Shown here piece by piece: positions 1-33,214 of a DNA stretch of 33,214 nt. How positions within the stretch are numbered: the first letter of the stretch is position 1; every line of letters starts with the position of its first letter. A program made the translations under genes and the position numbers. Origin of the DNA: an uncultured Eubacteriales bacterium (GTDB lineage Bacteria; Bacillota; Clostridia; Lachnospirales; CAG-274). The DNA is taken from the NCBI GenBank assembly GCA_902497185.1, contig CABVEG010000001.1:1-33214 (forward strand), in the 5' to 3' direction. The notes under the pieces were generated by a model. The model had not been told where the DNA came from, searched no databases, and saw nothing but the letters and a program-made list of their open reading frames with translations.

Positions 1-63
1 TTAAAAAGTTTAGTTTTTTTGACAGTCTGCAGCAGGCTTTACATTGGTAAAACCTGCTATTTT

Positions 64-1341
64 TTATCTAAACATAAGTTTCTGCATTATTACGGCATCG
101 TTAATATTCATTTTACCATCATTATTTACATCATTTAATGTACCCGAGCTAATGCCGCTTAATCTTTTCATCAAGTCAATTGTATCTGTTTGATCAATTA
201 CTGTATTATTATCAACATTTAACACATTGTAGCCATTTATACCAAAATCATTAAGATAATCCGTTGTTGATATTTCAGGCGCACAAAAACTCATCTGATA
301 CTTTATTGTATGATTCGGGCTTTTGTCATAACTTGACATATTTGTTGAGCCTGTAAGAAAATATCTGTATGAATCAATACTTGTATGGCTGTCAAACCAC
401 GTAGGGTCACAATGATAGAATTTACCGTCAATATCTATGAGATTCCATTTATGACCGGTTTCTGAGCCATTTTGTGTATAAAAGGTTTCTGTACACATTG
501 CTTTTATACCTGACCTATTGCAAAGTATTTTTAACGCTTCCGAATAGCCTTCGCAAACAGGCGCGTTTATGCCGTCCTTACCATATAAAAATGCTGATGT
601 AGGCAAGTATGCCCGCCTTGTTGCTCTATTATCCGAAAGATACTGATTGTACTCACAGTTATTCTTAAACCAGTTCATATAATAATTCAACTTTCCCCAT
701 TCCGTACTTCCATCAGGTACACTGCTTACTATTTCATCAACCTTTGTCATCATAGAGTTATAATCGGAACGAACCTCTTCTTCACTGGTGTAGCAATCAG
801 GGAAATAGGCATTACATCCGCTTTTAACACTTAATTTTATATAAAAGTCTTTAAGTGCACCTGTGCTTGGATAATATAAACCTGATTCACTGCCATAGTT
901 TGCAGTTATGTTATTAATATCAAGCCAGAAATACTGAGGTTTGTCAAAATATGTAAGCGCATATATAGGTCTGAAAACAAATGTAGAAACATCAACGCCC
1001 AATGTATCCCACACACTTTCCCATATGGCACTTGATGAGCTAAGTTTTTTATCAATATTAAGATCTGTTTTAAAAACATAAGTTACTGTACCATCCATTA
1101 ATTTTATGATATTCGTTTCCAAATCATCATAATACTTTTTTTCATATTCTGTAAGCTGGTCATAATAAATTTCTGTTTCAGCAACATTATCAGATAGGAG
1201 CATTATGCCAGAGCTTAGATTTTTAGCTTGGTCAAATGTTATTTCATTATCAGGCTGATCAATTATAATGCAGTCTTCGGCACCGTAGCAACATAATGAA
1301 AACAACATTGTAAAAAGTAAAGTTAAAAATATTTTTTTCAT
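64..1341 (-). CDS. secreted transglutaminase-like cysteine-protease-fold protein with C-terminal dockerin
   Basis: 425-aa ORF. Signal peptide MKKIFLTLLFTMLFSLCCYGA. Transglutaminase-core Cys/His/Asp motifs PVCEGYSEAL ... GHKWNLIDIDGKFYHCDPTW. C-terminal dockerin-type Ca-binding repeat DVNNDGKMNINDAVIMQKL. AAGGAG RBS lies inside the hisC 3' end. Confidence 0.75.
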   Translation of the reverse strand: MKKIFLTLLFTMLFSLCCYGAEDCIIIDQPDNEITFDQAKNLSSGIMLLSDNVAETEIYYDQLTEYEKKYYDDLETNIIKLMDGTVTYVFKTDLNIDKKLSSSSAIWESVWDTLGVDVSTFVFRPIYALTYFDKPQYFWLDINNITANYGSESGLYYPSTGALKDFYIKLSVKSGCNAYFPDCYTSEEEVRSDYNSMMTKVDEIVSSVPDGSTEWGKLNYYMNWFKNNCEYNQYLSDNRATRRAYLPTSAFLYGKDGINAPVCEGYSEALKILCNRSGIKAMCTETFYTQNGSETGHKWNLIDIDGKFYHCDPTWFDSHTSIDSYRYFLTGSTNMSSYDKSPNHTIKYQMSFCAPEISTTDYLNDFGINGYNVLNVDNNTVIDQTDTIDLMKRLSGISSGTLNDVNNDGKMNINDAVIMQKLMFR

Positions 1342-2403
1342 TTACTTATACTCCTTTATTGCTTTAATCAACGCCTCCATCTGTTCCTGTGTGCCTATGG
1401 TAATTCTTAAATACTCACTTATTCTTGGCTTATTAAAAAATCTGACAAAAATATTTTTTGATTTAAGGTAATTAAAAAGCTCTTTTGCACTTATATTTTT
1501 GTTTGTTGTAAATATAAAATTTGCCTTACTTGGAAGTGTTTCAAAGCCAAGCTTAGAAAGTTCCTGAACTGTCCATTTTCTTGCTGAAATAATTTTATTT
1601 ACACACTCATTAAAATACACCTTATCCCTTGCAGATGCAGCGCCTATTACCTGAGAAAGGGAATTAATGGTATAACTGTTAAAGCTGTTCTTTACAGCCT
1701 CAAGGGCATCTATAAGCTCACTGTTTGCCATAGCATAGCCAAGTCTTATTCCTGCCAATGCCCTTGACTTTGAATAAGTCTGTACTACAACAAGGTTGTC
1801 ATATTTATGTATAAGGTCAACGGCACTCTTACCGCCAAAATCAATATATGCCTCATCAACAATTACAATTACATCCTCATTATGCCTGATAATGTCTTCA
1901 ATTTCATTAAGCTCCATATATATTGAAGTTGGTGCGTTAGGATTTGTTATTACTATACCGCCATTTTCACCATAGTAATCCTCTTTTATAAATCTGAAAT
2001 TATTATCAAGAGGTACTCTTTTATAAGGTATGTTATAAAGATTACACCATACATCATAAAATGAGTAGGTTATATCAGGGAAAAGCACCGGTTTTTTTGA
2101 ATTAAAAAACGTCATAAAGCAAAGAGCAAGAACTTCATCTGAACCATTACCAAAAAACAGCTCCCTTTCATTTACAGGATAGCTTTCCATTAATGCTGAC
2201 TTTAAATCCCTGCATACAAAGCTTGGGTAAAGTCTTAAATCTCCTTTGTTATATTCCTCTATAGCCCTTTCCACACAGGGTGAAGGAGCATAAGGTGATT
2301 CATTTGTATTTAATTTTATTACATTTTTATTTTGCGGCTGCTCACCGGGAACATAAGGTTCAATATTTCTTATGTTTTGTTTCCATTTCTGCATTTTATT
2401 CAC
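1342..2403 (-). CDS. hisC: histidinol-phosphate aminotransferase
   Basis: 353 aa with class-II aminotransferase/HisC motifs: YVPGEQ, KLNTNESPY, GNGSDE, NPNAPT, DEAYIDF, and the PLP-lysine motif YSKSRALAGIRLGY. Confidence 0.9.
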   Translation of the reverse strand: MNKMQKWKQNIRNIEPYVPGEQPQNKNVIKLNTNESPYAPSPCVERAIEEYNKGDLRLYPSFVCRDLKSALMESYPVNERELFFGNGSDEVLALCFMTFFNSKKPVLFPDITYSFYDVWCNLYNIPYKRVPLDNNFRFIKEDYYGENGGIVITNPNAPTSIYMELNEIEDIIRHNEDVIVIVDEAYIDFGGKSAVDLIHKYDNLVVVQTYSKSRALAGIRLGYAMANSELIDALEAVKNSFNSYTINSLSQVIGAASARDKVYFNECVNKIISARKWTVQELSKLGFETLPSKANFIFTTNKNISAKELFNYLKSKNIFVRFFNKPRISEYLRITIGTQEQMEALIKAIKEYK

Positions 2404-2484
2404 CTCATAATTAATCTATTTTTCATAGTATAACATACTTTTTTACGATTTAACAGAGAAAATTAAAATTTAATGTAAATGCTA

Positions 2485-2513
2485 TTGACAAAAAATTAAA
2501 TAATTGTTAAAAT
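2485..2513 (+). promoter_or_regulatory. sigma-A type promoter for the marR-MATE operon
   Basis: TTGACA (2485-2490), 17-nt spacer, TAAAAT (2508-2513), about 30 nt upstream of the marR GTG start. Confidence 0.45.
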
Positions 2514-2546
2514 GTTTGATGGCTAACATATTAAAGGAGTGTTTTT

Positions 2547-2966
2547 GTGAGAAAAAAAATCGGAAGGAATATTCATATAGTTTCAAATAAAATAAACAGA
2601 AAAATGGATATGATTATGGGGCAATTTGATTGTACCCATTCTCAGTTTGCGCTTATGTTCTATATTCTTGAAAACAGTGACAGGGATGTTTTTCAACGTG
2701 ATATTGAAGAAGAGTTTGATATAAGACGCTCAAGCGTTTCTGCTGCACTTTCAAATTTAGAGGAAAAGGGCTATATTATGCGAAGCGCTGTTTCACAGGA
2801 TGCACGTCTTAAAAAAATAACAGTAACCTTAAAGGGAGAAAAAATTATAAATGATTCAAAGAAAGCAATAAATGAATTTGAGATGGAGTTAATGAATGCT
2901 CTTACCGACGAGGAAATATCTGTTTTCTTTAGAGTTCTTGATAAACTTTCAAGGGTAGCTGACTAG
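2547..2966 (+). CDS. MarR-family transcriptional regulator
   Basis: 139 aa. Winged-helix MarR pattern (QFALMFYILEN...QRDIEEEFDIRRSSVSAALSNLEEKGYIMR...DARLKKITVTLKG). GTG start with AAAGGAG RBS 6 nt upstream. Confidence 0.85.
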   Translation: MRKKIGRNIHIVSNKINRKMDMIMGQFDCTHSQFALMFYILENSDRDVFQRDIEEEFDIRRSSVSAALSNLEEKGYIMRSAVSQDARLKKITVTLKGEKIINDSKKAINEFEMELMNALTDEEISVFFRVLDKLSRVAD

Positions 2967-2997
2967 TTTAGCACATATACAAAAGGAGGTAATAAAT

Positions 2998-4407
2998 ATG
3001 GAAGTAACTATGAAAGAAAATAAAATGGCTTCTATGCCTGTAAATAAGCTGCTTATTTCTATGGCTTTGCCTATGATGATCTCTATGCTTGTTCAGGCAT
3101 TATATAATATTGTAGACAGTATATTTGTTGCAAAATACAGTTCTGCCTGTATGACGGCAATATCCCTTGTATTCCCTGTTCAATCTCTTATGATTGCAGG
3201 CGGTTCCGGCATTGGTGTAGGTATGAATGCCATTTTATCACGCCACTTAGGTGCAAGAGATCAGGAAGGTGTAAATAAAACCGCCTTTAACGGTATAGCC
3301 ATTTACACAATATGCTTTATAGTATTTGTTCTTGTGGGATTGTTTGGAGCTGAGCCTTTTATGAGAGCTCAGGCAAGCTCACAGGAAATTGCGGACGCAG
3401 GTGCTGTTTACCTGAAAATTGTGTGCTGTTTCAGTATTGGTATGTATACTCAATTCTGCTTTGAGCGAATGCTTCAATCAACAGGAAAGACTATTTATTC
3501 TATGATTACACAAATGACGGGTGCCATTGTTAATATTATTCTTGACCCCATATTAATATTTGGTCTTTTCGGAGCACCGGAAATGGGTATGGCAGGTGCT
3601 GCCATTGCAACAGTAATAGGACAGTGCGCCGCAGGTATTTTGGCTATATTTTTTAATTTTAAATTTAATCACGAAATTCAACTGAAAAAGATAAAGGGAT
3701 TTATACCAAGCAGTCATACAATGGGAAAAATTATGTATATTGGTATTCCATCAATAATTATGCAGTCTATTGGTTCAATAATGGTACTTGCAATTAACAC
3801 AATTTTTTCTCATATGAATATTGTGGATACTACTCTTGGACTTGTAGAAGCAAGAGATACTGCCATTGCAATATTCGGTATTTATTTTAAATTGCAAAGT
3901 TTTATATTTATGCCGGTATTTGGTCTTAATAATGGTATGGTACCTATTGTTGCCTTTAATCTTGGTGCTCAAAACAAGGACAGGCTTATTAAAACAATTA
4001 AGCTTAGCATATGCTATGCTTTCAGTCTGCTCTTGATTGGTACAATAATATTCCAGCTTATACCTGATAAGCTGCTTATGCTTTTTGCAAATGAAAGCAA
4101 TATTGACCACATACTTTCAATGGGTATACCTGCTTTAAGAACAATAAGCATTCACTTCCCGGTTGCAAGTTTCTGTATTATAAGTCTTTCAGTGTTCCAG
4201 GCTCTTGGCAACGGAATTCTTTCAATGATTGTTTCATTTTTAAGACAGCTTGTTGTACTTGTACCTGTTGCATTTTTACTTTCCCTTACACAGCACGTAA
4301 GCAATGTATGGTTCGCATTCCTTTTAGCTGAATGTATTTCATTTACACTTTGTGTATTTGCTTTCAGATATATATATAAAAAGGTTATAAAACCATTAGG
4401 CGCTTAA
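2998..4407 (+). CDS. MATE-family multidrug efflux transporter
   Basis: 469 aa, about 12 predicted TM helices, MATE N-terminal signature (PMMISMLVQALYNIVDSIFV). AGGAGG RBS 8 nt upstream. Directly downstream of marR. Confidence 0.9.
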   Translation: MEVTMKENKMASMPVNKLLISMALPMMISMLVQALYNIVDSIFVAKYSSACMTAISLVFPVQSLMIAGGSGIGVGMNAILSRHLGARDQEGVNKTAFNGIAIYTICFIVFVLVGLFGAEPFMRAQASSQEIADAGAVYLKIVCCFSIGMYTQFCFERMLQSTGKTIYSMITQMTGAIVNIILDPILIFGLFGAPEMGMAGAAIATVIGQCAAGILAIFFNFKFNHEIQLKKIKGFIPSSHTMGKIMYIGIPSIIMQSIGSIMVLAINTIFSHMNIVDTTLGLVEARDTAIAIFGIYFKLQSFIFMPVFGLNNGMVPIVAFNLGAQNKDRLIKTIKLSICYAFSLLLIGTIIFQLIPDKLLMLFANESNIDHILSMGIPALRTISIHFPVASFCIISLSVFQALGNGILSMIVSFLRQLVVLVPVAFLLSLTQHVSNVWFAFLLAECISFTLCVFAFRYIYKKVIKPLGA

Positions 4408-4415
4408 AAAAAGCA

Positions 4416-4462
4416 AAATTGCCCATATTGCCGAATAACCGACATTATGGGCAATTTCTTTT
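4416..4462. terminator. bidirectional hairpin between convergent MATE and ABC genes
   Basis: 12-bp perfect stem AAATTGCCCATA (4416-4427) / TATGGGCAATTT (4446-4457), flanked by an A-run upstream and a T-rich tract downstream. Confidence 0.6.
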
Positions 4463-6275
4463 ATATGGAATTACCTTCAAATTGCGTCATATAGAGCTCA
4501 TAATATCTACCCTTCCTATTAATAAGCTCATTATGATTACCTGTTTCAACAATCCTTCCCTTATCCATAACAACAATGAAATCCGCATCCTGAATAGTTG
4601 AAAGTCTGTGGGCAATAATAAGGCTTGTTCTCTCCTTCATAAGATTAACCATAGCATCCTGAATATTTTTTTCTGTTCTGGTATCAACACTTGAAGTAGC
4701 CTCATCCAAAATCAAAATTTTAGGGTCAGCAAGGAAAGCTCTGGCAATAGACAAAAGCTGTCTTTGTCCCTGAGATAAATTTTGTCCCCCCTCTGTCAAC
4801 ATAGTATCAAACTTATCAGGTAAATGTCTTATCATATTATAACAGTTGCTAAGTTCTGCTGCCTTAATCATTTCATCGTCATCAGCACTTAAATTAGAAT
4901 ATTTCAGATTATTTCTTATTGTATCAGAGAAAAGCACAGTATCCTGCAAAACAATGGCAGTGTTTTTTCTAAGAACATCAATAGCAATGTCCTTAATATT
5001 AACACCGTCAATTAAAATTTCGCCCCTGTCTATATCATAAAATCTCATAAGGAGATTAACAACTGTAGTTTTTCCACTGCCGGTGGCACCAACAAGAGCA
5101 ACCTTATGACCTGCCTTTACATCAAGGCTGAAATCATAAAGTACCTGCTTACCCTCAACATATGAAAAGTCTACATTCTTAAATGTAATTACACCCTTTG
5201 TCCCCTCCATATCAGCACTACCCTCTTTATTTTCACTTTCCTCATCTATAACAGCAAATATTCTTTCAGCACCTGCAATGGCTGTCTGAATCTGACCGTA
5301 AACCTGTGCAATTTCATTAATAGGTCTGCTAAACTGCTTTGCATAAACAATAAAAGCAGAAACAACGCCAATAGATATAATCCCCTTAACAGCAAAATAC
5401 CCACCGAAGGCAGCAATAATTACAAAACCAATATTACTTATTACATTCATAACAGGACCCATTGAACCGCTCCATATTTCAGCTATAATACCTGTCTTGG
5501 TTAGATTATCAGAGCTTTTTTCAAATTCCTTTATTACAGCCTCCTGTCTGTTATAAGCCACAACCGTTTTGTAGCCTATAATCTTTTCTTCAACAATACC
5601 GTTTAATTCACCTAATAAAACCTGTCTTTCAGTAAAAAATTTCTTCATTGCCTTTGAAAGATATTTGGTTACTACAACAGTTAATATAACAGTAGTACAG
5701 CTTAAAATAGCAAGCTGCCAACAGAAATAAATCATCATAAATACAGTACCCATAATAGTAAGCACACCTGAAACAAGAGAGCCTAATGACTGGGACACAG
5801 TATTTGAAATATTTTCAACATCATTGGTCATTCTGCTCATTATATCACCGTGAGGATGGCTGTCAATGTACTTAATAGGAAGATTAACTATTTTTTCAAA
5901 CAAATCTTCTCTCATTTTTTTTACAATTTTCTGACTTAATGTTGCACTTAATAAGTTCTGAAAAAGTGTTGAAACACTGTGTATAACATAAAGTATAATC
6001 ATCATTATTAATACAAAGGATATTTCATCATAACGTCCATCAGCAATAGTATCAATAGCACTGCTTTGAAGGCTGGGTGCAGTAACTGAACAAATTACAA
6101 CTACAATAACTGCAAGTATAAGAAACACAATAAGGTTAATTTCTCCGGAAAAATACTGTAAAAGTCTTGAAATTGTCTTTTTGCCCTCTTTCGGCTTTTC
6201 TACAGCATTATATTGTCTTGGTCCTCTCATTCCCGGAATTTTAATATTAATGTTTGCCTTATTTTCCTTACTCAT
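4461..6275 (-). CDS. ABC exporter, fused permease/ATPase subunit (heterodimer partner 2)
   Basis: 604 aa. N-terminal 6-TM exporter domain. Walker A GATGSGKTT, signature LSQGQRQ, Walker B ILILDEATS. Overlaps the upstream ABC gene by 8 nt. Confidence 0.9.
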   Translation of the reverse strand: MSKENKANINIKIPGMRGPRQYNAVEKPKEGKKTISRLLQYFSGEINLIVFLILAVIVVVICSVTAPSLQSSAIDTIADGRYDEISFVLIMMIILYVIHSVSTLFQNLLSATLSQKIVKKMREDLFEKIVNLPIKYIDSHPHGDIMSRMTNDVENISNTVSQSLGSLVSGVLTIMGTVFMMIYFCWQLAILSCTTVILTVVVTKYLSKAMKKFFTERQVLLGELNGIVEEKIIGYKTVVAYNRQEAVIKEFEKSSDNLTKTGIIAEIWSGSMGPVMNVISNIGFVIIAAFGGYFAVKGIISIGVVSAFIVYAKQFSRPINEIAQVYGQIQTAIAGAERIFAVIDEESENKEGSADMEGTKGVITFKNVDFSYVEGKQVLYDFSLDVKAGHKVALVGATGSGKTTVVNLLMRFYDIDRGEILIDGVNIKDIAIDVLRKNTAIVLQDTVLFSDTIRNNLKYSNLSADDDEMIKAAELSNCYNMIRHLPDKFDTMLTEGGQNLSQGQRQLLSIARAFLADPKILILDEATSSVDTRTEKNIQDAMVNLMKERTSLIIAHRLSTIQDADFIVVMDKGRIVETGNHNELINRKGRYYELYMTQFEGNSI

Positions 6276-8010
6276 TTATTTTTCCTCCCTTTTTAAGCTG
6301 AGAATTATAAATGTCCTGATAAATTTCACAACTTTCCAAAAGTTTTTTATGACTGTCACAGGCAACAATTTTTCCATTGTCAATTATTGCAATTCTGTCA
6401 GCTCCCTTAACGGATGCTATTCTTTGGGCAATAATTATTTTGGTTACATTATCATAGTCACTTCTAAGCGACTTGTAAAGCTTTGCCTCAGTTTTAAGGT
6501 CAAGAGCACTTGTAGTGTCATCAAAAATAATTATTTCAGATTTTTTAATAAGTGCTCTTGCAATAGCTATTCTCTGTTTTTGTCCTCCTGAAAGGCTCAT
6601 ACCTTTTTCAGCAACCATAGTATCAAAGCCCTCACTCTTTGCCTCAATAAATTCCAATGCCTGTGCCTGCTCGGCGGCAGTATAAACCTCATTGTTGTCT
6701 GCATCAGGATTACCCCATAAAATATTTTCCTTAATACTTGATGTAAAAAGTTCACTTTTCTGCAATGCAAAAGCTACCTTACTTCTTAATTCAAACAATT
6801 TATAATCTCGTACATCTATACCGTCAACAAGTACACTGCCTTCTGTAGCATCATAAAATCTTGGAATCAAATTAACAAGGCTTGACTTTCCACTTCCTGT
6901 AGCTCCTAAAATACCTAGAGTTTCTCCCGAATTTACAGTAAGGCTCACATTGTCAAGTACAAGTTCACCATTTCCCTGAGGATATGCAAAGGAAACGTTT
7001 TTAAACTCAATTTTACCCTTAATATTTGTATTTCCATCAAAGCTACCATCATTAATTACAGGCTCTGTGTTAAGTATTTCATTTAATCTGTCCGCAGATG
7101 CCTTACCTCTGGATACTGTTTGGAAAATCATAGCAAGCATCATAACAGAATGATTAATTCTGGATAAATATGTAATGGCAGCCATTATACTTCCCGGAGT
7201 TGTGGCACCTATTTGAGAATCCATAGCTCCTATCTTAATTATAATTACAAGTACAATATTTAAAACAATATTTGCAAGGGGAGTCATATAAGCAAAAATT
7301 TTCAAAACACTTAGCTGAGTATCTACAAGTTCGTTATTGGCTTTGCCAAATCTGTTTTCTTCATACTCCTCTTTAACATAGGCTTTTACAACTCTTGCAC
7401 CGGAAACATTTTCCTGAACAACACTGTTAACCCTATCGAGTTTTTTCTGTAAAACATCAAAAAAAGGTGTAGCCTTGCTTATGAAAAACAAAACTCCCAA
7501 AAGTACAAAGGGCAAAGAACAGCCAAGTACTACACCAAATTTTAAATCCAAAGCTGCTACACAATAAATACCCCCTACAAATAAAAGTATAGTTCTTACA
7601 AAACCTCGCACTACCTGAGTTGCAAAATTTTGTACCTGGGTAACATCATTTGTTATTCTTGTTACAAGAGAGCCTGTTGAAAATTTATCTGTCTGCTCAA
7701 AAGAAAACCTCATAACTCTTTCAAAACAAGCCTTTCTTATTTCATTGCCCCAGTTTTGGCTAAACATATTGGCAAATACTCCTGAAAGCACACCTGAAAT
7801 ACCACCTAATATTACAACTCCTATCATAGCAATTCCCATAGATATTATTAATTTAAGGTCGCCAACACCATTATTGTTAAGTCCCAAAACACCATTATCA
7901 ACAATAACCTTCATCATATTAGGCTGAATTAAATCCATTAAAACTTCACCAAACATAAATAAAGGTGCTATAATCCCGAATATCCAATATTTTTTCAATA
8001 ACTTTATCAT
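6268..8010 (-). CDS. ABC exporter, fused permease/ATPase subunit (heterodimer partner 1)
   Basis: 580 aa. TM domain plus Walker A GATGSGKSS, signature LSGGQKQR, Walker B IIIFDDTTS. 4-nt ATGA overlap with the upstream marR. Confidence 0.9.
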   Translation of the reverse strand: MIKLLKKYWIFGIIAPLFMFGEVLMDLIQPNMMKVIVDNGVLGLNNNGVGDLKLIISMGIAMIGVVILGGISGVLSGVFANMFSQNWGNEIRKACFERVMRFSFEQTDKFSTGSLVTRITNDVTQVQNFATQVVRGFVRTILLFVGGIYCVAALDLKFGVVLGCSLPFVLLGVLFFISKATPFFDVLQKKLDRVNSVVQENVSGARVVKAYVKEEYEENRFGKANNELVDTQLSVLKIFAYMTPLANIVLNIVLVIIIKIGAMDSQIGATTPGSIMAAITYLSRINHSVMMLAMIFQTVSRGKASADRLNEILNTEPVINDGSFDGNTNIKGKIEFKNVSFAYPQGNGELVLDNVSLTVNSGETLGILGATGSGKSSLVNLIPRFYDATEGSVLVDGIDVRDYKLFELRSKVAFALQKSELFTSSIKENILWGNPDADNNEVYTAAEQAQALEFIEAKSEGFDTMVAEKGMSLSGGQKQRIAIARALIKKSEIIIFDDTTSALDLKTEAKLYKSLRSDYDNVTKIIIAQRIASVKGADRIAIIDNGKIVACDSHKKLLESCEIYQDIYNSQLKKGGKINE

Positions 8011-8450
8011 TGTTTTTCCTCCTTTCTGTGATTGAAAAGAGAACTGTCAAATTTACTTTCCCAATCTTTAAAAACCTTGTTAAGTAATGTCTGAAGCTGT
8101 ATCTGTTCTTCACTGCTAAGAGAAGTAAAAAGCACCTTTTCCTGTTCTCTGTTTACTTCCATTTGGCTTTCAAGAAATTTACTGCCCTCATCGGTAAGAA
8201 TAATGTTAATTTTTCGCTTATCTTCATTATCCCTTTTCTTTATAATAAAGCCTTGATTTTCAAGCTTTTTTACAGTTTCACTTACTGAACCTGATTTTAG
8301 TGTAAGTATTTCAAGAAGCTCCTTTTGGGTTATTTGCCCTCTTTCCTTTATTAATTTAAGTATTCTAATCTGACCTCTTTTACCTCCACGACGGTGATAA
8401 AGGAAGTGACCGCATTTTTCCATAATATGTAGTAGTTCCCTGTTTTCCAT
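8007..8450 (-). CDS. MarR-family transcriptional regulator (first gene of the ABC exporter operon)
   Basis: 147 aa. MarR winged-helix core (ILKLIKERGQITQKELLEILTLKSGSVSETVKKLENQGFIIKKRDNEDKRKINIILTDEG). Confidence 0.85.
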   Translation of the reverse strand: MENRELLHIMEKCGHFLYHRRGGKRGQIRILKLIKERGQITQKELLEILTLKSGSVSETVKKLENQGFIIKKRDNEDKRKINIILTDEGSKFLESQMEVNREQEKVLFTSLSSEEQIQLQTLLNKVFKDWESKFDSSLFNHRKEEKQ

Positions 8451-8470
8451 AATTTCCTCCGTAAAAAAGT

Positions 8471-8520
8471 TAGGTACCTTGATATTATAGCATTGCTAAA
8501 TATATTTGTCAAGGTACCTA
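8471..8520 (-). promoter_or_regulatory. consensus sigma-A promoter bracketed by a 12-bp inverted repeat (putative MarR operator)
   Basis: On the minus strand: TTGACA (8507-8512), 17 nt, TATAAT (8484-8489). Flanked by TAGGTACCTTGA (8471-8482) and TCAAGGTACCTA (8509-8520). Confidence 0.6.
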
Positions 8521-8560
8521 GAGAAATATGTTAGGGTTTATATTACTTAAGAAGTAAGAT

Positions 8561-8603
8561 AAATTAATGTTTATTTCACCTTTTGTGAAATAAACATTAA
8601 TTT
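8561..8603. repeat. 43-nt AT-rich hairpin repeat, copy 1
   Basis: 19-bp stem AAATTAATGTTTATTTCAC / GTGAAATAAACATTAATTT. Its reverse complement matches 33073-33115 at 42 of 43 positions. Confidence 0.85.
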
Positions 8604-9110
8604 AGCCTATCTTTGTAGTTACAACGGACGACCACTGGTCGCCCCTACATTTAAGTCAATGAAGCTTGTAGGGGCGTGCATTGCACGTCCGCTGTACTTA
8701 GCTTTAAAGACAAATTGTAATTTAAGTGAGTAAATATAGCTGTGCTAAACAAACGTGAGAACCTTGCCATTATTGAATCGGAAGAATTATCCGACAAGGC
8801 ATAGCCTTGCTTTTGCGTAGCAAAAGTTCTGAATAGGCAAGAACCTTCAGCATTTTCAGCTATGCTGAAAACCAGCCTTCGGCTGTCCGATAAATCTTTC
8901 GGTGCAAACACGCAAATTCAAAAGCTTACCAATTTTGCTTGGTGCAAAAACGAGCCTTTATTAAAGAAAAAAGTAGGCTCACGTTTTTGCACAGCATCGC
9001 AGTCGTTGTCTGTTTATTATAAAATAATAAACAGACAAACTTTGTGCGACCGCAAAATGCTTTTGAATTCTTATCTGCTTTTGACAAGTCAAAAGCAGAT
9101 AAACAATAAT
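8604..9110 (-). other. hairpin-dense non-coding region: candidate large structured ncRNA or nested palindromic-repeat cluster
   Basis: About 500 nt with no credible ORF and locally GC-richer than its surroundings. At least 10 stems, organised as a nested hairpin (8620-8696), a four-way junction (8763-8841) and a three-way junction (8915-9069). The strand call is weak: one A/C mismatch becomes a G-U pair on the minus strand. Confidence 0.45.
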
Positions 9111-9728
9111 TTAACCACCCAAGGTCACATCCTGATTTTGATACCAACTTATAGCATTTTCAATATGTTCTCTCTTAAAATCAGGCCACAAATCCTCCAC
9201 TATATAAAAATCTGCATATACAGACTGCACAGGCAGAAATCCTGACAATCTTCTCATACCACCCCACCTTATAATAAGGTCAATTCTTGAAATATCAGCA
9301 GTATTATAATAATTAACACTTTTATTGGCTTTTAAATCCCATTCCCAACTATAATTAATAAGGAAATTAACTTTAATTCCACCACTTCCAAATCGCTTTC
9401 TTTTGGTTAAATCCCCAAGCTCAATAGGAAACATTTCAGATTCCGTATTTCCTGCAACCAAAATTTCACAATTTTCATTTTTTATCATATTAACCATTTC
9501 GACACAGCATTTTGTAAAGGCTATTCTCTGTCTTGTGGGTCTTTTTGTATTATCAACTGTAAAGCCGTAAATACTAAGCTCCTTTACTCCCAACTGCTGA
9601 CACTGTCTGAAAGCCTCAAGTCCCGGCAGTAATCCGTTTTCATATCCCTTTTCCTTGCCCATAGACTGCCCCTGTGCCCAACGCCTGTTGCCGTCAGGTA
9701 TAATTCCAATATGATTTGGTACTCTCAT
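9111..9728 (-). CDS. divergent short cis-prenyltransferase (UppS-family paralogue)
   Basis: IGIIPDGNRRWA substrate-binding motif, and IRWGGMRRLSGFLPVQSVYADFYIVEDLWPDF matching the UppS C-terminal IRTSGExRLSNFLLWQ...WPDF region. ATG at 9728 has a GAGGTG RBS 6 nt upstream; the ORF track extends to GTG at 9737. Confidence 0.8.
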   Translation of the reverse strand: MRVPNHIGIIPDGNRRWAQGQSMGKEKGYENGLLPGLEAFRQCQQLGVKELSIYGFTVDNTKRPTRQRIAFTKCCVEMVNMIKNENCEILVAGNTESEMFPIELGDLTKRKRFGSGGIKVNFLINYSWEWDLKANKSVNYYNTADISRIDLIIRWGGMRRLSGFLPVQSVYADFYIVEDLWPDFKREHIENAISWYQNQDVTLGG

Positions 9729-9822
9729 TTTTATCACCTCTCATAAATTGTAGCCAATTTATGAGTGTATATACTATTGTGTAAAAATAAATTTTGTGAT
9801 ACTATAAATATGAGGTGAAATT

Positions 9823-10110
9823 ATGGAAAATACAAATGAAATTAAAATAACCGAATATGACTCAAATGGTAATAAAGTTGAATATGATGTTATAATGATA
9901 TATGACAGTGATGTTACGGATAAAAGATATGTTTTCTATACTGACGGCAAAAAAAACAGCAGCGGCAGAATAGGTGTAAGAGTAGGCTTTGTTGAAGGCA
10001 AAGACGGCAATGTCACAATAACATCTATAACAAATCCTATTGAACAGGAAATGCTTGCACAGGTATACTCTGAACATATTCGTGATAATAAAGTAAGAAC
10101 AGTGGAATAG
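9823..10110 (+). CDS. small DUF1292-like protein
   Basis: 95 aa. The pattern (D..GN.VEY.V....D......YVFYTD ... acidic C-terminal half) resembles DUF1292. GAGGTG RBS upstream. Confidence 0.55.
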   Translation: MENTNEIKITEYDSNGNKVEYDVIMIYDSDVTDKRYVFYTDGKKNSSGRIGVRVGFVEGKDGNVTITSITNPIEQEMLAQVYSEHIRDNKVRTVE

Positions 10111-10122
10111 TAGGTGATAAAT

Positions 10123-11028
10123 ATGAAGAAACTGCTTTTGCTTGCAAATTTTCATTCAGGCAAAGGAATAATTAAATTGAATATTGCAGATATGATTGAC
10201 TACTACAACAGCAATGGATTTGAGGTAACTGTGTATTCCTCCCAATATGTAGGACACATTAAAGACATAGTTGAAAAATATGGTAGTTTTTATGACAATA
10301 TTGTATGTTGCGGAGGTGATGGCACTCTTAACGAGGCTGTAAACGGACTTATGTCACTTAATAAAAGACCACTCCTTGGATATATCCCAAGCGGCTCAAC
10401 AAATGACTTTGCCAATAGCATAGGTATATCCACAATAATAGAAGAAAGCTATAAAACGGCTATTAACGGTCATCACTTTTCTATTGACATAGGTAAAATC
10501 AATGATAAATACTTTTCATATGTTGCAGGTTTTGGACTTTTTACCAATATATCCTATGAAACGCCACAGACAATAAAAAATATTTTAGGTTATCAGGCAT
10601 ATCTGCTTACAGCACTTAAAGAAATAACAAATATAAAAACATATCCAATGAAAGTCACATATGATAACGGTATTATAGAGGATGATATAATGATTGGGCT
10701 TGTGTCAAATTCCAACAGCATTGCCGGTATGAAAAAGCTGTTTGAAAATTATGCCGATTTAAGCGACGGGCTTTTTGAAGTCCTCCTTGTAAAAAAACCT
10801 AAAAATACCAGTCTTTTAAAAAACATTGTTAGCTGTGTTGTTGAAAAAAATTTCGACAACGATATGTTTTACAGCTTTAAAACAAGCAAAATTAAATTTG
10901 AAAGTACTGAATTTATAAAATGGACAGTTGATGGCGAATATGGCGGTGATTTCAACTCAACGGAGATCAATGTTATAAATAACTCTATTGATATTCTCAT
11001 TGAAAAAAATATTATAAAAAAAGAATAG
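10123..11028 (+). CDS. diacylglycerol/lipid kinase family protein (YegS/BmrU/DagK-like)
   Basis: GGDGTLNE nucleotide-binding motif, GYIPSGSTNDFA, typical length. ATG at 10123 has an AGGTG RBS 6 nt upstream; the ORF track starts at GTG 10114. Confidence 0.85.
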   Translation: MKKLLLLANFHSGKGIIKLNIADMIDYYNSNGFEVTVYSSQYVGHIKDIVEKYGSFYDNIVCCGGDGTLNEAVNGLMSLNKRPLLGYIPSGSTNDFANSIGISTIIEESYKTAINGHHFSIDIGKINDKYFSYVAGFGLFTNISYETPQTIKNILGYQAYLLTALKEITNIKTYPMKVTYDNGIIEDDIMIGLVSNSNSIAGMKKLFENYADLSDGLFEVLLVKKPKNTSLLKNIVSCVVEKNFDNDMFYSFKTSKIKFESTEFIKWTVDGEYGGDFNSTEINVINNSIDILIEKNIIKKE

Positions 11029-11048
11029 TCAAAGCTATTCTTTTTTTA
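11016..11048. terminator. bidirectional rho-independent terminator
   Basis: Stem AAGAATAG (11021-11028) / CTATTCTT (11035-11042), with an A-run before and a T-run after. Lies between convergent genes. Confidence 0.6.
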
Positions 11049-11053
11049 TATCA

Positions 11054-11992
11054 TTATTCAAATTTTTCAGCAAGAGATGACTTGATTTCAACAGCTATAT
11101 CGTGAATTTCATTTTTACAATTTTCAAGTTCTTTATCTGTTGAGTTGCTTTCACCATTCTTTTCAATATTTTCCTTTAATTCAGCAAGTTTAGTACCTGC
11201 CTCAATTATTGTCATATATTGCTCCTCACTTATTACACCTTTATCCACATTCTGTGACGCTTCATTCTGCAACAAAGTAAAGTTGTCTATTAAGGTTTGA
11301 ATATTATTATTATCCTCTGAATCAGAAGAATTTTCAGCATCAGAAGCTTCTGTTTCTTCTTCAGTTTTACCTATTGAACTTCCTGCTGTTGCGAATTTAT
11401 CTACTACAGCATTAGGTGCTGCACATTGTGATGACATAACGGCAAGCCTTTCTTTTAAACTGTCAAGCTCTGCCTTGTCATACTCATCAGGGAACAAATC
11501 TTCTTTCATCTGTTCAAGTCTTTCCCTTATACCATTGAACTCATCCATAGTTTTCTGATCAATATAACCCTTAGAAAGACCTTCCTCCATATACTCTGCC
11601 AAAAATCCGGAATCTGTAGCAAGCTCAAAGTTGTAGTTTCTTACTTCATCAAAACTTTCATATATTGAATCTATCTCTAACTGAAGCTCATTAACAGTTT
11701 CATTACATTCCTTTAAAGCCTTTAATATTTTTTTATCACTTTTACCGGTTGTTTCTGCAAAAAGGTCTTTGTTTTCAATGAACTTCATTTCCAAAGTCTG
11801 AACCTGATTATATAAATCCATTTCTATAACACCTTTTTTCTGCATAGTATCGGCATCATTCTTAATGGTTTCAATTTTCTGCTCCAACTCACTAATCAGT
11901 GACTGTATTTCCTCTGCATTTTTTCTGCTGCAGCCTGTAAAAGCTGCAAGTATAACAGACAATACAATTAAAATACTAAATATTTTTTTCAT
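11054..11992 (-). CDS. acidic coiled-coil lipoprotein, function unknown
   Basis: Lipobox LAAFTGCS after a signal peptide. The rest is Glu/Asp/Lys-rich and helical. Start ATG 11992 (RBS AGGGG); the alternative GTG 12001 lies 2 nt after the pyrD stop. Confidence 0.65.
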   Translation of the reverse strand: MKKIFSILIVLSVILAAFTGCSRKNAEEIQSLISELEQKIETIKNDADTMQKKGVIEMDLYNQVQTLEMKFIENKDLFAETTGKSDKKILKALKECNETVNELQLEIDSIYESFDEVRNYNFELATDSGFLAEYMEEGLSKGYIDQKTMDEFNGIRERLEQMKEDLFPDEYDKAELDSLKERLAVMSSQCAAPNAVVDKFATAGSSIGKTEEETEASDAENSSDSEDNNNIQTLIDNFTLLQNEASQNVDKGVISEEQYMTIIEAGTKLAELKENIEKNGESNSTDKELENCKNEIHDIAVEIKSSLAEKFE

Positions 11993-12003
11993 TTTATACA
12001 CCC

Positions 12004-12906
12004 CTATTCAATTATGCCCCTGATTTCACTTAAATCCTTGACATTATATTTTCTCATATACTCCTCAATACCCTCAACAGTTTCAACTGTAGCTCTCGGA
12101 TTAATAAAATTAGCTGTACCAATGGACACACCTGTTGCACCTGCCATAATAAATTCAATAGCATCTTCTGCATTTGATATGCCGCCCATACCTATAACGG
12201 GCACATCCACAGCTTTGCAAACCTGATATACCATTCTTACGGCAACAGGCTTAACGGCAGGACCACTCATACCACCTATTTTTCTAAATAATATGGGTTG
12301 TCTTTTGTAAATATCAATTTTCATACCCGTAAGTGTATTAATAAGGCTTAAAGCATCAGCACCACCACTTACAGCCGCTTTTGCTATTTCAGTAATGTCA
12401 GTTACATTAGGACTAAGTTTAACAATTAAGGGCTGGTCTGCAACTTTTTTAACTTCTTTGACAACCTTTTCTACCATAATCGGATCTGTACCAAATGCCA
12501 TACCTCCTTCACTTACATTAGGACAGGAAATATTAAGCTCCAACAAGTCTACATCCTGCCCCTGAAGCCTTTTAACAACATTTGTATATTCCTCAATAGA
12601 ATGTCCGCATACATTTACAATAATCTTTGTATCAAACTGTCTTAAAAAGGGGATGTCATTTTCAATAAAATAATCTACACCGGGATTTTGTAATCCTACT
12701 GAGTTAAGCATACCTCCGTAAACTTCTGCTATTCTCGGTGCAGGATTACCATTCCATGGCTTGTCTGCAACACCCTTAACAACAACTGCACCCAGTTTAT
12801 TTAAGTCGACAAATTCAGAAAACTCTCTGCCGCTGCCAAAAGTACCTGATGCAGTCATAACAGGATTTTTAAGTTCAACACCACATATATTGACTTTAGT
12901 ATTCAT
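12004..12906 (-). CDS. pyrD: dihydroorotate dehydrogenase B, catalytic subunit
   Basis: Class 1B PyrD motifs (NPVMTASGTFG, NISCPNV, GGISNAEDAIEFIMAGA). ATG at 12906 overlaps the pyrK TAA stop (TAATG). Confidence 0.9.
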   Translation of the reverse strand: MNTKVNICGVELKNPVMTASGTFGSGREFSEFVDLNKLGAVVVKGVADKPWNGNPAPRIAEVYGGMLNSVGLQNPGVDYFIENDIPFLRQFDTKIIVNVCGHSIEEYTNVVKRLQGQDVDLLELNISCPNVSEGGMAFGTDPIMVEKVVKEVKKVADQPLIVKLSPNVTDITEIAKAAVSGGADALSLINTLTGMKIDIYKRQPILFRKIGGMSGPAVKPVAVRMVYQVCKAVDVPVIGMGGISNAEDAIEFIMAGATGVSIGTANFINPRATVETVEGIEEYMRKYNVKDLSEIRGIIE

Positions 12907-13661
12907 TACCAGCACACCTCCCTACTGTCAAAAACAGGACCATCCTTGCAAACCTTCTTATAAGTCCAACTATCTCCGTCCTTAATCTGTAGAACACAGC
13001 CTACACAAGCACCGATACCGCAAGCCATTCTCTCCTCCATTGATACCTGACAGGAAATATTGTTTTCTTCAGCATACATAGAAAGGAATTTAAGCATAAT
13101 CTTAGGACCACAGGAGTAAATAATATCTCCCACAATTTTCTCTGTTCTTAATAAATCAACTACATTTCCCTTAAATCCAACTGAACCGTCATCAGTTGCA
13201 ACATACACCTTAGCCCCAAGCTTTTCAAAATCCTCCACAAGGAAAGAGCCGCTTCTAAAGCCTAAAACAACAATTTTTTCACCCTTTAACTGTTTGCAGG
13301 TTTCAAGGAGAGGAGGTACTCCAATACCGCCACCTACTAAAACAGATTTGCCCTCACTTAAATTATATCCATTACCACAAGGACCTAAAAGTCTGATTTC
13401 GTCGCCTTGCTTTAATTCTGAAAAAAGCTTTGTACCCTTACCTACAATCTGAAAAACAAGTCTTAAGCTACCCTCTTCTTTATTTATCTCACATATACTT
13501 ATAGGTCTTGACAAAAGATTTATACCATTGTCAGGATATACCTCAACAAACTGTCCTGCCTTTGCCTCCTTTACAATTTCAGGACAACTTAACTTCAAAT
13601 CACAAATTAAATCAGTTATAAAATTAATTGATATAACCTTTGCTATTTCTATTGATTTCAT
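12906..13661 (-). CDS. pyrK: dihydroorotate dehydrogenase B, electron-transfer subunit
   Basis: 251 aa. FAD/NAD-binding ferredoxin-reductase fold (RPISI, GGGIGVPP) and a C-terminal 2Fe-2S Cys cluster (CGIGACVGC...C). Confidence 0.9.
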   Translation of the reverse strand: MKSIEIAKVISINFITDLICDLKLSCPEIVKEAKAGQFVEVYPDNGINLLSRPISICEINKEEGSLRLVFQIVGKGTKLFSELKQGDEIRLLGPCGNGYNLSEGKSVLVGGGIGVPPLLETCKQLKGEKIVVLGFRSGSFLVEDFEKLGAKVYVATDDGSVGFKGNVVDLLRTEKIVGDIIYSCGPKIMLKFLSMYAEENNISCQVSMEERMACGIGACVGCVLQIKDGDSWTYKKVCKDGPVFDSREVCW

Positions 13662-13811
13662 AGTAATTTCTCCTTATGTTAAACTTATATGTTAATTTTA
13701 CAACATATTAAATGGTTTTACAAGGGGGTAATTAACTTAATGTTTTAAGCTGCCTATATTTAAGCCTATACTACTTATTCTTTAATTCTGCTTACAATGT
13801 TAAGAATTGAC

Positions 13812-13846
13812 AAAACCCCATTTCAATTTTTATGAAGTGGGGTTTA
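13812..13846 (-). terminator. rho-independent terminator of the beta-helix gene
   Basis: AAACCCCA (13813-13820) pairs with TGGGGTTT (13838-13845); on the minus strand a T-run follows. Confidence 0.55.
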
Positions 13847-13902
13847 AAATTAATATTTTTTATTGTCTAACAGTTTCAGCTAATATGAAAGCCTTAAATA
13901 TT

Positions 13903-16900
13903 TTACTCAAATTTCATATAATAAAGAAAAACATTTGTAGAATCCTTTGAAACTGTTACATTTCCTGCCGGAACATTCACACTGAGCACACCATTTGATA
14001 TAGTATAAGATGTATCATTTATATTGATTTTAGTTCCTGAGCCTGAAGTAACTAAAGTCAGCTTACCATCATTTGGAGCAGTAAAGTTTATATTAGTTTT
14101 ACTTTCCATCTTAATTGCCTTTGTAAGAGTAAGACCATCATAGCTGACAATATCTGCTCCCGATTTTTCACTTGCAGATACACTAAAGAAATTATCAGTG
14201 TTTTCACCTGTTGTATGATTCCAAACTTTAGCTGTTTCCTTATAATTTAATACAGCAACAGCATCTAAAATATTATCTTCACCGTCCTTATTAAAATCCA
14301 CAGCATTTAAATCATACAAAGAAAGATCTTTTGCAGCAGATGTTATAATTCGTAAAATTGCAGCACTGTCTTTAGCATCAACATTACCGTCTTTATTTAC
14401 ATCTCCTGTTTTTGTAACATAAGCAGTTGTAGTTTCAGTAGTTTGCTCAGTTGTTGTTACAGTAGTTGACACTGTAGGCATTGAACCGTCCTGATATTCA
14501 AAAGCTCCTGCATCTATAGTATTTATTACTCTGTAATTATTGGCAAGGTCAACATAATTGCCCATATATGGAATTACATCAGAGCTTCCAATATCTATAC
14601 CATAAGAATCTGACTGCAAGCTGTAATCAGCATTAAATACAGGTTTTCCAAAGGTATCATTTCCACCGGTCTGAGAATTAAATCCGGCTATACCCTCTGC
14701 ACTTCCTCCTGCAAATTCAAAATAAATCTCCTCTTCTCCCAAAGGATTATAAAATACATTATTACTAAATTTAACATTCTGAACATAATCAGCAGGCAAA
14801 TCTCCTCCTATCATAGGATATTCAGTGCTTTCCTTATATACAATATTGTTTTTAACGTCAATACCGTCACACTTTACAAAGCAAAGCTCGCCATTCCAGC
14901 CGCCCTCACCTTGACCGTTATTTACAATAGTATTGTTATATATTTTAGTATCCTTAACATATCCCGTTGCCTTTTTGTCATAACCACCAACTCGTATTCC
15001 TCCTGCACTGTTATTATAAACAAGGTTATTTCTTGCAATAATATTTTTAACAGGATAATCAGCCTGCAGCTCCTCAGAACCAATTTCTATACCATACATA
15101 CTGTCATAAATAATATTGTTTTCAAGCACAATATCTCTTGCGCCGTCTACGTAAAGTCCTGCACATTCAGCATAACTGCATACAGACTTATAAATTTCAT
15201 TACCTGCCGCAACGCAGTATCTTGGTTGATCAAGGGCAGGCACAGAGCAGTATCCTGCATTACCGTAAAAATCTATACCTATGTTTGTATTTTCATAAAC
15301 AGTATTATTTATAATATTTACATACTTAGCATTACCTGTTACGGATACTGATTCACACCAGCCAGTAGTATTGTTATGAACGCTGTTATTTTCTATACAA
15401 ATATTGTTAATTGAATCCTCCTCTGTTTTTCCCTCACCATAACAGAGAATTGCATTAGCTTCACCATTTTCATTTTCTCCAGGCTTTGTGGTTAGAAGAT
15501 TATGAATATCGTTATTTCTTATTATAATGTGATTTTCATTACCATCTAAAAGTATACCTTGAGCAATAACAGAGGACAATCCTCCAATTTCAAGACCTTC
15601 TATTTTAATATAATCATTGCCATCAAGATGTAATATTGCGCCATCATTACCTGATGTCATAGTAAGATAAGGTTTTTCTCCCGGATAATTTCTCAATGTT
15701 ATGTAATTACCTTCAGTACCTGATGACTTGAATGTATTAAGAGCAGTATACATACCTTCTCTCAAATAAATTGTCTGACCCGCCTTAACAATGTCAAGTG
15801 CCCTCTGTACAGTTTTAAGCGGAGCATCAACAGTTCCTGCATTATTATCACTGCCATTTGGCGAAACAAAAAGAGCATTATCGGAAATAACCTTTGTACT
15901 GCCCTTTAATATTTCATTAATAAAGGATTCATCTCCATAAAGAGTCATTTTGTCCTTATGCATTGGAACACCATGCTGAACTATATTTTCCACTATATAA
16001 TATTCAAAACATCCTGCATCTAAAGTACCGTTTATTCTAGGCATTTCAGCAGCATCATAAGAGCCTAAATCAGCAGCAACACTTTGGTCTGCAAAACTTA
16101 TTGCAGGTGATTCTGATGAAAGCATACCTCCATTAGCAAAAAGAGGATCTACAAATTTACCTGTTTTATCTATCCAATTTTCAACACCAAATATTTTGGT
16201 ATCTTCATTTCTGAAACAGAAGGCATTTACACCATCTGGAGAATAATAAATATTGTTTGCAAAATTAAGATTTGTAATATACTCAGAGCTAAAACTTAAT
16301 TTAATTGCATTTTTATATGATGAATCGGTGCTTTCAGACAGCTTGGAATAAATAATATTATTTCTGTAATCTAAATTATCAGATTTATTAACAATAATAT
16401 CACTTTCACCATTATTTACAATGGTATTATTATAAATCTTTACATCATAAACATAGCCTACTGATGAACTAGTAATACTGTAGCCTCCTACTGCAATGCC
16501 AACCTCATTGTTGTTATGTACATAGTTATTTATAATTTTAATATTTCTTACATCCTGCTTGCCTTGTTTTCCGCCCTCCTCAGAGCCTATTTCAATACCG
16601 CCTGATGAGCCATAAACCTCATTTCTGTCAAATATATTGTCACGTCCGCCATCATTATACAATCCATAGCTTCTTGCGTTTGGACTTATACAATTAGACA
16701 CAACATTGCCTCTTGCAACACAGTATCTTGCCTGATCAAGTGATACATTCTTGCAGGCACCAAAATTACCTGCAAAGTCAAGACCTATATTGCCTATATC
16801 AGCAATACGGCAGTTAATAACACTTACATATTCTGAATTTCCATTTACGGTGAGAGCCTCACTCCAACCTGTCTGCATATCGTGAATATTACAGTTTTCA

Positions 16901-17547
16901 ATAAGTATATTGCTTATAGGTACAGATGCATTACTTCCATAAAGATTAAAAGCATGAGTTGAAACACTGTTGCTTGTTGGATCAGGAACATTAATATTAT
17001 AAATTTCCATATTTCTGAAAATTATATGGTGTCCTTCAGTCATTTCAACACCATGGGTAGAGCCTGAAACAGTATTTTCCTTTGCCTTTAACGTCAAACC
17101 ATCAAAAATAAGATAATTATTTTTATTAGGGTCGATTATTCTTCCCGTTGAGCTTATTTCAAAAACAGGCTTTTCTCCCGGATAAGCCTTGACTGTAAGA
17201 TAATGGTCCGCAGTACCTGATGCTCTTACAGCAATTTTCTGGTCATATATACCGCCCCTTACATAAATAACAGTTTCGGATGAAGGTATTTTCTGAATTG
17301 CATAATCCACAGTGGCATAAGGCTTGTCTATTGTGCCATATCCTGTAGCATTTACACCATCAACTGCTACATAAACTGCATTTTCTTGAATTACTCCATC
17401 TGTGGCAGAAAGACTTAAAGCTGTAGACTTTAAATTATCATCACCTGAAATGTCATCAGCAGTCATATTGATTTTAGCAAATGCAGTAACAGAAAAAGCT
17501 AAAACCAAAAATGCTGAAAATAAAAATGTTTTTAAAAATTTTCTCAT
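13903..17547 (-). CDS. secreted protein with two tandem right-handed parallel beta-helix modules, a dockerin and a C-terminal CBM-like module
   Basis: 1214 aa with a signal peptide. Two paralogous modules of about 460 aa (e.g. DQARYCVARGN...GIEIGSEE vs DQPRYCVAAGN...GIEIGSEE; YPGEKP in both) with NN-rich beta-helix repeats. Dockerin GDVNKDGNVDAKD...DFNKDGEDNILDAV (nt ~14245-14410). Thr/Glu linker. Confidence 0.8.
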   Translation of the reverse strand: MRKFLKTFLFSAFLVLAFSVTAFAKINMTADDISGDDNLKSTALSLSATDGVIQENAVYVAVDGVNATGYGTIDKPYATVDYAIQKIPSSETVIYVRGGIYDQKIAVRASGTADHYLTVKAYPGEKPVFEISSTGRIIDPNKNNYLIFDGLTLKAKENTVSGSTHGVEMTEGHHIIFRNMEIYNINVPDPTSNSVSTHAFNLYGSNASVPISNILIENCNIHDMQTGWSEALTVNGNSEYVSVINCRIADIGNIGLDFAGNFGACKNVSLDQARYCVARGNVVSNCISPNARSYGLYNDGGRDNIFDRNEVYGSSGGIEIGSEEGGKQGKQDVRNIKIINNYVHNNNEVGIAVGGYSITSSSVGYVYDVKIYNNTIVNNGESDIIVNKSDNLDYRNNIIYSKLSESTDSSYKNAIKLSFSSEYITNLNFANNIYYSPDGVNAFCFRNEDTKIFGVENWIDKTGKFVDPLFANGGMLSSESPAISFADQSVAADLGSYDAAEMPRINGTLDAGCFEYYIVENIVQHGVPMHKDKMTLYGDESFINEILKGSTKVISDNALFVSPNGSDNNAGTVDAPLKTVQRALDIVKAGQTIYLREGMYTALNTFKSSGTEGNYITLRNYPGEKPYLTMTSGNDGAILHLDGNDYIKIEGLEIGGLSSVIAQGILLDGNENHIIIRNNDIHNLLTTKPGENENGEANAILCYGEGKTEEDSINNICIENNSVHNNTTGWCESVSVTGNAKYVNIINNTVYENTNIGIDFYGNAGYCSVPALDQPRYCVAAGNEIYKSVCSYAECAGLYVDGARDIVLENNIIYDSMYGIEIGSEELQADYPVKNIIARNNLVYNNSAGGIRVGGYDKKATGYVKDTKIYNNTIVNNGQGEGGWNGELCFVKCDGIDVKNNIVYKESTEYPMIGGDLPADYVQNVKFSNNVFYNPLGEEEIYFEFAGGSAEGIAGFNSQTGGNDTFGKPVFNADYSLQSDSYGIDIGSSDVIPYMGNYVDLANNYRVINTIDAGAFEYQDGSMPTVSTTVTTTEQTTETTTAYVTKTGDVNKDGNVDAKDSAAILRIITSAAKDLSLYDLNAVDFNKDGEDNILDAVAVLNYKETAKVWNHTTGENTDNFFSVSASEKSGADIVSYDGLTLTKAIKMESKTNINFTAPNDGKLTLVTSGSGTKININDTSYTISNGVLSVNVPAGNVTVSKDSTNVFLYYMKFE

Positions 17548-17729
17548 AAATATTAACTCCTTTCACAAGTTTCATTTTACTACCATTCCGTTAATTTGTA
17601 TACAAGAATTTAATATTTATGATTTTTTTGTCAATATTGCACAAAGCCGTTACAATTAAAGATTACGTAATGTCAAAGAGTTTTACTTCCAATTTTGATA
17701 ATATTTTGAAAATTTTTCTTTATTGCAGT

Positions 17730-19004
17730 TTATTTGCTTTCTATAAATTTTAAAATTAAATCGGCTGTAAAATTTTCACCGTTGGAAACATCTATTGATA
17801 TGTTGTAATTTAAAGAATTGCCCCACATATTTCCCGTATAATAGCGATAATTGTCGCTGCGCAATTTATCCTCCTTTATTATTTTAAGCTCGGCTTCCTT
17901 TTCGCTTATATTGAGTGATTTTGAAATATTTTTTATTCTGTATTCAAGAGGAGCATAAAGGAAAACTTTTAAACAGTTTGGATTATTGCTTAGTATATAG
18001 TCGGAGCACCTGCCTATAATTATGCAGTTTCCTTTGTCTGCTATGTCATTAATCACCTTTGATTCAGCTTCAAATATTTTATCTTTTGGAGCACTTTTTT
18101 CAGGTGAATAAGCATACATTTGAGTTACCAAATCATAAAGAATACTGTTTGTCATATTCTCTTCTTTGTTTTTTACAAATTCAGGAGTGTAACCGGTTGA
18201 ACCTGCTGTAAGCTGTATTATCTCCTTATCATAAAAATCCCAGTTAAGAATTTCAGATATTTTTTTGCCTATGTTGTGTCCACCACATCCGTATTGTCTG
18301 CCTATGGCAATAACATTTATGCTTTTCTGTAAAGTGCTTTTTGAAGTTTTTGTATCTTCTTCATTTGCCTTTCCAAATAAAACAGAAGGCAAAAAGTCTA
18401 ATACTCTGCCCAAAATTCTCGCAATAAAGCCTACCAAAATTGCAGCTATAACAGTGCCCTCACGAACTCCCTCAAGTTTTTTGGAGCATATAAGTGAAAT
18501 TATTATGGCACATACAGTCATTGAAACATCAAAGGCTATTTTAGTTATACCAAAGTCTTTTTGGTAGGTTAATGATACGGCACGAACAAAGGATTCTCCC
18601 GGCAGCATTGCAACATCTGCAATAACTTCAAGAAAGACACCAACTGCAAGAACAAAACAGCCAAGTATTAAAAATATAATCTTAAATATGTAAATATTAG
18701 GGTTTAAAAAACCAAGCCAAAGCATTGTTATATCAATGAAATAACCAAAGGCTATTGATATGGGAATTTGAAGAAGATGTTCCAACTTAAAATTTTTGCG
18801 CAAAATCAGTAATTGCAGTAAAATAAGGAATATGCTGAATAAAATAGTAAAATTCCCAAGTGTAAATGGAAAGTTAAGACTTAATACATAGGGTATTGAT
18901 GAAATGGGTGATGTGCCTAAATTTGCTTTTGTTACAAGGCTTACGCCAAGTGAACTTATAAAAAGTCCGAAAAGAAAAACAATGTAACGTTTAAATTTTT
19001 CCAT
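17730..19004 (-). CDS. fusion protein: YczE/DUF6198-like membrane domain plus cytidylate-kinase-like domain
   Basis: 424 aa. The N-terminal ~205 aa are polytopic (SLGVSLVTKANLGTSPISSIPYV, YczE-like). The C-terminal ~195 aa match the cytidylate-kinase-like family (IAIGRQYGCGGHNIGKKISEILNWDFYDKEII). Confidence 0.75.
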   Translation of the reverse strand: MEKFKRYIVFLFGLFISSLGVSLVTKANLGTSPISSIPYVLSLNFPFTLGNFTILFSIFLILLQLLILRKNFKLEHLLQIPISIAFGYFIDITMLWLGFLNPNIYIFKIIFLILGCFVLAVGVFLEVIADVAMLPGESFVRAVSLTYQKDFGITKIAFDVSMTVCAIIISLICSKKLEGVREGTVIAAILVGFIARILGRVLDFLPSVLFGKANEEDTKTSKSTLQKSINVIAIGRQYGCGGHNIGKKISEILNWDFYDKEIIQLTAGSTGYTPEFVKNKEENMTNSILYDLVTQMYAYSPEKSAPKDKIFEAESKVINDIADKGNCIIIGRCSDYILSNNPNCLKVFLYAPLEYRIKNISKSLNISEKEAELKIIKEDKLRSDNYRYYTGNMWGNSLNYNISIDVSNGENFTADLILKFIESK

Positions 19005-19161
19005 AGTTATATCTCCTTTGCATTATAAAAAAACCGTTATTACGGAGTTTTTTATTTTTTATTTTATTTTGTATTTATGGTTTTAAGGTTTTATGGTTTA
19101 AATTAAGAATGAGAAATCAGATAAATAATTAAATGTGAAATTGTAAATGTCTGACAACAAT

Positions 19162-19190
19162 ATTGTATCACTGTAAACATATTATGTCAA
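19162..19190 (-). promoter_or_regulatory. sigma-A type promoter for the 424-aa fusion gene
   Basis: Minus strand: TTGACA (19185-19190), 17 nt, TACAAT (19162-19167). Implies a 5' UTR of about 155 nt. Confidence 0.45.
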
Positions 19191-19230
19191 TATGAAAAAT
19201 GCGTTTTTAAACTACACACATACCGAACGC

Positions 19231-19260
19231 AAAAAAGCATCTCAACTGAGATGCTTTTTT
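19231..19260 (-). terminator. rho-independent terminator after tRNA-Asp
   Basis: AAAAAAGCATCTCA-ACTG-AGATGCTTTTTT: 8-bp GC-containing stem with flanking A and T runs. Confidence 0.75.
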
Positions 19261-19262
19261 AA

Positions 19263-19336
19263 CGACTCGGAAGGGGCTCGAACCCTCGACCTCTGGCGTG
19301 ACAGGCCAGCGCTCTAACCAGCTGAGCTACCGAGCC
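19263..19336 (-). tRNA. tRNA-Asp (anticodon GTC)
   Basis: Hand-folded cloverleaf: acceptor GGCTCGG/CCGAGTC, D-arm GCTC..GAGC, anticodon stem CTGGC/GCCAG with loop CTGTCAC, T-arm GAGGG-TTCGAGC-CCCTT, discriminator G. The 3' CCA is not encoded. Confidence 0.93.
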
Positions 19337-19395
19337 ATATATAAAATATGTTGTAACGGATACTTAATTCCTGTTAAGTACCAGCGACAAATAAT

Positions 19396-19424
19396 AGTAT
19401 ACAGTAAACCTTAACATTTGTCAA
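19396..19424 (-). promoter_or_regulatory. sigma-A type promoter for tRNA-Asp
   Basis: Minus strand: TTGACA (19419-19424), 17 nt, TATACT (19396-19401). Confidence 0.5.
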
Positions 19425-19468
19425 GCATTTTTTTTATTTTTTTTAACCTTTTTTTACATTTATATTTA

Positions 19469-19492
19469 CACCGGAGGTTTTTACCTCCGGTG
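19469..19492 (-). terminator. GC-rich hairpin just after the merR stop (terminator-like, no clear U-tract)
   Basis: CACCGGAGG-TTTTTA-CCTCCGGTG, 9-bp stem, 9 nt downstream of the MerR gene stop codon. Confidence 0.4.
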
Positions 19493-19500
19493 CAATAAAT

Positions 19501-20307
19501 TTAACCCTTAACAACAGGGAAAAAAATTTTAGTTTCCCATTGACTTACAGGCACATTATCTACATGGCTTTTTAAATAAATTTCATAGGGCGGTGCCTCA
19601 ATTTTATAGCCGTTGGCATTTATCCATTTAACAACAGAAGCGTAAGCCTCTGTAAGGTTTGCATATGCACCTTTATGTATTGTTGTCGCACAAAGTCTGC
19701 TTTCAAGCAAGGTTGTAGCCTTTGATTTGTCCTTAATGGCAATACCCACCTCAATATTGCTGTTGTTTTCATCAAACTCCTTGTCGTGATATATAGCTAC
19801 TGCCGCCCCTGCTGTTTCTATACCTTCCCTTGCTATTTTTGTAAAAATACTGCCATAGTATTTTCCAAATTCTTCAACAGACATATTTTGTCTGCTGCTT
19901 AAAAGAGCAAGCTCATCAGATTTTTCAATATTAATAATATAATTATTTTCATATGACATAAATTCTCCCGTCCTTTCAAAATTTATAATAAGGTCATTAA
20001 GTTCAGTTAAAAGCATCTTTTTATGACCTATATCAGTTTCAATGTTATTTAACTGTTCCTTTAATTTTGAAAAGAGTACTCTTTTATCCTTTTCCGATAA
20101 AAATGCTTTTATTTCTATAAGAGAAAAACCATAGCGCTTAAGTCTGTTTATGGTCAGCATAGCTTTTAGCTGTTCTTCATCATAATACCTGTAGCCTGTA
20201 AAACTATCTACCTTTGCAGGCTTTAGCAAATCTACTTTATCATAATACCTTAAAGCTTTTATGCTTACTGAACAGATTTTTGAAAACTGACCTATGCTTA
20301 TGAGCAT
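19501..20307 (-). CDS. MerR-family regulator with GyrI-like effector-binding domain (BmrR-like)
   Basis: N-terminal MerR HTH (ISIGQFSKICSVSIKALRYYDKVDLLKP, GYRYYDEEQL), a coiled-coil linker and a C-terminal GyrI-like domain. ATG 20307 has an AGGAG RBS 8 nt upstream; the ORF track extends to GTG 20316. Confidence 0.85.
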   Translation of the reverse strand: MLISIGQFSKICSVSIKALRYYDKVDLLKPAKVDSFTGYRYYDEEQLKAMLTINRLKRYGFSLIEIKAFLSEKDKRVLFSKLKEQLNNIETDIGHKKMLLTELNDLIINFERTGEFMSYENNYIINIEKSDELALLSSRQNMSVEEFGKYYGSIFTKIAREGIETAGAAVAIYHDKEFDENNSNIEVGIAIKDKSKATTLLESRLCATTIHKGAYANLTEAYASVVKWINANGYKIEAPPYEIYLKSHVDNVPVSQWETKIFFPVVKG

Positions 20308-20339
20308 TTTTATCACTCCTTAGAATTAATTCTACATTA

Positions 20340-20370
20340 AGTATAATCTATACCCTTAGGGGAGTGTCAA
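20340..20370 (-). promoter_or_regulatory. MerR-type promoter with 19-nt spacer containing an imperfect palindrome
   Basis: Minus strand: TTGACA (20365-20370), 19-nt spacer CTCCCCTAAGGGTATAGAT, TATACT (20340-20345). The spacer core CCCCT-A-AGGG resembles the BmrR operator half-sites. Confidence 0.55.
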
Positions 20371-20426
20371 GAAATTTTATTATTTTTTTAAGCTCTTTTA
20401 CATAAGGCGGAAAATAAATAATGTAA

Positions 20427-20846
20427 TTATAAACAACCTAGTAATGCATTAGACTGCCCTAAAAGACCGCAAAGCATTTCCATAACCTTAACCTGTATTC
20501 TGTTAATATCCTCAAACAATTTATGTAATACCGAATAATCACTGTCAATGCTGTTTAGCTCAATAGACATTTGATTAAAAGAATTTTCACTGTTAATTTT
20601 TTCATTATATTCAGTTATTGCATCTTCTATTGATTGTTTTTGAACTATATAGTTTCTATACATATCTATCTGGTCATTTTTAAGATTTTTTTTGACCTTT
20701 GCATATTCTGAAAGTCTGTTATTTATCTCTTTGTCATTATTTTTTGTATATTGGAGCATATTATTAATTATATCCGTATTTGCCTTTACTGAATTAACCA
20801 TAGCTTCAACATTATTGCAGGAATAAACTTTGATCATATTTTCCAT
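20427..20846 (-). CDS. hypothetical all-helical protein
   Basis: 139 aa, Asn/Lys/Glu-rich, AGGAG RBS 8 nt upstream. No recognisable motif. Confidence 0.5.
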   Translation of the reverse strand: MENMIKVYSCNNVEAMVNSVKANTDIINNMLQYTKNNDKEINNRLSEYAKVKKNLKNDQIDMYRNYIVQKQSIEDAITEYNEKINSENSFNQMSIELNSIDSDYSVLHKLFEDINRIQVKVMEMLCGLLGQSNALLGCL

Positions 20847-20985
20847 TATATCTCTCCTTTCTCTTTAATTATATATTACCATATAATTCAAAAGAAAAAA
20901 TTAAGGCCAAATTAGGATTATATTAAATTTAGGTCAAATCCGCCAATGTATAAAGGCAACAGTATCAGGAAAAGCTAACAATGAG

Positions 20986-21453
20986 GTGAAAAATGTGAAA
21001 AAAATAATATTAATTTTTTCTCTTTTGTGTCTTATGGGTTGTGGAAAGGTAAAATCAAAGGATATGGCATTAAAGGAGGTTTTGGAAGAAATAAAGGTAA
21101 TTGCTGAATTTGAAAATACTCATACGGAAGATCTAACAAATCAGAAAATAGCGGCACAGTATGGAATTGACCCTACCTCAATTTCAGAAGGATATGTTTA
21201 TTATACAGCAAATGAGTCATCTGCTGATGAAGTAATAATTGTAAGAGCAGCATCACAAAAAGAAACAGAAAATGTGGAAAAAGCTGTTTCGGCAGAGCTT
21301 TCTGCTAAATCGGAGGCGTGGAAAAATAATGAAAAGGAAAGCAGTAAAATCGAAAAGCACATATTAAAAACCATAGATGATTGTGTACTTCTTGCAATAG
21401 GCGACAGAGCTATGGAAATTGAACAGGTATTTAATCAACTAAAAGAAAAATAG
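20986..21453 (+). CDS. small lipoprotein, DUF4358-like
   Basis: Lipobox LCLMGCG. The family call is by general resemblance only. Either GTG 20986 or GTG 20995 may be the start (GAGGTG RBS at 20983-20988 favours 20995). Confidence 0.55.
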   Translation: MKNVKKIILIFSLLCLMGCGKVKSKDMALKEVLEEIKVIAEFENTHTEDLTNQKIAAQYGIDPTSISEGYVYYTANESSADEVIIVRAASQKETENVEKAVSAELSAKSEAWKNNEKESSKIEKHILKTIDDCVLLAIGDRAMEIEQVFNQLKEK

Positions 21454-21575
21454 CTTTTGTAAAAATTTATAAAATGGCTTGTAAATTGTTTTTTCTATTG
21501 ACAAACCTCCGTATAAATATTACAATATAAGTAGTATATAGCCGTAGTGTGCCTATGGCTGGCGGGAGGAAATTT

Positions 21576-22628
21576 ATGTTGTTAAATAAAAATAAAATAT
21601 TAGCTGTTTCTCTTACTGTATTATCTGTTTTATGTACTGCCTGCAACAACACAACTAATCAGAGTACTGACACAGACAGCTTTGATAATAATGTTGCTGT
21701 TGATAATACGCATCTTCCTGATGTTAATGATGATATGGCACCTGATGATGAAGATAAAATCGAAATAAAGATCGGTCTTGTTAAAAACAGTGCCTCAGCT
21801 CTCGGTGCAGTACATCTCTTTGTAAACAGTGAGAATAATTCAGCTTACGAAAAGTATACTCCGGTTGTATACAATTCTAACGATGAACTTTATAATGCCT
21901 TTAATAACGGTGAAATAGGTGTTGCTGTATTACCACCTGATAAAGCCGCTCTTGCTTATAATAATGTAAATTGTTATGTTACTGCCGTAACAGGAGGCTC
22001 TAATTACTATATAGCTGAAAACGGCGGAACAATAAATGATATAACCGACATTAATGGTAAAACAATTACCATAAGCAATGAAGATACAATGGCTGAAACA
22101 GTGCTTAATATTATTGGGGCATATAACAATATCAGTATAAATTATAATAAAGTGGAAAGTAATGCAGACCTTGTGGCAGGTCTTAAAAACGGTACTGTTA
22201 GTCTTGCTCTTACTCAGGAGCCATATCTAAGTCAGGTTACGGGCAATAATGTAAGAAGTGCTGTTGACCTTTATGATTTTTGGAATGATGCTGTAGGAGA
22301 GGAACTTGTTACATCCTGCCTTATTATGAACAAAAATTTTGTATCTGAACAGCCTGTTGCTTTTCAGTTCTTTATGAAAGATTATAGCGCATCAGCTTCA
22401 ATAGCTAAGAGAAATACAGAGGAAACATCAAACAGCGCAAGTAAATTTGCTCTTATTGATGACTCAAGCTCAAGTAAAGCTGCTATTCCTGGATGCGGTG
22501 TTACATTTAAAACAAATGAAGAAATGAAAAAAATGCTTACTGCTTTTTATAATGCCGTTATAAATAATAATCCTGATATTTTAGGCGGCAATGTACCTGA
22601 TGATGATTTCTACTTTATTGAAAAATAA
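21576..22628 (+). CDS. lipoprotein with periplasmic-binding-protein-like fold (orphan NitT/TauT/NMT1-like substrate-binding protein)
   Basis: Start ATG 21576 with GGGAGGA RBS. Signal peptide and lipobox LCTACNN. The mature part resembles ABC substrate-binding proteins, but no permease or ATPase is adjacent. Confidence 0.6.
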   Translation: MLLNKNKILAVSLTVLSVLCTACNNTTNQSTDTDSFDNNVAVDNTHLPDVNDDMAPDDEDKIEIKIGLVKNSASALGAVHLFVNSENNSAYEKYTPVVYNSNDELYNAFNNGEIGVAVLPPDKAALAYNNVNCYVTAVTGGSNYYIAENGGTINDITDINGKTITISNEDTMAETVLNIIGAYNNISINYNKVESNADLVAGLKNGTVSLALTQEPYLSQVTGNNVRSAVDLYDFWNDAVGEELVTSCLIMNKNFVSEQPVAFQFFMKDYSASASIAKRNTEETSNSASKFALIDDSSSSKAAIPGCGVTFKTNEEMKKMLTAFYNAVINNNPDILGGNVPDDDFYFIEK

Positions 22629-22644
22629 TAAGTTATTAAAAAAG

Positions 22645-22669
22645 TCTCTGTGAAAACAGAGATTTTTTT
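22645..22669 (+). terminator. rho-independent terminator
   Basis: TCTCTGT-GAAA-ACAGAGA followed by TTTTTTT. Confidence 0.7.
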
Positions 22670-22675
22670 GTGCAG

Positions 22676-22707
22676 TAAAAAAACAGTTCCGGAAAACCGG
22701 AACTGTC
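22676..22707 (-). terminator. rho-independent terminator of the giant esterase gene
   Basis: ACAGTTCCGG-AAAA-CCGGAACTGT (10-bp stem). On the minus strand a T-run follows (A-run at 22677-22682 on plus). Confidence 0.75.
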
Positions 22708-22731
22708 TTTATTTTCTTTATTTATCAGCAA

Positions 22732-25700
22732 TTACTTATTATAATAAGCTGCCTTTTCATCGGCATCCCAATCAACTGTTGCATCTAAAGCCTCGCCAAT
22801 AACTCTGAATGGTACAAACATTCTGCTATCCTTGATTTCTGCAACAACACCATAGTTCATAGGAGCCTCAACACCATTAATTACAACAACATTGCTGCCT
22901 GCAGTAAATACAGCGGTAATATTGCCTGCCTTAATAGTTGCAGTCTTAGCTACACTATCCCAAACCACAATATCACTTGAATCAGCCTTCTCAACATCGC
23001 CGCCTGCAATAGCAATAGCAACAAATCTGAGAGGAACCATAGTTGAGTTAGAAGATGGCTGAATATATGGAGCAACGTCCATAGTATATGTGCTGTCCTC
23101 AACAACTATATCCTTGCTGTCAACAACAACCTTAATAAATGGAAGTTCAACCTTATTATCACCATCATCAGATGCTGTCTTAGTAGTTTCCTCTGTAGCA
23201 GCCTCAGCAGTAGTCTTAGCAGTATAGCCCTCTACTCTGATATAAGATGCACCTGCACCACCGCCTGATGTAGATACTCTTCTTGTAGATGTTTCAACAG
23301 GAGCCTCTGTTACAGGAGCTGATGTAGTACCTTCTGTTGGGGCAGAAGTAGTTGCCTCTGTAGATTCCTCAGGAGCTGTAGTTGTAGCCTCTGTTGAAGC
23401 AGAGGTTGCAGCTTCTGTTGTAGCCTCTGTTGTTTCAATAGTACCGCTAGGAGTAAAGCCCATATAGAATATTCTTATCTTAGAGCCTGTTACGCCTGCT
23501 GTATAAGTCTGACCTGCAGTAACAGGATATTCTCTATAATAGTAAGTAGATGATGTCTGAGCATCAAATGCTTCACCAAATACATTACCGTTCTTATTGC
23601 TGCTTATCTTAAAGGCAATGGAGAATGTACCGTTTGATGGAGCCTTAAAGCTTATAGCATCACCATTGTCTGCTGCAGCTATACAGTTATCGGCACTTGC
23701 AGCCTTGCTGTATTCATAAGCATTGCCATCAGCAGTATTAAATACATTAGCAAGGTCAGTTGTAATATTTAAGTCAATAAGTGCAGTTAAGCCGTTGCCT
23801 AAATCTGTACCTGCTGTAACACTCTTAATGTCCCACTTAACTGTATCAGTTAAGAACTGGTCAAGACCTGAAGGAGCTGCCTCTGTAGTAGTTTCTGTTG
23901 GAGCCTCGCCATCAAATGTATAAGTATAATTTCTTATTTCATTTGGTGTATATACTATCTCTGAATTAGAAGATACAGCTTCAATTACAGAATTAATTGT
24001 AGCTAAAGATGAACCTGAAAGATCACCCTTAACATCATAAGTTACAGTAAATAATCTGCCACTGTCAGTAAATGCAGGTAAAGAACTGTTAGGAGCCTGA
24101 GAGAAATCCTTATCAAAAATACAGTAAGATACCTTAATCTTACCTAACTCTGACTGAGTCTTAACACCGTCAGCATTAGGGAAGTCCTTATTGCCTGATG
24201 CAGGAACATTGGCAAACTGATTTTCAATATTGGCTGCATTGGCTGCATTAGCCTTAACCTGTGCACCAGATGCATCAATTATATCAATAGCAATATCACC
24301 TTCCGCAACAGATACAGGAGTTAATAAATCAGGATTAAATGTAAAGAACATCATATAGTTGTTAAAGCCCTTGCCTGTACCGTTTACAACATTGTAATCT
24401 ACAACAAGCTTTCCGCCTTCATTGCTTACAACAACAGGTTCAATACCAATGTAATCACTAACAACTGCTTCCGTAGTTGTTTCTGTAGTTGTTTCATTGT
24501 CAACAGGAGTATCTGCAAGTTTAGCTAAAGCTCCATTAATATAAGTATTCCAGTATTCACAAGGAATTGAAGTATCAAAATCACCTTCAGCATTTTTGCC
24601 ATAACCTGTAAATACACCGCTGTTATTTACAATAAATTCAGTATTGCCCTTAGCATCTGCAATATACATAGACTTTGGAGCAGTAATTGCATTAGCAAAG
24701 CCTAAAGAAGAATTTTGGATCATTTCAGCCATATCAGCAGCAATCGCAAAGCCGCCTAACTTAGAATGATGAGTCTTTTCGCCTGCTGAGAACAATCTTG
24801 CCGCAGTAGGTGAAGGATAATCACCGCTTACAATATTTCCTGCTGCGCTGTCTGTCTTATAAGCATCTTCATACATAGCCTTAGTCCATGAATAAAGGTC
24901 AATACAAAGAATATTGTTATCCTCTGCAACCTGCTTTGTAGCAGTTACATATTCATCATTATCACCGTGATGTGACCTAATTGTACCATCACTTTCAAAA
25001 TACATTCTTGAAACAGGAGTTACAAGAACAGGAGTAGCACCAACAGCCTTAGCTGCATCTACATACTGCTGTAAATACCAACAGAATGAGCCTGTGCCTG
25101 AATCTGTAGTATCTGACTGAGGAGTGTATGGGAACTTGCCGCTTGCATCAGGAGTGCCTACAGGAACATATCTGTCAGCATAGGATGCTGATGAATCGTT
25201 ATGACCAAACTGAATGAATAAGTAGTCACCCTTAACCATCTTTTCTTTAATCATATCCAGATACTTGTCACTGCCATCAGCCTTAGTACCGTTCATAAAT
25301 GTTCTGGCACTTCTGCCGCCCTGAGCATAGTCCATAACCTCATATTTGCTGTTATCTACAAAGTAACCAAGGAATTCACCCCATGAACCTTCATTAAGGT
25401 TAGCTCCTGAATTGTTAATAGCACCTGCTGAGTAATCCTTAACAGTTGAGTCACCTGCAAGGAATATAACAGCCTTGCCGCTTGGTCTATCAGTATCAAT
25501 GGTACCTGAACCAAGAGAAATTTCCTTTTCTGTTACAGTAGACTTAGCCTCACCGCTAAGACCGCCTACAACATAAGGAGTTACTGTAGCCTTTAACTTA
25601 GAACCAATCATATCTGCCGTAAGCTTAACACCTGTGTTAGCCTGAGCAGTTGTGTTCTTAATAACTGTTTCAGTACCATCAGCAGCTATTAAAGCATAAG

Positions 25701-28455
25701 TAATTCTTGATGCATCATTTGCATCGTTATCACCTAAAGAATACTTAACAATAAATGTATCACCTGTATGTGGCAATAAAACATCACCGTCAGTTGACCA
25801 ATATGGATCAGTTGAAAATACAGGAGTGCCTGACTCTGTATAATATGTAGGATCCCAGCCTAAATAAGCTGTCTTTGCATTAGTATAAAGGTCTTTAGCA
25901 GCAGCTTCCTCCATAACACCGGTTACTCTGCCTGTTGTGTCAACAGGAGTACCGTCAGCAAGAATAGTATTATATTCCTTATATTTTGCCGCTGTTGGAG
26001 CAACACCGCTCATTGATGTCCATCCCTCAGCAGAAATTGCATCTGCATTTTCAACTACAGTATTAATAAAGGCAATATCCGCACCTGCATCCCAAGGTCT
26101 GCCAAAGTAGCCTGATGCGTGTTTCATACCGTCCTTATTGGATATTGTACAATCTCTGAAAATGTAACCAACATAATCAGTCTTGTTGTTAGAACGACCT
26201 GCTGTAATATAGCCGCCCATACCTGTGTCACTGTAACCGCAGAAACGAAGTTCACAACCATCAAATACGGCATTACCTGAACCAAAGATATAATCTGTGT
26301 TACCTTCAATTTTACAATTCTTGTAATATGTATGAGTACTGTCACCCATATAAAGTGTATCCTGTGAACCAATCATAGTACAGTTCTTAAATTCTGACCT
26401 GTCAGCCTCAACAATAAGTGCAGTACTTCTCTCGGTAGCTGCCTTACTTGTAACGTCTAAGGCATATGTTCTTGCAGGAAGAATACCTGTTTCTTCCACA
26501 CCGTCAGCAATTTCTTCATCTGTAATATATTTATTAAATGAAGCCTCAAATGTAATATTTTCAGCCTTAAAGCCTGTAGCAGTATTCTTAACGTAAGTAC
26601 CTACACCCCACTTAGCAGCCTCTACTTCCTTAGAATACTTATCAAATGCATTTTCAACATTATAATAGCCTGTTTCATCAACAGAATAATATCTGTAACC
26701 TATACCATAGTACCATGTAAGCTTAACCTCACCATTACCCTCAGGCTTAAGAGTAATATAAGGAGTTGTAATAATTAACTGCTCTCTGTAAGTTCCCGGA
26801 GCAATGTGAATAGTAACTCTGTCAGCCTCTGATTGAGGATTCATAACCTTAGCAGCCTCTAAGGCTTCGCTCATTGTTGCAAAGTTATTAACCTGACCCT
26901 CACAGCCAACATAAATATCCTTTACGCTTGTATCAACTGTTGGAGGAGTAACTGTTACGGGAACAAATAAAATATCCTTAGATACGTTTTTGTTTTCAAC
27001 TACAACGTGACCTGAAGTAGTATAACCCTCAGCAACAGCCTTAACTTCATAAGAACCTGCTCTTAATATAACAGTGTATGTATTATCCTTTATGCTGCCT
27101 GCATAAGAATAACCATCATCTACATTAACAAATGCAATTTCAGCAACATTAGCACCGCCAACAATATTACCGGTTACAGTGTAGGTAGACTTCATTGCAA
27201 CAGTAACGTCCTGAGTAATGTCCTTAGAATCATTAAATGTGCCGCCTGCTGTTATTTCATAATCATTTACACCTGAAATATTGGCAGTATACTCAACATC
27301 AGGCTCTAAAGTAGCCTCAAATGACAAGTCAGCACCAACAGTTGCAGTAACAGTATCAGCCATTGATTCTGCATCAGGAACTAAAGTTAAAACAAGTTTA
27401 GATGTGTCATAGCCTTCTTCAAAACCTGTAATCTTACCTGTTGCCTTATAAACAGACTTAATTTCAATATCAAATGCAACAGCCTTGCTGCCTGCTAATA
27501 AATCGTCTGTTGTAACAGTGAATTTCTTAGTTTTGTTAGTAAAGCCATATCCTGTAATACCTCTTGCAGAGGCAGTATATGTATAGCCCGGAGTTACATA
27601 AGAAACAACACCGCCTGTAGCTGTTTCAATTACATCACCTGTAGTATCATTAGTTATTGCAACGTCACAGCCCTCAATATTAAATTCATTGGAATTTAAT
27701 GAAAGTGTCAATTCAACAGATGGAGTCTTTACAATTCTGTTTACTATAGGCTTGCCGCCTGCAGCACTAAACCAAAGTTTGAAAGAGCCGCTTTCCTTGG
27801 CAATAAATCTAACGATGTCACACTCGCCTGCCAATACAACCTCATCAGCCTGAGTGCCGTTTACTGCCGTAAACTCAACCATATCATCACTTGAGTTTGA
27901 ACAGCCTGTGTAAACCTTAATTTCTGTACCTTCAACAACGTTGTCAAGCTGGAAGTATCTTCTTGCATCACCGCCTGTACCGTTTGCATACCACATACCG
28001 TTTGCAGTATAGCCATCTGAATAAGCAGTTACAGCCTTGCCATTTTCGCCATAACTTCTCAAGCCATTTTTGCCGTCATAAAATAAACGATCGCCTGAAT
28101 TTGTAACAAGAGTTAAATCTCCGCCTAAATCAAAGGTACCACCGCTTATAAACTTACCTTTACTGCCGCTGGCAGCATCACCGACAGCATCAAAGTTATC
28201 AAGAAAACTACGGTTAATTCTGTTAGTGTAAAGATTAGTATCACTTTCTTCCACACCACCAAAATCCCATATGTCAACTTTACCGCCTGCTGCCGCACCT
28301 GAAGAAACCAAATCAATACTTCCTCCCGATACAACACCGTCGGTATCAAGTAAACCGGAGCCTGCATTTGCCACAATTAAATTAGTCATCATTGCTGAAA
28401 CTAACATAACAAAGGACAAAATTCTGCTCACAGTTCTTTTAGAGCTTTTGTTCAT
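22732..28455 (-). CDS. cell-surface multidomain pectin esterase: CBM-like, 3x Ig-like, CE8 pectin methylesterase, SGNH/CE12-like acetylesterase, cohesin-like, CBM-like, Thr/Glu linker, Cu-amine-oxidase-N1-like anchor
   Basis: Start ATG 28455 with GGAGGAAAGG RBS, then a signal peptide. CE8 motifs QDTLY (26350-26364), DYIFG (26281-26295), GRPW (26092-26103). SGNH motifs FLAGDSTV (25441-25464), GGRSARTF, GHND (25195-25206). Cohesin-like FTFNPDLLTPVSVAEGDI...GRLFTVTYDVKGD. C-terminal MVPLRFVAIAI...MFVPFRVIGEALDATVDWD. Confidence 0.85.
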   Translation of the reverse strand: MNKSSKRTVSRILSFVMLVSAMMTNLIVANAGSGLLDTDGVVSGGSIDLVSSGAAAGGKVDIWDFGGVEESDTNLYTNRINRSFLDNFDAVGDAASGSKGKFISGGTFDLGGDLTLVTNSGDRLFYDGKNGLRSYGENGKAVTAYSDGYTANGMWYANGTGGDARRYFQLDNVVEGTEIKVYTGCSNSSDDMVEFTAVNGTQADEVVLAGECDIVRFIAKESGSFKLWFSAAGGKPIVNRIVKTPSVELTLSLNSNEFNIEGCDVAITNDTTGDVIETATGGVVSYVTPGYTYTASARGITGYGFTNKTKKFTVTTDDLLAGSKAVAFDIEIKSVYKATGKITGFEEGYDTSKLVLTLVPDAESMADTVTATVGADLSFEATLEPDVEYTANISGVNDYEITAGGTFNDSKDITQDVTVAMKSTYTVTGNIVGGANVAEIAFVNVDDGYSYAGSIKDNTYTVILRAGSYEVKAVAEGYTTSGHVVVENKNVSKDILFVPVTVTPPTVDTSVKDIYVGCEGQVNNFATMSEALEAAKVMNPQSEADRVTIHIAPGTYREQLIITTPYITLKPEGNGEVKLTWYYGIGYRYYSVDETGYYNVENAFDKYSKEVEAAKWGVGTYVKNTATGFKAENITFEASFNKYITDEEIADGVEETGILPARTYALDVTSKAATERSTALIVEADRSEFKNCTMIGSQDTLYMGDSTHTYYKNCKIEGNTDYIFGSGNAVFDGCELRFCGYSDTGMGGYITAGRSNNKTDYVGYIFRDCTISNKDGMKHASGYFGRPWDAGADIAFINTVVENADAISAEGWTSMSGVAPTAAKYKEYNTILADGTPVDTTGRVTGVMEEAAAKDLYTNAKTAYLGWDPTYYTESGTPVFSTDPYWSTDGDVLLPHTGDTFIVKYSLGDNDANDASRITYALIAADGTETVIKNTTAQANTGVKLTADMIGSKLKATVTPYVVGGLSGEAKSTVTEKEISLGSGTIDTDRPSGKAVIFLAGDSTVKDYSAGAINNSGANLNEGSWGEFLGYFVDNSKYEVMDYAQGGRSARTFMNGTKADGSDKYLDMIKEKMVKGDYLFIQFGHNDSSASYADRYVPVGTPDASGKFPYTPQSDTTDSGTGSFCWYLQQYVDAAKAVGATPVLVTPVSRMYFESDGTIRSHHGDNDEYVTATKQVAEDNNILCIDLYSWTKAMYEDAYKTDSAAGNIVSGDYPSPTAARLFSAGEKTHHSKLGGFAIAADMAEMIQNSSLGFANAITAPKSMYIADAKGNTEFIVNNSGVFTGYGKNAEGDFDTSIPCEYWNTYINGALAKLADTPVDNETTTETTTEAVVSDYIGIEPVVVSNEGGKLVVDYNVVNGTGKGFNNYMMFFTFNPDLLTPVSVAEGDIAIDIIDASGAQVKANAANAANIENQFANVPASGNKDFPNADGVKTQSELGKIKVSYCIFDKDFSQAPNSSLPAFTDSGRLFTVTYDVKGDLSGSSLATINSVIEAVSSNSEIVYTPNEIRNYTYTFDGEAPTETTTEAAPSGLDQFLTDTVKWDIKSVTAGTDLGNGLTALIDLNITTDLANVFNTADGNAYEYSKAASADNCIAAADNGDAISFKAPSNGTFSIAFKISSNKNGNVFGEAFDAQTSSTYYYREYPVTAGQTYTAGVTGSKIRIFYMGFTPSGTIETTEATTEAATSASTEATTTAPEESTEATTSAPTEGTTSAPVTEAPVETSTRRVSTSGGGAGASYIRVEGYTAKTTAEAATEETTKTASDDGDNKVELPFIKVVVDSKDIVVEDSTYTMDVAPYIQPSSNSTMVPLRFVAIAIAGGDVEKADSSDIVVWDSVAKTATIKAGNITAVFTAGSNVVVINGVEAPMNYGVVAEIKDSRMFVPFRVIGEALDATVDWDADEKAAYYNK

Positions 28456-28476
28456 AACCTTTCCTCCTTTACTTTT

Positions 28477-28532
28477 GTGGAAATATTCCACATATATGAT
28501 TAAATTATAGCTTATTTTATGTATAAAATCAA
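28477..28532 (-). promoter_or_regulatory. putative promoter plus palindromic operator upstream of the giant esterase gene
   Basis: Minus strand: TTGATT (28527-28532), 17 nt, TATAAT (28504-28509). A 6+3+6 palindrome GTGGAA-TAT-TTCCAC (28477-28491) sits between the -10 box and the RBS. Confidence 0.4.
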
Positions 28533-28713
28533 CAAGTTAAAATCTTTATAAAAAAAATTAGCAAGTTACACAAAATATTTTTATTTTTTTGTGAAAAACT
28601 ATTATAAAAAATCAAGTAAATCAGCCACTAGTGCACGGGCACGGTAAATTAAATAACCCTGACACTATGTCAAGGTTTTAATCAACTAAATTATATTTAT
28701 ATCAGTCAAACCA

Positions 28714-28749
28714 TAAAAAAAGGAACGGCTTAAATCCGTTCCCTTTTTA
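28714..28749. terminator. bidirectional rho-independent terminator after hpf
   Basis: GGAACGG (28722-28728) / CCGTTCC (28736-28742), with an A-run before and a T-run after. Confidence 0.7.
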
Positions 28750-28777
28750 AAGAAAAAAACATGAAAAGATTTTTTAT

Positions 28778-29323
28778 TTAAATTTCCGGTTCAATAAGAC
28801 CATAAGCTCCATCCTTACGCTTATAAACAACATTAATTTCATCAGTTTCAGCATTTCTGAAAACAAAGAAATTATGTCCCATCATATCCATCTCCATGCA
28901 AGCCTCTTCTGCATCCATAGGCTTAACAAAAAATCTCTTTGACTTAACGATGTTAATGCCATCCTCATCACTATACTCATCATCAGCAAGGGCAATGGCA
29001 TTAAGCTCATCAGCAAAGGCAGGAACTTTCTTAGCTCTGTCATGAAGCTTATTCTTATACTTAACCATCTGTCTTTCAAGAATATCAACAGCCTCATCCA
29101 CTGCTGCCATAAAGTCATCACTTAAAACTTCTGCCTTAATAATTCTCTTATTTGGGAGATTAATTGTGACATCAATTTTCTTATCAAGCTTAACTTCAGT
29201 CAAAACCACATTAGCCTCAGACTCTGAAGGAAAGAGCTTGGCTATTCTGTCAAGTTTAGCAGCAATCTTATTACTGAAATTGTCAGTTACCTCAAAATTC
29301 TTACCAATAAATGAATAACGCAT
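28778..29323 (-). CDS. hpf: ribosome hibernation-promoting factor (long HPF)
   Basis: 181 aa. N-terminal RaiA/HPF fold (FEVTDNFSNKIAAKLDRIAKLF, KIDVTINL) plus the C-terminal dimerisation domain (KPMDAEEACMEMDMMGHNFFVFRNAETDEINVVYKRKDGAYGLIEP). Confidence 0.9.
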   Translation of the reverse strand: MRYSFIGKNFEVTDNFSNKIAAKLDRIAKLFPSESEANVVLTEVKLDKKIDVTINLPNKRIIKAEVLSDDFMAAVDEAVDILERQMVKYKNKLHDRAKKVPAFADELNAIALADDEYSDEDGINIVKSKRFFVKPMDAEEACMEMDMMGHNFFVFRNAETDEINVVYKRKDGAYGLIEPEI

Positions 29324-29521
29324 AACATCAACTCCTTTGTAATAAAAGGAAGAATTTAATTCTTCTTATTATTAATATTCTCCATAACTTTTAAAAATCC
29401 TTTATTTAATTAAAAATTTTTTTAAATTATGAAATTAAAAATTTTTACGAAAATTTTTCACAAAAATTAAAAAACCTCTTGTTATGCCACTTGTGGGAAT
29501 TTTTTTGATATGTTGATTTTT

Positions 29522-29675
29522 TGTGGATAACCATATATTATAAACTTATATTTGTTGAAAAACTCATTTATATTTTTGTGGATAAGTGGGAAAACTTTGT
29601 TAATAACCTATTTAAGCCTCTTTTATAAGTGCAAAACTTATAAATTTATTAACATAGTTATCCAAGTTATCCACA
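29522..29675. promoter_or_regulatory. cluster of three perfect DnaA boxes
   Basis: TGTGGATAA at 29522-29530 and 29577-29585. TTATCCACA at 29667-29675, directly preceded by the degenerate box TTATCCAAG (29658-29666). Confidence 0.7.
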
Positions 29676-29751
29676 ACTTAATTTTATTTGGTCACATTAC
29701 AATATTTTACAGTATTTTTACTTTTTTGTTAAATTTGTACAAAGTCATCGA

Positions 29752-29786
29752 CAAAAAAATACACCGTGAAAAACCTCCACGGTGTA
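29752..29786 (-). terminator. rho-independent terminator of the chrA pair
   Basis: ACACCGTG (29761-29768) / CACGGTGT (29778-29785). On the minus strand a T-run follows (A-run 29753-29759 on plus). Confidence 0.7.
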
Positions 29787-29790
29787 AAAA

Positions 29791-30357
29791 TTAAAATTTA
29801 AATATTATTCCTGCTGCTGCTGCTACAGCTATATAAAAAATGGGATGCTTGTTAAATTTAACAAAAGCAATATAAAGTAATACAGCAAATATTATTGATT
29901 TAAATTTAAATAAATCCATAAATATTCCACTTTGCTGAAAAAGAGAAAAGTCGAAAAGTGCCTCTTTCATTACCAAAAAGCCTGCTGCTGCAATAAGTCC
30001 CATTGACGCAGGTCTTATACCCGAGAAAACTTTTTCTACAATAGGGCTGTTTTTAAACTTATTAAATATGGAGGCAACAATTATAATTATAATAATTGAA
30101 GGTGCTATTAATCCCAAGGTAGAACATATACCGCCTAAAATTCCTGCTGTTGAAAAACCTGCATAGGTAGACATATTTACACCCATAGGTCCAGGAGTGG
30201 ATTCTGAAATTGCAACCATATCCATTAAATCGTGTATTGAATACCATTCAGGATACTTATATGACAGCTTTTGAAGAAAGGGCAGTGTTGCAAGTCCGCC
30301 GCCTATAGCAAAAAGACCTACCTTAAAAAATTCGTATATTAAAGTAAAGTATATCAT
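29791..30357 (-). CDS. chrA: chromate transporter family protein (C-terminal half-type subunit)
   Basis: 188 aa, polytopic. CHR-family motif FKVGLFAIGGGLATLPFL...ISESTPGPMGVN. 4-nt overlap with its upstream partner. Confidence 0.85.
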   Translation of the reverse strand: MIYFTLIYEFFKVGLFAIGGGLATLPFLQKLSYKYPEWYSIHDLMDMVAISESTPGPMGVNMSTYAGFSTAGILGGICSTLGLIAPSIIIIIIVASIFNKFKNSPIVEKVFSGIRPASMGLIAAAGFLVMKEALFDFSLFQQSGIFMDLFKFKSIIFAVLLYIAFVKFNKHPIFYIAVAAAAGIIFKF

Positions 30358-30911
30358 TTTTTACTGCCTCCTTTGATTTTTTCCACAACTGTTCCGTAAA
30401 TATAGCCAAATATACCTGCACCGACCACAACTATTATAGGGCTGATATTAAAAACAGCAGAAAGAATAAACACCAATAAAAACAGCAGTACTCCTATTTT
30501 GTTTGTAACAGCACTTTTCCACAGCTTAACCGTAGCACTTATAATAAGAACACATACACATATTCTTATACCACTGAAAGCATAATTTACAACAGGAAGG
30601 TCAGTTATATATTCCAGTATTGTTGCAAGTATTGTAATAATAATAATTGAAGGTGTTACAAAGCCAAGAGTTGCAAAAATAGCTCCCGGAATACCTTTAA
30701 GTTTATGACCGATAAAAGTTGACGTATTGACGGCTATAACTCCCGGTGTACACTGTCCTATGGCATAGTAGTCAATAAGCTCCTCCTTTGTACACCAACC
30801 TCTATTTGTGACAAGCTCCCTTTCAAGTATAGGAAGCATTGCATAACCGCCGCCAAAGCATACACTGCCCATTTTTGCAAAAAGCAGATAAAGAGTTATT
30901 AATTCCTTCAT
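30354..30911 (-). CDS. chrA: chromate transporter family protein (N-terminal half-type subunit)
   Basis: 185 aa. CHR-family motif FAKMGSVCFGGGYAMLPIL...GQCTPGVIAVN. This is the split short-chain CHR pair arrangement. Confidence 0.85.
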   Translation of the reverse strand: MKELITLYLLFAKMGSVCFGGGYAMLPILERELVTNRGWCTKEELIDYYAIGQCTPGVIAVNTSTFIGHKLKGIPGAIFATLGFVTPSIIIITILATILEYITDLPVVNYAFSGIRICVCVLIISATVKLWKSAVTNKIGVLLFLLVFILSAVFNISPIIVVVGAGIFGYIYGTVVEKIKGGSKK

Positions 30912-30949
30912 ATATTTTCTCCTTTGCTAATATCAGATAGACAGTCATA

Positions 30950-30978
30950 ATTATAACACCGGTGTAAATTTGTGTCAA
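30950..30978 (-). promoter_or_regulatory. consensus sigma-A promoter for the chrA pair
   Basis: Minus strand: TTGACA (30973-30978), 17 nt, TATAAT (30950-30955). Confidence 0.55.
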
Positions 30979-31015
30979 GAATTGATAATTTAACCTTAAT
31001 ATTAGGTCTTACTAT

Positions 31016-31264
31016 TTAAATATCATCAATTATATTGTAAAAATGACAGGGACAGACCCTATTATTAATTATGATATTGTATGTCTTATTTACCAATATA
31101 CGGTCATAAATATTTATTGTTTCACAATAATCAATTATTTTATTATTCTTTTTTAATATTCCTATTATGTTATAGTTAAATTCGTCTTTAACTAGGGCTA
31201 TGGAAAGGTTAAATTCATCAAAATTTAAACGGTTAAACTTATTTATTTTTTTCACATTAATCAT
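31016..31264 (-). CDS. hypothetical small protein in a very AT-rich (probably phage-derived) DNA segment
   Basis: 82-aa Asn/Ile/Lys-rich ORF with a weak AAAGGA RBS. No motif recognised. Confidence 0.35.
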   Translation of the reverse strand: MINVKKINKFNRLNFDEFNLSIALVKDEFNYNIIGILKKNNKIIDYCETINIYDRILVNKTYNIIINNRVCPCHFYNIIDDI

Positions 31265-31320
31265 CCTTTAGAGAAAATTATATCAAAATGTATTATTTAT
31301 TTCAATTAAAAAATTTCGAC

Positions 31321-31374
31321 AAAATACTAGATATAGTAGTATATTTTGCATTATGCTACTATATCTAGTATTTT
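31321..31374. repeat. 19-bp perfect inverted repeat (strong hairpin or operator)
   Basis: AAAATACTAGATATAGTAG (31321-31339), 16-nt loop, CTACTATATCTAGTATTTT (31356-31374), then TTTGTG. Confidence 0.85.
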
Positions 31375-31473
31375 TTGTGTTTCAAAAAATTACAAAAAAT
31401 TTTTTTTACAAATGTCACACTTTGTCACTTTTACAGTGATATGCTTTTTTTGAGCAGAAAAGAGGTGAAAAAA

Positions 31474-31821
31474 ATGTTTGATTTTCAGTTTCCTTATTCT
31501 CAAATGCCAAAAATAAATGCCATTATAAAAAAAGGCAGCAAAAGCATTATGAGAAATGAGGATTTTATACTTAAAGAAATCAGTGAATTTAAAAGCTCAA
31601 AAATAAGATTTGATATGCTTAGAGGTTATTACTACTTTGAGGGCAAACAGGACATACTGAAAAGAAAAAGGCTTTGTATTGGCGAAAACGGTGATGTTAA
31701 TGAAGTAAACAACATTCCAAACAACAGAATTGTAGATAATCAATACAAAAAACTTGTAACTCAAAAGGTAAACTACATACTGGTAATTGCTGCAATAGAA
31801 TCAAAAAGGAGTGATTTTTAA
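31474..31821 (+). pseudogene. 5' fragment of an SPP1/Gp6-type phage portal gene
   Basis: ATG 31474 with GAGGTG RBS. Residues LRGYYYFEGKQDILKRKR...NNIPNNRIVDNQYKKLVTQKVNYIL match the conserved portal N-terminus (YYxGxxxIlxR...pNNkl.n.y...v..kv.Y). Only about 115 aa are present, against about 450-500 aa for intact portals; similarity stops 11 codons before the stop. Confidence 0.6.
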
Positions 31822-33069
31822 ATGAACAATATCATTAAGCATAAAATAACTGATGTTATAGGCGGCGGTTATGATGATTTTTGGAAATTTAAAGGCAGAT
31901 ACAGAGTTTGCAAAGGTTCAAGAGCCAGTAAAAAAAGCAAAACAACTGCTCTAAACTTTATTGTAAGGCTTATAGCTTATCCCGAGGCAAATATGCTTGT
32001 AGTAAGAAAGGTTTACAATACATTAAAGGACAGCTGTTACACAGAGCTTTGCTGGGCAATTAAAAGACTTAATCTTGAAAATTATTTTTTATGTAAAACA
32101 AGTCCTCTTGAAATTACATATACGGTGACAGGACAAAAAATATATTTCAGAGGACTTGACGACCCTATTAAAATTACATCAATTACTGTTGATACAGGCT
32201 GTCTTTGTTGGATGTGGCTTGAAGAAGCCTATGAAATAGATGATGAAAACGATTTTAATATGCTTGATGAAAGTATAAGGGGACGTGTTCCTGACGGACT
32301 TTTTAAACAAATTACAATTACACTTAATCCTTGGAATGAAAGACATTGGATCAAGAAAAGATTTTTTGATGTTAAAGACGATGATATACTTGCCAAAACT
32401 ACCAATTATCTTTGCAATGAATGGCTTGACAGCTCCGATAAAAAGGTTTTTGAAACAATGAAAATAACCAATCCCAGACGTTATCAGGTTGCAGGACTTG
32501 GAAACTGGGGTATTACAGAAGGACTTGTATATGAAAATTGGAGAGAATCTGAATTTGATATAAATGAAATTATAAGAAAATACAATATTAAAGCGGTTTT
32601 TGGTCTTGACTTTGGATACACCAATGATGAAACAGCTCTTTTCTGTGGTCTTTGTGACACACAAAATAAAAAGCTTTATGTATTTGATGAAATATATAAA
32701 AAGAAAATGAGCAATGAGGATATTTATAATGAAATAGTTAAAAAGGGCTATAAAAAAGAAAGAATCAGAGCTGACTGCTCTGAACCTAAAAGTATAGACA
32801 GGCTCAGAACTCTTGGTTTAAGCAATATAAGAGGCTGTAGAAAGGGTAAGGACAGTATAAATAACGGCATTGACTTTATACAGGGATATGAAATAATAAT
32901 TCTGCCTAAATGCAAGGGGTTTCTTATGGAAATAAGTAATTATAACTGGGAAATTGACAGCAGCGGAAAAAGAACCAATATACCCTGCGATAAATTTAAT
33001 CACCTTATGGATGCTATGAGATATGGTATGGAGGAGATAATTAAAGGAGATAGTTTTAGCTTTGAATAA
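31822..33069 (+). CDS. phage terminase large subunit, PBSX/XtmB-type
   Basis: 415 aa. N-terminal ATPase (CKGSRASKKSKTTA Walker A-like, WMWLEEA Walker B-like) and a C-terminal RNase-H-like nuclease (GLDFGYTNDETA ... DAMRY). Appears intact. Confidence 0.85.
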   Translation: MNNIIKHKITDVIGGGYDDFWKFKGRYRVCKGSRASKKSKTTALNFIVRLIAYPEANMLVVRKVYNTLKDSCYTELCWAIKRLNLENYFLCKTSPLEITYTVTGQKIYFRGLDDPIKITSITVDTGCLCWMWLEEAYEIDDENDFNMLDESIRGRVPDGLFKQITITLNPWNERHWIKKRFFDVKDDDILAKTTNYLCNEWLDSSDKKVFETMKITNPRRYQVAGLGNWGITEGLVYENWRESEFDINEIIRKYNIKAVFGLDFGYTNDETALFCGLCDTQNKKLYVFDEIYKKKMSNEDIYNEIVKKGYKKERIRADCSEPKSIDRLRTLGLSNIRGCRKGKDSINNGIDFIQGYEIIILPKCKGFLMEISNYNWEIDSSGKRTNIPCDKFNHLMDAMRYGMEEIIKGDSFSFE

Positions 33070-33072
33070 AGT

Positions 33073-33115
33073 AAATTAATGTTTATTTCACCAAAGGTGA
33101 AATAAACATTAATTT
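33073..33115. repeat. 43-nt AT-rich hairpin repeat, copy 2 (inverted relative to copy 1)
   Basis: 20-bp stem AAATTAATGTTTATTTCACC / GGTGAAATAAACATTAATTT. Matches the reverse complement of 8561-8603 at 42 of 43 positions. Starts 3 nt after the terminase stop. Confidence 0.85.
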
Positions 33116-33127
33116 TAATTCAAAGTT

Positions 33128-33205
33128 ATTTTGCCATGCTTGTGTAGCAAACAGTTGCGGCTTTTTCTCTAAAATAAAGGCAACTGTTTGCTACAATGGC
33201 AAAAT
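33128..33205. repeat. 78-nt nested palindrome (26 bp of pairing)
   Basis: Outer stem ATTTTGCCAT (33128-33137) / ATGGCAAAAT (33196-33205). Inner perfect 16-bp stem TGTAGCAAACAGTTGC (33143-33158) / GCAACTGTTTGCTACA (33180-33195). 21-nt loop. Confidence 0.8.
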
Positions 33206-33214
33206 TGGTAAAAC

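What the first reader, a model, noticed from the sequence alone, without database searches (positions are those of the whole stretch)
8555..9110. Ornate, gene-free multi-junction region of about 550 nt: candidate large structured ncRNA or nested palindromic elements
The sequence between the uppS-like stop (9111) and the marR promoter (8484-8512) is much longer than other intergenic regions here and is packed with stems.

Stems, 5' to 3' on the plus strand:
- A 19-bp hairpin at 8561-8603.
- A nested hairpin with outer stem 8620-8630/8686-8696 and inner 10-bp GC-rich stem CGCCCCTACA/TGTAGGGGCG (8640-8649/8667-8676). Two 9-nt mini-palindromes (ACCACTGGT, TGCATTGCA) face each other between the stems.
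- A four-way junction closed by CTTGCC/GGCAAG (8763-8768/8836-8841), enclosing hairpins 8778-8794, 8795-8809 and 8810-8826.
- Hairpins at 8846-8871 and 8873-8885.
- A three-way junction closed by an 11-bp stem AATTCAAAAGC/GCTTTTGAATT (8915-8925/9059-9069) plus ATTTTGC/GCAAAAT (8932-8938/9052-9058). It encloses a 14-bp bulged hairpin (8943-8991) and a perfect 15-bp hairpin (9006-9038).
- A 14-bp hairpin at 9071-9102.

The only mismatch in the 8620/8696 stem is A/C on plus, which becomes G-U on minus; this is weak support for a minus-strand transcript, co-directional with the flanking genes. GC-rich structured islands in AT-rich genomes are how large ornate RNAs such as OLE, GOLLD and ROOL were found, and OLE loci are associated with isoprenoid genes. 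I cannot match this region to any of those families from memory. The alternative is a pile-up of REP/MITE-like palindromes.
Basis: partly seen in the sequence, partly recalled or inferred. Interest (0 to 1): 0.72.

Follow-up and report, generated by a model that had tools for sequence, protein, structure and literature searches.

The report
Pile-up of palindromic repeats behind uppS
The densely folded 550-base gap is not a conserved giant RNA but a fast-changing heap of hairpin-forming repeat modules that have been inserted, duplicated and inverted at the transcription terminator behind one gene, which is a known kind of bacterial "junk" although these repeat families are undescribed.

Summary
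It folds far better than shuffles (z -14.3 on the minus strand, -12.2 on the plus strand) and contains the two most stable 300-nt windows of the contig.

The large-ncRNA reading fails:
- There is no Rfam match.
- Helices are almost purely Watson-Crick, so both strands fold.
- Relatives whose flanking genes are 83-93% identical in DNA have quite different uppS-marR spacers: 340 nt, about 440 nt plus an IS, and 660 nt here. Other species have 44-47 nt.
- Window 8715-9098, which holds both multi-way junctions, has no counterpart in them.

Almost every part is instead a repeat module:
- The 20-bp palindrome recurs at 33073-33115.
- The three-way-junction element recurs at 33117-33214.
- The four-way junction and the hairpins next to it are inverted paralogues.
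- The nested hairpin is an inverted doublet of a terminator-like unit, and it lies inverted relative to two relatives.

Related genomes also carry a hairpin-rich non-coding insertion element. It is present or absent between strains and lands just after intrinsic terminators, duplicating the whole 29-31-nt terminator.

What moves the modules is unknown. Interest is modest.

The parts
9099..9113 (-). 'A-arm' motif TAAATTATTGTTTAT, which overlaps the uppS stop codon (TAA at 9113-9111). It is the outer left arm of the whole island.
   Evidence: The same motif follows the uppS stop in L066, L002, L068 and L070. It is 14/15 complementary to 8560-8574 (I6). It is a 16/18 direct repeat of 8590-8607 (D1).
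9071..9102 (.). P5, a perfect 15-bp palindrome and the first hairpin after the uppS stop.
   Evidence: The orthologous stretch in L070 (UppS 90% identical) keeps the right arm TCAAAAGCAAAT, but its left arm is imperfect.
8915..9069 (-). It is 155 nt with terminal inverted repeats AATTCAAAAGC(TTACCA)ATTTTGC / GCAAAATGCTTTTGAATT. It encloses hairpins 8943-8991 and 9006-9038.
   Evidence: I10. A paralogue at 33117-33214 has the same ends and the same loop (CTTTTTtCTyTAAaATAAAGGC) but different, still paired, stems. Both copies start 1 nt after the first hairpin downstream of a stop codon.
8846..8914 (+). Module D, three small hairpins (loops TAT, TTC, TAAATCTT) ending in TGCAAAC.
   Evidence: It is the best hit in the whole window of model R3, which was built only from the optional module of the insertion element in L064 and L009 (8847-8909+, E 0.22). 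It aligns with module C in inverted orientation.
8763..8841 (-). It has the same three-hairpin layout as D (loops TAC, TAT, TAATTCT), closed by CTTGCC/GGCAAG.
   Evidence: It is the second-best R3 hit of the window (8755-8832-, E 0.44). Its first hairpin, CTTTTGC-TAC-GCAAAAG, nearly equals CTTTGC-TAC-GCAAAG of L009.
8697..8762 (.). A largely unpaired linker. 8697-8714 is the 'tail' that travels with the P2 unit. The rest holds a weak promoter-like site.
   Evidence: 8667-8714 is 98% identical to L066 but in the opposite orientation relative to the genes. One assembly breaks at 8718-8757. The promoter-like site at 8761..8733 matches 9 of 12 positions.
8620..8696 (.). P2, an inverted doublet of the unit GTAGGGGCG-[9-nt mini-palindrome]-CGTCC. 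The heads face each other and are 17 nt apart.
   Evidence: (I1). A single unit lies downstream of uppS in L066, L002 and L077/L081/L086, with compensatory changes (GTGC/GCAC against GAGC/GCTC). In L002 an IS4-like IS with a 9-bp target duplication sits inside a unit. The orientation is inverted relative to L002 and L066.
8560..8604 (.). Palindrome A, two A-arm motifs in inverted orientation (20 bp, 5-nt loop). It is terminator-like on both strands and lies just upstream of the marR promoter.
   Evidence: A second copy (43/44 nt) is at 33073-33115, right after the stop of a terminase gene. A relative in human-gut contig L054, also right after a stop codon, has an a/t swap in both arms.
8471..8520 (-). 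Context, not part of the pile-up: the marR promoter (TTGACA-17-TATAAT, 8512..8484) bracketed by a perfect 12-nt inverted repeat, probably the MarR operator.
   Evidence: (I7). It is conserved in L002 and L066 at 88-91% over 82-86 nt.
33073..33214 (+). A second hairpin island at the contig end. It holds a copy of palindrome A and then a P4-type element cut off by the end of the contig.
   Evidence: z -10.8. Two other assemblies end 81-89 nt after the terminase stop.
1..29 (+). A probable 3' end of a copy of the insertion element seen in relatives (TTTAGTTTTTTTGACAGTCTG). It is followed by a terminator hairpin, and the contig starts here.
   Evidence: It matches the last 14 nt of the L066 copy at 13/14 by eye. 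The independent scaffold_4026 is exactly 8757 nt long and ends at window position 8757 (100% identical over its last 307 nt), so it is inferred to start at window position 1 too. BLAST did not report the short gapped match, so this is suggestive only.

Best explanation
The region is a nest of hairpin-forming repeat modules. They accumulated at the DNA level in and behind the intrinsic terminator of the uppS-like gene, at a point where gene order breaks between species.

Shown:
- The ancestral state is the stop codon, then the motif TAAATTAaTGTTTA, then one terminator hairpin.
- In this lineage that short spacer has grown to 660 nt.
- The modules are palindrome A, a P4-type element with terminal inverted repeats, an inverted pair of a three-hairpin module (C and D), and an inverted doublet of a terminator-like unit (P2).
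- Several of these have further copies in the same contig or in related genomes.

Inferred:
- The 'closing stems' of the multi-way junctions are terminal inverted repeats, or the split arms of hairpins that received later insertions. They are not evolved RNA junctions.
- New modules prefer existing hairpins as landing sites, as the related insertion element demonstrably does at terminators. Once started, the pile therefore attracts more.
- The mobilising enzyme is not in the window and is unknown.
- If transcribed as the uppS 3' UTR, the hairpins would act only generically, as terminators, exonuclease blocks and insulation of the marR-ABC promoter.
For: 1. No conservation where an RNA gene would need it.
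- Flanking genes are 90-93% (L002) and 83-89% (L066) identical in DNA. Only about 200 and about 143 of the 660 spacer bases align, and nothing aligns in 8715-9098.
- uppS-marR spacer lengths are 660, 340, and about 440 plus an IS. Other species have 44-47 nt with a single terminator.

2. Modules are repeats.
- A recurs at 33073-33115.
- P4 recurs at 33117-33214.
- C and D are inverted paralogues, related to a module inside the insertion element of L064 and L009.
- P2 is an inverted doublet.

3. DNA rearrangement.
- P2 plus its tail is inverted relative to L002 and L066.
- An IS with a 9-bp duplication lies inside a P2 unit in L002.
- A 15-nt inverted repeat and a 16/18 direct repeat bracket the island.

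4. A related hairpin-rich element is mobile in the genus.
- It is present or absent among strains with identical UppS (L056 and L064 against L057-L065).
- It inserts in the T-tract after terminators and duplicates the whole 29-31-nt hairpin. The empty site for the L066 copy is window 11013-11050.
- The spacers that carry it are as over-folded as this one (z -8 to -13).

5. Helices are 187/190 Watson-Crick on the plus strand, so both strands fold.

6. Assemblies break in these regions.

7. There is no Rfam family and no coding signal: no Pfam hit and no homologues of the ORFs.
Against: - Copy numbers that I could see are low: two copies each of A and P4 in 33 kb. The P2 unit was seen only at this locus in 700 kb of fetched DNA.
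- No transposase or recombinase is in the window, and no clean target-site duplication flanks the individual modules.
- Hairpins keep pairing through compensatory changes (A in L054; P4 against its paralogue; the P2 units; C against D). Structure therefore matters to something, either the element's own mobility as single-stranded DNA or an RNA role.
- The minus-strand fold is 12.6 kcal/mol more stable and has 8 more G-U pairs.
- The homology of C and D to the L064/L009 module rests on E-values of 0.2-0.4 plus position.
- Only one sample of this species is on record, so strain-level presence or absence of this island could not be tested.
Confidence: 0.75

Rival explanations
1. The palindromes were made on the spot rather than brought in. 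Template switching or snap-back synthesis during replication would turn imperfect inverted repeats into perfect ones and create inverted duplications of whatever lay there. No transposition is needed.
For: - Four units are inverted duplications of local sequence. A is two copies of the ancestral post-stop motif. P2 is two copies of the terminator-like unit. C and D are an inverted pair whose axis (about 8843) lies near the centre of the outer inverted repeat, about 8836.
- P5 is perfect here but imperfect in the orthologous stretch of L070.
- The stems are unusually perfect.
Against: - A and the P4-type element also occur 24 kb away, after an unrelated gene.
- The C/D-type module occurs inside insertion elements of two other species.
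- In relatives, clear insertion polymorphisms with duplicated terminators exist.
- This mechanism probably contributes but does not explain the dispersal. The direction of the P5 change cannot be inferred from two sequences.
Confidence: 0.13
2. It is a lineage-specific large structured non-coding RNA, or a set of RNA domains, transcribed from the minus strand. It would be either its own gene or the uppS 3' UTR, with a function that depends on the multi-junction fold.
For: - The fold is extreme (z -14.3), and the minus strand is slightly favoured (11 against 3 G-U pairs, 12.6 kcal/mol).
- Hairpins are kept through compensatory changes between paralogues.
Against: - No Rfam match.
- The junction-bearing 385 nt is absent from relatives that are 7-17% diverged in the flanking genes.
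- A shared module is inverted relative to the genes.
- The plus strand folds almost as well.
- No promoter-like site lies inside the gap near its uppS end. The scan's only minus-strand site there sits inside the uppS gene and matches 9 of 12 positions.
- Modules recur in other contexts and orientations.
Confidence: 0.05
3. It is a host-selected array of terminators and RNA-stabilising hairpins that insulates the uppS transcript from the marR-ABC operon. The structure would be maintained because it is useful, not because it is mobile.
For: - Palindrome A scores as a terminator on both strands and sits directly upstream of the marR promoter.
- The P2 unit lies 24 nt after the uppS stop in L077, followed by a T-rich run, and looks like the genuine terminator there.
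- From established knowledge rather than tested here, REP/BIME clusters in E. coli stabilise upstream mRNA.
Against: - One hairpin suffices in sister species, which have 44-47-nt spacers.
- Most hairpins here lack a T-tract. The scan finds only 3 terminator-like sites against 1.1 expected.
- The content turns over completely between close relatives.
Confidence: 0.05
4. It is an assembly artefact, such as a chimeric or falsely palindromic join in a metagenome-assembled contig.
For: - The window is a whole MAG contig.
- Another assembly splits it at 8718-8757.
Against: - The two ENA contigs overlap by 40 nt and are 100% identical to the window over 8540-8757 and 8718-9120.
- Relatives from other samples carry recognisable pieces of the same modules.
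Confidence: 0.02

Closest known systems
REP/BIME clusters and REPIN doublets of Enterobacteria and Pseudomonas
   Same: - Short GC-rich imperfect palindromes sit in intergenic DNA behind genes, often as inverted pairs that make a longer hairpin, and pile up in mosaics.
- The P2 unit even begins with GTAG, the head conserved in many REPs (this is from my knowledge of the REP/RAYT literature, not a test).
- An IS sits inside a unit in L002. IS1397 does this in E. coli palindromic units (again from my own knowledge).
   Different: - No high copy number could be shown. The unit was seen only at this locus in 700 kb.
- No RAYT/Y1 transposase is in the window.
- The host is a Clostridia gut bacterium.
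- Most modules here are AT-rich, longer and multi-hairpin.
Modular Gram-positive intergenic repeats such as pneumococcal BOX, RUP and SPRITE (PMC3049150; I only listed it and did not read it) and Neisseria Correia elements
   Same: - They are non-coding and hairpin-forming, built from modules in variable number and order.
- They lie behind genes and have terminal inverted repeats.
- They cause assembly breaks.
- Their mobiliser is unknown or acts in trans.
   Different: - There is no sequence similarity.
- The elements here nest into multi-way folds.
- The related element in the genus duplicates a whole terminator rather than a dinucleotide.
IS1272/TnSha1 (IS1182 family) of staphylococci
   Same: That element integrates into the stems of terminator hairpins without primary-sequence specificity. 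It does so in both orientations, repeatedly at the same terminator, and sometimes deletes part of the hairpin (PMC4923244). The insertion element in L056 likewise replaces the distal arm of the uppS terminator.
   Different: - IS1272 carries a transposase and makes no target duplication.
- The element in L064 and L066 is 243-299 nt, non-coding, and flanked by a 29-31-nt duplication of the whole terminator.
- No IS1182-family gene was found.
Large ornate bacterial RNAs (OLE, ROOL, GOLLD, raiA, HEARO)
   Same: The size (about 0.5 kb), the many helices and multi-way junctions, and the position next to an isoprenoid-pathway gene (as for OLE) are alike.
   Different: - No covariance-model match.
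- No conservation across close relatives.
- Near-perfect palindromes fold on both strands.
- The modules are repeated and invertible.

Membership tests
OLE / ROOL / GOLLD / raiA / HEARO and all other Rfam 15 families | A match to the family covariance model at or near its gathering score. | tested here: not met
   At gathering level only tRNA-Asp is found in the window. At E<=10 the best match is MIR5269, 29 bits against a cut-off of 60, on the single hairpin 8554-8610.
Conserved structured ncRNA (generic) | Homologues in related genomes with the architecture kept and covariation in long-range (junction-closing) helices. | tested here: not met
   L002 and L066 share the flanking genes at 83-93% identity but nothing of 8715-9098. 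No homologue turned up in the plasmid or phage collections, in four viral-contig pattern scans for modules of this region, or via translated spurious ORFs.
MITE-like non-autonomous element | Terminal inverted repeats. | tested here: met
   The island is bracketed by 8560-8574 / 9099-9113 (14/15). The P4 element has ends of 11 + 7 nt at 8915-8938 / 9052-9069.
MITE-like non-autonomous element | Several copies in one genome in different contexts. | tested here: inconclusive
   There are two copies each of A and the P4-type element in 33 kb. Contig ends fall in them. The rest of the genome was not available.
MITE-like non-autonomous element | Target-site duplication and empty sites in other strains. 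| tested here: inconclusive
   For this island there is only a 16/18 direct repeat (9099-9116 against 8590-8607). No second strain is available. For the related element in L064 and L066, both features are met.
REP / REPIN (RAYT-associated) | A short imperfect palindrome with a conserved GTAG head, occurring as inverted doublets. | tested here: met
   P2 is CGGACG-ACCACTGGT-CGCCCCTAC(A), then 17 nt, then (T)GTAGGGGCG-TGCATTGCA-CGTCCG.
REP / REPIN (RAYT-associated) | Tens to hundreds of dispersed copies and a RAYT gene in the genome. | not testable with these tools
   Only 33 kb of this genome is held. The unit was found only downstream of uppS in 700 kb of loci. No Y1 transposase is among the window's proteins.
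Intrinsic (rho-independent) terminator | A stable hairpin followed by a T-run. | tested here: met
   This is met for palindrome A on both strands, and for one 6-bp hairpin at 8795-8809. The other stems lack a T-run.
Hairpin-targeting IS of the IS1182/IS1272 type | A transposase gene of that family with matching ends. | tested here: not met
   No transposase is in the window. The only IS seen, in L002, is DDE_Tnp_1 (IS4-like) with unrelated ends.

The most novel reading that the evidence does not exclude
This island and the related insertion element in the genus may be members of an undescribed class of structure-dependent, non-autonomous mobile elements of gut Lachnospirales.

The class would have three traits:
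- It recognises intrinsic-terminator hairpins rather than a sequence.
- It duplicates the entire hairpin (29-31 nt) on insertion.
- It maintains its own internal hairpins by compensatory change around invariant single-stranded motifs (TGTCCTCGG, CTGCGGATTnnAGTCTGCGACGC).

This would point to a hairpin-recognising enzyme or an RNA or single-stranded-DNA intermediate that is not yet known. It would also make such elements a source of new terminators and of 'ornate' pseudo-RNAs.
Probability: 0.3. Interest if true: 0.6.

Novelty: new member of a known kind. Interest (0 to 1): 0.33.

Why it matters
For RNA discovery this is a caution. An extreme folding z-score and multi-way junctions in a gene-free gap can arise from nested palindromic repeats. 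One close relative is enough to tell the difference.

For mobile-element biology it points to repeat families in uncultured gut Clostridia (Candidatus Gallispira and relatives) that are absent from Rfam and from the plasmid and phage collections. These families home to transcription terminators, break metagenome assemblies behind particular genes, and remodel the DNA between operons within less than about 10% sequence divergence.

If the whole-terminator duplication reflects a new insertion mechanism, it would be worth an experiment.

Tried and rejected
- Rfam at gathering and at E<=10 on the region, and on the related elements in L064, L009 and L044. Only chance hits.
- blastn (distant mode) of the region and of the related element against the phage and plasmid collections. 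No match.
- Five viral-contig pattern scans (A, P2, the C hairpin, the P4 end, and the element's invariant motif). Only the last gave a hit, one prophage-like contig, L069.
- The one metagenome scan, with the palindrome-A core. It gave four contigs, of which only L054 is a real relative. L052, L053 and L055 share just the core.
- Searching the translated spurious ORFs of the region (86 aa and 127 aa) against 5.8 billion proteins, to catch homologous DNA in other assemblies. Only the window's own ORF came back.
- nhmmer with a profile of the related element, and a covariance model of its two 5' hairpins (R2), against the window. No copy was found in the region. I therefore dropped the idea that 8873-8914 is a decayed 5' end of that element.
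- Model R1 was built with a mis-registered structure and discarded.
- A tRNA-like reading of the four-way junction. ARAGORN finds only tRNA-Asp at 19262-19337.
- Coding or toxin-antitoxin readings. No Pfam hit, no homologues, and no ribosome-binding site before the 86-aa ORF.
- An invertible-promoter reading of P2. Only 17 nt lie between the arms.
- The idea that the whole island is one large degenerate palindrome. Only the C/D pair and the outer arms are symmetric; P2 and P4 do not match.
- A literature check that the IS1182 family makes long duplications. I could confirm only hairpin targeting by IS1272, not the duplication length.
Full report
**The observation**

I read window 8300-9300.
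- RNAfold places them all in the minimum-free-energy structure of both strands. The minus strand gives -212.1 kcal/mol against -129.5 +/- 5.8 for dinucleotide shuffles (z -14.3). The plus strand gives -199.5 (z -12.2).
- Across the contig, the two most stable 300-nt windows start at 8851 and 8551 (-109 and -101 against a mean of -62, sd 13).
- Three of the seven perfect palindromes of at least 11 bp in 33 kb lie here.
- The flanks are as described. A Prenyltransf/UppS-like gene occupies 9111-9737 (-). A MarR gene occupies 8007-8450 (-) and is followed by two ABC exporters.
- A perfect extended sigma-70 promoter lies at 8512..8484 (-). It is bracketed by a perfect 12-nt inverted repeat.
- The 'GC-rich island' is marginal: 0.37-0.39 against 0.30-0.37.

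**No known RNA and no coding signal**

- cmscan of the window at gathering level finds only tRNA-Asp.
- At E<=10 the region gives only microRNA and snoRNA models that latch onto single hairpins, far below their cut-offs.
- ARAGORN finds nothing in the region.
- The ORFs in the gap have no Pfam hit and no homologues among 5.8 billion proteins.
- One of them, 8862-9245(+), is annotated as a protein in the NCBI record but forms a singleton cluster. It is most likely a false gene call.

**A DNA-like signature**

Of 190 pairs in the plus-strand fold, 187 are Watson-Crick. The minus strand has 11 G-U pairs of 200. Most stems are therefore true palindromes that fold on either strand, which an old RNA gene rarely shows.

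**Comparison with relatives**

A scan of one genome per species with the UppS-like protein gave 45 loci. The source is a Candidatus Gallispira-like gut Clostridium. Exact-protein look-ups added more. Two relatives keep the order dagK-DUF1292-uppS-[spacer]-marR-ABC.

| Locus | Flanking-gene DNA identity | uppS-marR spacer |
|---|---|---|
| Window | - | 660 nt |
| L002 | 90-93% | 1830 nt, about 440 nt without an IS |
| L066 | 83-89% | 340 nt |

- Only three patches of the window's spacer align. They are the marR promoter region (8441-8528), 15-20 nt right after the uppS stop, and 8639-8714. This last patch is in the opposite orientation relative to the genes in both relatives.
- Window 8715-9098, which contains both multi-way junctions, has no counterpart.
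- In other species of the genus, marR is not adjacent. uppS is followed by 44-47 nt holding one terminator hairpin.
- A conserved 0.5-kb RNA is therefore excluded at this locus.

**What the parts are**

Reading from uppS towards marR:

1. **9113-9099, the 'A-arm' motif.** TAAATTATTGTTTAT overlaps the stop codon. The same motif follows the stop in L066, L002, L068 and L070. In L002 its reverse complement lies next to the marR promoter, so there the whole spacer sits between the two arms.

2. **9102-9071, P5.** This is a perfect 15-bp palindrome. The orthologous stretch of L070 keeps the right arm, but its left arm is imperfect.

3. **9069-8915, the 'three-way junction'.** It is a 155-nt unit with terminal inverted repeats.
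   - A second copy starts at 33117, with the same ends and the same apical loop sequence but different, still paired, stems.
   - Both copies begin 1 nt after the first hairpin downstream of a stop codon.

4. **8914-8846 (module D) and 8841-8763 (module C, the 'four-way junction').** They are inverted paralogues of one three-hairpin module (alignment A5).
   - A covariance model built only from a 51-nt optional module in related elements of L064 and L009 has its two best hits of the whole window exactly on D and C (E 0.22 and 0.44).
   - Each hit is weak. Taken together, and given their position, they are telling.

5. **8714-8620, the 'nested hairpin' plus its tail.** The hairpin is an inverted doublet of the unit GTAGGGGCG-[9-nt mini-palindrome]-CGTCC.
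   - Single units lie behind uppS in L066, L002 and L077/L081/L086, with compensatory changes.
   - In L077 the unit sits 24 nt after the stop, followed by a T-rich run, and looks like the real terminator.
   - In L002 an IS4-like IS (DDE_Tnp_1; inverted repeats CAATGTCATTAACTTAAGC; 9-bp duplication GGACAATGC) sits inside a unit.

6. **8604-8560, palindrome A.** It is two A-arm motifs head to head and scores as a terminator on both strands.
   - A 43/44-nt copy lies at 33073-33115, directly after the stop of a terminase gene.
   - A relative in a human-gut contig, again directly after a stop codon, has the same position changed in both arms.

The island as a whole is bracketed by a 14/15 inverted repeat (8560-8574 / 9099-9113) and by a 16/18 direct repeat (8590-8607 / 9099-9116).

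**An active relative of these modules**

The sister species has an identical UppS in 127 recorded contigs.
- Most strains have uppS followed by a 47-nt spacer.
- Strain L056 has a roughly 250-nt hairpin-rich insertion in the 3' arm of that terminator.
- Strain L064 has the same element, 79% identical and in the other orientation, at another terminator. The 31-nt terminator is present on both sides of it.
- In L066 a copy lies after dagK, between two identical 29-nt copies of the terminator. The empty site is window 11013-11050.
- I found ten copies or fragments in Gallispira loci and one prophage-like contig.
- In six of seven copies with an intact 5' end, that end abuts the 3' side of a terminator hairpin.
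- The element has imperfect ends (CAGGCTGTCGA / TTGACAATCTG) and hairpins with compensatory changes. It also has invariant unpaired motifs TGTCCTCGG and CTGCGGATTnnAGTCTGCGACGC (alignment A1).
- It has no Rfam, plasmid or phage match.
- Spacers that carry it are as over-folded as the window's (z -8 to -13).
- L002, L066 and L068 carry a copy lacking the first hairpin, directly after the uppS A-arm motif. The uppS terminator is therefore a repeated landing site.
- The window's region holds no intact copy. However, 8623-8637 plus P2 matches the 3' end plus P2 of the L002 copy, inverted.
- Window 1-29 looks like the 3' end of a copy followed by a terminator. This match was made by eye and is suggestive only.

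**Assembly behaviour**

- The window is a complete contig. Its 3' end lies inside the second P4-type element.
- Two other assemblies stop 81-89 nt after the terminase stop.
- One assembly splits the region at 8718-8757. That is the boundary between the inverted orthologous part and the lineage-specific part.
- In a sister species, most contigs carrying uppS end 100-300 nt after its stop, and strains differ by indels there.
- This is what multi-copy or polymorphic repeats do to short-read assemblies.

**Mechanism**

Shown:
- The modules are repeated, inverted and replaced at the DNA level.
- A related element inserts after terminators and duplicates them.

Inferred:
- Hairpin-seeking insertion into earlier hairpins produces nesting. 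The split arms or terminal repeats then appear as 'junction-closing' stems.
- Local inverted duplication or template switching probably contributes. A, P2 and C/D are inverted pairs, and P5 is perfected relative to L070.

The closest described behaviour is IS1272/TnSha1, which integrates into terminator hairpins in both orientations (PMC4923244). It makes deletions rather than duplications, and it carries a transposase.

No mobilising gene is in the window. The compensatory changes show that hairpins matter to something. My preferred reading is the element's own propagation as single-stranded DNA or RNA. A host RNA role cannot be excluded without transcript data.

**Verdict**

The large-ncRNA reading is not supported, and the nested palindromic-repeat reading is. 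This is a new member of a known kind. The interest of the finding itself is modest. The terminator-duplicating element in relatives is the part most worth following up.

Noticed in passing
L064:1410-1708(+), L056:4656-4905(-), L066:6228-6470(+), L009:3100-3406(-), L069:726-949(-); partial copies at L002:5641-5845, L066:4119-4275(-), and in L013/L014/L015: A 224-307-nt non-coding, hairpin-rich insertion element found in Candidatus Gallispira relatives and one prophage-like contig. It is present or absent between strains. It inserts just after intrinsic terminators and duplicates the whole 29-31-nt terminator. It has invariant unpaired motifs and compensatory changes in its hairpins. It has no Rfam, plasmid or phage match.
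   Followed up: partly
window 33073-33214: A second hairpin island at the contig end. It holds a copy of the 20-bp palindrome and then a truncated paralogue of the three-way-junction element. It lies directly after a lone terminase large-subunit gene (31822-33069) preceded by a portal fragment (31375-31821), which looks like a prophage remnant beside chromate-transporter genes.
   Followed up: partly
window 1-63: The contig starts with a sequence resembling the 3' end of the insertion element (TTTAGTTTTTTTGACAGTCTG), followed by a terminator hairpin. An independent scaffold, exactly 8757 nt long and ending at window position 8757, is inferred to start at the same base. Both contig ends therefore appear to lie in repeats.
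   Followed up: partly
L002:5845-7240: An IS4-like insertion sequence (355-aa DDE_Tnp_1 transposase, a second ORF after a stop, 19-nt inverted repeats, 9-bp duplication GGACAATGC). It is inserted into the apical part of the GTAG-headed palindromic unit, much as IS1397 sits in E. coli REP loops.
   Followed up: partly
window 8471-8520: The marR promoter is a perfect TTGACA-17-TATAAT with a TG extension. It is bracketed by a perfect 12-nt inverted repeat TAGGTACCTTGA/TCAAGGTACCTA, probably the MarR autoregulatory operator. It is conserved in L002 and L066.
   Followed up: partly
window 8862-9245 (+): A 127-aa ORF that runs from the hairpin region into the antisense strand of uppS. It is on record as a predicted protein of the NCBI contig but is a singleton with no homologue. 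It is most likely a false gene call.
   Followed up: yes
L077:3619-4085, L081:3619-3894, L083:3619-3820, L079:3619-3662: In a sister species with identical UppS, the downstream spacer is 44 nt in one strain and 467 nt in others. The long form holds two GC-rich GYAGGGGCG units and, by eye, three direct copies of a roughly 30-nt motif (TTAAATTCC..TTTA.CTCAC.AACAA). It also has strain-specific indels. Most contigs end 100-300 nt after the stop.
   Followed up: partly
L064:1013-1375, L069:952-2259, window 31822-33069: Three of the hairpin elements or islands lie directly downstream of isolated phage packaging genes (terminase small subunit, portal, terminase large subunit). This may be chance, since the elements land after any terminator, or it may be a link to prophage remnants.
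   Followed up: no
L044:9724-9900: A structured leader-like spacer in a more distant relative contains CTTTTGCATAGCAAAAGTTCTGAA, which is 23/24 identical to window 8810-8833. It has no Rfam match, and its meaning is unknown.
   Followed up: partly
L053:4960-5230, L055:1-220: Two contigs of one unrelated metagenome share the palindrome core GTTTATTTCAC..GTGAAATAAAC. They show their own tandem series of different short palindromes, so the hairpin pile-up phenomenon occurs elsewhere too. I did not pursue this.
   Followed up: no
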